Positions 1-64,000 of a stretch of DNA of 64,000 nucleotides are shown piece by piece. A model generated the notes under the pieces. The model was not told where the DNA came from. It did not search any database and saw nothing but the letters and a program-made list of their open reading frames with translations. Origin of the DNA: Candidatus Hydrogenedentota bacterium (lineage in GTDB: Bacteria; Hydrogenedentota; Hydrogenedentia; Hydrogenedentales; SLHB01); NCBI GenBank assembly GCA_045863335.1, contig BTVY01000034.1, positions 1-64,000 of the forward strand, given 5' to 3'. The position numbers and the translations under genes were made by a program. Numbering within the stretch: position 1 is the stretch's first letter; each line of letters starts with the position of its first letter.

Positions 1-51
1 CGTTCCCACGTTCACGTGGGGCTTCGTCCGTTCAAATTTCGCCTTGGCCAT
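1..51 (-). CDS. tuf: Elongation factor Tu, 5' end only (runs off window)
   Basis: Minus strand from ATG at 51 reads MAKAKFERTKPHVNVGT, the canonical EF-Tu N-terminus; GGAGAG RBS upstream; follows fusA. Confidence 0.97.
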   Translation of the reverse strand, partial: MAKAKFERTKPHVNVGT

Positions 52-118
52 GGTTCTCTCCTTACACTCTCATCGGCGCGGCATCCGCGCCGGGATCCAA
101 TCGCTCACTACCCTATAC

Positions 119-2218
119 TCAACTGAAGCGGAACGAACTGCCCGACTTCTCCATGATTTCGTTGGCAATGCTGGGTGGCACCTGCTCGTACTGGGCGAAT
201 TCCATGCTGTACGAGGCCCGGCCCTGCGTGCGCGAACGGATGTCGTTCGCATAACCGAACATCTCCGCCAGGGGCACGAAGGCGAACAGTTTCCGGACTG
301 TGCCGACCTGTTCCATGCTTTCCAAACGGCCGCGACGGCCGTTGAAGTCGCTGATCACTTCGCCCGTGTACTCGTCGGGGCAGACCACTTCGACTTTCAT
401 CACCGGCTCGAGCAACACCGGACGCGCCTTCGGCACGGCCGCTTTCACGCCCATGGATGACGCCGTCTGGAAGGCCATTTCCGACGAGTCGACCTCGTGG
501 TACGAGCCATCCAGCAGCGACACCTTGATGTCGACCATGGGGTACCCCGCCACGATGCCGCTTTCCAGGGCTTCGCGCGCGCCGCGTTCGACCGAGTTGA
601 AGTATTCCTTCGGGACCACGCCGCCCACGCTGAGGTTCTCGAACTTGAAGCCGGAACCCGGCACGCCCGGCTCGATGGCGATCACGACGTCGCCGTACTG
701 ACCGCGACCGCCGCTCTGGCGCACGAACTTGCCCTGGGCCTCGGCGCGCTGTCGAATCGATTCGCGATACGCCACCATGGGCTTGCCCACGTTCGCGTGC
801 ACGTTAAACTCGCGGCGCATGCGGTCCACGATGATGTCGAGATGAAGTTCGCCCATACCCGCGATGATGGTCTGACCGGTCTCTTCGTCGGCCCGCACGC
901 GGAAAGTCGGATCTTCTTCGCTGAGTTTGTTCAAGGCGTCGGACATCTTGTCCTGGTCGGCCTTGGTCTTGGGTTCGATGGCGATGTGGACCACCGGATC
1001 CGGGAAGGTCACCGCCATCAGCGCGACCGGCTTCTTCGGATCGCACAGGGTGTCGCCCGTGGTCGTGTTCTTCGCGCCAATCACCGCACCGATATCGCCG
1101 GCGCGCAACTCGGTCAAGTCAATGCGCTGATCCGCGTGCATTTCCAGCAGACGGCCCAGGCGCTCCTTGCGGCCGGTGCGCACGTTCAACACCATGTCGC
1201 CGGATTTCACTACGCCCGAGTACACGCGCACAAAGGTCAACCGGCCCACGTGAGGATCGGTCAGGATCTTGAAGGCCAATCCGGCGAAAGGCTCGTCGTC
1301 GCTCGGTTTCCGTTCGATCTCTTTCTGCTCGGAATCCGGATCTTTCCCGACGATGGACGCCACGTCCACCGGAGAGGGGAGATAGTCGATGACCGCGTCC
1401 AGAAGGAGCCGCGTGCCTTTGTTCTTGAGCGCCGTGCCCGCGAAAACCGGGCAGATCATGCTGGCTACCGTCCCTTTGCGCAACGCCGCCTTCATTTCTT
1501 CGGCAGAGATTTCCTCTTCGAGGATGTACTTTTCCATCAAGGCTTCGTCGCACTCCGCGGCCGCGGCCAACGCTTCGTGCCGCACGTGCTCGACAGTATC
1601 CTTCAGGTCGTCGGGAATGGGCACTTCCACGATATCGGTGGCGGTGCCTTCACCTTTCCACTCGATGGCCCGCATGGCGACGACGTCGATGACGCCGCGG
1701 AAATTTTCTTCCTCGCCGATGGGCACTTGCAGGGGCACAGCGCGGGCGCCCAGGCGCTCGCGCATGCTCGTTACGGCCTTCTCAAAATCGGCGCCGACGC
1801 GATCCATCTTGTTGATAAACGCGATGCGCGGCACGCCGTACTTGTCGGCCTGACGCCATACGGTTTCAGACTGGGGCTGAACGCCCGCCACGGCGCAAAA
1901 CACCGCGACTGCGCCGTCCAGCACGCGAAGGCTCCGCTCCACCTCGGCCGTGAAGTCCACGTGACCGGGCGTATCGATAATGTTGATGCGGTGTTCTTTC
2001 CACTCGCAGGCCGTCGCGGCGGACGTAATCGTAATGCCGCGCTCGCGCTCCTGGGCCATGTAGTCCATGGTGGCAGTGCCTTCGTGCACTTCGCCCACGC
2101 GGTGAAGGCGGCCGGAGTAAAACAAAATGCGTTCCGTGACCGTGGTCTTGCCCGCGTCGATATGGGCCATGATCCCGATATTGCGCGTCTTGTTCAGGGT
2201 GTAGCGGCGCTTAGACAT
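119..2218 (-). CDS. fusA: Elongation factor G
   Basis: [23 protein letters not shown] and NKMD GTPase motifs; start taken at MSKRR (GGGAGAGG RBS). Confidence 0.99.
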
Positions 2219-2460
2219 GGCCCGCCTCTCCCAAACCCGCGACCGAGACGGCCGCCGCACTGTTCTGTGTGTACTTGGCTTTCATTTCGTGTACTAACCT
2301 GTGTCCTTCACATCCCGCCTTGCCGCGCGAACCCGCGCGAAACAAAGCGTCTTCACAATGCGAACCCCTCGCGCACCACGATGCTGCGCAAGGGCGTTGC
2401 GACGCAGCCAAAACGGCTATCAGTCAACTCAAAGTTGGCCCTGGATTTCTCGAGCCGAGG

Positions 2461-2934
2461 TCAATAACGGAGGTGAGCAAAGGCCTTGTTGGCCTCCGCC
2501 ATCCGGTGCGTATCTTCCCGACGCTTAATCGTGTTGCCGGTCTTGTTGAAACAATCCAGCAACTCGCCCGCGAGCCGCTCTTCCATCGACTTCTCGCCGC
2601 GCTTGCGGGCAAACTCGATAATCCAGCGAAACGCCAAGGCCGTCCGCGTAGCCGGCGGAATTTCCACGGGCACTTGGTACGTAGACCCGCCTACCCGGCG
2701 CGATTTCACCTGGAGAATCGGCTTCGCGTTGTCGACGGCCGATTCGAAGATGCGGATCGTGTCCTCGTTCGGCAGGCGCGTATGAATAATTCCCAGCGCG
2801 CCGTACACGATGGACTCCGCGACACTCTTCTTGCCATCCACCATCACGGTGTTGACGAACTTCGTCAAGGTGACGTTCTTGAATTTCGGATCCGGAAGCG
2901 GTTGGCGCTTGGGAACCTCACGACGACGTGGCAT
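2461..2934 (-). CDS. rpsG: 30S ribosomal protein S7
   Basis: MPRRR...[14 protein letters not shown]...[12 protein letters not shown]; str operon position. Confidence 0.99.
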
Positions 2935-2950
2935 TGATCACCCGCTCCTG

Positions 2951-3376
2951 TTAACTTCGCTTGGGTTTCTTGACGCCGTACTTGGAACGGCTCACCCAGC
3001 GCCCATTGTGAATCTTCTTACCGCCATCGTCTTTTTCCGAGGCCGTTCCGCCGCAGTCGCCCGTCGCGTCCAGCACCCCGCGAATCAGGTGGTACCGCAC
3101 GCCCGGCAAGTCTTTTACGCGGCCCCCGCGGATCATCACCTGCGAGTGCTCCTGCAGGTTGTGCCCCACGCCCGGAATGTACGCCGTCACCTCGATTCCG
3201 TTCTTCAAACGGACACGGGCGACCTTACGCAATGCCGAGTTGGGCTTCTTCGGGGTCATCGTGTAGACGCGCGTGCACGTGCCCGACGCCTGCGGACACT
3301 GTAACAGCGCTGGCGACTTGGTCTTGCTGACCCGCTTTTTTCGCGAACCGCGCATCAGTTGATTGATGGTTGGCAA
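2951..3376 (-). CDS. rpsL: 30S ribosomal protein S12 (TTG start, C-terminal loop insertion)
   Basis: [35 protein letters not shown]; AAGGAG RBS. Confidence 0.99.
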
Positions 3377-3512
3377 GAGTTTTCTCCTTGACTCCTAACC
3401 CTCTTTCCGAGAGGGCCTTAGCTCAATCTTTCTTCGTTGTTCCTCGGGGCGCAATGGTGACCGCGAAAAGATGTAGCGGACACAACTCTCCCCCCAAAGA
3501 CAACGGCCCGAA

Positions 3513-3541
3513 ATCGTAACATAACTCCAATGGCATGTCAA
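3513..3541 (-). promoter_or_regulatory. Sigma70-type promoter of str operon
   Basis: Minus strand TTGACA-17 nt-TACGAT with TG extended -10. Confidence 0.75.
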
Positions 3542-3594
3542 GCATCGCGTCGATGCCCGCGCCTTATGCCATCAACAGGATACGAACGGCCCCC

Positions 3595-7710
<4,116 letters not shown>

Positions 7711-7713
7711 TCG

Positions 7714-10700
7714 TTAACCCTCCAGCGGTTCTTCTTCGTCGTCGCCTTCCGTGCCTTCAACGCGCATCAGCTTGATGACGTCGAGACACAGGCTCTGCAT
7801 TTCCCGGACGAGCACGTTAAACGACTCCGGCCGGCCGGGCTCCACGTCCTTGTCGCCCTTCACCACGGCCTCGTAGGCCTTGGTTCGCCCCTGAATGTCG
7901 TCTGACTTTACCGTCAACAATTCCTGCAACGTGTACGCCGCGCCATAGGCCTGCAGCGCCCACACTTCCATTTCTCCAAATCGCTGGCCGCCGAACTGGG
8001 CCTTACCGCCCAGCGGCTGCTGGGTCACCAGCGAGTACGGCCCGATGGCGCGGGCGTGAATCTTGTCGTCCACCAGGTGGTTCAGCTTCATCATGTAAAT
8101 CTGGCCCACGGTGGTTTCCTGATCGAACTCCTTGCCGGTGCGGCCATCGCGGAGCTTGATCTTTCCATGCTCCGGCAGACCAGCCCGTTTCAAGTACTCG
8201 GAGATCTCCGACTCCGACGCGCCGTTGAATACCGGCGTGGCCACCTTCATCCCCAGCGCGTGCGCGGCCCAACCCAGGTGCGTCTCCAGAATTTGACCCA
8301 CGTTCATGCGTGAGGGCACGCCAAGCGGGTTCAATATGATCTGCACCGGGGTCCCGTCCGGAAGGTAGGGCATATCTTCGGCCGCCATAATCTTCGCGAC
8401 CACGCCCTTGTTTCCGTGACGCCCGGCCATCTTGTCGCCGACCGACAGGCGCCGCTTCGTGGCCACAAACACCTTCACCAGCTTGATGACGCCCGGCGGC
8501 AACTCGTCACCCTTGCGCAGGGTCTCGAGTTCGCTGTCGCGGAATGCCACCAGCTTGGCCTCTTCCATCGCGGCCATATTCACGAGACGCGTCAGCTTCT
8601 GCTGAATCTTCTTGTCTTCCACGCGCATGCGGGCCAGCACGCTGTAGTCGGCCTTCTCGAGGTGCGACACCTTGACGCGCTTGCCTTTTTCGAGCACCAG
8701 CTCGTCAGTCTTGTGGTCGACCACGTCCTCAAGGATCTTCAAACCGATCAGCTCGTCCTTCACCAGCTTCACAAAGGTATCGCGAACCTCGTCAATCTTC
8801 TCCTGGTACTCGCGCTTGACCTTGGTCACCTGTGCGGTGAGCGCGCTCTTCGATCCCGAATCGCCCGTCTTGTCCCGGCGGCTACTGACCTTCACATCCA
8901 CCACCACGCCTTCGCATCCCGGCGGCACGGTTAGGGACGCGTCGCGCACGTCTTCGGCTTTCTCGCCGAAAATAGCGCGCAGCAGTTTCTCTTCCGGCGC
9001 AAGTTCGGTTTCACCCTTCGGGGTCACCTTGCCAACCAGGATGTCGCCATGCTTCACCTTGGCGCCCAGGCAGACAATCCCGGTCTCGTCCAGGTTTTTC
9101 AGGGCATCTTCGCCGACGTTCGGAATGTCGCGCGTGATTTCCTCCGGACCCAGCTTCGTGTCGCGAGCTTCGATATCGAACACCTGAATGTGAATCGAAG
9201 TGAACACGTCGTCTTTGACCAAATCCTCGCTGAGAAGGATGGCGTCCTCGAAGTTGTACCCTTCCCACGGAATAAACGCGACCAGCACGTTGCGCCCCAG
9301 GGCCAACTCGCCCTGATCCGTCGCGGGGCCGTCTGCAATGATGTCGCCCGCGTCGACCTTGTCGCCCTTGTTCACGATGGGCCGCTGGTTGATACAGGTG
9401 TTCTGGTTCGAGCGAATGTACTTCTTGAGGTAATACACGTCCTCATCCGCGCGGAACGGGTTTTCGTCGGGCGATTTGCCCTTCTTCGTGTGGCGGATGC
9501 GGATGACTTCGCTGTCCACGTACTCGACCACGCCGTCGCGTTCGGCCCGCACCACGGTGCCCGCGTTCTTCGCGGTGACGTGTTCGAGGCCCGTGCCCAC
9601 CACCGGCGACTCCGTGCGCAACAGCGGCACCGCCTGCCGTTGCATGTTGGATCCCATCAACGCGCGGTTCGCGTCGTCGTGCTCCAGGAATGGAATCAGC
9701 GCTGCCGCCACACTCACCAACTGCTTGGGCGACACGTCCATGTAATCCACTTGCGTCGGCTCGATGAGCGGGAAGTCGCCCCGGTGGCGCGTCAGAACTT
9801 GGGGCCGCACGAAACGACCGCGCTTGTCCAGCACCGCGTTGGCCTGGGCGATGATGTAGTTGTCTTCGTCATAAGCCGAGAGGGACTCAATATCCTCCAG
9901 CACGCGCGCGCTCTCCACCTTGCGGTAGGGCGTTTCGAGGAAGCCGTACTGGTTGATGCGCGCGTACGTCGACAGCGACGCCATCAACCCGATGTTCGGG
10001 CCTTCCGGCGTTTCAATGGGGCAAATCCGGCCGTAGTGGGTCGGGTGCACGTCGCGCACCTCGAACCCCGCGCGGTCGCGGCTCAAGCCGCCCGGTCCCA
10101 ATGCGCTCAGGCGCCGCTTGTGCGTCAACTCGGCCAGCGGGTTGATCTGGTCCATGAAGTGCGACAACTGGCTGCGGCCGAAGAAGTCTTTGATTACCGC
10201 GCTGACCGGCTTGGGATTCACCAGGCTCTGCGGCGTCAACTGGTCCTCTTCCTGGAAATTCATGCGCTCCCGCACGGTCCGCTCCATGCGGACCAGCCCG
10301 ATGCGAACCTGGTTCGACAGCAACTCGCCCACCGCGCGCACGCGACGGTTGCCGAGGTGGTCGATGTCGTCCAGCACACCCTCGCCGCTGCGCAGCCGAA
10401 CGAGATACTGAAGCGTCGCCACCACGTCTTCCACCGTCAGCGTCTTGGTTTCCTGGGAGATCTCCAGGCCCAGCTTGCGATTGATCTTGTACCGGCCCAC
10501 CGGCGCGAAATCGTACCGGCTGGCGTCGAAAAACAACTTCTGGAAGAAAGTACGCGTCGTCGCGTCCGTCGCCGGATCGCCGGGGCGGATGCGCGCGTAT
10601 ACTTCGCGGAAGGCGTCTTCCTGCGTCTGGGTCGGATCGAGACTCAAGGTGCTCGCGATCGACGAGTCCTTCACGAGGTCGTCGTGGTTGATGATCTGAA

Positions 10701-11577
10701 TGGTCTTCACGTGGGAATGCATGATGCGATCGACGAGCGGCTCGGTTAACTCCTGCGCCGTGTCGATCAAGATTTCCCCAGAATCGGGATCGACGATATC
10801 CGCCGCGACGACCCGGCCCACGAGTTCGGACGGATCGTAGGACTTCGTCCCGATCTTGACTTTCGTCCGGCCCAATTCGACGTCTTCAACCCTGTAAAAC
10901 AGCTTGATGATCTCTTCGTTTTCGGTATACCCAAACGCGCGAAGAAACGCCGTCGCGATGATGCGCGACCGGCGGTCGATGGTCAGCCACAGGACATCGT
11001 TCACGTCGTACTCGAATTCGAGCCACGCGCCGCGGTACGGAATAATCCGCGCGGTCAGCAAGACCTTGCCGTTCTGGTGTACCTTCGTTTCGAAGGACAC
11101 GCCCGGCGACTTGTGCAACTGGCTCACGATGACGCGCTCGGCGCCATTGATAATGAAGGTGCCCGTCGGCGTCATCATGGGCAGCTCGCCGAGGAACACC
11201 TCTTGCTCCACCATCAATCGCTCGCGGGTCTCGCCGCTGGTGCCAACTTCTTCATAGCGAACCAGCCGCAGCAGCGCCTTCAACGACGCTGCATAGGTCA
11301 ACCCCCGCTCCTGGCACTCGCGCACCGTATACTTAGGGGGTGCGAAGGAATAATGAACGAACTCCAGCCGCGTCATGCCGTCCGGCGAAGAAATGGGAAA
11401 CACGTCCAGAAATACTTCCTGGAGTCCCATGGGTTCGCGTTCGTCGGGCGGCACGTTCCATTGAAGGAAGTCCCCGTAAGACTTCGTCTGAATCTCGATC
11501 AGATCGGGCAACTCCATCTCATCGGGAATACGCCCTAACGATATGCGATTGGCAGGTTTTACGGGAGCAACAGCCAT
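7714..11577 (-). CDS. rpoB: RNA polymerase beta subunit
   Basis: [20 protein letters not shown] and rifampicin region [21 protein letters not shown]. Confidence 0.99.
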
Positions 11578-11697
11578 GCAGAGTACCCTCTAATCTTGGA
11601 AAGGTTTAAGTGACTTGGCGAGGCGGAGAGGCAGTTCTACCGCATTCCAAGTCTCGACAAATAGACATAATTCTGCCTGAGGGAAGCACAAACAGAG

Positions 11698-11726
11698 AGT
11701 CTACCATACCGAAATTGACATGTCAA
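11698..11726 (-). promoter_or_regulatory. Sigma70-type promoter of rpoBC
   Basis: Minus strand TTGACA-17 nt-TAGACT; -35 lies in the palindrome TTGACATGTCAA (11715-11726). Confidence 0.75.
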
Positions 11727-11838
11727 CAATCATGCCAACTTTCGTTCTGGGCGCACGTATACGTGAAAAACCGGCTGTTCGGCCCTCGATTTTTGGTCTC
11801 TTTTCCTGCGAGCGGCTAAGACTGCCAGGCTGTAAGCC

Positions 11839-12990
11839 TCAGCCTCCCAAAGACTTTTTCACCTTCTCAATGAACCGGTGATACAGGGGGTAGGATTTCT
11901 CGTTGCTGATTTCCTGAAAACGTTCGATAAGCTCGCGCTGCTCCCGCGAAAGCTTGGTCGGCGTCTCAACCTGAACTCGAACGATCTGATCGCCCTTGTG
12001 GTATCCGCGCAAGTCCTTTATCCCCATCCCTCTAAGACGGAACAAGGTTCCAGACTGCGTCCCCGGGGGGATCTTCAGATCCGCCTCGCCAGTCAACGTC
12101 GGCACCCGCACCTTGTCGCCCAGGATGGCCTGCGGAAAGCTGACCGGCATTTCGCAGATGATGTCATTGCCTTCCCGCTCGAAGATCTCGTCGGTTTCGA
12201 CTTCCACAAAGATGTAGAGATCGCCGCGGGGCCCGCCGTTCTCGCCCGGTTCGCCCTCGCCCGACAGGCGAAGCCGGGAACCGGTATCGATTCCAGCAGG
12301 CAAATCGACTGAAAGCTCCCGTTCTGCCCGGTACCGGCCCGAACCGGAACAGCGCGTGCAGGGCTTCTGAATGATCCGCCCCGTGCCCCGGCATCTTGGA
12401 CACGTCTGGGAAATGCTAAAGAACCCCTGCGCTCGCCGGATCTGCCCGGTGCCCGAACAGTCCGCGCAAGACTGCGGCTGGGTCCCCGCTTGCGCGCCGG
12501 TCCCTTTGCAATCGCCGCACACCTCGCGCCGGGCAAACTTAAACGTCCGCTTGGTCCCCATGGCGGCTTCACGCAGGCTCACGGTCAGACGGTACTCAAG
12601 GTCATTGCCGGGTCGTGCGGCAGCGCGCCGTCCCCGTCCTCCCCGGCTCTGCCCGAACAGGACATCGAAAAAATCGTCGAAAGGCGCCTCAAACCCGCCG
12701 GCGCCGCCGCCGAACCCAAATCCACCAAATCCTCCGGGACCACCCGCGCCGCCAAACTGGTCGCCCATGTGGCCGAACTGGTCGTACTTGGCCCGCTTGT
12801 CGGAGTTTTTCAGGGTGTCATAGGCCTGATTGATCTCTTTGAGTTTTTCTTCCGCCGCTTTGTCACCACCAGTTTTGTCCGGGTGATACTTGTGGGCCAG
12901 CTTGAGATACGCCTTCCGGATTTCCTCGGCGCTGGCGTCTCGCGAAACACCGAGGAGTTCGTAGTAATCTTTTTGTTTCGGCATGGCCAT
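11839..12990 (-). CDS. dnaJ: Chaperone DnaJ
   Basis: HPD J-domain, G/F-rich region, four CxxCxGxG repeats. Confidence 0.99.
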
Positions 12991-13033
12991 AGTCTATCAC
13001 CTGAACCCGCGCGACTTCTTCCCGCGCCGGTTT

Positions 13034-14959
13034 TTACTTCTTCTCTTCGTCGTCCACGACCGTGAAATCGGCATCCACGGATTCGCCGCCGGGAGCTTCC
13101 TCCTGCTCGGGGTTCACGTACTCCGCGCCGGATTCCGCTGCGGGTCCCGCGCCCTGCGCCGCGCTCGCCTGGTACATGGCTTCCGCCAACTTGTGCGACG
13201 CGGCCTGAAGCTTCTCCATCGCGGCTTCGATGGCCGCCACGTCGGAGCCCTCCAGCGTGGACCGCAGTTCGCCGATGGCCGACTCGATCGCGCTCTTCTC
13301 GTCGCCGCCCACTTTGTCGCCATGCTCGCGCAGGGTCTTCTCGGTCGCGTAGATGAGCGAATCGGCGTTGTTGCGAACCTCGATTTCTTTCTTCTTCGCC
13401 TGGTCTTCCTGGGCGTGGGATTCGCCCTCTTTCACCATCCGGTCGATGTCGTCTTCCGACAAACCGCTGGAGGATTCAATGCGGATCTTCTGCTCCTTGT
13501 TCGTCGCCAGGTCTTTCGCGGACACGTGCACGATCCCGTTCGCGTCGATGTCGAAGGTTACTTCGATCTGGGGAATGCCCCGCGGCGCGGGGGGGATGCC
13601 CATCAAGTCGAAACGCCCCAGCGTCCGGTTGTGGGCCGCGAGTTCGCGTTCGCCCTGCAACACGTGGATCGTCACCGCGTTCTGGTTGTCCGACGCCGTG
13701 GAGAAAATCTGGCGCTTCGTTACCGGGATGGTCGTGTTCCGTTCGATCAACTTCGTGCAGATGCCGCCCAGGGTTTCAATACCCAGCGACAGCGGCGTCA
13801 CGTCGAGCAGCAAGACGTCTTTCACGTCGCCCGCCAGCACGCCCGCCTGAATCGCCGCGCCGATGGCCACGACTTCGTCCGGGTTCACGCCGCGGTGCGG
13901 TTCTTTCTTGAACACGGTCTTCACGATTTCGCCGACCGCCGGCATACGCGTCATGCCGCCCACGAGGATGACCTCGTCAATGTCTTCCGCCTTGACGCCG
14001 GCGTCTTCCAGCGCGCGGTAGCAGGGGCTCTTCGTCCGCTGCAACAGGTCATCGCAAAGCTGTTCGAGCTTGGCGCGCGTCAACGTGTAGTTCAAGTGTT
14101 TCGGCCCGGAAGCGTCGGCCGTCACGAAGGGCAGGTTGATGTCGGTCTGCTTCGTCGTGGAAAGTTCGCACTTGGCCTTTTCAGCGGCTTCCTTCAAGCG
14201 CTGCAACGCCATGGGATCTTTTCGCAGGTCGATGCCCTGGTCCTTGAGGAACTCGTCCGCCATCCAGTCGATGATTCGCTGATCGAAGTCGTCGCCGCCG
14301 AGGTGCGTGTCGCCGTTCGTGCTCATCACCTCGAAGCTGTCGTCGCCGATCGCCAGGATTGAAATATCAAAGGTACCGCCGCCGAGGTCGTATACGGCCA
14401 CTTTCTCGTTCTTCTTCTTCTCGAGCCCATACGCCAGCGCTGCCGCCGTCGGCTCGTTGATGATGCGCAGCACTTCCAGACCCGCGATCTTTCCGGCGTC
14501 TTTCGTGGCCTGCCGCTGCGAGTCGTTGAAATATGCCGGCACGGTAATCACCGCCTGACTGACCGACTCGCCGAGGTAAGACTCCGCGGTCTCCTTCATC
14601 TTGCGCAGGATCATGGCCGATACCTCGGGCGGCCGGTAGTCCTTGCCCTGCACCGTGACCTGGCAATCTCCCGATGCCGTCTCGCCTACTTTGTACGGCA
14701 CCAGCTTCTCTTCCTCGGACACCTCGGAATGACGCCGCCCCATGAACCGCTTGATGGAGAACACGGTGTTCTGCGGGTTCGTGATGGCCTGCCGTTTCGC
14801 CACGGCGCCAACCAAACGCTCTCCGTCCTTCGTAAAACCCACTACGGACGGTGTCGTCCGGTTGCCTTCTGCGTTTGCAATGACCGTCGGTTCGCCGCCT
14901 TCCATCACGGCGACGCACGAGTTCGTCGTACCCAGGTCAATGCCGATTACTTTCCCCAT
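13034..14959 (-). CDS. dnaK: Chaperone DnaK (Hsp70)
   Basis: [39 protein letters not shown]. Confidence 0.99.
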
Positions 14960-15013
14960 TGCGATCGTGCCTCCATTCCGAATCGATTCTTTGTAAACCG
15001 GGTTGTGCGGCGC

Positions 15014-15685
15014 TTACGCAGACGCGTCGCCGCCGTCCTCGGCGGACGTTTCCGGCGCGGACGCAGCCGGCGCTCCCAGAGAAACCACGACCTTCGCGGG
15101 CCGCAGCACCATCTGTCCCAGCCGGTACCCTTTCTGAAATTCTTCCACCACGGATTCCGGCGGAGCCTCCGCCGATTCCCGCTGCATCACGGCTTCGTGA
15201 ACGATGGGATCGAAGGGTTCACCCACCGAAGCGATGGGCTCCAATCCATGGCGGCTCAGCACATCTTGAAATTGCTTCAGCACCATGGCCACCCCTTCGC
15301 CCAAGGCGCCGGGATGATCTTCCGCGTGCTTCAATGCCAGTTCGAGATGATCCACCACCGGCAGGATATCCCGAATCAGACCCTCCGCCGCGGTCTGGCG
15401 AATTCGTTCCGCATCACGCGCCATGCGCTTGCGGTAATTGTCAAAATCGGCCCGCGCGCGCAGAAGCTGATCCGCCAGTTCCGACCGTTCCTTTTCCAGG
15501 GCCGCAAAATCCGCCTCGATCGCCGAAGCGGCGTCCGTTTCCTCCGCGACCGGCGCGGCTTCCGGCGCCGTTTCGCTATCTGACGCGGCGAACCCCGGAG
15601 CCGTTTCGTCTACAGAAGCTTCCGCCAGAGATTCCTCGTCCGGCGCTTCCGTCTCGTCTACACGTTCTGCCCGTGACTTTTCCAT
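15014..15685 (-). CDS. grpE: Nucleotide exchange factor GrpE (alternative ATG at 15727)
   Basis: RARADFDNYRKR, FDPIVHEAV, KGYRLGQMVLRPAKVVV. Confidence 0.97.
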   Translation of the reverse strand: MEKSRAERVDETEAPDEESLAEASVDETAPGFAASDSETAPEAAPVAEETDAASAIEADFAALEKERSELADQLLRARADFDNYRKRMARDAERIRQTAAEGLIRDILPVVDHLELALKHAEDHPGALGEGVAMVLKQFQDVLSRHGLEPIASVGEPFDPIVHEAVMQRESAEAPPESVVEEFQKGYRLGQMVLRPAKVVVSLGAPAASAPETSAEDGGDASA

Positions 15686-15727
15686 GGTCTCGCAACTACC
15701 TTCCAAACCAACCTCGGAGCCCGGCAT

Positions 15728-16789
15728 CTAACTGCCCGCTCCGGCAAGCCGGGTCAGCAATCGGCTCAGCATCCCTGCCGTATAATCCACGACCGCCGTG
15801 ATGCGCGAATACGGCATGCGCCGCGGCCCCAGGACGCCGATCATGCCGACCGGCCGCGAGCCAACCGAATACGGCGACGCCACAATGCTGATGCCTTCGA
15901 TGCCCTTGCCGACCGCTTCTTTACCAATCACCACATAGGTACCGGTCTGCGTTTCGCGCGCAATGCCGGTACGCAACAATTCCACAAGGCCTTCGCGCTC
16001 CTCGAGAAACCCGAAGACTTCCCGCGCCCGCTCCACGTCCCGAAACTCCGGATGCTCAAACATCCGCGCCACGCCATCCAAGAATAACTGGCCGGGCCGG
16101 TGCGCGGGCAGCAGCTGCAGGATGCCCAACGCATCTTCCGCCAGCGCCCGTTGTTCGTCCATGTAGATCCGAAGCCGCGTATGCAAGGACTGCGCGAGGT
16201 TATCCAGCGACACCCCGCGCAGATTGTCGTTCAGAAACCCGCTCAACCGCTGTACGCGATCGGCTTCCAGCGACCCTTCCATGGACACGATCTGGGTGCG
16301 CACTCGCCCCATGCTGTCCGCGATCAACACCGCGATACGCGTCTGGGATATGGGCACCAACTCGATTCGATTCACTTGCGCGGTGACATCGTCCGGGACT
16401 TCCACGATGCCCGTCTGGTCTGCCATCAACGCGAGCAAATGGCTCGTCTGACGCATCACCTCATCTGCGTCATCGAGTTTGGCCGACAGTTCCTTCTCAA
16501 TGCGGGCGCGCTCTTGGAGGGTTAACTCCTGCACGCGCATCAAATAATCCACGTAGTAGCGGTAGCCCTCGTCGGTGGGCACCCGCCCGGAACTCGTGTG
16601 CAACTGCTGGAGGTATCCGTACTCTTCCAGGTCCGACATGACATTGCGCACGGTCGCTGGACTCAAGCCCATGTCGAACCGCTTTACAATGGAGCGCGAC
16701 CCCACGGGTTCCGCCGAGGTGATGTAACTGTGTACGACTGCCCGGAGGATAAGTTTTTCGCGCTCTGAGAGTTCCGCATCGGTTCGCAT
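15728..16789 (-). CDS. hrcA: Heat-inducible transcription repressor HrcA
   Basis: EPVGS, SPATVRNVMSDLE, HTSSGRVPT, GVLGPRRMPY. Confidence 0.98.
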   Translation of the reverse strand: MRTDAELSEREKLILRAVVHSYITSAEPVGSRSIVKRFDMGLSPATVRNVMSDLEEYGYLQQLHTSSGRVPTDEGYRYYVDYLMRVQELTLQERARIEKELSAKLDDADEVMRQTSHLLALMADQTGIVEVPDDVTAQVNRIELVPISQTRIAVLIADSMGRVRTQIVSMEGSLEADRVQRLSGFLNDNLRGVSLDNLAQSLHTRLRIYMDEQRALAEDALGILQLLPAHRPGQLFLDGVARMFEHPEFRDVERAREVFGFLEEREGLVELLRTGIARETQTGTYVVIGKEAVGKGIEGISIVASPYSVGSRPVGMIGVLGPRRMPYSRITAVVDYTAGMLSRLLTRLAGAGS

Positions 16790-16803
16790 GTGTCGAGTCC
16801 CGC

Positions 16804-16830
16804 CTGGCACTCAACCATATGGAGTGCTAA
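16804..16830 (-). promoter_or_regulatory. CIRCE operator (HrcA site)
   Basis: Minus strand TTAGCACTC-N9-GAGTGCCAG directly upstream of hrcA; consensus is TTAGCACTC-N9-GAGTGCTAA. Confidence 0.95.
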
Positions 16831-16840
16831 CAGCCGCCGG

Positions 16841-16869
16841 AGTGTAACACACTCCCCAAACCCTGTCAA
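16841..16869 (-). promoter_or_regulatory. Sigma70-type promoter of hrcA operon
   Basis: TTGACA-17 nt-TACACT, 10 nt upstream of CIRCE. Confidence 0.85.
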
Positions 16870-16970
16870 GACGGTGCCTCCCGAAAAAACATACGCGCAA
16901 AGGTATCCTAATTATCTGATAAAAAATGAGTTACCAGAAAAGCCCGGCTTGTGAATCCTACAATAAACCC

Positions 16971-17000
16971 TTGACAAATAATTCCATAAACGGCTAGTCT
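16971..17000 (+). promoter_or_regulatory. Putative divergent promoter for glycosyltransferase genes
   Basis: TTGACA-18 nt-TAGTCT in an AT-rich stretch. Confidence 0.55.
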
Positions 17001-17042
17001 GAAAATGGTTAGCTTATATGCAGGGAGGTTTTCCAGCCCGAC

Positions 17043-18161
17043 ATGCGCCTGGGATTCGATATGGGACCCCTCACCTCGCGCCGAACTGGCGTGGGAAACT
17101 TCTGCTTTTCCCTACTCAAGGCCCTCCTGGAACTGGAGAATCCCCCGCAAATCCACGGGCTCGCAGCAGGCCTTCGATCTCCACAACTCGAAGAACTCCG
17201 GGACCGGGCACAGTGTCGATACCTGCCCCTGCCCGCGCGCGCCATGTACCAGGTCTGGAACGCCCTCCGTGCCCCGTCCGTAGAGACGTTGATTGGTCCG
17301 GTGGACGTGTTCCACGCCACGAACTATTACCTGCCTCCGGTCAAGCGTGCCGCGAAAGTGCTTTCGATATACGACGTGGCTTTCTTGATAAACCCCGAGT
17401 GGTGCAGCCCGAAGATTGTTGGACCCTTTACGCGCCGCATCCGGCACTTCGCCCAGGACGCCGACCGGATCCTCGCCAGCTCGGAATCCACCAAGCGTGA
17501 CGTCGTCGAATTGCTTGGCGTGCCGGACGGGAAGATCCGGGTTACCTACGGCGCCGCCGAGGAAACCCTGGCGCACCTCCCACGCGAAGAAGCCGCGGCC
17601 CACGTTGCAGACACCCTCAGAATCTCCCAGCCATATCTGCTCTTCGTGGGCACCATCGAGCCCCGCAAGAACGTGGAACGGCTCGCGCACGCGTTCAAGC
17701 GCATCGCGCCGGATCTCAAGCATCGACTTGTGGTGGCAGGTTCCGTCGGATGGAACGCTGAAGGCGCCCTCGCCGCCCTGAGCGATCCTGCCATCGCCGC
17801 CCGTGTCACGCGGCTCGGGTATGTGCCCTCCAATAGTCTCGCCGCCCTGTACTCCGCCGCGGACGCCCTCGTCATTCCCTCCCACTACGAAGGATTCGGA
17901 CTTCCCGTGGTGGAGGCCATGACTTGCGGATGCCCGGTCATCACGTCGAACGTATCCTCCCTCCCGGAAGCCGGCGGCGACGCGGCGGTGTACTGCGACC
18001 CCGGCGACACGGACTCATTGTCGCAGGCGATTGAGCGCGTGCTGGCCGATTCGGACCTGCGATCGCGTATGATAGCGTCGGGTTACAAGCAGGCAAGGCG
18101 CTTTTCCTGGCGAAACTGCGCAGAGGCGACTTTCAAGGCCTATGGGGAGGTCATTTCATGA
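17043..18161 (+). CDS. GT4 family glycosyltransferase
   Basis: [25 protein letters not shown] (EX7E). Confidence 0.93.
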   Translation: MRLGFDMGPLTSRRTGVGNFCFSLLKALLELENPPQIHGLAAGLRSPQLEELRDRAQCRYLPLPARAMYQVWNALRAPSVETLIGPVDVFHATNYYLPPVKRAAKVLSIYDVAFLINPEWCSPKIVGPFTRRIRHFAQDADRILASSESTKRDVVELLGVPDGKIRVTYGAAEETLAHLPREEAAAHVADTLRISQPYLLFVGTIEPRKNVERLAHAFKRIAPDLKHRLVVAGSVGWNAEGALAALSDPAIAARVTRLGYVPSNSLAALYSAADALVIPSHYEGFGLPVVEAMTCGCPVITSNVSSLPEAGGDAAVYCDPGDTDSLSQAIERVLADSDLRSRMIASGYKQARRFSWRNCAEATFKAYGEVIS

Positions 18162-19270
18162 ACGTGCTGTTCAATGCGTTGCAAGCGGGCAATCGCAGTG
18201 GTACGGGCGTCTACACGACCCAGCTTGCGTCGCGCATGCCTTCGATTGCGGGCAGCGACGCGATTACGGTGATTTGGCCGGCCCGATTGGCGTTCCCGCC
18301 ACAACGCGCGGATGCCGTCGCCCATCTTCAGAAGAAATCGTTCAACAGCAAAGGCGGCCGAATCCGCTACGATCAGTTCGGTATACGCCGCGATATCCGC
18401 GCCCTGAATGCCGATGTTGTGCATTACCCTGCCAACGTCGGAAGCGTGCTGCCGTTGCGGAACATGGTCATCACGATTCACGATCTGACCTTCTTCCACA
18501 ACCCGTCCTGGTACCGGTACGAACGCGCCCACTACTACCGCTGGTCGGTCGCCCGCTCCGCAAAACAGGCAAGCCGCATCATCACCGTTTCCACGGCGAG
18601 CGCAAACGAGATCTGCAAGATTCTCGGCGTTCCCGCGGACCGCATCGACGTGGTCTACAACGGTGTCGACGAGCGCTACACCCCGCGCAACGAGGGGGAG
18701 CAGCTCGCCGCCCAGGGCAAGTACCGTCTCCCCAATCCCTACTTCCTGTTCGTGGGAACCATCGAACCGCGCAAGAACGTGGCGCGGATCATCCAAGCCT
18801 GGTCCAGGGTCGCCGGCGATATCAAGGAGGATCTCGTCATCGCGGGCCGCGAAGGCTGGAAGGTCGGCCCGATCCGCCTCGAAGCTGAACTGGCCGGACA
18901 ATCGAAGCGCATTCATTTTCCAGGATTCATCGCGGATGACGATCTCCCCGCCATCATGAGCGGCGCCACCGCCCTCGTGTACCCCAGCCTGTATGAGGGG
19001 TTCGGCATCCCCGTTGCCGAAGCCATGGCCTGCGGCGTTCCCGTGATCACCTCCAACGTGTCCAGCCTCCCCGAAGTCGCGGGAGATGCCGCAATCACCG
19101 TCGATCCTACCGATGTTGACGGACTCGCGGAGAGTATTCGCAAACTTGCCGGCGACGAGGCACTCCGCGCGGACTTGTCGGAGAAGGGGCTGAAACGGGC
19201 AATGCGCTACACGTGGTCAAAAGCGGCCGAATTGACGTTGGCTTCGTACCGAAAGGTGATGGGCCCATGA
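18158..19270 (+). CDS. GT4 family glycosyltransferase (paralogue of upstream gene)
   Basis: [30 protein letters not shown]; ATGA overlap. Confidence 0.93.
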
Positions 19271-19295
19271 GCGGGAGACACGGCAAGGCGAGCCG

Positions 19296-20396
19296 GTGAA
19301 GATCGTACACGTATACAAGGATTTCGACCCTCCGGTTCACGGCGGCATGGAACACCACATGGCCCTGATGTGCCGGTTCCAGCGGCAATGGGCCGAGGTA
19401 AGCGCTCTCACGTGCAGCCGTTCCCGCCAAACGCAAATCGTCGAACGCGACGGCACTCCGGTTACGGAAGTCGCTGAATGGGGCCGCTTCCAGAGCGCTC
19501 CCGTATCGCCGGGATTCCCCTGGCATATGCGCCGCATTCAGGCCGACGTAGTCGTCGTTCACGTGCCCAATCCGACCGCCGAGATCGGCTGGCTCGTCTC
19601 GCGCCCTGAGGCGCATCTCGTGGTTCGCTATCAGAGCGACGTCATACGGCAGGCGAGCGCCATGCGCTACTACGCGCCGATCCAACGCCGGTTCCTGGAT
19701 AGGGCCGAGGTCATTATCACCACGTCACAGCAGTACCTCGAAACATCGACTACCCTGGAGCCGTTCAAGGATCGCTGCCGCATCATTCCGTTGGGTATTC
19801 TCCCGGAAGATTTCCTCCATCCGGGCGACGACACGATCGCCGAATTGCGCCAGCGTTACGGCGGCCCATACGTCCTCTTCAGCGGACGCCACCGGTACTA
19901 CAAGGGCCTTGAGAACCTGGTCCGCGCGTCGAAACGCATTCAAGCACCCGTGGTAATCGCCGGCGACGGCCCGGAACGAAAAGCTTGCGAAGCCCTCGCC
20001 AAGGAACTCGAAGCCCCCGTCCACTTCGCGGGCGCCCTGACCCGTGAGGATCTCATCGCCCACCTCCATGGATGCGAAGTCTTCGCCTTTCCGTCGGTCG
20101 CGCGCAGCGAGGCCTATGGCATTTCCATGCTCGAAGCCCACGCCTGCGGTAAACCGGTCGTCGCGACCACCCTCGGGACCGGTGTCGAGTTCGTCAACCT
20201 CCACAATCAGACGGGACTCAACGTCCCGCCCCGCGACCCCGTGGCCCTCGCCGAGGCCATCAACATCCTCCTCGAAAACCCCGAGCAGCGCCGCGCCATG
20301 GGCGAGTTCGCGCGCAGGCGCGTGGAAACGGAGTTGCACGCCGAACACATCGCACGGCGAGAATACGAGGTGTACCGGGAGATCGCGGGGGAATAG
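19296..20396 (+). CDS. GT4 family glycosyltransferase
   Basis: HVYKDFDPPVHGGME, GRHRYYKG, FPSVARSEAYGISMLEA. Confidence 0.92.
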   Translation: MKIVHVYKDFDPPVHGGMEHHMALMCRFQRQWAEVSALTCSRSRQTQIVERDGTPVTEVAEWGRFQSAPVSPGFPWHMRRIQADVVVVHVPNPTAEIGWLVSRPEAHLVVRYQSDVIRQASAMRYYAPIQRRFLDRAEVIITTSQQYLETSTTLEPFKDRCRIIPLGILPEDFLHPGDDTIAELRQRYGGPYVLFSGRHRYYKGLENLVRASKRIQAPVVIAGDGPERKACEALAKELEAPVHFAGALTREDLIAHLHGCEVFAFPSVARSEAYGISMLEAHACGKPVVATTLGTGVEFVNLHNQTGLNVPPRDPVALAEAINILLENPEQRRAMGEFARRRVETELHAEHIARREYEVYREIAGE

Positions 20397-20635
20397 GACG
20401 TATCGGACCCATAGGACCAATAGGACGGGGCATGTCGAGGGCTTACCCTGAATGACTTGCGAGATCCGGTTCGCGTGGCCAAGATCATAAAATCTCAATG
20501 ATGCCACCAGCCCAACCAGTCGAGTTTATTGGCCCAGATGATTCCACCAACGCTATCGGATTGCAAAAAGTCTATCCGTCGTCCCCTCACAATGGCTTAG
20601 GTCCTATACGTCCTATCGGTCCTATAAGTCCTATT
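20392..20635. repeat. Inverted pair of 9-bp tandem arrays (nATAGGACn / nGTCCTATn)
   Basis: 4 units at 20392-20427 and 4 reverse-complement units at 20600-20635, between convergent genes. Confidence 0.85.
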
Positions 20636-20645
20636 CCGCCGCACC

Positions 20646-22223
20646 TCACTCCCCAATCACCCGAACCCCTTCGCAACCATCCCCTTGCTCGACCAGCCGC
20701 TCCAGTTGCACACCGTCACCGCCGCGAATCATCGCATCGCGCGTGCGCTTCAGCAGAATCTGCGCGGCGCCTTCCGGCTCCTGTTCCGCGCGCAGGGTAT
20801 CCAGCCGCAGGTCTTCGACATCGTCCGCCACGATCGCGGGGCGCAGGTCCGGCGCTTCATACCGCAGGTCGATGTCTCGCAGATACGCGCCCTGCACATG
20901 CCGCAAGTAGAGCCCGTACGCGGGCAGGGTACCGAACATGGTCGATTCCGGATACTGGTCCTCCACCTCCGGCACCTCCGCAGCCGCATGCTCCAAGGTG
21001 CCTCCGCCCATGAACGCAATCCGGACATTTGAAAGCGTCAGGCCTTCGATTGGATGGCCTGGAATCCCAGCAATAGGACAACCCGTGATGCTCGCCCCCG
21101 TCGCGACCACGTTGCTGATGGACACGTCCCGCATCACGCCCACCGGCCGTTTCGGATCGCCTTCCTTCCACGGCCGGGCGCGGTTGCCGAGGCGCAGAAA
21201 GATCGGCGCCGTCGTGCCTTCAATGACCGTGTTCGAAATAGAGATCCGTTCCATTGTTCCGCCGTCGACGATCTCCAGCGCAATTCCGGCCAACCCTTCG
21301 GCCCGTCCCGCAAGCACTTCCGGCGCTTGCGAACGCTGAATCACGCAGTTGCTGATCGTGATGTCCTTGAATCCGCCCGACGATTCAGTCCCCGCTTTGA
21401 GGGCGTTGCAGTGCGATCGCAATACGCAGTTCGTAATCGTCACGTGCTCCGTCGGATCGGCCCCCGTGCTTTTCAAGGTCAACGCGTCGTCGTCGCTGTC
21501 GCCAAAACAATCGCTCACGATCACGTTCCGGCAACTGTCGATGTCAATCATGTCGTTGTTCTTGCAGCCGTGGTTGTAGACGTTAAGGTTCCGCAGCGTG
21601 ACGAAATCGCAGTTGAGATACTGCTGCATCCACATGGCGGAATTGCGAAGGAACAATCCTTCCACGCGCACGTTCCGGCAACTGATGAGCCGAATCAGGT
21701 AGGGCCGGTTGAAGTAGCGCGATTCCGGCGTATAGCGGCCTTCGGCTTTATACGCCTCAGCAATCTCTGCCAATTCTTCTTCCGCGGCCGCGTTGTCGCG
21801 GAAATGGACTCCCTGTCCGTCGATCGTGCCCATCCCCGTAATGGCCACGTCTTCCAACCCTTCACCCCAAATCAGGGCCCGCGCCGTGTACCGGTCGCTC
21901 CGGGACGGGTACGCGCACTTCGTGACCGGGTAGTCGGCGATATCCGTGCTGCCCAGCAGGGTCGCGGCGTGGTCCACTCGCAGGTGTACCCGGCTCTTTA
22001 GATACAGCGTCCCCGTGACAAACTGCCCCGGCGGAATCAACACCGTACCGCCTTCCGCCGCGGCGCATTCGTCAATGGCCCGCTGAATCGCTTGCGTATT
22101 CAGCGTGGCGCCATCGCCCACGGCACCGTATTCAGTGACGTCGTAGACCCCTGCGCCGTACGCGACCGACGCGGCGAATGCAACGACGACGATACTTCTT
22201 ATTCCTAAACAACACGTGTTCAC
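20646..22223 (-). CDS. GH28-like pectin-lyase-fold glycoside hydrolase, secreted
   Basis: Signal peptide; YGAVGDG...TQAIQRAID; NNDMID, DDDAL, ALKAGTES. Confidence 0.88.
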   Translation of the reverse strand: MNTCCLGIRSIVVVAFAASVAYGAGVYDVTEYGAVGDGATLNTQAIQRAIDECAAAEGGTVLIPPGQFVTGTLYLKSRVHLRVDHAATLLGSTDIADYPVTKCAYPSRSDRYTARALIWGEGLEDVAITGMGTIDGQGVHFRDNAAAEEELAEIAEAYKAEGRYTPESRYFNRPYLIRLISCRNVRVEGLFLRNSAMWMQQYLNCDFVTLRNLNVYNHGCKNNDMIDIDSCRNVIVSDCFGDSDDDALTLKSTGADPTEHVTITNCVLRSHCNALKAGTESSGGFKDITISNCVIQRSQAPEVLAGRAEGLAGIALEIVDGGTMERISISNTVIEGTTAPIFLRLGNRARPWKEGDPKRPVGVMRDVSISNVVATGASITGCPIAGIPGHPIEGLTLSNVRIAFMGGGTLEHAAAEVPEVEDQYPESTMFGTLPAYGLYLRHVQGAYLRDIDLRYEAPDLRPAIVADDVEDLRLDTLRAEQEPEGAAQILLKRTRDAMIRGGDGVQLERLVEQGDGCEGVRVIGE

Positions 22224-22251
22224 CCCATACCCCCTCCTTTTGCCCCACTTG

Positions 22252-22302
22252 GTGGTGCAGGCTTCCGGCCTGATCTATTCGCAGGCCGGAAGCCTGCACC
22301 AC
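22252..22302. repeat. Perfect 21-bp inverted repeat (REP-like doublet)
   Basis: GTGGTGCAGGCTTCCGGCCTG-9 nt-CAGGCCGGAAGCCTGCACCAC. Confidence 0.9.
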
Positions 22303-22436
22303 AAAGCGCGCAAGTGAGATTCTACGATACTGGACTCCCTCGCAGGTCTACCACACGATCATGGAAATGCCCGTCAAACTTGTGTATCAATGATGGCTTC
22401 CGTTTCGGGGAAGATACAAACCGGCGTGGGAGCCCC

Positions 22437-23570
22437 ATGACTGACTGGCAGGTGAACTGGTACTCCATCTTTGCGTACGCGCTGGGGATCTCCTTTCTGG
22501 CGTCCGCAATCTTCACCCATATCGTCCGGCTTCTTGCCATCCGCTGGGGAATCTACGATCATCCCGGCGAACGCAAGATGCAAGTCGAACCCGTGCCGCT
22601 TCTCGGCGGTGTCGCCATCGTCGTCACCTTCTATGGCGTCATCGCTTTCAACCTGCTGATGCTGATTCCCGTCCAGCAATTCGGCTTCACGTGGCTTGCC
22701 GATCACGTGCTCCACTTTCTTGGGAAGGGTCAGGACGTGGTCTGGAAACTCGGCGGCCTGGCCGTGGGCGGGCTCATCGTATTCGCCTTAGGCGTTGTCG
22801 ACGACCTGAAAACCCTTGGCCCCGAAAAGAAACTGGTCGGCCAGGTCGCGGCGTCCCTCGTGCTGGTGCTGTCCGGCGTTCGCCTGGACCTTTTTAACGA
22901 CATCGTTCCACAGCCGCTGGCAACGATTTTCGGATCGCTGGCCGCCATGTTCTGGGTCATCATGATGATGAATGCCATGAACTTCCTGGACAACATGGAC
23001 GGCCTCAGCGCGGGCATCTCCCTCATTGCGGCCCTGTCGTTCTTTGCTTGTTTCCTCCCCAGCGGCCAAACCTTCGTGTGTGTTCTGCTGCTGGTCTTCG
23101 CCGGGTCCGTAGCGGGGTTTCTTTACCACAATTTCAATCCGGCGCGGATTTACATGGGCGATGCGGGTTCCATGTTCTGCGGCTACATACTGGCCACCGT
23201 CGCCCTGCTCGGCACGTTCTACACCGCCGATGCGACCCCTTCCCGCGTGGCCCTGGCTGCGCCATTCCTCGCGCTCAGCGTGCCCATCTTCGACACGTCC
23301 AGCGTCGTGTTCATCCGCTGGCGCCGCGGCGAGTCCATCATGAAAGGCGACAAACGCCACTTCTCGCACCGCCTCGTCGAGATTGGCATGTCGCCGCGCC
23401 AAGCGGTGGAGTTCATTTATCTCGTGGGCTTTGTATCGGGCCTGGGCGCCGTGCTTTTGCCCCACGTCTCCACAATGGGTACCATGCTCGTCGTTGCCCA
23501 AACCATCGGCCTGTACAGCCTCATTGTATTGCTCATGATCCCCGCCAACGGGAGACGCAAAGCGCCGTGA
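22437..23570 (+). CDS. WecA/MraY-family undecaprenyl-phosphate HexNAc-1-phosphate transferase
   Basis: PLLGG, GVVDD, NAMNFLDNMDGL, YMGDAGS, DKRHFSHRL; multiple TM helices. Confidence 0.92.
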   Translation: MTDWQVNWYSIFAYALGISFLASAIFTHIVRLLAIRWGIYDHPGERKMQVEPVPLLGGVAIVVTFYGVIAFNLLMLIPVQQFGFTWLADHVLHFLGKGQDVVWKLGGLAVGGLIVFALGVVDDLKTLGPEKKLVGQVAASLVLVLSGVRLDLFNDIVPQPLATIFGSLAAMFWVIMMMNAMNFLDNMDGLSAGISLIAALSFFACFLPSGQTFVCVLLLVFAGSVAGFLYHNFNPARIYMGDAGSMFCGYILATVALLGTFYTADATPSRVALAAPFLALSVPIFDTSSVVFIRWRRGESIMKGDKRHFSHRLVEIGMSPRQAVEFIYLVGFVSGLGAVLLPHVSTMGTMLVVAQTIGLYSLIVLLMIPANGRRKAP

Positions 23571-26137
23571 CGAAGAAACTCAAGATAAGAGCCCTGCCGG
23601 TTGCTCCCCAGCCCACGGCCGGGACCTCCAGCACCTGGATGCCCTTCGGCGCGCCCATCAACGAGATTGTACTCGCGCTCGGCCTCGGCGGGTTGATCTT
23701 CATGCGCCCGTGGATAGACGGCCTGACCTACCCGGAGAAGAACACCTACTTCGTTTGGATCGTCTCGGGATTGTTCGCTTTATGGTCTGCCCGGCTCTTC
23801 TTCCGTAAAGAAGATCTCCGGTATCCGATCCATATCACCCTACTCGGCGTGTTCGTGTTTATCGCGTTCGCCACGGGATTCGCGTCGGTCCAATTCGATG
23901 CCACGTACCGTTCGCTCCTCAATTGGGCAAGTTACCTCATGATCTTCGCCATGGCGGCGAGCGGACTTCGCTCGCCCGCCGCAGTGGCCGTCATACTCGG
24001 CTTTTTCGTGTTGACTTCGTTCGCGGAGACGATCTGGAGCATCCTTCACATCAACTACCTGATGCCCCTGCAACGGGAAGCTTTGAAAGACCCCGAGCAG
24101 ATGCGCCTGTATTTTGACACCACGGAGATGACGCCGGAGATCCGCAGCCGCATCGAGAGCAACCGCGCCATGGGTTCGCTCCTCTTCGCCAATGCCCTCG
24201 CATGCTGGATCCTCGTCGCCATTCCCTTCGCCATCGGCGGCGCGGTCCATGCCTTCCTCCGCCTGCGCGAAACCGTTCCGTCCCCCGTGGACGAGGAGCC
24301 TCGCAAGGACACGCGCGCCCTGGTACTCGGCATGCTCGTCGGCATGGGTTCGTTTATTGCCGTCGCGGTGTTTTATTCGTTCTATTTCGCCTTCGAATTC
24401 ATGGGGCAGTCGTGGACCGACCACCCCGTTCGTTGGACCCTGTACTGTGTCATTATCCCGTCCGCCCTCGGCGCGTTCACGTTCCGCGCGGTACACCGAT
24501 CCGGCACGCGCCGCGTGCTGCTGCGCATCCAATGTGTCGTGCTCGCCGCGCTCGCGATTCTGCAATGCGTCGGCCTCGCGCACACGTACTCCCGCGGCGG
24601 CATGCTCGCGACTGCGGCGGCACTCGCGCTCGGGGGCGCACTGGTTTGGTACGGCGGAAAGCTATCGGTTATTGCACGCACGGGGGCTGTGGCCGCCCTG
24701 GTTCTCCTGGCGGCATTAAGCGGCGTCAACGCGCTCAACGACACCGCTTGGGCGCAAGAAGCGCCGCCGGCCGAAGCCGCCGACACCAACGTGGAACTCC
24801 AGGGGGTCAACCCGTCGCTCGATGCCATGATGAACCCGGCGACCGCTTTCCTCCGGCTTTCGTACTGGCAGTCTGGACTCGAGATGTTCCTGGCCAACCC
24901 GTGGACCGGCGTGGGGTTCGGCAACTTTGGAACCGTTTATCCCAAATACCAGCTCCCCAATTCCGCCGACGTAAAGCAGGCGCACAACGACTTCCTTCAA
25001 GCCTTCTGCGAGACCGGTGTTTTCGGCGGCCTGGCCTTCATCATCTTCTGGTCCTGGTTCGCCTACTGGGGCGCACGCCGCATCCTGCGCGAGCCTGACA
25101 CCGCCCACCGATGGCTCCTTGCGGGGCTCTACGGCGGAGCCCTCGGCTTCGTCTTCCATGCCGTTGTCGACTTCAATTTCGCAAACCCGGCCCTCGCGAC
25201 CCTGGTCTTCCTCGTTGCAGGGCTGTTTCTTTCCATGGCCGCAGACGCGCGCGCACCCGCGATCAACCGTCAGCGCGCGATTCTCGCGGGCGCGCCGGGG
25301 CTGCTGTTCGCCGCGGTGGTCGTTGCTTTTGGATGGCGCGTGTACCAGCTCGACGCCACCATCGGCAATGATATGGAACGTAAGCTCCGCCTGGAAGCCG
25401 CTGTGCGCTTGCTGGATCTGGATGGGTCCCCGGCAGCCAATGTGCCGACGGCGGGTTTCCTGCAAATATCCGACCGCGCCGTGTCCTACCTCATTCCAAG
25501 CCGTTCCGCCCGGGAAAGTTTCGGCAAGCTGTATACCCGTCTCCAACCCGGCAGCAAGTCTGCCCGTCCCGTTGCCGCGAATGAACCCATTCCCGAAGAT
25601 GCCGTCCTGCTGGTGATGAACCCCCGGGAAGCGAAGGCGCGCGCCACCGAACGCATCCCGCTATGGCTCACAATGTTTGCCGACGCCGACAGCCGGTATC
25701 CCTACGACCCCGACGTTGCGGCGCATCTGTGCCTGTGGAACGAACTGCTCTTCGGTCATGCCGAATCACCCCGGGACAAGCTGCGCTATGCGGACCAATC
25801 GGTCGCCTGGGCCGAGGAATGTGTTCGCAGGAGCCCCGAAGAGGTCCGTCTGCGGAACCTTCTCGCAAGGTGCTATTGGCGGCGCGGCGAGATTGACGAG
25901 ACCGAGGCTCAACTCGAGTATTACGATGCCGCCCTCGACGAGTATCTCCAATGCGTGGAACTTTTCCCGAGCCGGCCGGATGTGTACTTCGATTACGCCG
26001 ACCTCGCGGCGTCCTACGGCGAACTGCGCAAAGATGCCGGTGACATCGCAGGCGGCCAAGCCCTGATCGACAATGCCGAGGCCATTCGCCAGCGAGGCCA
26101 ACGCCTGGCAGATGCCCGCGCCGCCGCTGGCCGGTAA
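23567..26137 (+). CDS. O-antigen ligase (Wzy_C)-family membrane protein with C-terminal TPR-like domain
   Basis: TYSRGG, R..YW, GVGFGNF, AHNDFLQ..ETG; GTG start overlaps upstream stop. Confidence 0.85.
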   Translation: MTKKLKIRALPVAPQPTAGTSSTWMPFGAPINEIVLALGLGGLIFMRPWIDGLTYPEKNTYFVWIVSGLFALWSARLFFRKEDLRYPIHITLLGVFVFIAFATGFASVQFDATYRSLLNWASYLMIFAMAASGLRSPAAVAVILGFFVLTSFAETIWSILHINYLMPLQREALKDPEQMRLYFDTTEMTPEIRSRIESNRAMGSLLFANALACWILVAIPFAIGGAVHAFLRLRETVPSPVDEEPRKDTRALVLGMLVGMGSFIAVAVFYSFYFAFEFMGQSWTDHPVRWTLYCVIIPSALGAFTFRAVHRSGTRRVLLRIQCVVLAALAILQCVGLAHTYSRGGMLATAAALALGGALVWYGGKLSVIARTGAVAALVLLAALSGVNALNDTAWAQEAPPAEAADTNVELQGVNPSLDAMMNPATAFLRLSYWQSGLEMFLANPWTGVGFGNFGTVYPKYQLPNSADVKQAHNDFLQAFCETGVFGGLAFIIFWSWFAYWGARRILREPDTAHRWLLAGLYGGALGFVFHAVVDFNFANPALATLVFLVAGLFLSMAADARAPAINRQRAILAGAPGLLFAAVVVAFGWRVYQLDATIGNDMERKLRLEAAVRLLDLDGSPAANVPTAGFLQISDRAVSYLIPSRSARESFGKLYTRLQPGSKSARPVAANEPIPEDAVLLVMNPREAKARATERIPLWLTMFADADSRYPYDPDVAAHLCLWNELLFGHAESPRDKLRYADQSVAWAEECVRRSPEEVRLRNLLARCYWRRGEIDETEAQLEYYDAALDEYLQCVELFPSRPDVYFDYADLAASYGELRKDAGDIAGGQALIDNAEAIRQRGQRLADARAAAGR

Positions 26138-26189
26138 CCATCTCAACCCGAGGCCTTCGGTGTACCGGAGGCCGCCACGAAGGATTGCC

Positions 26190-27263
26190 GTGACGAATCG
26201 AATCGAATCATTGCGCGCCCGGATCGACGCCGCCGGCTGCGATGCCTTTCTCAGCTTTGCCCCGCCCACGAACCAGTATCTGGCGGGATTCACGGGCACG
26301 ACCTCGGTAATCATCGTGACCCAGAACGAGGCTCAGTTCCTCTGCGATTTCCGCTATACCGAGCAGGCCGCCTTCGAAGTCAGCGGTCTCGCCGTGGAAG
26401 AGATGAAAGGCAATCTCCAGACCCGGGCCGCGGAGCGCCTGGCGTCCTTGGGGCTTGAGAATGTCGCTATCGAGCCAGGCTACATGACGGTCAGCGTCTT
26501 TGACGCGGTGCGCTCGGCGTATTCCGGCACGCTGAAACCGGTGTCCGACATCGTTTCCGCCCTCCGCGTGCGCAAGGATGCTGAGGAAATCGCCAAGATC
26601 CGCGCCGCCGGTGAACTGGCAGAAGGCGTTCTCAACGACTTGGTCGAGACCCTGGAGCCCGGCATCACCGAACGCGAACTGGCGGCCCGCTTCGAATACG
26701 AGTTCAAAGCGCGGGGTGCGCGGGGCGCATCGTTTGAGACGATCGCGCTGTTTGGCGCGCGCAGTTCCCTGCCGCACGGTCAACCCGGCGATCGCGAACT
26801 CGCGGAAGGCGATACGGTCCTTCTGGACTTCGGCTGCCGGCTCGATGGCTACTGCTCTGACTTGACTCGCACTTACGCGTTCGGTAGGATCCCCGCCGCT
26901 TGGTTCGAGGAGGTCTACGAGTTAACCCTTACCGCCCAGCGCATGGCGCTGGAGGCGATACGCCCGGGCATGGTGTGTAAGGAGTTGGACGCGGTGGCGC
27001 GGTCCATCATCGCCGAAGCCGGGCACGGCGACCATTTCGGTCACGGGCTTGGCCACGGGGTTGGCATCGAGATTCACGAAGCGCCTCGTCTCAATCCCGA
27101 ATCCCAAACCATTCTCGAACCCGGCATGATTGTGACCATTGAACCCGGCATCTACTTGCCGGATTGCGGCGGGGTTCGCATCGAGGACTTGGTGGTTGTC
27201 ACCGGGGACGGATGCGAGAATCTCAGCGTGACACCCAAAGAATTAAGGATTCTCGGAGCATGA
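26190..27263 (+). CDS. Xaa-Pro aminopeptidase/dipeptidase (M24B)
   Basis: DFG...YCSDLTRT, HGLGHGVGIEIHEAP, TIEPGIY, GVRIED. Confidence 0.95.
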   Translation: MTNRIESLRARIDAAGCDAFLSFAPPTNQYLAGFTGTTSVIIVTQNEAQFLCDFRYTEQAAFEVSGLAVEEMKGNLQTRAAERLASLGLENVAIEPGYMTVSVFDAVRSAYSGTLKPVSDIVSALRVRKDAEEIAKIRAAGELAEGVLNDLVETLEPGITERELAARFEYEFKARGARGASFETIALFGARSSLPHGQPGDRELAEGDTVLLDFGCRLDGYCSDLTRTYAFGRIPAAWFEEVYELTLTAQRMALEAIRPGMVCKELDAVARSIIAEAGHGDHFGHGLGHGVGIEIHEAPRLNPESQTILEPGMIVTIEPGIYLPDCGGVRIEDLVVVTGDGCENLSVTPKELRILGA

Positions 27264-27817
27264 TTTCTACGGCGGATTTTCGTAACGGGCTAGTGGTCCT
27301 GCTAGACAAAGAACTCATGGAAATCGTTGAATTTCAGCATGTTAAACCTGGTAAAGGCGGCGCGTTCGTGCGCACCAAGTTCAAGAACGTGCTCAGCGGC
27401 CGCGTCTTGGAGAAGACCTTCCGCTCCGGCGAGAAGATGGAAGATGTCCGGTTAGAGGAGCGTCCCTGGCAGTACCTCTATCACGACGGCGATCTCTATC
27501 ATTTCATGGACCCCGATTCCTTCGAGCAGATCGCCGTCGGCGAGAATGTCGTGGGGGATAACAAGTACTGGCTCAAAGAGAATAACAACGCCAATCTCGT
27601 CTTTTTCGACGGGAAGGTAATCAAGCTGCATCTCCCAATCACAGTCACGCTGCTTATCACGCAGTGCGACCCGGGGGTGCAGGGCGACCGCGCCACGGGC
27701 GGCACGAAACCGGCCACCCTCGAAACGGGCGCGACCGTCCAAGTGCCGCTGTTTGTAAACGAGGGCGAGACAATCAAGGTCGACACCCGCACGGGCGAAT
27801 ACATCGAACGGGCGTAA
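27260..27817 (+). CDS. efp: Elongation factor P
   Basis: HVKPGKGGAFVR, KPATLETG, VPLFV..GE.IKVDTR. Confidence 0.98.
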   Translation: MISTADFRNGLVVLLDKELMEIVEFQHVKPGKGGAFVRTKFKNVLSGRVLEKTFRSGEKMEDVRLEERPWQYLYHDGDLYHFMDPDSFEQIAVGENVVGDNKYWLKENNNANLVFFDGKVIKLHLPITVTLLITQCDPGVQGDRATGGTKPATLETGATVQVPLFVNEGETIKVDTRTGEYIERA

Positions 27818-27882
27818 CGCCGGCCAGCCGCGCGTCCTTTACGCGCGGTCAACCGATCCGCGAATCGACGGAGGGTAGGTCA

Positions 27883-28371
27883 TTGGACCTGGAAAAACTT
27901 CGGGAACTCATCGGGATCTTTCAGTCCTCTGAGCTTGCCGAGATCGAAATAGAAGAAGAAGGCCGGCGTATCCGGCTCTGCAAACCCCAAGCGGCGGCCG
28001 TGCACCATCAGCCTGTGCTGGCGCACGTGCCGGCCCCCGCGCACATCGCCGTGGATGCCCAGCAGTCATCGGCCCCACCCATGCAGGGGAGCGTGCCGGT
28101 GTCCCAGGCCGAAGAAATCGAGGAAGGGCTGGTCACCATCGATTCGCCCATGGTCGGCGTCTTCTACGCCGCGCCCGCGCCGGGCGAACCGCCCTTCGTG
28201 ACGCCGGGCGATGAAGTGGAAGCCGGGCAGACGGTCTGTATCGTCGAAGCCATGAAGCTGATGAACGAAGTGGCCGCAAAGGTCCACGGAACGATCGTGA
28301 GCGTGTTGGTCGATAACGGCGAGCCGGTCGAATACAATCAGCCCCTCTTCGCCGTGCGGCCGGCCGAGTAG
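27883..28371 (+). CDS. accB: Acetyl-CoA carboxylase biotin carboxyl carrier protein
   Basis: SPMVGVFY, EAMKLMNE biotinylation motif; TTG start after GGAGGG. Confidence 0.95.
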   Translation: MDLEKLRELIGIFQSSELAEIEIEEEGRRIRLCKPQAAAVHHQPVLAHVPAPAHIAVDAQQSSAPPMQGSVPVSQAEEIEEGLVTIDSPMVGVFYAAPAPGEPPFVTPGDEVEAGQTVCIVEAMKLMNEVAAKVHGTIVSVLVDNGEPVEYNQPLFAVRPAE

Positions 28372-28380
28372 GCGCCGCCC

Positions 28381-29724
<1,344 letters not shown>

Positions 29725-29849
29725 TAGAGGCGTGTCTGCGGGCGCTCCGGTATTGATATTCCCTCTTCCGGGGCGAAAGGGACGGCCCGCGCAAACCCGC
29801 CGCAACCGGTTGGGGGTCGGCTAAGGTCCCGGGAAAAGGAAATCCACTC

Positions 29850-30758
29850 ATGCGAATCCTCCAGACAATCATCCAGAAGCTTGCCTGCGTAGCCGTCCTC
29901 GCCGGAGGCGCCGCCCTGGCCATCTTTTCCGTAAGCGGGCTGTACCAGACGGTCGTCGTGCAGCTTCCCGGACCGAATCCGATGCTGCGAATCGCCATCG
30001 GCGTTGCTGCCGCGGTGCTCGCGGTATTCGCGTTGCTTCCCCTGGGCGGCGGACGGCGCCGATCGCGTGAATTGCGCTTCAATGCCGGGAACGGCCCCGT
30101 AACGATTCAGCTCGATCCCCTTGCCAGCTCGCTCAACAAGACCTTTAACAAGGTGCCCGTTGTGAAGAAAGGAACCGTCCGTCTCACACCGACCAAGGCC
30201 GCAGACAAGGCAAATGTGCACGCCGATGTCCACCTGCTGAATCCGGCGGACGCGAGCGTGCGCGAAACGTCGATCCAATTGAAAACCTACCTCGACGAAC
30301 TGGCCCGCAGCGTCATCGGCGCGGAAGAGGTGGGCGAAGTCGCGGTAAACATCGTCAACACGGAAACGGCGGAACAGCCTGCATCCACGCTGAAATCTTC
30401 CGCGCCCATCGCGGAAGTCGCCACCCCCGTCGCCCGGACCATCCCGGAGCCCGAACCTATCGTAGAAGAACCCATGGTGGTCGAGGATGAGGCGCCGGTT
30501 TCGGAAGACCTCGTCACCTACGAAGAATCCGTGCAGGCCGCCGAGGAAGAGGAACGCTCGCTCACCGGCGAAGCCGAAGATGAGCCGGAACTCCCCGTCG
30601 CCTGGGAGACAGAAGAACCTGATACCGAGGATACGGCTATCGTGCTCGAGGAAGGTGAAGAGTCATCTGACGAAGACACCTCGTTCGACGCCCTCGCCAT
30701 CGAGGAGTCAACGAAGGACGAAGAGGACGACGAGAACCGTCCGGCTTCCGGCGTGTAA
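29850..30758 (+). CDS. Membrane protein: two N-terminal TM helices, AmaP/Asp23-like domain, long acidic tail
   Basis: Two hydrophobic segments, alpha/beta domain ending VGEVAVNIV, Glu/Asp-rich C-terminus; follows accBC as Asp23-type genes do in Firmicutes. Confidence 0.55.
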   Translation: MRILQTIIQKLACVAVLAGGAALAIFSVSGLYQTVVVQLPGPNPMLRIAIGVAAAVLAVFALLPLGGGRRRSRELRFNAGNGPVTIQLDPLASSLNKTFNKVPVVKKGTVRLTPTKAADKANVHADVHLLNPADASVRETSIQLKTYLDELARSVIGAEEVGEVAVNIVNTETAEQPASTLKSSAPIAEVATPVARTIPEPEPIVEEPMVVEDEAPVSEDLVTYEESVQAAEEEERSLTGEAEDEPELPVAWETEEPDTEDTAIVLEEGEESSDEDTSFDALAIEESTKDEEDDENRPASGV

Positions 30759-30766
30759 CAGGTACC

Positions 30767-30832
30767 GATCTAAATTCAAATCACTATCGGGATCGAAGTG
30801 TGTTTCCGATTCCGATTTCGATAGCGATTCGG
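30767..30832. repeat. Degenerate hexamer inverted repeat (CGATnn family)
   Basis: CTATCGGGATCGA...CCGATTCCGATTTCGATAGCGATTCG; same family as 49333-49420. Confidence 0.65.
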
Positions 30833-30854
30833 ACCATGGCAGGTTGGAGTACCG

Positions 30855-31136
30855 TCATCCCGCGAGTTCGCTCACTTCGATTGCCTGAACCTCGGGATAA
30901 TCGTCCACGGCAAGTTCCATCGCCCAGGGCAAATTGTCCACCCGGCTCTTGTCCACCTGTTCCCGCGCCCAGTCCTGCGGACAATACCGGACCTCACCCG
31001 CCATCCCCACCATCGCAAAGAGGTGCGAGGCCAACACCGCCAACCGGTAGTAGGTGCCGGATCGGAATTCCCCGCTCCCCACGAGGTTGTACTTCTTTTC
31101 ATTTACGTAGCGTGCGCCTTCAGGCAATGGCCACAT
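30855..31136 (-). CDS. Small hypothetical protein (93 aa)
   Basis: ATG with GGAGGAG 4 nt upstream; protein-like composition; no overlap with other genes. Confidence 0.65.
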   Translation of the reverse strand: MWPLPEGARYVNEKKYNLVGSGEFRSGTYYRLAVLASHLFAMVGMAGEVRYCPQDWAREQVDKSRVDNLPWAMELAVDDYPEVQAIEVSELAG

Positions 31137-31568
31137 ACCGCTCCTCCGTTCGCACGGGCAACGAAGCCCGTCCCCAATCCCGTCGGCTCCCTGACCGGCA
31201 AATCCCAGCTCAAACTACAAGCGCGACGCCGCTCGAACCCGACACACTTCCCAATCACGGCGTCCACTCAGCCCATTAGCGGACGCCAACCTCAGGCACA
31301 GGACCTGTCGGTACCCCAATGGAAAGCAATCCTCATACCACGGTTGCCTCGCGCCTAACGTATTGCTACCGCGCGACGCAGGATTGGCACAAGCCGCAAG
31401 GCCGCCACATTTGCCGACAAAAATCCGTCGTATCGTCACAAATGCTCATAGGCGCCGCGCTGCCCTGCGGCTTGAACGTCCTTGCCCAAGTCAACGGCCG
31501 AGAAGCCCTCTGACCAAATCCCCGATACCTCAGGCCGGAAAGAGATGCCACCGATGGACAACCTTTAT

Positions 31569-31625
31569 GATTTTGATCATTCGAGTTTGTTTCGGATTTC
31601 GTGCTTCGAATTTCGAGTTTGGGCT
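31569..31625. repeat. Heptamer-based repeat (TTCGnAT/GATTTCG), copy 1
   Basis: About 56 bp nearly identical to 62896-62953. Confidence 0.9.
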
Positions 31626-31775
31626 GCTTGGCACCACCATAAGGGCCCTGGACCGGCGACACGCAGGCCCCCGGGCGGTGCTTGAAAAATATGCATGACT
31701 TGTGCAATAGTGCGCCCACGCACTAGGCGTAGTTGAATGCGGTGTCAGCAGACGCCGCCCCTTGGAGGACCCGTG

Positions 31776-31826
31776 ATGCCACATTCGCTTTCCCACCATC
31801 GATGGCGTCACTATACCCATTCCTGA
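31776..31826 (+). CDS. Putative His/Trp leader peptide MPHSLSHHRWRHYTHS
   Basis: GGAGG (31764-31768), 7 nt, ATG; 5 His + 1 Trp in 16 codons; ends about 120 nt upstream of hisI-trpE-trpG. Confidence 0.65.
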   Translation: MPHSLSHHRWRHYTHS

Positions 31827-31945
31827 ATCCAATCCCGTTTTGTCCCGTTTGTTGATTCCGTCGCCTCGCGACACCGGTCCGTTTTCCGTGGCCCAAATGC
31901 GCGGAGAATTCACCGATAGATCCATTGCCCATGGAGAGGAGTGTC

Positions 31946-32329
31946 ATGGAAGCTGAGAACCCGAAAACCCTGAACGACCTGATCAAGCTCGACGACAAAG
32001 GCCTTATCGTGGCCGTCGTGCAACATCATAAGACGGGGCAGATTCTTATGGTCGGCTATATGAATACCGAATCCTTGGAGGTCACCTTGCGCGAACGGCG
32101 CGCCTGTTTCTGGTCCCGTTCGCGCCAAAAACTGTGGCGCAAGGGCGAGACTTCCGGCAATGTGCTGAACGTCCTCGAAATCCGGACGGACTGCGATGCC
32201 GATGCCCTGCTCCTGAAATGCGACCCCGTGGGCCCGACCTGCCACACCAACGAGACGAGCTGCTTCTACCGCAAGGTGGACTTCGACGGCAGCGTGACGC
32301 TCGATGGTGACGGCGTAGCCAAGGACTGA
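31946..32329 (+). CDS. hisI: Phosphoribosyl-AMP cyclohydrolase
   Basis: WSRSRQKLWRKGETSGN, DCDADALL, CHTNETSCF. Confidence 0.97.
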   Translation: MEAENPKTLNDLIKLDDKGLIVAVVQHHKTGQILMVGYMNTESLEVTLRERRACFWSRSRQKLWRKGETSGNVLNVLEIRTDCDADALLLKCDPVGPTCHTNETSCFYRKVDFDGSVTLDGDGVAKD

Positions 32330-32371
32330 TCGGACCGATCGGTCCGATTGATAGACAAAGGAAAACGACCC

Positions 32372-33853
32372 ATGATTCATCCCACGCTGGAAGAGTTCAA
32401 ACGCATCGCCAAACCGGGTTCCCTGGTGCCCGTCTACCGCGACGTCGTGGCGGACCTGGAGACCCCGGTCACCGCCTATATGAAGATCTCCAAAGACCAA
32501 CCCTACTCGTTCTTGCTGGAAAGCGTGGAGCGCGCCGACTCTATCGGACGCTACTCCTTTCTCGGAGCGAACCCGTCTATCGTGTTTCGTTCGAAGGGGA
32601 CGTCGGTCACGGTTATCCGCGACGGCGTGGAAACGACGAGCGAATCGGAACGGCCACTGGACGAACTCCGCGCGCTCATGTCCCAATATACGCCGGTCGG
32701 TGTCGAGGGCGTCCCCAAATTCCACGGCGGCGCGGTGGGCTACATGTCCTACGACCAGGTCCGCTTCTTTGAAAAACTGCCGGACAACAACCCCGACACG
32801 TTGAATCTGCCCGACCTCTATTTCATGATCACGGATACGATCCTCATCTTCGATCACGTCAACAACCGGCTGAAGATCGTGTCCAACGCCCACGTGCAAG
32901 ACGATCCCGTGGCCGCGTACAACGAAGCAGTCCGCAAGATTCACGAACTCAACCACACGCTGAAACAACCCCTCGTCGTCACCACGGAACGCATCCACTC
33001 CGGCGAACCCAATACCGAGATTCGGTCCAGCTTCACGAAGGACGCTTTCTGCGACGCCGTGAAGAAGGCCAAGGAATACATCTGCGCCGGCGACATCTTC
33101 CAGGTGGTCCTGTCGCAACGCTTCGAGCGGGAAGTCTACGCCAGCCCGATCAATCTGTACCGGTCCCTGCGTTGCATCAACCCTTCCCCCTACATGACAC
33201 TCGTCCGCTACCCCGACTTCACGCTCGTCGGGTCCAGCCCGGAAGTGATGACGCAAGTCACCGGGCGCCGCTGCATGGTGCGCCCCATCGCGGGCACCCG
33301 CCCCCGCGGCGAAACCGTGGAGGAAGACGTCGCGCTGGAAAAGGATCTCCTCGCGGACGAAAAGGAAGTCGCCGAACACGTCATGCTGGTTGACCTCGGC
33401 CGCAACGACGTCGGCCGCGTCAGCGTGCCCGGCACGGTACACCCCAGCCGCATGATGACCATCGAGCGCTACTCCCACGTCATGCACATCGTCAGCGAAG
33501 TGGAAGGCCAACTGAAGCCCGACGCCGACGCCTACGAAGCCCTGCGCGCCACCTTCCCCATGGGCACCGTCAGCGGCGCGCCGAAGATTCGCGCCATGGA
33601 AATCATCGACGAGTTGGAACCCCTCCGTCGCGGCCCCTACTCCGGCGGCTGCGGCTACATCAGCTTCAACGGCGACATGGACACCTGCATCATCATCCGC
33701 ACCATGATCGTCAAGGACCACATCGCCTATGTACAGGCGGGAGCGGGCATCGTCTACGATAGCGTGCCCGAACGGGAGTTCGAAGAAACCGTCAACAAAG
33801 CCAAGGCCCTGTTCCGGGCCGTTGAATTCGCCGAGAAAGGGCTGGAATCATGA
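32372..33853 (+). CDS. trpE: Anthranilate synthase component I
   Basis: LLES Trp-feedback motif, NPSPYM, PIAGTRPRG, GTVSGAPKIRAM. Confidence 0.95.
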   Translation: MIHPTLEEFKRIAKPGSLVPVYRDVVADLETPVTAYMKISKDQPYSFLLESVERADSIGRYSFLGANPSIVFRSKGTSVTVIRDGVETTSESERPLDELRALMSQYTPVGVEGVPKFHGGAVGYMSYDQVRFFEKLPDNNPDTLNLPDLYFMITDTILIFDHVNNRLKIVSNAHVQDDPVAAYNEAVRKIHELNHTLKQPLVVTTERIHSGEPNTEIRSSFTKDAFCDAVKKAKEYICAGDIFQVVLSQRFEREVYASPINLYRSLRCINPSPYMTLVRYPDFTLVGSSPEVMTQVTGRRCMVRPIAGTRPRGETVEEDVALEKDLLADEKEVAEHVMLVDLGRNDVGRVSVPGTVHPSRMMTIERYSHVMHIVSEVEGQLKPDADAYEALRATFPMGTVSGAPKIRAMEIIDELEPLRRGPYSGGCGYISFNGDMDTCIIIRTMIVKDHIAYVQAGAGIVYDSVPEREFEETVNKAKALFRAVEFAEKGLES

Positions 33854-34419
33854 TCGTGCTCATAGACAACTACGACTCATTCACCTACAACCTCGTCCAA
33901 TACTTCGGCGAAATGGAATCGGATATCCGGGTCTTTCGCAACGACGAGATTACCGTGAATCAGGTTCGAGATTTGAACCCCGATCGCATCATCGTTTCTC
34001 CCGGGCCCTGCACTCCCAATGAAGCCGGGATTTCCGTCGAAACCATCAAACGGCTCGGGCCCGAGTTTCCGCTGTTGGGCGTGTGCCTGGGTCACCAAAG
34101 CATCGGTCAGGCTTTCGGCGGCGACGTGGTCCGGGCGGACCGAATCATGCATGGCAAAATCAGTTCGATAACCCACAACGGCAACGCCCTGTTCCGAGAT
34201 GTTCCGTCGCCGTTCGAGGCCACGCGTTACCATTCCCTGGTCATCAAACCGGAGACCTGCCCCGATTGCCTGGATATCATTGCGGAAACCGACCAGAAAG
34301 AGATTATGGCGGTGGCCCACAAGGACTATCCCATCTGGGGAGTCCAGTTCCACCCGGAGAGCATTCTGACGAAGGACGGAAAGCTGATCGTGCGTAACTT
34401 CATGCAGGCCAAAGCCTAG
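33850..34419 (+). CDS. trpG: Anthranilate synthase component II (glutamine amidotransferase)
   Basis: IDNYDSFTYNL, SPGP, GVCLGHQ, QFHPES. Confidence 0.93.
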   Translation: MIVLIDNYDSFTYNLVQYFGEMESDIRVFRNDEITVNQVRDLNPDRIIVSPGPCTPNEAGISVETIKRLGPEFPLLGVCLGHQSIGQAFGGDVVRADRIMHGKISSITHNGNALFRDVPSPFEATRYHSLVIKPETCPDCLDIIAETDQKEIMAVAHKDYPIWGVQFHPESILTKDGKLIVRNFMQAKA

Positions 34420-34529
34420 ACATCGCAGGTCGTGCCTCCCCTAGGGGGCGGCGTTGTGGATCGACGGACGGGGTATGTACGGTACTTCGATACGAAGCCT
34501 GTAAGCGATTCGAAGTCGGCCACTTAGGT

Positions 34530-34558
34530 TTGACTTCCCCTTGGCCGTGTGCTAGAGT
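34530..34558 (+). promoter_or_regulatory. Sigma70-type promoter
   Basis: TTGACT-17 nt-TAGAGT with TG extended -10. Confidence 0.65.
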
Positions 34559-34607
34559 CGGCTGGTTTTGGAGGGGAGTTTTCAAACCTTAGGAAAGGCT
34601 GCGGTCC

Positions 34608-35183
34608 ATGGCCCCAAATAAGAAGCAACTCAAGACGATCGAAGCCCTAAACCGCAACATCCAGATGTGTCAGGAATTCATGAACGACTGGCTGCTGTTC
34701 AACCAGATTCTGAGCGCGTATCCAAGCCCGGGGGTAAACAAGGCTCAGCTTGAAAATCAGTTCTTGAAAATCAAGAGCAAACTGGCTCGCGAACACCAAG
34801 TTCTCAAGGAAGGCTTGGGGTCCGACTACAAATTCGACTCGAACACCATGAACATCATTTCGGGCGCGACGAATCTCGAAGCCATCTACTCCCAGTCCGA
34901 AGTGGCCATCAAGAAGCTTCAGAATGAATGGCACCGTGCGTTCATTTCCATCAATGAAACCCTCGGCGGTCTTGAAGACAAAAAAGCCCGTGCGGAGGCC
35001 GGTGAGAAAGTGTATGTCGGTTCCATGCAGCCGGATGTCAAGACCGGCGGCGGGGGCATGTCCAAGGGAACCAAGACCTTCCTCATCATTCTCGTCATCG
35101 CGGCGATCGTCGCCGTCGTCATGCTGACGGACAACCCGATCAGTGCGTTGTACCAGGATGCGTTCCAGCAAGTATTCGGCTGA
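34608..35183 (+). CDS. Hypothetical helical protein with C-terminal TM anchor
   Basis: Amphipathic helices, Gly linker, hydrophobic FLIILVIAAIVAVVML near the C-terminus. Confidence 0.8.
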   Translation: MAPNKKQLKTIEALNRNIQMCQEFMNDWLLFNQILSAYPSPGVNKAQLENQFLKIKSKLAREHQVLKEGLGSDYKFDSNTMNIISGATNLEAIYSQSEVAIKKLQNEWHRAFISINETLGGLEDKKARAEAGEKVYVGSMQPDVKTGGGGMSKGTKTFLIILVIAAIVAVVMLTDNPISALYQDAFQQVFG

Positions 35184-35282
35184 TGTTCAGCTCCTTTTTT
35201 TGATGAAATGACGAGTGTCCGGTAGTTCCTTCCTTGGCGGGGCGGCGGCAGCTGGTCAGAAATGCAGGCAGGAGTAAAGGGC

Positions 35283-35642
35283 GTGACGAAACGGGAACTG
35301 GTCGTCGATGTTGCCGAGCGGCTCGGCTATACGCAAAACGAAGTTTCCGATGTGGTTCAGGCCACATTGGACGCTATCATCGAACTGCTTTCGGAAGGCA
35401 GGCGTCTCGAGATCCGCAACTTCGGCGTATTCGAACTCCGCACGCGGGATTCGCGCATCGGCCGCAATCCCCGAACGGGCGAGGAAGTGCCCATCTCCGC
35501 CAAACGTGTCGGTACTTTCAAGCCGGGCAAGGCACTGAAGGAATTGGTGCAGAACCAGACGCCGGGCGCTTCGGTGGGAATTGCACCGGCCGCGGAACCC
35601 GCCACGCAGCCCGGAGCCGAGTCGCAAGGCACCGCGTTCTAA
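35283..35642 (+). CDS. HU/IHF family DNA-binding protein
   Basis: MTKREL, LEIRNFGVF, GRNPRTGE, FKPGKALKE; GTG start. Confidence 0.95.
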   Translation: MTKRELVVDVAERLGYTQNEVSDVVQATLDAIIELLSEGRRLEIRNFGVFELRTRDSRIGRNPRTGEEVPISAKRVGTFKPGKALKELVQNQTPGASVGIAPAAEPATQPGAESQGTAF

Positions 35643-35770
35643 CCAGCGCAACCGCCGCATCACCACGCTGCGGGCTTGGTTGCACCGTCCACAGGAAACA
35701 CAGTACGATCATCGTTCGGCTGGGTGTCAGCCCACTTTCTAAACCTGAATCAACACAGACCGCTTGAATT

Positions 35771-36655
35771 ATGAAAACGAAGGCCGAACGGGACCCCGAA
35801 GCGCGCATGACATTCACCGAGCATCTCGGTGAGTTGCGCACCCGCATCATTCGCATCGGGATTGCGTTCATCATCGGCTTCGCCCTCTGCTACATCTTCT
35901 CGAACCAACTCTTTGAAATCCTCAAACGGCCCCTCGATCAGGAGTCGTTGGACCTCTCCTGGATCACGTTCGGCCGACAGGCCGAGGAACCTCAAGACAC
36001 GGGATCGGAAGCGAACGGGGGCGCGGCTGCCGAAGACGCTGGACCCCAGGAGGGCTCACTGAATGACAGCGTCGAGTGGCTCCAGAAAAACCCCCTCGAG
36101 TGGTTTCTCCTGTCCCTGAAGCTATCTGCCTACGGCGGCCTGATCATCATGCTGCCGTACATTCTCTTCCAGATCTGCGGGTTCATCTTTCCTGGATTGA
36201 AACCGGGAGAGAAGCGAATCGTGCTCATGATGCTGATCGGGTGCGGTGCGCTTTCCATCGTCGGCTTGTTGATCGCCTATTTCGGCGTGTTCCCATTGGT
36301 GCTGCCGTACATTCTCCAATGGACGCCCGAAGGCGTTACCACCATGCTCAGCATCACGGAGACCATGTCCATCGTTCTCTTGGGGCTGCTCGGGTTCGCC
36401 GTGGTATTCCAGTTTCCCATGGTCGTGCTGATCCTGGTTTACATGGATCTCCTGACCCCAGCGGCACTTAAGCAATACCGGAAACAGGCCATCGTCGGTC
36501 TGGCCGTGCTTTCGGCGGTGTTGACGCCGCCGGATCCGATCAGCATGACCTTCATGATGCTGCCACTCGTGTTATTGTATGAAGCGAGCATCTGGACGTC
36601 CTACATCGTGGTGCGACGCAAGAAGAAAGCGGCGGAGGCAGACACCGGCGCATAA
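35771..36655 (+). CDS. tatC: Twin-arginine translocase TatC
   Basis: EHLGELRTR, FIFPGL, FQFP, LTPPDPIS, LYE. Confidence 0.96.
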   Translation: MKTKAERDPEARMTFTEHLGELRTRIIRIGIAFIIGFALCYIFSNQLFEILKRPLDQESLDLSWITFGRQAEEPQDTGSEANGGAAAEDAGPQEGSLNDSVEWLQKNPLEWFLLSLKLSAYGGLIIMLPYILFQICGFIFPGLKPGEKRIVLMMLIGCGALSIVGLLIAYFGVFPLVLPYILQWTPEGVTTMLSITETMSIVLLGLLGFAVVFQFPMVVLILVYMDLLTPAALKQYRKQAIVGLAVLSAVLTPPDPISMTFMMLPLVLLYEASIWTSYIVVRRKKKAAEADTGA

Positions 36656-36714
36656 CCGCCTCCCCACAACCAAACCGGCTGCCGGGTCGCCCGGCGCCCA
36701 CCTGGATTACGACA

Positions 36715-37185
36715 ATGTTTGGCTCCATAGGTTTTACCGAGATCCTGGTCATCGCCGCGGTCGCGCTCGTGATCCTCGGCCCGGACAAGTTCCCCGGGCA
36801 TGCCAAGATCGCCATGCGTTTCATTCGCGACATCAGAGGCTATTGGGACGAGGCCAAGCGCGACCTCGCCCAGGAACTCAAACCCGTCAAGAAAGAAATT
36901 AAGGAACTCGAGAAGTACAAGCCCGAAGACTATCTCGACACCATGATTACCGATACCGTCCAGGACACCAGCTACGATGGCCAGGGCTATCCCTATTCGT
37001 CCAGCGGCAAGACCACCGAGACGAAACCCGCCGAGCAATCCACGACGGAAGCCGGCGCGTCTGATGACGCCGATGCCGGAACGGAATCGGAGTCGCCGAC
37101 CGATTCCCCCGCTTCCAGCCCGGAAGGCACCCAACCCTACCAACCCGAGTCCGACTACGACGAGTCCCAACGCTTCCCCGATTGA
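36715..37185 (+). CDS. tatB: Twin-arginine translocase TatA/TatB family (TatB-like)
   Basis: IGFTEILVIAAVALVILGPDKFP followed by amphipathic helix and acidic tail. Confidence 0.85.
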   Translation: MFGSIGFTEILVIAAVALVILGPDKFPGHAKIAMRFIRDIRGYWDEAKRDLAQELKPVKKEIKELEKYKPEDYLDTMITDTVQDTSYDGQGYPYSSSGKTTETKPAEQSTTEAGASDDADAGTESESPTDSPASSPEGTQPYQPESDYDESQRFPD

Positions 37186-37278
37186 GGAAAAATGGGGACA
37201 GTTACCTTTTTCCTTCTCCACGCCCGAGTGAGTTACTCAACGATCAAAATGGAAAAAGGTAACTGTCGCCATTTTTCC
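37186..37278. repeat. 28-bp inverted repeat (REPIN/MITE-like)
   Basis: GGAAAAATGGGGACAGTTACCTTTTTCC (37186-37213) and its inverse at 37251-37278 (1 mismatch); partial third copy near 37293-37308. Confidence 0.9.
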
Positions 37279-37441
37279 GCCCCCCGTCTCATCCCGTCCC
37301 CATTTTTCAGTCCACGCACCGAAGTTGACGCGCCCCGCCATCCCTCTTATAGTCAAAGGAACCGTTTTCGCGTCGCGGAAGCTGCGGGACTGCGCCGTTG
37401 CGCATGAGCCAAATGTCCGCGGGAACTGAAGGAGTGAAGCC

Positions 37442-38530
37442 ATGGGTCTCTTTGACAAGCTCCGCGGAGAATTGATCGACATCATCGAGTGGACCGATCC
37501 CACGAACGACACCATGGTCCACCGCTTCGATCGGTACAACAACGAAATCAAGTACGGCGCGAAACTCGTCGTGCGCGAATCCCAGGTCGCGGTGTTCATC
37601 AACGAAGGCAAGCTCGCCGACGTCTTCGAGCCCGGCACCTACACGCTGGAAACGCGGAACCTGCCGATTCTGTCTACCCTCCTCGGGTGGCCCCATGGCT
37701 TCGAAAGCCCCTTCAAGGCCGAGGTCTATTTCGTCAGCACCCGCCAGTTCACGGATCTCAAGTGGGGCACGAAGAATCCCATCATGCTCCGCGATCCCGA
37801 ATTCGGGCCCGTGCGCCTTCGGGCTTTCGGCACCTACTGCGTTCGCGTCATGTTCGCGCCGACTTTCATCAAGGAGATCGTCGGCACCGACGGCCTCTTC
37901 ACGACGGATGAAATCACCGATCAATTGCGAAATCTCATCGTCGCCCGCTTCGCCGACATTCTTGGCGAAAGCAAGATCCCCGTGCTCGACCTTGCCGCGA
38001 ATTACGACGAACTCGGCAAGTTCATCAGTGAAAAAATCTTCGACGATTTCGACTCCTACGGACTGCAAATCACCAAACTCCTGGTCGAGAACATCTCGCT
38101 CCCGCCGGAGGTGGAAGCGGCCCTCGACAAGCGAACCAGCATGGGCGTCATCGGCAATCTCCAGGCCTACACGCAGTACCAGACCGCCAACGCCTTGGAG
38201 AAGGCGGCTGAGAATCCGGGCGGCACGGCTTCCGGAGGTATGGGCCTCGGCATGGGCTTCGCCATGGCCGGACAAATGGGCCAGGCGGCCGCCAGCGCGT
38301 CCCAAGCCCCCCCGCCGGTACCGCAAACGGCGAGCTACTATGTCGCTGTTGACGGCCAGCAAACGGGCCCCTTCGACGCCATGACCTTGAAACAGCAGAT
38401 CCAAAGCGGCCGGCTCACGCCCCAGTCCCTCGTCTGGACTGAAGGCATGGCCCAATGGACCGCCGCCAACGACGTGCCCGACGTAGCCAAACTCTTCGGC
38501 GCCACGCCGCCGCCCGTGCCCCCGCAGTAA
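37442..38530 (+). CDS. SPFH/band-7 (YdjI-like) protein with C-terminal GYF_2 domain
   Basis: LVVRESQVAVF..EG, PFKAEVYF, KWGTKNPI, ENISLPPEV; QQTGPF...LVWTEGMAQW. Confidence 0.88.
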   Translation: MGLFDKLRGELIDIIEWTDPTNDTMVHRFDRYNNEIKYGAKLVVRESQVAVFINEGKLADVFEPGTYTLETRNLPILSTLLGWPHGFESPFKAEVYFVSTRQFTDLKWGTKNPIMLRDPEFGPVRLRAFGTYCVRVMFAPTFIKEIVGTDGLFTTDEITDQLRNLIVARFADILGESKIPVLDLAANYDELGKFISEKIFDDFDSYGLQITKLLVENISLPPEVEAALDKRTSMGVIGNLQAYTQYQTANALEKAAENPGGTASGGMGLGMGFAMAGQMGQAAASASQAPPPVPQTASYYVAVDGQQTGPFDAMTLKQQIQSGRLTPQSLVWTEGMAQWTAANDVPDVAKLFGATPPPVPPQ

Positions 38531-38636
38531 CGAGGATCGGCGAGTTGGTGCATGAGGAGTCATATATATCCGCGAAAAAAGGGGTTGCAGTCTCGTGACT
38601 TCAGTCGATTCACACTGCGGCCGCGGAGCCGCACCA

Positions 38637-38930
38637 AGAACATCCCCCTCGATCCCCCTTCAAAGGGGGAATAAATCCCGCCCTCATCGCGGCGCGGGTG
38701 GGCATACCGAAATACTCGGACCGAAGCAGATTACCGTGTCCAACCCCTTTACTGACGTTCGCGCAACTCCCCCTTTGAAGGGGGATCAAGGAGGATGTCG
38801 TGTTCGCCGCCTACTGTGCGGCACGCAAGTGTTGACTGGCGATCGCAGAATCGGCCGAGCGACTTCATACCAACCTACGATTGAGCTTCGCGCAACTCCC
38901 CCTTTGAAGGGGGATCAAGGGGGATGTTCT
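38637..38930. repeat. Cluster of three CCCCCTTCAAAGGGGG palindromic repeats
   Basis: 38637-38671 in one orientation; 38758-38798 and 38887-38930 in the other; family recurs at 62663-62893. Confidence 0.9.
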
Positions 38931-38959
38931 TCCGGAGTCGCGTTTCTTTGGGGCCGCTC

Positions 38960-40051
38960 ATGACGCAGACCATGTTCCCCTGTGCGCAGTGCGGCGCCAA
39001 TCTCCAGTTTCAGCCAGGCGCCAACGCCCAGATTTGCCCCTATTGTGGACACGAAAACCCCATCGAGGTCGAGTTCGCCCACGCCGAGGAAATGGATTAC
39101 GAGGCCTTCCTCCGCAACGCCATCGGCCGCGAAGAGATCGTGGAAACCATCACGATCAAATGCGAATCCTGCGGCGCGGAATCGTCGAAGCAGGAAAACG
39201 TCACCTCCGGGCAATGCCCCTTTTGCGGCGCGAACATCGTCGCCACGGGGAGTTCCACCAAGCTCCTGAAGCCGAAATCACTGCTCCCCTTCCACGTCAC
39301 GACGCAGCAAGCGCGCGATCTGTTCAAGAAGTGGATTCGAAGTCTCTGGTTCGCGCCGAACGCCCTCAAAAAACTCGCGCGACAGGACAGCCCCATCAAC
39401 GGCATGTACACGCCGTACTGGACCTACGACTCGTTTGTCACTACTCATTACCGGGGCCAGCGCGGCGACGACTACTGGACCACGGAAACCTACACGACCA
39501 CGGTCAACGGCCGGCGGCAAACACAAACCCGGCAGGTGCGCCGTACCCGCTGGCGCTCCGTGAGCGGCACGGTGCAGAACAGCTTTGACGACGTGCTGGT
39601 CGTCGCGAGCCACTCGTTGCCGCGCCAATACGCGGAGAAACTGGAACCCTGGGACTTGCAGAATCTCGTTCCCTACAAGGACGAGTTCCTGAGCGGGTTC
39701 CGCGCGGAGAGTTACCAGGTGGATTTACCCGAAGGCTTTGTGCGCGCCAAACAGCTCATGGAACCCACGATCCACGCCACCATCCGCCAGGACATCGGCG
39801 GCGACCACCAGCGCATCAGCTCGACCCAGAGCCGCTACGACAACATCACCTTCAAACACATCCTCCTGCCCGTCTGGATTAGCGCCTATCGCTATCGCGG
39901 CAAAGTTTACCGTTTCCTCGTCAACGCCCGCACCGGCGAGGTGCAAGGCGAACGCCCCTGGAGTTGGGTCAAGATCGCGCTGGCCATCATCGTGGCCACG
40001 CCGATCGTCATCGGAATCATCTACGCGCTCATGCACCTCGAAGGTGGCTGA
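38960..40051 (+). CDS. Multi-Zn-ribbon membrane-anchored protein (YdjG-like)
   Basis: Four CxxC pairs, YTPYWTYD, LLPVW, VNARTGEVQGERP, C-terminal TM; usual SPFH partner. Confidence 0.82.
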   Translation: MTQTMFPCAQCGANLQFQPGANAQICPYCGHENPIEVEFAHAEEMDYEAFLRNAIGREEIVETITIKCESCGAESSKQENVTSGQCPFCGANIVATGSSTKLLKPKSLLPFHVTTQQARDLFKKWIRSLWFAPNALKKLARQDSPINGMYTPYWTYDSFVTTHYRGQRGDDYWTTETYTTTVNGRRQTQTRQVRRTRWRSVSGTVQNSFDDVLVVASHSLPRQYAEKLEPWDLQNLVPYKDEFLSGFRAESYQVDLPEGFVRAKQLMEPTIHATIRQDIGGDHQRISSTQSRYDNITFKHILLPVWISAYRYRGKVYRFLVNARTGEVQGERPWSWVKIALAIIVATPIVIGIIYALMHLEGG

Positions 40052-40076
40052 ATCATCGAACACAGGATTCTCGGCA

Positions 40077-41192
40077 ATGAACACCGCAACACACGCCTAC
40101 ACCGGCACCGCCCACCAACTCCGCTCGTACATCGCCCCTGCATGTCCGGCGACACGGACGCCGTGCGATGGCACGGAATCGAGCTTGCGCATTGAGTTCG
40201 GGTTTACCCCGCGCTGGTATCGCGAATCTTGCCACATTGACTTCTCGGAACCCTGGCACCTCGACCCCCTGGCCCGCCACAAGACTGTCGTACGCATGCG
40301 CAGGGAACTGAACCGGCGTTTCCCGGCGCTCCAACTGGGCGGCCCCGACCCGGACGCGACGACGGCCACTATCGACGGCGTCCACGGCGCTCTGACGGTC
40401 GCGATGGTCTTCGGAATCGGCGCGGACTACTATCCCGACAACTGGCCCGCGGCGCAGCACAATTATCTGAGTGTGGATGCCATCGCGGCGCTCTCCCCGC
40501 CAGATCTGACCAAGGCTCCCGTGATGGCGCAAATCCTCGAACAGATGGACGTCATTGAACGGGAGTTCGGCCGCATCGAAGGCTATCTCAATTGGCAAGG
40601 CGTACTGAACAACGCGTTCCGCATCCGCGGCCCGGAGATCTTCTCGGACCTCATGACGGACCCGGACCTCGCCAGCCACCTCTTCGAGGTCATCACAAGC
40701 ACCATGATTGCCGGCATGCGCCTCATTTACGAACGCCAGGCGCGTGCCGGTGTCATCGTCCGCCACGCAACCCTGAGCAATTGCGTGGTCAACATGGTGT
40801 CGCCCGACCTCTATCGCGAACACATTTTCCCTTGGGACGAAGCCATCTCACAAGCCTTCGATCACTTCGGCATCCACAACTGCGCATGGAACGTGGATCC
40901 CTATATCGAGGATTACGCGCGCATCGAGAAACTGGGATACGTGGACATGGGCATCATGTCCGATTTGGCGAGGGCAAAGCGCCTCTGCCCCAACGCGCGC
41001 CGCGCGGTCATGTACACACCGACCGATCTCGTGAACAAGCCGGTCGACGAACTGCGCGCCGACCTCGCGCGAATCTACAAAGAACTCGGCCCCTGCGACG
41101 TGGTCATGGCCGACATCGACGCCGGCACCCCCGACGAACGCGTCCTCGAATTCGCGAAGATAGCCGAAGAAGTGCAGTCTTCCGTCCTATAA
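40077..41192 (+). CDS. URO-D/CIMS-like (MtaA/CmuA-type) protein
   Basis: NNAFRIRGPEIFSDL, NMVSPDLYREHIFP, IHNC putative Zn motif, GTPDERV. Confidence 0.65.
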   Translation: MNTATHAYTGTAHQLRSYIAPACPATRTPCDGTESSLRIEFGFTPRWYRESCHIDFSEPWHLDPLARHKTVVRMRRELNRRFPALQLGGPDPDATTATIDGVHGALTVAMVFGIGADYYPDNWPAAQHNYLSVDAIAALSPPDLTKAPVMAQILEQMDVIEREFGRIEGYLNWQGVLNNAFRIRGPEIFSDLMTDPDLASHLFEVITSTMIAGMRLIYERQARAGVIVRHATLSNCVVNMVSPDLYREHIFPWDEAISQAFDHFGIHNCAWNVDPYIEDYARIEKLGYVDMGIMSDLARAKRLCPNARRAVMYTPTDLVNKPVDELRADLARIYKELGPCDVVMADIDAGTPDERVLEFAKIAEEVQSSVL

Positions 41193-41218
41193 GTCCCATA
41201 CGTCCTGTAGGTCCTATC
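41183..41218. repeat. 9-bp tandem array (nGTCCTATn), overlapping the stop codon
   Basis: CGTCCTATA AGTCCCATA CGTCCTGTA GGTCCTATC. Confidence 0.85.
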
Positions 41219-41244
41219 AAGAATAGAAAGCGAACCTCGCCCCC

Positions 41245-41883
41245 ATGAAGAAAGCTATCCTCTGGGACAACGATGGCGTCCTGGTCGACACCGAGCACCT
41301 CTACTTCCAGGCGACGCGCGAAGTCCTCGCGCCCGTCGGCGTGGACCTGACCGAAGACCTCTACCGCGAACTGCTCCTCGTACAGGCCAAAGGCGCCTGG
41401 CATCTCGCCGCGGAACGAGGCGTATCCGGGGATGAGATCGCCGCGCTGAAGCAGGCCCGCAATGCCCGCTATGCCGAGTTGCTGGAAACCGAGCCCATCC
41501 TGCTCCCGGAATCCTACGAGACCTTGCGCGCGCTCCACGGCCGCTTTCGCATGGGGATCGTGACCAGTTCCCGCCGGGATCATTTCGATATCATCCACCG
41601 CCGCACCGGCATGCTCGATTTGGTTGAATTCACCGTCGCCAGCGGCGACTATACACGCTCGAAACCGGATCCGGAACCGTACCTCGTGGCCCTGGAACGG
41701 CTGGGACTTCCCGCGGCGGACTGTGTCGTTGTAGAGGATTCCCTCCGGGGCCTCACGGCGGCACGGGCGGCGGGCATTGACTGCTACGTCGTGCCGACGC
41801 CCCTGACGCGCGATAGCGACTTTGTCGGCGCGGTAAAAGTTCTGAGCCGGGTTCCAGAGATCATCGGCGAACTGACCGCGTGA
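41245..41883 (+). CDS. HAD family IA phosphatase
   Basis: DNDGVLVDT, VTSS, KPDP, VEDS. Confidence 0.92.
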   Translation: MKKAILWDNDGVLVDTEHLYFQATREVLAPVGVDLTEDLYRELLLVQAKGAWHLAAERGVSGDEIAALKQARNARYAELLETEPILLPESYETLRALHGRFRMGIVTSSRRDHFDIIHRRTGMLDLVEFTVASGDYTRSKPDPEPYLVALERLGLPAADCVVVEDSLRGLTAARAAGIDCYVVPTPLTRDSDFVGAVKVLSRVPEIIGELTA

Positions 41884-41919
41884 GAGCGCGGCACGAGCAA
41901 ACACGGAAGGATTGCACAC

Positions 41920-42801
41920 GTGACTGACCAGAAACCCATCCTCGGGGTCATTGGCGGCAGCGGCGTATACGACATCGCCGAATTGGAGAACAAGCGCTGG
42001 CAACGTGTTGAATCGCCCTTCGGCGAGCCTTCGGATGAACTTCTCTTCGGCGAATATGAAGGGGAAACGTTAGTCTTCTTGCCCCGCCACGGACGCGGCC
42101 ACAAGATTCCGCCAACCGAGATCAACTTCCGCGCGAACATCGACGCCATGAAACGCGTGGGCGTCACGCAGATCCTTTCCGTCAGCGCAGTCGGCTCTCT
42201 TAAGGAAAACCTCCACCCCGGCGACTTTGTCATCGTGGATCAGTTTATCGATCGCACCTTCGCGCGGAACAAGAGTTTCTTCGGCACGGGCATGGTCGCC
42301 CACGTCTCCATGGCCCATCCCGTTTGTTCCCATCTCGGCGACTGTGTCGAGGCAGCCGCGAAGGATTTGCCCGTGAAGACGGAGCGCGGCGGCACCTATC
42401 TCGTCATGGAAGGTCCCCAATTCTCCTCCATGGCCGAATCGCATTTGTACCGCCAGTGGAATTGTGACGTCATCGGCATGACCAACATGCCCGAAGCCAA
42501 GCTGGCCCGCGAAGCGGAAATCTGCTACGCCACGGTCGCCATGGTCACGGACTACGACTGCTGGCATCCCGATCACGACCACGTCACGGTCGAGCAGATC
42601 ATTGGCGTCCTGCGGTCGAACGCGGACCATGCGCGCGCGCTGATCAAGGCGCTCGTCGCGGAATTGAAACGGACGCGGAAGACTTGCGGGCAGGGCTGCC
42701 AGACGGCGCTCGAATACGCGCTGATCACCGCCCCGGACGCCCGCGATCCCGAAGTCTTGCGGCGACTGGACGCCGTGGCGGGCCGCATGATAAACAAGTA
42801 G
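41920..42801 (+). CDS. mtnP: S-methyl-5'-thioadenosine phosphorylase
   Basis: GVIGGSG, RHGRGH, DQFIDRT, EGPQFS, IGMTNMPEAKLAREAE, TDYDCW. Confidence 0.95.
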   Translation: MTDQKPILGVIGGSGVYDIAELENKRWQRVESPFGEPSDELLFGEYEGETLVFLPRHGRGHKIPPTEINFRANIDAMKRVGVTQILSVSAVGSLKENLHPGDFVIVDQFIDRTFARNKSFFGTGMVAHVSMAHPVCSHLGDCVEAAAKDLPVKTERGGTYLVMEGPQFSSMAESHLYRQWNCDVIGMTNMPEAKLAREAEICYATVAMVTDYDCWHPDHDHVTVEQIIGVLRSNADHARALIKALVAELKRTRKTCGQGCQTALEYALITAPDARDPEVLRRLDAVAGRMINK

Positions 42802-42847
42802 TCACGTGCCACCGTGGGGGTGGCGGCAAGGTTGGAATGGCAGAACG

Positions 42848-43291
42848 ATGTGCGCGGCAAACCCTAAAGATTCGTGTATCTTCTGCGCCATACTCCGGGG
42901 CGAAGCGCCCGCGACGATGGTCTACCAGGACGAGCATGTCGCCGCGTTCATGGATATCCGCCCCGTCAATCCCGGCCATGTCCTCGTCATCCCCCGGGTG
43001 CATGCGCCCCACCTCGCGGACCTTCCGCCGGGTATCGGCGGTCAACTATTTGAAACCGGCATGCGCGCGGCCGCCGCGCTTCGCCGCAGCGGGGTTCGTG
43101 CCGAAGGCATCAACCTCTTTCTGGCCGACGGCGAAGCCGCCATGCAGGAAGTGTTTCACGCGCATTTGCACGTCATTCCGCGCTACGCGGAAGATGGTTT
43201 CGGACTCGTCTTTGCGGAACACTACTACCAGGAAACGCCGCGCGCGGATCTCGAAGCCGCCTGCCAACGAATCGTCGCAGTTTGGGAATAG
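42848..43291 (+). CDS. HIT family hydrolase
   Basis: CIFC, DIRP..PGHVLVIP, HAHLHVIPR. Confidence 0.93.
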   Translation: MCAANPKDSCIFCAILRGEAPATMVYQDEHVAAFMDIRPVNPGHVLVIPRVHAPHLADLPPGIGGQLFETGMRAAAALRRSGVRAEGINLFLADGEAAMQEVFHAHLHVIPRYAEDGFGLVFAEHYYQETPRADLEAACQRIVAVWE

Positions 43292-43292
43292 T

Positions 43293-45029
43293 ATGAGAAT
43301 CCCACGTATGGCGCCCCTGGCGATCGTGTGTATTGGCGTGGTCGCCGCGCTCGCGGATTCATCGGCCCCGCCGGTCGCCGCGTTCGAGCCGGACTCCCCG
43401 TTCCATGCGTTCCTCTCGAACGGAATCGCGAATCCGACGCCGGCGGCCGATCCGGCGCTTGGTAACTACGTGGGTATTGTCGATCGCGGGGACGACGCGC
43501 TCCTCTTGCGCATCCATCTCATCAGGGCCGCCCGCCACAGTATCGATATTCAAACCTACATCTGGACCAACGACGAATGCGCGCGGATCGTCCTGTACGA
43601 ACTGCTTCAGGCCGCCCAACGCGGCGTCAAGGTCCGCATCCTCGTCGACCACATGGGCGCCCACAAGGATCCGGGGCAACTCGCCTTCATCACCAGTCTG
43701 CATCCGAACATTTCGATCAAACTTTACCGGCCCGTCGGCGGCCTCGGGAATCCGCATCTGCCGCACATTCTCGTGGACCTCCTCATTCCGTCCGGCAGTA
43801 ATCAACGAATGCACATCAAGACGTTTATTGTCGACGGCACCCTGGGCATTACGGGCGGGCGCAATATCGGAAACAACTACTTCAACTATTCCCTCGGCTA
43901 CAACTTCAAAGACCGCGACGCGTATGTCCTCGGCCCCGCAACCGGCGGCATGAAAGACTCGTTCGACGCGTATTGGAATGCGCCCCAGGCCGTGCCCACG
44001 CGGGATTTGCGCGACATCGCCAAACACATCGGAAACGGCATCGATCGTGAGATTCCCGGCCACGATCGGATCTACTTCAACGAGCATTTCCGCGCGTTCG
44101 ACGATCGGGCCAACGATCCCGGCGAGATCCGGCGCGTCTTTATCGATACGATGCGCCCCGTCGACCGCGTCACTTACGTGGCCGATGCGCCGGGACGGAA
44201 GAACCGCCGGCTCTACTGCAACCGCTGGAACAACGGCGTCGTGACAAACGCGATGATGGACCTCTTTTCCGGCGCGAACTCGTCGGTATTGATCCAGAGT
44301 CCCTACGTCATCGTTAACCGGCGCCTGGCCAACTTCTTCCAGGATCTCGATGACGAGAATCCCGACCTGCGAATCCGCATCTCGACAAACAGTTACGGCG
44401 CAGCCGATCACCTGATTACCTACGCCACGAACTACCGTCTGCGTCCGCGCGTCGTATTGAACCACGGCATGGAAGTCTTCGAGTACAAGCCCTACCCGCA
44501 GGACCTCTTCGAGTTTCTGCCGAACGCCGCCGATCTCGCGGCCCGCGCCAAAGCCGAAGGAATCGACCGCCAACCCTATCTCAGCATTCACGCCAAAACC
44601 TTCGTCTTTGACAGCGACACGGTATTCGTCGGCACCTTCAACCTCGACCCCCGGTCCTTCTACCTCAACAGCGAAGGCGGACTCATCATCCAGGACGACG
44701 GCGTTGCCTCTGCCGTGCGCGAAAGCATCCTGCGGGACATGTCGCCCGACAACAGTTGGACCATCGCCAGGAACGAGTTGCCGCTCTTTCCCATCAACCG
44801 CACCTTCGAGCGCCTCGCCGCCCGCGCGCCCATCGACTTCTGGCCCATCCGCACCACCAGCGGGTTCGAACTGCGTCCTGGTTTCGAGCCCATCTCATCG
44901 GAGGATCCGGACTTCTACGAACACTACCGCGATCTCGGTAACTTCCCCGGCGGCGAAGGGCCCTCCCGCGCAAAGTTCATCGTGCGTTTCCTGAAAGTCT
45001 TCGGCAAACCCACCACGCCGTTTCTCTGA
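43293..45029 (+). CDS. Phospholipase D / cardiolipin-synthase-like protein with signal peptide
   Basis: Two HKD motifs: RMHIKTFIVDG...GGRNI and IHAKTFVFD...GTFNLDPRS. Confidence 0.9.
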   Translation: MRIPRMAPLAIVCIGVVAALADSSAPPVAAFEPDSPFHAFLSNGIANPTPAADPALGNYVGIVDRGDDALLLRIHLIRAARHSIDIQTYIWTNDECARIVLYELLQAAQRGVKVRILVDHMGAHKDPGQLAFITSLHPNISIKLYRPVGGLGNPHLPHILVDLLIPSGSNQRMHIKTFIVDGTLGITGGRNIGNNYFNYSLGYNFKDRDAYVLGPATGGMKDSFDAYWNAPQAVPTRDLRDIAKHIGNGIDREIPGHDRIYFNEHFRAFDDRANDPGEIRRVFIDTMRPVDRVTYVADAPGRKNRRLYCNRWNNGVVTNAMMDLFSGANSSVLIQSPYVIVNRRLANFFQDLDDENPDLRIRISTNSYGAADHLITYATNYRLRPRVVLNHGMEVFEYKPYPQDLFEFLPNAADLAARAKAEGIDRQPYLSIHAKTFVFDSDTVFVGTFNLDPRSFYLNSEGGLIIQDDGVASAVRESILRDMSPDNSWTIARNELPLFPINRTFERLAARAPIDFWPIRTTSGFELRPGFEPISSEDPDFYEHYRDLGNFPGGEGPSRAKFIVRFLKVFGKPTTPFL

Positions 45030-45335
45030 TCGCTTTCCACGGCCCTCTACCACGGTCGGCGTCTCACGCTCTCTTCGTCCGTGTCTGTCCGTGCAGGTCC
45101 GTGTTCTCCCAGCCCAACCAACCCGACACCCATCCCAACCAGCCCGATACCCCACACAACCCCCGCTTGTCCCTACTCAACACACCATTGATCGCGGCAA
45201 TTTTCCGTGAAATATGCATTGAAATCGGTGTGTTCAAAGAACAAAATGCCGCATGTTTTTGTGGTAAACTGCTGTCGTCCACGCGACGCAACGTGCGTTC
45301 GCGCAGCGTAAACAACCCCGGCAATTCAGGTAGGT

Positions 45336-48300
45336 ATGAATTTCATCAACACACTTCGCGAGCAGGTCATCGTCATCGACGGCGCCATGGGAACCCAGGT
45401 CCAGAATCTCGATCTCCACGACGCCGATTACGGCGGCGTCGAGTTTAAGATGCTTCCGGACATCCTGGTATTCTCCCATCCCAACGCGGTGCGCGACATT
45501 CATCTGAGCTATTACCGCGCCGGCGCACACGCGGTCGAAACGAACACTTTCGGGTCCACCCCTTTTCGCATGGCCGAGTACGACTTCAGCCGGCTGGACC
45601 TCTCGAACTTCGCCCCGATTCCCTACGACATCGATCTGCGCAAGCTCGGGTACGACGACTTCGCCTACTACACGAGCCGCCGAGCGGCAGAGATCGCCTG
45701 CGAGGCGCGTGACGTCTACGCGAAAGAGGACGGCTACGACGGGCGTCCGCTCTTCGTCCTCGGCTCCATCGGCCCGTCGAACCGCGTGTTATCCAGCACG
45801 GACGCCAACCTGGCCCTGTCGACCTTCGACGAGATGATCGACAACTTTTACCACCAGGTGCGAGGCCTTCTCGAAGGCGGCGTGGACGTACTGCTGTACG
45901 AGACGCAACAGGACATCCTGGAACTCAAGGCTGCCGTGTTCGGCGGCCACAAGGCCATGGCGGAGGCGGGCCGCAAGGTCCCCATCATGGCGCAGGTCAC
46001 CGTGGACCAGTTCTCAAAGATGCAGATTTTCAACACGGATATTCACGCCGCGCTGGTCACCATGCAGGGTATCGGCATCGACACCTTCGGTATCAATTGC
46101 AGCATCGGCCCCGATCTCATGGGGAAAACGGTCGAGAAGCTCTCGCGCTATTCGCCCCTGCCGATTTCCATTATTCCAAACGCCGGCCTGCCCACCTCGG
46201 AGAACGGCCGCACGGTCTTCAAGCTGAAACCCGAGAAGCTTGCTGAATACCTGCACACCTTCGTGACGGAATACGGTGTGAACATCGTCGGGGGCTGTTG
46301 CGGCACCACGCCGGAGCACATCGCCGCCGTCGCCGAGCGCATGCGCGGCCTCAAGCCGAAGCCGCGCAAGGCGGAGCCGGGCCTCTACATCTCCGGCCCC
46401 CAGGAGGCCGTGCTTCTCGACAGCAGCGAAACCCTCATCATGGTGGGCGAGCGCCTCAACGTGCGCGGCTCGAAAAAGGTCCGCGACGCCGTGGAGAGCG
46501 ACGGCCAGATCGATCAAGCCGCCCTCGAGGAAGTCGTCGAGGAACAGGTGCGCGGCCTGGGCGTCAAAGTCATCGACGTGTGCATGGACTCCAACGTCGT
46601 CGACACCACGGAAACCCTGAAGAAGGTCGTCCACAAACAGACCACCGATTTTTCGGGCGCCATGTGCCTCGACTCCTTCGCGGTGGACGCGTTGGAAGAA
46701 GCCATCAAGGTCTATCCCGGACGCCCCATCATCAATTCCATGTCCATGGAAGACGTGGAACCCGGTGTCACCAAAGTCGACGCGGTGTGCCGCGCCACGA
46801 AGGGCCATTGGCCCATGTATGTCGGCCTTGCCGCCGGGCCTAACGGTCCAGGCGCCACGCGTGAAGAGAAGGCCGATCTCGCGCGCCAGATCGTGGAGAA
46901 TGCCGCGAAGCATGGCGTCACACCCGGCCAGATCCTCATCGACATGAACGTGTTCCCTATCGGCTCAGAATCGGAAGAAGGCATGAACTTCGCCGTCGAA
47001 TCGTTAGAGGCCATTCCTCTAATCAAGGCGATTCATCCGGACTTGCGCACCATCTGCGGCGTGGGCAACCTGACCAACGGCCTCGCCAAGAAACCCTACA
47101 TGCGCAAGGTGCTCACGTCCGTCTGGCTCGACGAAGCACGAAAACGAGGCCTCGACGCCGCCATCATCAACCCCAACCATTACGTTTTCGTGAAAGACCT
47201 TGATCCCAAGGATTACGAACTGGGAATCAAGGTCGTCCTTGAACGCGACATGGAAGCCTTCGAACAATTGGAGGACATTTCCGACCAGAAGAAGGGACTC
47301 GAAGTCGTGCGCCGCACGAGCTACGAAGACCTGCCCATCGAGGAAGCCATCTGCGAGAAGATCAAGGACGGCTTCAAAGAGCGGGAGCACGGGGACATCG
47401 AGGTCGATGGGAACCACTACAAGTACGCCGACCGCATCGTGCTTCAGGTGGCGGAAATCATCAAAACTCACGAGCCCCTGGCCTTCATCAACACCCATCT
47501 CATGCGCGCGATGAACGAACTGGGCGATGGCTTCGCCCGCGGCGAAGTGTCCCTGCCGCACCTGCTCAAGTCGGCCGACGTAATGAAGCAAGTCATGGGC
47601 TTTCTCGAAGAGTACATGCGGATATCCGCCGGCATCGACGTGCACACGAAAATCGAATACAAAGGCACCATCGTGCTTGGCACGGTTTACCAGGACGTCC
47701 ACAGCATCGGCAAAGACCTCGCCAAGACGCTCTTCGAGAACTACGGCTACCGGGTCATCGACCTCGGCGTCATGACGCCCCTACAGAGCTACCTCGATGC
47801 CGCAAAGGAACATAAGGCCGACGCCATCGGCATGTCGGCACTGCTCGTCCAGACGTCGAACCACATGATCACCGTTTCCAAAATGATGCGCGAGCAAGGT
47901 CTGGAAAAACTCCCCGTATTGATCGGCGGCGCGCCGGTGAACGACCGCCACGCGGCCTACGTCGCCATGGCGGGTGAGACTGACGAGTCTCTCATGCGAT
48001 CGAACGTGTTTTATTGTCCCACCGCCATGGATGGCGTTAACATCATGAACACGCTCAAGTCCGGTAACGGCGTGCAGGGCTACCTTGAGATCAACCTGAA
48101 AAAACTCCACAAGAACTACGAGCGCGCCGAAAAGCGAGCCCAGGAAGAGGAAGAGCTGCTGCGCACGCTGCCGCGCCGCGCCGTCGATCTCTCCAAGCAT
48201 AGCGTGCCGGAAGATCCCTATTTCGCCTATGAAACCCAGTCCGTCGATCTGCGGGACTTTAAGGACCGAATCGATCGTAAAACGCTCTTCGCGCTGAACT

Positions 48301-48956
48301 GGAAGTTCGGCGGCACCGCCTCCCGCGAGCGTCAAGGAGAGAGCGCGGAAAAGCTGAACGCCCTCCTCGACGAATGGGTCGATCGCGCCGCGTCGGAACA
48401 ATGGGTCCGGCCCTTGGGTATTTGCGGCGTCTTCCCATGCCAGTCCGACGGCGATGAAGTCGTCGTCTACGACCCTGACGATCTCCGCACCGAAATCGGC
48501 CGCCTTGGCTTCACGCTGGTGATTGGCGGCGAACGCAAGGACACGATCTGCGCGTCCCAATACTTCTACCCCAAGGACTCCGGCAAACTGGACGCCATCG
48601 GATTGCAGATCTCCACGAGCGGTCCCCAGGTCGACGCCCAGCTCAAACGGTTTCGCGAAGCGGGCGACTCCGAGTCCTCGCTTTACTTGCAGGGATTGTC
48701 CGATCGCATCGCGGAAGACATGGCCGACTACGTCCACGGGGTGCTGCGCGAACGCCTCCGCTTTGATGAAAAACGCGGCGTCCGCTGGTCGCCCGGATAT
48801 CCGGCCATGACGGAAACCAGGTATAATCAGACGATTCTCGATTTGCTCCACGCCACGGAATTGCTCGGCGTGAAGATTACGGAAGCAGGGGAGTTCTCTC
48901 CCACGGGCACGACGGCCGCCGTCGTCTGTTTCCATCCCGACGCGCGTTACACGTAA
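45336..48956 (+). CDS. metH: Cobalamin-dependent methionine synthase
   Basis: DGAMGT, GINC, GGCCGTTP (Hcy/Zn); GERLN pterin domain; DVHSIG B12 motif; RWSPGYP activation domain. Confidence 0.95.
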   Translation: MNFINTLREQVIVIDGAMGTQVQNLDLHDADYGGVEFKMLPDILVFSHPNAVRDIHLSYYRAGAHAVETNTFGSTPFRMAEYDFSRLDLSNFAPIPYDIDLRKLGYDDFAYYTSRRAAEIACEARDVYAKEDGYDGRPLFVLGSIGPSNRVLSSTDANLALSTFDEMIDNFYHQVRGLLEGGVDVLLYETQQDILELKAAVFGGHKAMAEAGRKVPIMAQVTVDQFSKMQIFNTDIHAALVTMQGIGIDTFGINCSIGPDLMGKTVEKLSRYSPLPISIIPNAGLPTSENGRTVFKLKPEKLAEYLHTFVTEYGVNIVGGCCGTTPEHIAAVAERMRGLKPKPRKAEPGLYISGPQEAVLLDSSETLIMVGERLNVRGSKKVRDAVESDGQIDQAALEEVVEEQVRGLGVKVIDVCMDSNVVDTTETLKKVVHKQTTDFSGAMCLDSFAVDALEEAIKVYPGRPIINSMSMEDVEPGVTKVDAVCRATKGHWPMYVGLAAGPNGPGATREEKADLARQIVENAAKHGVTPGQILIDMNVFPIGSESEEGMNFAVESLEAIPLIKAIHPDLRTICGVGNLTNGLAKKPYMRKVLTSVWLDEARKRGLDAAIINPNHYVFVKDLDPKDYELGIKVVLERDMEAFEQLEDISDQKKGLEVVRRTSYEDLPIEEAICEKIKDGFKEREHGDIEVDGNHYKYADRIVLQVAEIIKTHEPLAFINTHLMRAMNELGDGFARGEVSLPHLLKSADVMKQVMGFLEEYMRISAGIDVHTKIEYKGTIVLGTVYQDVHSIGKDLAKTLFENYGYRVIDLGVMTPLQSYLDAAKEHKADAIGMSALLVQTSNHMITVSKMMREQGLEKLPVLIGGAPVNDRHAAYVAMAGETDESLMRSNVFYCPTAMDGVNIMNTLKSGNGVQGYLEINLKKLHKNYERAEKRAQEEEELLRTLPRRAVDLSKHSVPEDPYFAYETQSVDLRDFKDRIDRKTLFALNWKFGGTASRERQGESAEKLNALLDEWVDRAASEQWVRPLGICGVFPCQSDGDEVVVYDPDDLRTEIGRLGFTLVIGGERKDTICASQYFYPKDSGKLDAIGLQISTSGPQVDAQLKRFREAGDSESSLYLQGLSDRIAEDMADYVHGVLRERLRFDEKRGVRWSPGYPAMTETRYNQTILDLLHATELLGVKITEAGEFSPTGTTAAVVCFHPDARYT

Positions 48957-48997
48957 GACGAGGCGTTTCGGCCCCTGCGCAACGAGAGAGGTTTGCC

Positions 48998-49294
48998 ATG
49001 AAGAAGCGGCAACTGCCGTATCAGACGGTCATCCTTGTCTGCGGCGGCGACAAGTGCAGCGACCGGAAATCGAAGAAGCTCTTCAACCGGCTCGAAGACG
49101 AACTCGACAAGCGCAAACTCGGCGATTCCATTCACGTCGTACGCACGGAGTGCATGGGCAAATGCGACGACGGCCCCAACGTGGTGATCAGCCCCGGCGC
49201 AACATGGGTCTGCGGCGCCAAACCCAAGGATGCGAAGAAGATCTTGGACGAACTCCTCGACAGCGGCGTCGCATCCGATCCTTCGGAGTTATGA
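48998..49294 (+). CDS. Thioredoxin-like [2Fe-2S] ferredoxin
   Basis: VCGGDKC...ECMGKCDDGPNVVI.P. Confidence 0.9.
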   Translation: MKKRQLPYQTVILVCGGDKCSDRKSKKLFNRLEDELDKRKLGDSIHVVRTECMGKCDDGPNVVISPGATWVCGAKPKDAKKILDELLDSGVASDPSEL

Positions 49295-49332
49295 GAAGGC
49301 ATTGATCAAGTACGACCCCTGCCCAATGCAAC

Positions 49333-49420
49333 ATCGAAATCGGGATCGGTATCGCTATCGGGATCGAGTGCACTTCGTGCTTCCATTCCGATCCCGATCC
49401 CGATAGCGATAGCGATTTCG
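49333..49420. repeat. Hexamer inverted tandem repeat (ATCGnn / CGATnn)
   Basis: ATCGAAATCGGGATCGGTATCGCTATCGGGATCG...CCGATCCCGATCCCGATAGCGATAGCGATTTCG. Confidence 0.88.
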
Positions 49421-49499
49421 AGAATGGCGTGTTAAGAACTACGTTCCGCGCCGCCAAGACTGACGTTCCGTACTACCCATAGCAATTAAGGAGACGTGC

Positions 49500-50516
49500 G
49501 TGGCACTTCGCATGATCGAACTGGCCATCTCCAAGGACGCCGCGGGCGAACTCGATGGCGTGATTGACGAGATCGAACCCCTGGGCGTATTGCGCGGCGC
49601 CCTTGATGACGATCTCATGCTTGTGCGCGTGCTGGTCAGCAGCGAACGGTCGGAGTCCGTCATCGATGCGCTCGAATCCCGGTTCCACGAGAATGCGGCG
49701 TTTCGTCTGCTAATCTTCGAAGTGGCCGCAACGGTACCCACGCCCGACGTCGACGAGCGGGAAAACGACCGCAAGAAAAAGGACAAACGTGATTCCGGCG
49801 ACGAAGAGCCCGAGCGGGTCGCCGTGGCGGAGTTGGTCGAAGATCTGTCATCCGGGGCCAAGGTCAATCGCGCCTACATCTTGATGGTGCTCCTGTCTGC
49901 TGTCGTCGCGGCCGTCGGCCTGATGCGCGACAACGTGGCCGTGATCATCGGCGCCATGGTCATCGCGCCCCTTCTGGCACCGAACATGACGCTGGCCCTC
50001 GCCACGACCCTCGGCGACTTGAAGCTGGCCCGGAGCGCCTTATTCGTCAACATAGTCGGATTCATGCTCGCGCTTCTCGTCGCGACCCTCGCTGGCATGC
50101 TCGTCCCCTTCGACCCGACGGTTCGAGAGATTGCGACCCGCACCGATACCTCGTTCAGCGATATCGCCGTCGCACTGGCCGCGGGCGTCGCGGGCGTGCT
50201 CGCGTTTACGACAGGGGTCTCGGCAACGCTGGTTGGGGTCATGGTTGCTGTCGCACTATTGCCGCCGCTGGTCGCCGCGGGATTGCTCCTCGGCTCCGGC
50301 GACTGGTTTCTCGCCTCGAAAGCGCTCCTGCTCGTCGCCACCAACGTGATCTGCATCAACCTCGCCGCCGTGGGCGCGTTTCTGTTTCAGCACGTCCGCC
50401 CCCGCTATTGGTGGGAGGCCGAGCGGGCAAGAAAGATGGTTTTGCTGGCAAGTGTGGTGTGGGTCCTGATGCTCGCGGCGCTGGTTGGCCTGATCGTGCT
50501 CGCACAACAGGAGTGA
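49500..50516 (+). CDS. TIGR00341/DUF389 family membrane protein
   Basis: AVIIGAMVIAPL, GVMVAVALLPP, NVICINLA. Confidence 0.9.
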   Translation: MALRMIELAISKDAAGELDGVIDEIEPLGVLRGALDDDLMLVRVLVSSERSESVIDALESRFHENAAFRLLIFEVAATVPTPDVDERENDRKKKDKRDSGDEEPERVAVAELVEDLSSGAKVNRAYILMVLLSAVVAAVGLMRDNVAVIIGAMVIAPLLAPNMTLALATTLGDLKLARSALFVNIVGFMLALLVATLAGMLVPFDPTVREIATRTDTSFSDIAVALAAGVAGVLAFTTGVSATLVGVMVAVALLPPLVAAGLLLGSGDWFLASKALLLVATNVICINLAAVGAFLFQHVRPRYWWEAERARKMVLLASVVWVLMLAALVGLIVLAQQE

Positions 50517-50571
50517 ACTTTGATACCGTCAGGGAAAGAACCCGTGAGCCATATCGAAAGGACAGCACACC

Positions 50572-51735
50572 GTGATCGACCGCCGCAGCACCATTTCCGT
50601 CGCCACCGCAATTCTGTTTTGTGTCTTCTCCTACGCACAGGACAATGACACCGCTCTCGCGCCGCCTCTCGTCATCGTCAATCCCGGCCCCGAGTACGGT
50701 GGCGATACGCGCCCCTTTCAGGGCATCCCCGGGATCGAGCGAGCCGCAAACGGCCGGCTCTGGGCCACCTGGTACGGCGGCGGCCCGACGGAAGGCCCGG
50801 AGAACTATTGCATGCTGGCCACCAGCGGCGACGACGGCGAAACGTGGTCGGACGTGGTGTTGGTGGTCGATGTGCCCGGCCCGGTGCGCACCTTCGATCC
50901 CTGCCTCTGGCATGACCCGGACGGCACGCTCTGGTTCTTCTGGGCGCAGGGCTATACCCATTGGGACGGCCGCGCGGGCGTCTGGGCGATCACCACGCAG
51001 AACTCCGGCGATGCCGAACCCGCCTGGTCGGAACCCCGCCGCATCTGCGACGGCATCATGATGAACAAGCCCACGGTTCTCAGCACTGGCGATTGGCTTT
51101 TGCCCGTGTCCATCTGGGCCTCACAACCGAACGTGGCCGATCCCGCCCACGCTCATCCCATCGACTCGACCACGGGTTCGCACGTCTACGCGTCGACCGA
51201 TCGCGGCGAAACCTGGGCCCTGCGCGGCACCTCGGACGTGCCGGAGCGCAGTTGCGATGAACATATGTTGGTGGAAAAGAAAGACGGCACGCTGTGGAAA
51301 CTCGTGCGCACGCGGTACGGCGTCGGCGAAGCCATCTCGACGGACGCGGGCGCCACCTGGGACGTCAAAGGCCCGTCGGCGTCTGTGCCCCACATTCCCC
51401 ACGCGCGCTTCTTCATCCGCCGCTTGAACTCCGGCAAACTGCTCCTCGTGCGCCACAACTCGCCGGAGTTGAAGAAGCGCACGCACCTTACCGCCTACCT
51501 CTCCGAAGACGACGGGCAAACCTGGACCGGCGGACTCGTGCTCGACGCGCGCGATTGTTCCTATCCCGACGGCGTCCAGGCGCCCGGCGGCAGTATCTAC
51601 ATCATCTACGATCACGAGCGCAAAGGCGCAAAACAGATCCTGATGGCCGTGTTCACAGAGGAGGATGTTCTGGCCGGCGAACCCGTCAGCGACACCGCCC
51701 GCATGCGGATCGTGGTGAACCAGGCGTCGGGGTAA
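50572..51735 (+). CDS. Secreted BNR/Asp-box beta-propeller (sialidase-like) protein
   Basis: Signal peptide; four Asp-boxes (SGDDGETW, STDRGETW, STDAGATW, SEDDGQTW); SYPD. Confidence 0.88.
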   Translation: MIDRRSTISVATAILFCVFSYAQDNDTALAPPLVIVNPGPEYGGDTRPFQGIPGIERAANGRLWATWYGGGPTEGPENYCMLATSGDDGETWSDVVLVVDVPGPVRTFDPCLWHDPDGTLWFFWAQGYTHWDGRAGVWAITTQNSGDAEPAWSEPRRICDGIMMNKPTVLSTGDWLLPVSIWASQPNVADPAHAHPIDSTTGSHVYASTDRGETWALRGTSDVPERSCDEHMLVEKKDGTLWKLVRTRYGVGEAISTDAGATWDVKGPSASVPHIPHARFFIRRLNSGKLLLVRHNSPELKKRTHLTAYLSEDDGQTWTGGLVLDARDCSYPDGVQAPGGSIYIIYDHERKGAKQILMAVFTEEDVLAGEPVSDTARMRIVVNQASG

Positions 51736-51760
51736 GAACGCTATTCGTGCCTTCGACTCA

Positions 51761-51890
51761 AGACCTGTCAGGGGCGACAGCCGATCGCGCAGCCCCGCAG
51801 GGGCGGCGGATGGTAGCCCAGGGTGGAGCGAAGCGGAGCCCTGGGTCAGGGGGTTCCTGATTTGAATAGCCCCCGAAAGGGGGCGATAGA
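51761..51890. repeat. Composite hairpin REP-like element
   Basis: GCCCCGCAGGGGC, CCCAGGG...CCCTGGG and GCCCCCGAAAGGGGGC hairpins. Confidence 0.7.
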
Positions 51891-51930
51891 AGTGTTGTGC
51901 GAGTTCACAAAAAACCTTCAGGGGGATAGG

Positions 51931-54366
51931 ATGTTTGTTCATTCCAATCTTTTGAGTCGATTGGGCGCCGTTTGCCTGGCGTGCTGCTGCGCGCTCACTG
52001 GTTACGCGGTCGCCCAATCTGCCGAGACATGGCGCATCGTCACCGGCCCGGAACACGCCACCGAAGAAGCCACCCGCGTCGCCGTCGACGATCTTACGAC
52101 CGCCTTTGCAGATCACGGACTGATGCTTTCCACTGCCGAAACCGGCAACACCATCCTTGTCGGAAGCGCGGCGCGCGACGCGGCCCCCATCGACACTCCC
52201 GGCGATCCCGAGGGATACGCCTTCAAGACCATCGACCACGACGGTGCTCGCACCGTTCTCGTCAGCGGCGGTTCCGTTATTGGCGAAGTCTATGGCCTCT
52301 ACTGGCTAATCGACCGCCTGCGCGTGTACGGCGCCGTTCCCGAGATCAACACGGTTCGCGTTCCGGCCATGAAAATTCGCTTCGGCGCGGCGTGGGGACG
52401 TCACGGCGGTGGTGGAAATTCGAAAGACGAAATGCGCGCCGCCCTGCGCCAGACGGTCAACTGGGTTTCCGGGCCCGCGGTGCTCGATCTTGTCCCCTGG
52501 AACGCCGAATCGGAAGCCACGGCGAATGCCGCCAACCGCGAGCAGGCCCGCGATCTGATCGACTACGCCCACTCGCTCCACATGAAGTACTTCAGCTTCG
52601 CCAACGAGTTCACCTACCACCCCTCGCTCATCGACGACACCGGCGCCACGTTGTCGCCCTGCGATCCAAAATTCTGGAACGCCGTGCAGGAAAAATTCCG
52701 CATGCTATTCACTGCCCTCCCCGAACTGGACGGCATCGAACTGTGCAACGACGACATCTCCGGCTTCTGGGACGACTACCGCGCCTACGACCTCATGCAC
52801 GAAACACCTGCATGCGACTGGTCCTACGAAAAGCGCTTCCGCACTTTCGTGCAGAAAGTCCATGAGGTTGTCGCCGATGAATTCGACAAGGACTATTTCC
52901 ACTTCACATGGAGCCTCACGCCCCACGAAGTGCACACGCAACCCGCCGTGTTCCGCGAGATCTTTACGGACGCCGTGCCCACGAACAACCTCTACCTCAT
53001 CCCCAAGATCACGACGGCGGATCGCTGGTGGCACCAGCCCTACAACCCCACGTTCAACCTCACGCCTCACCAGACGCTGGTCTGTTTCGAAACCATGAAC
53101 TATTACGAAAGCGGCCGCGCGCACATCTTCCCCACCTTTTCAGCCGCGTACTTCCAGGCGGGATTGCAGACCTTCCTCATGCCGGAGAACCCGAACCTCG
53201 TCGGCGCGGCCAGCCTCGCCGGAACCAATGTCGATGGGTGGGACACGCGCAGCGCCCACACGTACATTCTCTACCGCCTCACGTGGGATCCGGATGAGTC
53301 CATCGAACAGATCGCCGAGGACTTCTGCGCCATGCATTTTGGGCGCGACGCCGCCAAGGACATGGCCCGCATCTACCTGCTCACGCCGTCCGCATACAAG
53401 TACGGCCTTCATATCGAACCCGTATCGTACGGGCAGTTCAACTCCTTCATCCACATGCGCGTCGGCACTTTTCCCGCCGAAGGCTATCCCGCCATCGACG
53501 GCGGCAAGGAGCACCTCGAATTCCTGCGCAAGATCTACCTGCGCTGCAAACCTTGGCGCGACGAAACGCTCGACGACCTGCAGCACGGCCTCGACACGGC
53601 CAATGCCATGCAATCAATCTTCGCCGATGCCAAACCAAAAATTGCCGACCCCGCACTCGCTGAGGACCTTGAGAACCGCCTCGCCATGACCCGCAATCTC
53701 ATTCGTACCAACATGGGCTACGTGGAAACCATGCTTGCCTATTTCGCGTACGAGGAGAATTCTCGTGAAGACAATCGGGTGGCCCTCGCGGCGGCGCTCG
53801 ACCAATTCCGCACCGCCCGGCAGGATTTCATCGACACGCCCGGCTTCGGCTACGAACTCTTCGGCGTCGATGCCCTGCTGCGCAATGCGGAAGCCTTGCT
53901 CCTGGATCGTGACAACGCGCTGGCGGCGCTTAACCGAAAGCCCACACGATCGCAGCTCGACGCGACCATTGCGGAACAACAGCGGCGCTATACCGAGGTG
54001 TTGGAGAAGCATGCGGACAAGGCTGTGAAATTCGCGCACGTGGAAATCATGGTCGACGGCCGGGACATCCTGAACGTCAAGGGCGACACCTACAAAATCG
54101 AACACCTGCGCTGGGACTACCCCCATGTCCGCGTCTTCGAGTTCAGTGAGCCGCTCCCCGCGGAGTCCGTCACCGTCATCCCGCGTGACATCGAGTCACG
54201 GCCCATGCACCCCTTCGTCCTCGAACAACCGGGACCGGACAACGACTACACCGCACGCATCTACCTCGACGACCTCCCCGGCGGCCAGGGCTGGATGACC
54301 TTCGACCTCTACTACATCCCCCAAGCGCCGGAGAAATTGGGCCTGCAGATCCCGTGGGGAAACTAA
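51931..54366 (+). CDS. Secreted hypothetical glycoside-hydrolase-like protein
   Basis: Signal peptide; EGYAF...VLVSGGSVIGEVYGLY resembles the GH20/GH67 N-terminal domain; FTALPELDGI barrel-like segment. Confidence 0.6.
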   Translation: MFVHSNLLSRLGAVCLACCCALTGYAVAQSAETWRIVTGPEHATEEATRVAVDDLTTAFADHGLMLSTAETGNTILVGSAARDAAPIDTPGDPEGYAFKTIDHDGARTVLVSGGSVIGEVYGLYWLIDRLRVYGAVPEINTVRVPAMKIRFGAAWGRHGGGGNSKDEMRAALRQTVNWVSGPAVLDLVPWNAESEATANAANREQARDLIDYAHSLHMKYFSFANEFTYHPSLIDDTGATLSPCDPKFWNAVQEKFRMLFTALPELDGIELCNDDISGFWDDYRAYDLMHETPACDWSYEKRFRTFVQKVHEVVADEFDKDYFHFTWSLTPHEVHTQPAVFREIFTDAVPTNNLYLIPKITTADRWWHQPYNPTFNLTPHQTLVCFETMNYYESGRAHIFPTFSAAYFQAGLQTFLMPENPNLVGAASLAGTNVDGWDTRSAHTYILYRLTWDPDESIEQIAEDFCAMHFGRDAAKDMARIYLLTPSAYKYGLHIEPVSYGQFNSFIHMRVGTFPAEGYPAIDGGKEHLEFLRKIYLRCKPWRDETLDDLQHGLDTANAMQSIFADAKPKIADPALAEDLENRLAMTRNLIRTNMGYVETMLAYFAYEENSREDNRVALAAALDQFRTARQDFIDTPGFGYELFGVDALLRNAEALLLDRDNALAALNRKPTRSQLDATIAEQQRRYTEVLEKHADKAVKFAHVEIMVDGRDILNVKGDTYKIEHLRWDYPHVRVFEFSEPLPAESVTVIPRDIESRPMHPFVLEQPGPDNDYTARIYLDDLPGGQGWMTFDLYYIPQAPEKLGLQIPWGN

Positions 54367-54487
54367 TCGCGATCACATCGATTCTGAAGCAACATATGGA
54401 GTGCGGTCCCTTGGGACTGCTTTGCTCTCAACAGTTCTGATGGGCCTAAGAAGCTGGATAGATGCAGCATCCTTTCGCGCCCTCCAT

Positions 54488-54730
54488 GGCCTGAAAGGCC
54501 TATTTACTTGCAGCCCCAGGTTGGTCCGAACGAAGAGAGGACCTACCTGGGGTACAGAGACCACAATTCCTGGTCATACCCTGAAAGGGTTTCACAAGGA
54601 ACGCTCGTCTATGGTATCCCCTTCAGGGAATTGACGTGGGCGGTGGGGCGTGCTGTCCTCGGGTAGGCCTTGCTGCGCGACGGCCAATCACGCCTGCGGC
54701 GTGACTATGAATATGAAGGCCTTTCAGGCC
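54488..54730. mobile_element. Non-coding inverted-repeat element (REPIN / IS200-like remnant)
   Basis: GGCCTGAAAGGCC...GGCCTTTCAGGCC ends with nested CCCTGAAAGGG/CCCTTCAGGG and CCCCAGG/CCTGGGG hairpins; no transposase. Confidence 0.6.
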
Positions 54731-54737
54731 ACCTCGG

Positions 54738-55766
54738 CTACTCGACGTCCCCGCTTACGTGCCCGACGGCAATCTGCGGCACCGGCGCGTGTACATGGCA
54801 CGCGGCCGTGTGGCACCCGCCGACGTTAGTGAGCACCTGTTCCTTTTGGCTGCATGCGGGCAACGCATCCGGGCAACGCGGATGGAAGTGGCATCCCGAC
54901 GGCGGCCGCAAGGGGCTCGGCACGTCGCCTTTCAACACGATGCGCTCGTCTTTGGCGTCCGGGTCCGGAACCGGCACGGCCGATAGCAGCGCACGCGTAT
55001 ACGGATGCACCGTCCGCTCGAAGATGTCTTCCGTGGTGCCGTACTCCACGATGCGGCCGAGATACATCACCGCCACGTAATCGGAAATGTGCCGGATGAC
55101 GCTGAGGTCGTGGCCGATAAACAGGTAGGTCAGGTTGAGTTTGTTCTGCAAGTCTTCCATGAGATTCAGGATCTGCGCCTGAATCGACACGTCCAGGGCC
55201 GACACGGGTTCGTCCGCCACGATCAGATCGGGCTCCACCGCCAGCGCGCGCGCCACGCCCAGCCGTTGCCGTTGTCCGCCGCTGAACTCGTGAGGATACC
55301 GGTCCGCCGCTTCCGGCGGCAGCCCGACGAGTTCGAGCAACTCGATGACGCGGTCCCGGCGCTTGGCTTTGGGCGCCAGCCGGTGCACGCGTAGAATCTC
55401 GCTCAACATGGAATAGACCGTCATCCGCGGGTTCAATGATCCGTAGGGGTCCTGAAAGATGATCTGCATGCGCTTGCGCATCTCGCGCAGCTCGCGCCGC
55501 CGTAACGTGGTTACATCAACACCGTCAAACCGCACGACACCCGATGTCGGCTCGATTAACCGCAGAATCGCACGGCCGCAGGTCGTCTTGCCGCTTCCGC
55601 TTTCGCCGACCAGGCTCAAGGTCTTCCCGCGCGGAATCGCGAAACTCACGCCATCGACTGCGCGCACTGCGCCGACAGTCCGAGAAAACACGCCCTTGCG
55701 GACGGGGAAATGTTTTACGAGATCCTCGACTACCAGCAGTTCACCGTTGTGCGCGACGCCGCTCAT
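54738..55766 (-). CDS. oppF: Oligopeptide/dipeptide ABC ATPase
   Basis: [32 protein letters not shown]. Confidence 0.93.
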
Positions 55767-56803
55767 GCCGGATAGCCCACCTTGCCGGGAACGCCCACGG
55801 GCCGGTCCTGCTCGCCCATGACCCCGGTGTCATGCAGCCAGCAAGCCGTCGGATGCCCTGCGGTCATCGGCTCCAGCGGAGGCTCCCTGTGCGGGCACAC
55901 GTCCATCACGTAGGGACAGCGCGGATGAAAACGACACCCCGAAGGAAAGTTGGTCGCGGCGGGCACGTTGCCTTTGATCGTGCGCAACCGCTCGCCGCCT
56001 TGATGGGTCCCCGGCAGCGATTCGAAAAGCCCAACGGTGTACGGATGCTTCGGCGCGTTGAACAGTTCGCGCACTGGCGCATGCTCCACGATTCTTCCCG
56101 CGTACATGATCGCCACTTCTTCCGCGGTCTCCGCCACGATGCCGAGATCGTGCGTAATCAGCAGCATGGCCATGCCGGTCTCCGCCTGAAGCTGTTGCAG
56201 GAGGTCCAGGATCTGCGCCTGGATCGTCACGTCCAACGCCGTCGTCGGCTCGTCGGCGATCAGCAAACGCGGTCCGCAGGCGAGCGCCATGGCGATCATG
56301 ACGCGCTGCCGCATTCCGCCCGACATCTGGTGCGGATAGTCGTCGACGCGATCCTCGGGCGACGGAATGCCCACCTTGGCGAGCAGCTCGATCGTCTGGT
56401 TCCGCGCTTCCTTCTTGGAAACCCTCTTGTGCACGCGAATCGCGGCGCCGATTTGACTCCCCACGCGAAACACGGGATTCAGCGAAGTCATCGGCTCCTG
56501 AAAGATCATGGAAATCTCATTGCCGCGAAGCCCCCGCATCTGCTTCTCGGTGAGCTTCAGGAGGTCCTTTCCATCGAGCAGAATCTCGCCGTCCACGTAG
56601 CGCCCCGGCGGCTGCGGGATCAGCCGCATGATCGACAGGGCCGTCACGCTTTTTCCGCAGCCGCTCTCGCCAACCAGGGCGATGGTTTTGCCGGCCGGAA
56701 TATCCAGCGACACGCCATCCACCGCGTGCGCCTCGCCGTAGTCCGTGCGAAACCACGTCTTGAGATTGCGAATCTGCAGGGCCGGCTGAGTAACATCATT
56801 CAT
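55763..56803 (-). CDS. oppD: Oligopeptide/dipeptide ABC ATPase
   Basis: [24 protein letters not shown]. Confidence 0.93.
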
Positions 56804-56805
56804 GA

Positions 56806-57849
56806 TTACATCCTCAGCCGCGGGTCCATCGCGTCCCGCAGACCTTCACCGACGAGGTTGAAGGCCGTCACCGTCACGAAGATCGCGACCCCTGGAAACG
56901 TCACCAGCCACCATGCGCCGCGGTGCAGATAGCTCTGCGATTGCGCCAGCAGCTCGCCCCAGCTCGCGGTAGGCGGCGGCACACCGAATCCGAGGAAACT
57001 CAGCGCGCTTTCCGTCAGGATGGCCGATGCCACGCCGAAGGTCGCCGCGACCAGCACGGGCGAAAGCGCGTTCGGCAGGATATGGCGGAAGATGATGCGG
57101 AAGTCCCTCAGCCCCGAAGCCCGCGCCGCCATGGCGAACTCGCTGTCCCGCAGTTTCAGGAATTCGCCGCGCACGAGCCGCGCCGCGCCGGTCCAACTGA
57201 ACAGGCCGAGTACGATCATCACGTTGTAAATGCTGGGCGGCAGGAAGGCCATCACCGCGAGGATGAGAAAGAAAACCGGGAAGCACAACACGATCTCGAT
57301 GATGCGCAAGATAATGGCGTCGATGACGCCTCCGTAGTATCCCGCCAACGATCCCAGGATCACGCCAATAAGAATCGCAATCCCCGTGGCTACGAATCCC
57401 ACCGACATGGAAATGCGTGTGCCCCAGATCACCCGGCTCAGCACGTCGCGGCCGCGGTCGTCGGTGCCGAGCCAATGGTCTTTGTCCGGCGCGCCCACGC
57501 GGTTGCGCAAGTCGGACCGCTCGGGAGCATACGGAATAAGGGGCCGTATCGCCCGCTCGCCCTCGCCCGGCTCCCAGCGGCTCCAATCCACCGACACCAG
57601 CGCCTTGTAATTGAGCACGTTCGGCAAAAGATAGCTCTCGCCCTGGTACACCACGTAGATCGGCACTTCGCCCGCGAGGAAAGGCGCCGCCAAAGCAACA
57701 ACGCCCAGGAATACGAGAAGCACCAGCGAAACGACGGCCTGCTTTCGCTTGCGGAATTGGCGCGCCACGAGCCGCCAATAGCCTTCCTTGCGGCGCTTCT
57801 TCGGCAGTGCCACGGGGTCCTGATTCTGGAGTTCCATGGCCGCGCTCAT
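56806..57849 (-). CDS. oppC: Opp/Dpp ABC permease C
   Basis: [25 protein letters not shown]. Confidence 0.93.
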
Positions 57850-58841
57850 TCGAAACGAATCCTCGGATCGGTCAACGCGTACAGGATGTCGGAAACGATC
57901 AACCCCACCAGCGTGAGCAGCGCGGAAATCGCGAGGATGCCCATGACGAGCGGGTAGTCGCGCGACAGGATGGCTTCAAACCCGAGGCGCCCCATGCCGG
58001 GAATCGAAAAAATCTGCTCGATGATCACGCTGCCGCCCAGCAGCGCGGGTAGCAAGGTGCCGAGCAATGTGATGATCGGGATAAGCGAGTTGCGGAAGGC
58101 GTACTTGAAAATCACGACCTTGTTCGAAAACCCATAGGCCCGCGCCGTGCGGATGTAGTCTTGCCGGATCACATCGATCATGCCCGACCTTGCGTACCGC
58201 GAAATGTAGGCGAACCCGGTATACGTCAAGCAAAACGTCGGCAGCGCCAAATGCCACATCCGGTCTTTGACCCACGGCCACCACGCCATCTGATCGGCGC
58301 CCAACGAATTGATCCCGTAGATGGGGAACCAATCGAGGAATTGTCCACCGCCGAGAAAGTAGATCAGCAGCATCGCCACCCAGAAACTCGGCAGGCTGTA
58401 CAGGAGGAACAAAACGAACGTCGTGAACGAATCCGCCCACGTCGCTTGCTTCACCGCGCTGAACACGCCCAGGGGAACCGATAGCAGATAGATGATGAGG
58501 ATGGAAAGGATGTTGATTTGCAGCGTGATCGGCAAGGCTTCGCCGATCTTCTCGAGCACGGGCCGCCGGTCTTTGTAGGACGTCCCAAAGTCAAAGGTCA
58601 CGAGCCGCTTCAGCCACAACGCGTACTGCACGGGAATGGGCTTGTCGAGACCGTACAGTTCCTTGGTGCGCTGGATAACCTCCTCCGGCACGCTGTCCGA
58701 GCCCATGGCGCCCTGGATCTTCATGAGCCGCAAGCTCACCGGATTGCCCGGCGCAAGCTGAATCACCGCGAAACTCAACGCGCTGATCCCGAGAAACGTG
58801 GGAATGAGAAGGAGGAAACGTCGAATGAGATACGCCTTCAT
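57846..58841 (-). CDS. oppB: Opp/Dpp ABC permease B
   Basis: YGLDKP, DYIRTARA, GSVIIEQIF, RDYP, DPRI. Confidence 0.93.
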   Translation of the reverse strand: MKAYLIRRFLLLIPTFLGISALSFAVIQLAPGNPVSLRLMKIQGAMGSDSVPEEVIQRTKELYGLDKPIPVQYALWLKRLVTFDFGTSYKDRRPVLEKIGEALPITLQINILSILIIYLLSVPLGVFSAVKQATWADSFTTFVLFLLYSLPSFWVAMLLIYFLGGGQFLDWFPIYGINSLGADQMAWWPWVKDRMWHLALPTFCLTYTGFAYISRYARSGMIDVIRQDYIRTARAYGFSNKVVIFKYAFRNSLIPIITLLGTLLPALLGGSVIIEQIFSIPGMGRLGFEAILSRDYPLVMGILAISALLTLVGLIVSDILYALTDPRIRFE

Positions 58842-59019
58842 CGACGGGCACTCCCAGGCACGTGGCCCCGGCGAAGATCTATCCTGTTGTCGTTCCCGTC
58901 CGAGCGACGATCCATCCCACCATCATCCTCGCGAAAGCAGGATTCCATCCTTGGCTTGCCAAAACCTGCCACGTTAGACCGTAACATCCAAATCTCTTCA
59001 ACTACACTATGCATCGAAA

Positions 59020-60717
59020 CTACGGATAACGTTGATCTGCCAACGGCACCCACCACTCTGAAACATCAAGCCCCAGACGGTACACATGGACCCCGTGGAA
59101 CCGTTTGTCCACAGCCGCCAGGGCCTTCAAACTCCACAAGAAGATGTAAGGCTGATCTTCATGAAGAATCTCATGGACCCGATGAAACATGGGGATGCGT
59201 TTGTCGCGATCGAACTCGAGCCGAATATCCTCCAGCAGTTTGTCGATCTCCGGGTTCTTGTAACCGGGGTAGTTGGACCCTTTCTCCGCCTGCGTCGAAT
59301 GCCAGATCTGGTAGGGGTCGCTATTCGGCGGAATCGCCCAGGACAACGTCACCGCGTCAAACTCGCGCTTCGTCAAGTTCTCAATGAACGTCGCCCATTC
59401 GATGAATCGAATGTTCATTTCGATTCCCGCGCGCTTCAATTCTTCCTGATACACGGTGGCCATGGTGGACATCTCGGTGCTGCCCGGCGGGAGCATGAAC
59501 TCGAAAGCCAGCTTCTCGCCGTCCTTGTCACGCACGCCGTCCGCGTTGGAATCCACCCATCCCGCTTCGTCGAGCAGGGCCTTCGCGCGTTCCGGATCGA
59601 AGGGCCACGGTTCGATGGTTTCATCATACTCCGGACTGTTCAAATCCGCCGGCCCAGTCACCACTTTCCCCAAACCGAAAAGTACCGTTTCGAGGATCTC
59701 CTGGCGATCCAACAACATCGTCAGGGCCTGCCGCACGCGCTTGTCCGCGAATTTGGGCTTGCGCAGGTTCCAGCCAATGTATCCGTAGCTCGCGGCGTAC
59801 CCGGTGCGGCCCCAGTAGGTGTGCTTGTTGAACTTGGCCTCGAACTGCGGCGCCGACGCCTGGTTCTCCCATTGTTCCGGGGTAAGCCCCATCACGTCGA
59901 TTTCCTGCCGCTGCATCACCTGAAACGCGGCGTTGTCGTCCGTGATGAACTTGTACACCAGCTTGTCTGGATGCGCCGCCCGGCTGGGATCCCAGAAGTT
60001 CGGATTGCGCGCCAGCACGATCTGCTGGTTCGTGTCCCACCTTTCAAACACGTATGGTCCTGACCCCACCGGATGCCGGTTGAAGGAGCCGGTGTTGAAA
60101 TCGCCCTCGCCATAGACATGGGCCGGGTAGACGGGCATGCCGGACAGCATCACGGCGTGACGATAGTACGGCTTGTCGCACGTAAACTTAATCGTGTAAT
60201 CATCAATCAGCTCGACGCTCGTCACGTCCTGGTAATAGTTCCGGATATCTGCCGTCTCGTTCTGCGTGTTCTGGATCGCATCGAACGTAAACTTCACGTC
60301 CTTGGCCGTCACCGGCGTACCATCCGAAAACTTCGCGTCCTTCCGCATGTAGAAGGTGTATGTGAGATGGTCCTCGGACACCTCGTACCGCTCGGCGAGC
60401 ATGGGCTCCAGTTCGAAGGTGTCCTTGTTCATGTCCAGGAGCGAATCAAATATGTCCTCGGTGATTCGGAACGTATAGGCGTCGGACGTATCAAGCATCG
60501 GGTTCAGGATCTGCGGTTCTACCGCAAACCGGTTGATCACCCAGTCGCCGTTGACGGGTTCGCCATCGTTGACACCTGCGGCCTGGCCGTCTTGCGCGGC
60601 ATCTGCCGGTGGCGTGTCGACGGCGGGTTCGCTGGGCCCACCGCAACCACTAACGAGCAAGACGATCGACAGCAGGCAGAGAGAGAACGGATAGAGGACG
60701 GTCCGTCGTACGATCAT
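59020..60717 (-). CDS. oppA: Family 5 ABC substrate-binding lipoprotein
   Basis: Lipobox LVSGC, FSDGTPVTAKDVKFT, PVGSGPY, DKRVRQAL. Confidence 0.92.
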   Translation of the reverse strand: MIVRRTVLYPFSLCLLSIVLLVSGCGGPSEPAVDTPPADAAQDGQAAGVNDGEPVNGDWVINRFAVEPQILNPMLDTSDAYTFRITEDIFDSLLDMNKDTFELEPMLAERYEVSEDHLTYTFYMRKDAKFSDGTPVTAKDVKFTFDAIQNTQNETADIRNYYQDVTSVELIDDYTIKFTCDKPYYRHAVMLSGMPVYPAHVYGEGDFNTGSFNRHPVGSGPYVFERWDTNQQIVLARNPNFWDPSRAAHPDKLVYKFITDDNAAFQVMQRQEIDVMGLTPEQWENQASAPQFEAKFNKHTYWGRTGYAASYGYIGWNLRKPKFADKRVRQALTMLLDRQEILETVLFGLGKVVTGPADLNSPEYDETIEPWPFDPERAKALLDEAGWVDSNADGVRDKDGEKLAFEFMLPPGSTEMSTMATVYQEELKRAGIEMNIRFIEWATFIENLTKREFDAVTLSWAIPPNSDPYQIWHSTQAEKGSNYPGYKNPEIDKLLEDIRLEFDRDKRIPMFHRVHEILHEDQPYIFLWSLKALAAVDKRFHGVHVYRLGLDVSEWWVPLADQRYP

Positions 60718-61067
60718 TGTGTACTCCGTCGTTTGAACAAAACCAGATACGCAGGAGCGCGAAGCGCGCCAGATTGAATCAACATACTACCATAAAGCCT
60801 GCGGAGTGCGAAAAACGCCGACGCGATGGTGTATTCCACAGCCGGGCTCGTCGGTGTCAGCGGTAAGCTATCGCGCGGATCCGGCCGATCCGGCCGATCG
60901 GTCCAATCTACTAAGACGCAATTGGCGGACCCACGAACTAACCCCCATGCCTCGCGGCAGCCTTGCGCGAGGACGCCCAGCCGCTACCGGGCAGACCGCC
61001 GGTTGACAGCTTCCCGGTTCCAGAGCAAAATGATTCATAACCCGTCATCACGAGGAGGTTCATCGCC

Positions 61068-62603
61068 ATGCCGCTACGACCCACGCGCCGGAGTTTCCTG
61101 GCATCCACCGCCGCGGCCACGCTTGCCGCTTCCGCTTCCTCCGCCCCGGCACGGCCTAATTACAAGCCAAACCTCCTTTTCATCTGGACCGACGAGCAAC
61201 GCGCGGACACCATCGATATCTACGGCAACGCCCGCATCCAAACGCCGAATCTCTCCAAACTTGCCGCCGAAAGCATCGTATTCGAGAACGCCTACGTGAG
61301 CCAGCCCGTGTGTACGCCCTCGCGCTCGACGGTGTTAACCGGCCTTTGGCCGCACCAGAACGGTTGCCGCCAGAACAACATCGCCTTGTCCTACGACGTC
61401 CCTGCGTTCCCCAAACTCGTCGACGACCCGGACTACCGGAGCGGCTATTTCGGCAAATGGCATCTTGGCGACGAGATCTTCCCGCAACATGGGTTCGAGG
61501 AATGGCGCGGCATCGAGGACGGCTACTGGCGCTACTACCGCGAAGACCGGGATATCTCGAAAAACAGCGACTATGCCGCATGGCTGGTGAGCCAGGGTCA
61601 CACCCCCACGGAAGATCGCGGCGGCTTTTCGCGCAATTATGCGGCGTCGCTGCCCATCGAGCAGTGCAAGCCCAAGTTCCTGGAGCTGGAGGCCTGCGAC
61701 TTCCTGCGCCGGCATCGCGATGAGCCCTTCATCCTGCACGTGAACTTCCTCGAACCCCATATGCCGTTCACGGGTCCCCTGAATGAACTGCATGGATTGG
61801 ACGACGTCACCCTGCCCGCGAACCATGACGATCCCCTGGAAGAAAACGAACCGCTGTCGTACCGAATGCGGTCGGAAAAGTACAAGGGGATATACACGGG
61901 CAATCTGGACCTCGCCACCGAAGCCGGGTGGCGGCGTCTCATTGCGAACTACTGGGGACTCGTCAGCCAGGTGGACCGCAGCGTCGGCGCGATCCTGGCC
62001 ACCCTCGAAGAACTTGGGCTCGCTGAGGACACCATCGTCGTCTACACCTCCGACCACGGCGACATGATGGGGTCTCACAAGCTGGTGGAAAAGGGCTACA
62101 TGTACGAAGAGGCCATGCGCGTGCCGTGGCTTATCCGCTACCCGCTGTTCCAGCGCCGGCACGAGTTGATGAAGGGCCGGTTCAGCCACATCGATCTCGT
62201 GCCAACCCTGCTCGACCTCATGGGCGCCGTCGTGCCCGACACCTTGCCCGGCAAGAGCCTTGTCCCGCGCATGAAAGGCGCGCGGATCGCCGACCAGCCC
62301 GTGTTTGTGGAATGGAATGCCCCGGAGGCCATGGGGGAAGGCCGCAACCCCGCCGGCGCCACACGCGACGCCACGCAAACCGCCGGTCCCCACTCGCGCA
62401 CCATCATTTCCCCCGACGGCTGGAAGCTGACGCTGAACGTGGGCGATTCGAGCCAGCTCTTCTACCTCCGCGAAGATCCCGGCGACACGACGAACCTCAT
62501 CGATCGCGACGAGCACCGCCCCGTTATCCAACGCCTCACCGCCGAACTCCGCGCCTGGCAACAACGCACCGGCGACACGCTGGAGTTACCGGACCTGGTC
62601 TAA
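61068..62603 (+). CDS. Formylglycine-dependent sulfatase with Tat signal
   Basis: TRRSFL twin-arginine motif, CTPSR, GKWHLG, TSDHG. Confidence 0.95.
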   Translation: MPLRPTRRSFLASTAAATLAASASSAPARPNYKPNLLFIWTDEQRADTIDIYGNARIQTPNLSKLAAESIVFENAYVSQPVCTPSRSTVLTGLWPHQNGCRQNNIALSYDVPAFPKLVDDPDYRSGYFGKWHLGDEIFPQHGFEEWRGIEDGYWRYYREDRDISKNSDYAAWLVSQGHTPTEDRGGFSRNYAASLPIEQCKPKFLELEACDFLRRHRDEPFILHVNFLEPHMPFTGPLNELHGLDDVTLPANHDDPLEENEPLSYRMRSEKYKGIYTGNLDLATEAGWRRLIANYWGLVSQVDRSVGAILATLEELGLAEDTIVVYTSDHGDMMGSHKLVEKGYMYEEAMRVPWLIRYPLFQRRHELMKGRFSHIDLVPTLLDLMGAVVPDTLPGKSLVPRMKGARIADQPVFVEWNAPEAMGEGRNPAGATRDATQTAGPHSRTIISPDGWKLTLNVGDSSQLFYLREDPGDTTNLIDRDEHRPVIQRLTAELRAWQQRTGDTLELPDLV

Positions 62604-62662
62604 GCATGCGCTACGACACAAGGTGAAGCGCTGGATCATACGATCGCGCACGGATCGATCTT

Positions 62663-62953
62663 AAGAACATCCCCCTTGGTCCCCCTTCAAAGGGGGAATC
62701 GGCCCAAGTTCATTTGTGGGTAGTCACGAAGTTCACTGCCAGGGATAACGCTGAACTGATGGTGAATGCCGTAACGCTTCATGGTGCGTTCGGGACATGA
62801 AGAGGGCCTGAGTCTAGGGCGTATCGTGCAGAACGACCGGTAAACAATGCTGTGCACAGTTCCCCCTTTGAAGGGGGCAAGGGGGATGTTCTTCAGATTT
62901 TGATCATTCGAATTTGTTTCGGATTTCGTGCTTCGGATTTCGAATTTGGGGCT
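62663..62953. repeat. Inverted CCCCCTTCAAAGGGGG pair (62663-62699, 62860-62893) followed by heptamer repeat copy 2 (62896-62953)
   Basis: Direct sequence match to 38637-38930 and 31569-31625. Confidence 0.9.
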
Positions 62954-62954
62954 A

Positions 62955-63653
62955 TCAGCTCTTCTTCTCGATCGCCTGGCCTTCGTGGATGTAGATCCAG
63001 CGGTCCGCGTGTTTCGCCATGGTGTCATCGTGCGTCACGATGACCAGCGTGACCCCTTCGGAGCGGTTCAGCTCCCACAAGAGATCAATAATGCCGTCGC
63101 CTGTGCGTTCGTCAAGGTTGCCGGTGGGTTCGTCGGCGAGCACCACCGAAGGCCGGTTGAACAGCGCGCGCCCGATGGCGACCCGCTGCTGCTCGCCCCC
63201 GCTGAGCATGCCCGGCTTGTGCGTCATGCGGTCGGCAAGGCCCACCTTCGTCAGCAGTTCCTCCGCCCGCTCCCCAAGTTCGCTCCGCTTCTTGCCCATG
63301 CTGAACGCCGGCATCATCACATTCTCCAACGCCGTGAATTCGGGCAAGAGATGGTAGAACTGAAAGACGAAGCCAATCTCTTCGTTGCGGATTCGGTTGA
63401 TCTCGTTCCGGCTCGTTTCCGCCAGCGACGTGCCGCGAAACAGCACCTTGCCCGACGTGGGCCGGTCCAGCGTGCCGATGATATGCAACAGCGTGCTTTT
63501 CCCAACACCGGAAGGCCCGCTGATGGCGAGGCTTTCCCCGTCGCGCACGTCCAGGTTCAACCGCTGGAGAATCCGCAATTCCCGGCTTCCGTCGTGGAAG
63601 GTTTTTTCGAGGTCCACGCACTCGATTACTTTGTTGTTGCCGCGTTTACTCAT
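62955..63653 (-). CDS. lolD: Lipoprotein-releasing ABC ATPase
   Basis: GPSGVGKS, GFVFQFYHLL, LSGGEQQR, DEPTGNLD; overlaps the upstream permease stop. Confidence 0.9.
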   Translation of the reverse strand: MSKRGNNKVIECVDLEKTFHDGSRELRILQRLNLDVRDGESLAISGPSGVGKSTLLHIIGTLDRPTSGKVLFRGTSLAETSRNEINRIRNEEIGFVFQFYHLLPEFTALENVMMPAFSMGKKRSELGERAEELLTKVGLADRMTHKPGMLSGGEQQRVAIGRALFNRPSVVLADEPTGNLDERTGDGIIDLLWELNRSEGVTLVIVTHDDTMAKHADRWIYIHEGQAIEKKS

Positions 63654-64000
63654 AGCGCAACGCATCCACCGGGTCGAGACGCGATGCGCTCCACGCCGGA
63701 TACAGGGTCGAAACAAAGGTGAGAATCACCGAGCATACGGTGATACCAATGATGTCGCGCGGCACGACGGAAACCGGAATGTGGTCGAAGTGGTAGATGA
63801 CTTTGTTAAACAAGTCGATGCCGAGAAACCACGCAATCACCTCCGCCACGGGATTCAGGTTGTACGCAAGCAGGGTCCCGCAAACGACGCCGATGAACGT
63901 GCCGCTCAGCCCGATGTACAGCCCCTCCAGCATGAATAACTGAATGATGGCGCGGCTGCTGACCCCCAGCGTGCGCAGGATGCCGATGTCGCGCTTCTTT
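63646..64000 (-). CDS. LolC/E lipoprotein-releasing permease, 3' end (partial)
   Basis: KKRDIGILRTLG...EG..IG...TLYPAWSASRLDPVDALRYE. Confidence 0.9.
   Translation of the reverse strand, partial: KKRDIGILRTLGVSSRAIIQLFMLEGLYIGLSGTFIGVVCGTLLAYNLNPVAEVIAWFLGIDLFNKVIYHFDHIPVSVVPRDIIGITVCSVILTFVSTLYPAWSASRLDPVDALRYE

Follow-up and report, generated by a model that had tools for sequence, protein, structure and literature searches.

Leader-peptide attenuation is a textbook mechanism, yet nearly all that is known of it comes from a few cultivated phyla. Textbook trp leaders carry two or more Trp codons in tandem, and the leaders thrL and ilvL each read two amino acids. In S. meliloti, trpL is found on the trpE(G) unit alone and the other trp operons have no leader (PMC6614838). 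Known Rho attenuators controlled by an upstream ORF (uORF) have the uORF immediately upstream of a C-rich, G-poor tract; in tnaC and speFL a ribosome held at the end of the uORF shields the rut site, and a released ribosome exposes it (PMC12360218).

Does the trp locus of Hydrogenedentota carry a leader of this kind? The window (the whole 64,000-nucleotide stretch of DNA that was analysed) contains, on the forward strand, a trpL-like leader ORF encoding MPHSLSHHRWRHYTHS (31776-31826), read from the sequence and matched by a covariance model over positions 31758-31830 with 63.1 bits, the sole match in its genome. Its Shine-Dalgarno (SD) sequence, GGAGG (31764-31768), stands 7 nt before the ATG at 31776. 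The 16 codons, ATG CCA CAT TCG CTT TCC CAC CAT CGA TGG CGT CAC TAT ACC CAT TCC followed by TGA, include five His, one Trp and one Tyr; the Arg-Trp-Arg codons CGA TGG CGT occupy 31800-31808, and the His codons start at 31782, 31794, 31797, 31809 and 31818. Downstream on the same strand lie hisI, encoding phosphoribosyl-AMP cyclohydrolase (31946-32329, ATG at 31946; PF01502, E 4.8e-34), trpE, encoding anthranilate synthase component I (32372-33853, ATG at 32372; PF04715 and PF00425), and trpG, encoding the glutamine amidotransferase component II (33850-34419; PF00117), which overlaps the trpE stop. Thus, the preliminary description was right about a leader ORF ahead of a mixed hisI-trpE-trpG operon: the ORF looks translated, Pfam confirms the downstream genes, and the SD, ATG, ORF, codon counts and segment coordinates were all correct when read again. 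A consensus scan places a promoter-like site (TTGAAA, 18 nt, AATAGT, with TG upstream) at 31682-31711 of the forward strand; the block is kept in the alignment of the genus's six genomes and would put the predicted transcript start some 55-60 nt upstream of the leader ATG. Four RNA-library runs consist of assembled contigs, from which transcript ends and levels are not readable. In run X6, whose contigs may be of DNA origin, 31591-31964 and 32022-32416 are covered, and the contigs of run X16 cover parts of hisI only.

Conservation of the leader's position, length, SD and core codons goes far beyond chance. In 100 of 110 Hydrogenedentota genomes hisI is followed by trpE. A survey of these upstream regions, as the preliminary description had called for, identified at 88 of the 100 loci a short SD-led ORF that contains a core Arg-Trp and lies 60-260 nt ahead of hisI, a count that overstates independence because the genomes are related MAGs. 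The core is written CGA-UGG in 83 of those 88 leaders. Among 85 unique leaders, the distance from ATG to CGA is 9 codons in 53 and the distance from CGA to the stop is 8 codons in 56. The ATG is invariant, the GG of the SD GGAG is at least 90% conserved across 43 aligned leaders, and UGG, the regulatory Trp codon proposed earlier, is likewise invariant, typically standing 6 codons ahead of the leader stop; the flanking codons are CGA in 54 of 54 cases and CGT in 42 of 54. Of 135 genomes, 59 contain a single match to the covariance model (R1), the strong matches adjoining hisI. In two genomes from other orders of the phylum (L179 and L180), hisI-trpE is present and the leader uORF was not found by the criteria used.

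Within the window's genome the leader appears to be unique. No second leader of this type was apparent among 41 SD-led uORFs containing CGATGG, judged by peptide and downstream sequence, and no such uORF was seen in the regions read upstream of trpD-trpC-trpF and of trpB-trpA (contig C48). An Rfam cmscan of positions 28000-36000 at E up to 10 matched the leader to no family, including Trp_leader (RF00513) and His_leader (RF00514); it returned just two chance matches, to a miRNA model and a snoRNA model, both outside the leader.

What structure does the leader RNA adopt? The best-supported element is a helix, P1, in which GTGATGCCA (31773-31781), spanning the leader start codon, pairs with TGGCGTCAC (31803-31811), the Trp-Arg-His codons. 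P1 comprises nine pairs, one of them G-U, and is present in the minimum free energy (MFE) fold of the window. Across the leaders, 74.8% of cells are paired in this register versus 28-59% with a slid partner, and two pairs covary. For example, pair 17-59 of alignment A3 is UA in 15 sequences, CG in 12, GC in 3, GU in 1, UG in 1 and unpaired in 11; similarly, pair 18-58 is GC in 27, AU in 4, GU in 3, UA in 1 and unpaired in 8. The proposal that the start region pairs with the Trp codon region therefore gains support from covariation. P1 pairs CGA, UGG and CGU with UCG, CCN and AUG; the nucleotide-level conservation of CGA-UGG-CGU is thus partly explained by P1, and conservation alone is no proof of codon sensing. 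Comparison of the sequences shows that conservation across the order extends to the ORF and its length, the leader SD, the CGA-UGG-CGU core and P1.

The remaining leader pairings are less general. Upstream of the leader SD, the MFE fold forms a hairpin, P0 (GCGGTGTC with GACGCCGC; 31739-31758), which is retained in the genus-level RNAalifold consensus with four invariant basal pairs and upper pairs that vary without clean compensation. The segment CGGTGTC (31740-31746) can pair with GACGCCG (31751-31757) or with GACACCG (31870-31876). The latter had been put forward as an alternative partner; it is perfect only in leaders L001-L003, weak in L004-L006 and passed over by RNAalifold, and about one 7-nt complement is expected by chance within a 200-nt leader by our estimate. 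We also considered an outer helix joining the leader SD to a segment after the stop. It has z below -1 against shuffles in 39% of leaders (mean z -0.62). As a universal feature it was rejected: only 54% of cells pair in one register, and in the genus of the window shuffled sequences pair more strongly than the real ones (about -10 versus about -7 kcal/mol). We retain it as a predicted feature of some lineages only. No conserved antiterminator/terminator pair and no conserved alternative pairing overlapping the leader ORF was identified.

Which amino acid does the leader sense? Trp codons are concentrated in the reading frame, with TGG occurring 108 times in frame versus 11 and 6 times in the other frames. 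The leader also follows trpE. In family f11 it stands directly before trpE-trpG at 21 of 22 loci, and the same arrangement is found in G019 and G030, whose loci lack hisI. Since the leader stays with trpE where hisI is separate, the primary signal would be Trp, with His no more than secondary. Some f11 leaders carry two to four Trp codons (e.g., WWWRWRR). A single Trp codon is found in most leaders, and this is a point against a trpL-type reading. The His richness reported earlier is also borne out: His codons number 193 in frame versus 37 and 46 in the other two frames, the leaders of the main class averaging 2.5 in-frame His codons each, and they favour two fixed positions, +3 and +6 after Arg-Trp. 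At +6 the codon is CAT in 24 and CAC in 13; at +3 it is CAC in 20 and CAT in 9. A His codon follows Trp in 51 of 55 hisI-type leaders versus 7 of 21 leaders directly before trpE (the latter counted by eye), a contrast that rests on one large clade (f11) and two single genomes. Of the co-sensing first suggested, the Trp part has therefore stood as the primary signal and His has been reduced to a secondary one at most; this leader may yet sense both His and Trp.

How might translation of the leader be coupled to expression of hisI-trpEG? A C/U-rich, G-poor, rut-like tract with UCC/UUCC anti-SD-like words, defined by composition, extends from 31809 to 31878 on the forward strand, beginning within the 3' end of the uORF and continuing past its stop, where such a tract had been described. 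It contains 36% C and 17% G, and its C/G ratio of 2.0 lies in the top 1.5% of the genome's 70-nt windows. Such a tract always comes after the stop: over 85 leaders the median C/G ratio is 1.88, G in the composition profile stays at 16-17% up to +40, and UUUCC occurs in 55 leaders versus 19.7 in shuffles. A zone rich in U lies at +15 to +40 (T 38-45%), and 58 of the 85 have an 8-nt window with at least 6 U. The genome encodes Rho (PF07497, 120 bits). The likeness to a rut-type attenuator is thus one of composition, a C-rich, G-poor tract by the uORF stop together with a Rho gene, and Rho would be the factor predicted to bind there. A ribosome stalled at UGG would cover just about 13 nt of the roughly 70-nt tract, so that occlusion of the rut site is argued from geometry rather than observed. 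The reported lack of a hairpin followed by a U-tract holds in the window's leader, where the two terminator-like sites of a simple scan both lie inside hisI (32088-32103) and none falls between the uORF and that gene. Across the family, 12 of 85 leaders have a canonical hairpin-plus-U site in the stretch from the Trp codon to hisI, versus 7.9 in mononucleotide shuffles, which is no enrichment.

We propose, and consider likely, that this element is a trpL-type leader of (hisI-)trpE-trpG and that ribosome stalling within it signals how much charged tRNA-Trp is available. When Trp is scarce, the first ribosome would stall with UGG in its A site. The stalled ribosome would keep P1 open, and in many lineages perhaps also the outer helix that joins the leader SD to a pyrimidine stretch close to the stop; it would occupy the start of the pyrimidine tract, and RNA polymerase would continue into hisI-trpEG. 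When Trp is ample, the ribosome would finish and depart, the leader would close on itself and a second ribosome could not load. The bare pyrimidine tract would then permit transcription to end, most likely by Rho, and in some lineages termination may instead occur at U-runs behind the closed leader. Candidates for the output step are Rho, a large hairpin and translation. His shortage may open the same gate through the conserved His codons after Trp, because hisI stands behind it.

A stronger form of this proposal, which we regard as unlikely, makes the leader a bivalent His and Trp sensor without a terminator hairpin, in which shortage at the single UGG, or at either of the two fixed His codons behind it, halts a ribosome that then blocks Rho. 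The His codons would have been recruited because hisI landed behind a Trp gate, and the helix between start codon and Trp codon would make a one-ribosome, single-use sensor. A ribosome parked on the first part of the rut-like tract would then reproduce the tnaC geometry in reverse, on a biosynthetic operon.

The preliminary description proposed dual His/Trp sensing through an anti-SD helix, with a Rho rut site named as an option. The anti-SD form would act on translation, in the manner of ermC: the last codons of the uORF (CAUUCCU) would mask the hisI SD until a ribosome halted on one of the late His or Trp codons freed it. The pairing in question joins CATTCCTGAATCCA (31818-31831, forward strand), which runs from the second-last sense codon through the stop to 5 nt past it, to the hisI ribosome-binding region TGGAGAGGAGTG (31932-31943, forward strand), and is predicted within the genus only. 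It is present both in the MFE fold of the window and in the genus consensus, with seven pairs kept in 5-6 of 6 sequences, and in leader L001 the probability that the hisI SD is unpaired rises from 0.14 to 0.31 when a ribosome is masked at UGG. The enrichment of His in frame, the use of both synonymous codons at +3 and +6, the higher frequency of His after Trp in hisI-type leaders and the enrichment of UCC/UUUCC words past the stop also agree with this reading. Against it, the helix is kept in the window's genus alone and without compensatory change. The duplex between the hisI SD and the uORF end averages -11.6 kcal/mol versus -11.4 for shuffles (70 leaders; z -0.05), and in partition-function folds the hisI SD pairs with different partners at different loci. 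Ribosome-masked folding of 85 leaders leaves hisI SD accessibility unchanged at 0.37/0.37/0.36, the stalled state being more accessible in 9 and less accessible in 7. By geometry, moreover, a ribosome with UGG in its A site should end about 2 nt before CAUUCCU and leave it unmasked, and the His contrast carries the restriction to one clade and two genomes given above. Sequestration of the SD that is relieved by a stalled ribosome, as in ermC, is thus not found family-wide, and we judge this translational model improbable.

Less probable still is the idea that Arg-Trp-Arg(-His) acts as an arrest peptide, stalling the ribosome, possibly in response to free Trp or another ligand in the exit tunnel, with the operon off at high Trp. 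The invariance of Arg-Trp-Arg and its fixed distances to start and stop would suit such a peptide. Trp is moreover the last sense codon in several lineages (FRW, HRW or QRW before the stop), and a terminal Trp with a rut-like tract by the stop is the geometry of TnaC and SpeFL (PMC12360218). However, only about three to five residues are conserved, these are held at the nucleotide level by P1 and the remainder varies freely, and the Trp codon is multiplied in lineages such as those with WWWRWRR, as codon sensing predicts. Furthermore, the nascent chain at the stall would be 10-11 residues long, and a chain of this length barely reaches the constriction of the ribosome tunnel. Least probable of all is an RNA-only element, a protein or ligand binding site or a processing signal whose ORF is a by-product of P1 and the pyrimidine tract, for although the core is conserved at the nucleotide level and P1 accounts for CGA, UGG and CGU, the start codon never varies, the SD is kept at the correct spacing, a frame of fixed length stays open across very different sequences, His and Trp are enriched in frame only, and Rfam holds no match at E up to 10.

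The preferred reading, a leader that senses charged tRNA-Trp, would place a trpL-type attenuator of distinct form within Hydrogenedentota, an uncultivated candidate phylum. Its distinct traits would be a single Trp codon in a fixed Arg-Trp-Arg, a sensor codon paired with the leader's own start codon and a rut-like tract in place of a canonical terminator, with His as a possible second input tied to the odd placement of hisI ahead of trpEG. For annotators, the leader offers a compact, searchable motif with one match per genome.

Finally, how does this leader compare with those already described? Like the trpL of E. coli (RF00513) and of S. meliloti, it is a short ORF with its own ribosome-binding site in the leader of an anthranilate synthase gene, and its Trp codons fall late in the ORF, a few codons ahead of the stop. 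As is the case in S. meliloti, the leader is found on the trpE unit only and is absent from the trpD and trpB units examined. Unlike trpL, it mostly has one invariant Trp codon flanked by Arg in place of tandem Trp codons, this codon pairs with the leader's own start codon, no canonical terminator, conserved terminator/antiterminator pair or Rfam match was found, and the first structural gene is often hisI. It resembles the translational attenuators of ermC and cat in having a short leader ORF followed by a purine-rich SD able to pair with a pyrimidine segment of the leader, and differs from them in that the pairing is not conserved past the genus and masked folding gives no switch. It shares with hisL (RF00514) an in-frame enrichment of His codons, which here are scattered at fixed positions (+3 and +6) and do not form a run of seven. 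Like the multivalent leaders thrL and ilvL, it may read two amino acids; no described His and Trp leader was found in the literature searched, and if the link to His is true, this would be the first such multivalent leader found there. Likewise, as in tnaC and speFL, the uORF adjoins a C-rich, G-poor tract in a genome with a Rho gene, and we propose that the same logic applies. In tnaC and speFL, however, the stall is caused by an exit-tunnel ligand at the stop codon and induces catabolic genes, whereas the stall proposed here would occur at a sense codon for lack of charged tRNA and would switch on biosynthetic genes. The Hydrogenedentota leader is suited to asking whether starvation-stalled ribosomes gate Rho as ligand-stalled ones do at tnaC.

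Is the short reading frame upstream of hisI a genuine leader? The Shine-Dalgarno (SD) sequence GGAGG (31764-31768), the ATG at 31776 and the 16-codon ORF MPHSLSHHRWRHYTHS (31776-31826, with its TGA at 31824-31826) lie where the preliminary description placed them, as do the complementary segments it quoted, and Pfam matches bear out the mixed operon it had proposed 3' of this upstream ORF (uORF): hisI (ATG 31946; PF01502), trpE (ATG 32372; PF04715 and PF00425) and trpG (33850-34419; PF00117). A promoter-like site, TTGAAA and AATAGT spaced by 18 nt, spans 31682-31711, and the leader has no Rfam family match at E-values up to 10. A second ORF, MASLYPFLNPIPFCPVC (31802-31855), overlaps the leader in the +2 frame and is opened by the ATG within CGATGG; leader L128 has a similar out-of-frame ORF. 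The ORFs flanking the operon (29850-30758, 30800-31279 and 34608-35183; 302, 159 and 191 aa) lack a Pfam match at E-values up to 0.001. Upstream, a TTCGAG/TTTCG-rich element at about 31569-31622 (within 31541-31634) has a very high summed depth, 1102, in contigs of the RNA-library run X6, which are uninformative on transcript starts, ends and levels. Many different contigs over this element continue into unrelated sequence on both sides, and it has the appearance of a short, widespread repeat, separate from the leader.

Among named public records, near-identical loci come from MAGs of Candidatus Hydrogenedentota/Hydrogenedentes. In a scan of 80 public-record loci, hisI is followed by trpE in 20 (19 of Hydrogenedentota type and one record labelled Omnitrophica), and the remaining 60, all from other phyla, have hisI without trpE behind it. 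Within the phylum, 126 of 135 genomes have a hisI match; we analysed 110 of them (30 initial loci and 80 more), the 16 outside this set being mostly fragments and low-identity copies from family f11. The order hisI then trpE is found in 100 of the 110, all genomes being MAGs of related organisms, such that counts are not independent events.

The comparison with related genomes that the preliminary description had proposed favours the uORF: 88 of the 100 hisI-trpE loci have, upstream of hisI, a short ATG-initiated ORF that contains an Arg-Trp pair (Arg-Trp at most 10 codons before the stop, ORF at most 330 nt upstream of hisI), and the Arg is encoded by CGA in 83 of the 88. Two of the other 12 loci have truncated upstream DNA, and for one of these (genome G109) the leader was found on another contig. 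Among 85 unique leaders, the ATG-to-CGA distance is exactly 9 codons in 53 and the CGA-to-stop distance exactly 8 codons in 56, and the main class has the consensus M-[P/S]-S-H-S-x-x-x-[R/W/H]-R-W-R-H-x-x-H-[S/A]-stop. In 43 aligned leaders the ATG is invariant and the GG of the SD at least 90% conserved. Distant lineages have longer uORFs of about 27-37 codons, ending F/H/Q-R-W-stop and lying mostly directly 3' of hisF; start codons of this long class, and of some hisI genes, were assigned by us. R1, a covariance model built from the short uORFs, gives one match per genome in 59 of the 135 genomes, that in the window being 31758-31830 (63.1 bits). Judged by this conservation across loci, the fixed codon distances and the single R1 match per genome, the window's uORF is not a chance ORF.

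Where hisF precedes the leader, the last hisF codons (...AK.GV.VR. and stop) hold a promoter-like TTGCAA ... TGTGCGAT (L016, L027, L040, L045, L046, L048, L086, L195, L196, L198 and L200), which resembles the TTGAAA ... TGTGCAATAGT preceding the leader in the window and suggests an internal promoter conserved jointly with it. Loci L019, L144 and L154 (family f5, genus g24) have no leader before hisI; between hisF and hisI they have a long inverted repeat, CACCACAGAGGCACGGAGG ... CCTCCGTGCCTCTGTGGTG, apparently a palindromic insertion, or else a strong hairpin, that has taken the place of the attenuator.

Which gene does the leader serve? In genomes G019 and G030, hisI lies elsewhere and is divergent, and the R1 matches stand directly upstream of trpE-trpG. 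Likewise, in family f11 trpE (located in 22 of 23 genomes) is not adjacent to hisI, and an Arg/Trp leader precedes it in 21 of 22 upstream regions, the remaining region being only 35 nt; several of these leaders contain 2-4 Trp codons (for example, ...HWWWRWRR... and ...HWWRRW...). Gene order and leader sequence tie the leader to trpE rather than to hisI. Nine f11 leaders (L208, L210, L212-L215, L217, L221 and L222) also have in common the block (G)LEQH, which lies a few codons ahead of Arg-Trp and is conserved as peptide or as nucleotides; it is a candidate peptide element or pairing partner. A scan of the window's genome for SD-led CGATGG uORFs gave 41 matches, none but the window's leader resembling such a leader when judged by peptide and downstream sequence only. 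The trpD-trpC-trpF and trpB-trpA units, on another contig of this genome (C48), are without such a uORF. On C48, about 45115-45300 and about 49445-49600 hold two copies of one block: the promoter-like region and 5' UTR of trpD, with roughly its first 17 codons, recur upstream of trpB. The duplicated sequence opens with GTTTGACA.CTAAGTGCTGA.ATTGCTACG, includes ATGATTCAAGA.GC.ATCGC, lacks the Arg-Trp uORF in both copies, and may be a common operator or leader for these two trp units.

The pairing of GTGATGCCA (31773-31781) with TGGCGTCAC (31803-31811) noted earlier belongs to a conserved helix, P1, which joins the leader's start-codon region to the Arg-Trp-Arg(-His) codons. In A3, a MAFFT alignment of 43 leaders fitted to no structure, 74.8% of cells are paired, versus 28-59% with the partner slid by 1-3 columns, and two pairs covary: 17-59 (UA 15, CG 12, GC 3, GU 1, UG 1, 11 unpaired) and 18-58 (GC 27, AU 4, GU 3, UA 1, 8 unpaired). 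A second alignment, A2, gives a similar result. The fourth residue varies because a U-A to C-G change in P1 turns His CAC into Arg CGC. By eye, the partners are UCG for CGA, CCN or UCN for UGG, and AUG for CGU; P1 pairing explains why the leader Arg codons are CGA and CGT, minor codons (10% and 13% of the Arg codons that the window's genome uses in long ORFs), and the conservation of RWR is therefore partly at the RNA level. An outer helix, joining the leader SD to a pyrimidine segment located at the stop or beyond it, stands out in certain lineages, with 9 pairs in L117 and 7-8 in L012 and L128; it is weak overall (54% of cells paired in one register; mean z -0.62 against shuffles, below -1 in 39%), and in the window's genus shuffled sequences pair better than it does. 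Read by eye, the long uORFs have the two helices nested in the opposite order.

Could the leader also sense His? Its His richness holds up: 84 unique uORFs contain 193 in-frame CAT/CAC codons (11.5% of codons) versus 37 and 46 in the other frames, with no comparable in-frame excess of Gln, Tyr or Asn codons, and a proteome background of about 2.7%. Among 54 leaders, His follows Arg-Trp at +3 in 29 (CAC 20, CAT 9) and at +6 in 37 (CAT 24, CAC 13). One or more His codons lie beyond Trp in 51 of 55 main-class leaders versus 7 of 21 unique trpE-adjacent leaders, the latter counted by eye and representing one clade and two genomes. A possible rationale is that, if hisI stands behind a Trp gate, His starvation would have to open the gate too. 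Two confounders bear on the signal, the +3 codon being also a P1 partner and CAUUCC also an anti-SD-like word; a real His input is possible but doubtful.

How might a stall reach the operon? After the stop, pyrimidines make up about 72% of the sequence to +40 with consistent composition in the 85 leaders (C 41%, T 31%, G 16% at +1 to +10; T 45%, C 27%, G 16% at +20 to +30). The C/G ratio of the 70 nt after UGG-CGU is 2.0 in the window, within the top 1.5% of its genome, and has a median of 1.88 across the 85 leaders versus a genomic 95th percentile of 1.65. Of 85 post-stop segments, 55 contain UUUCC versus 19.7 expected from shuffles; these shuffles, like those behind the outer-helix, terminator and hisI SD duplex results, keep mononucleotide content only. 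The window's genome has a Rho gene. Between its uORF and hisI there are zero terminator-like sites, as originally claimed, and canonical terminators are not enriched among the leaders (12 of 85 versus 7.9 in shuffles). We favour Rho-dependent termination as the output step, given that every lineage has a tract poor in G and rich in C and that hairpin terminators are missing. At least 6 U fall within some 8-nt window in 58 of 85 leaders, and in some lineages, among them L137, L133, L112 and L012, U-runs stand right behind the helix that closes the leader; these may be large-stem intrinsic terminators. The originally proposed masking of the hisI SD by the uORF end lacks family-wide support: the CAUUCCU-AGGAGUG pairing is retained in the genus's six genomes with one-sided changes only, the family-wide duplex is no stronger than shuffled (-11.6 versus -11.4 kcal/mol, z -0.05), predicted SD partners shift from locus to locus, and ribosome-masked folding (at UGG, at the stop) gives SD accessibilities of 0.37, 0.37 and 0.36 (up in the stalled state in 9 of the 85 leaders, down in 7; a modest effect, 0.14, 0.31 and 0.12, for the window's own sequence).

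What the sequences show is a conserved uORF that looks translated, an invariant Trp codon linked to trpE, helix P1, the pyrimidine tract and the absence of a canonical terminator. Beyond these, we propose that under Trp starvation a ribosome with UGG in its A site would hold P1 open, together with the outer helix where it exists, and occupy the 5' part of the pyrimidine tract, such that polymerase would read on. When Trp is plentiful, the ribosome would terminate and depart, the leader would fold up and cover its SD and AUG, and the tract, now bare of ribosomes, would support termination. Taken whole, including the step from stall to output, this account is likely; a Trp-sensing leader gating hisI-trpEG is its secure part, and the stall-to-output step is much less certain.

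Full-text searches of the accessible literature, which does not extend to older comparative-genomics attenuator papers, yielded no paper on attenuators, leader peptides or trpE in Hydrogenedentes/Hydrogenedentota, nor a description of a His+Trp or hisI-trpE leader. In Sinorhizobium, trpL is reported to be carried by trpE(G) only (PMC6614838), and the window's genome is alike in having its leader at trpE only among the trp units examined. uORF-controlled Rho attenuation is described for tnaC, speFL, cruR, mgtL and corL, where a ligand brings about the stall or the leader is reshaped by the uORF (PMC12360218); here the stall would be that of a starved ribosome at UGG. The element is of a known kind, the leader-peptide attenuator, in a new form.
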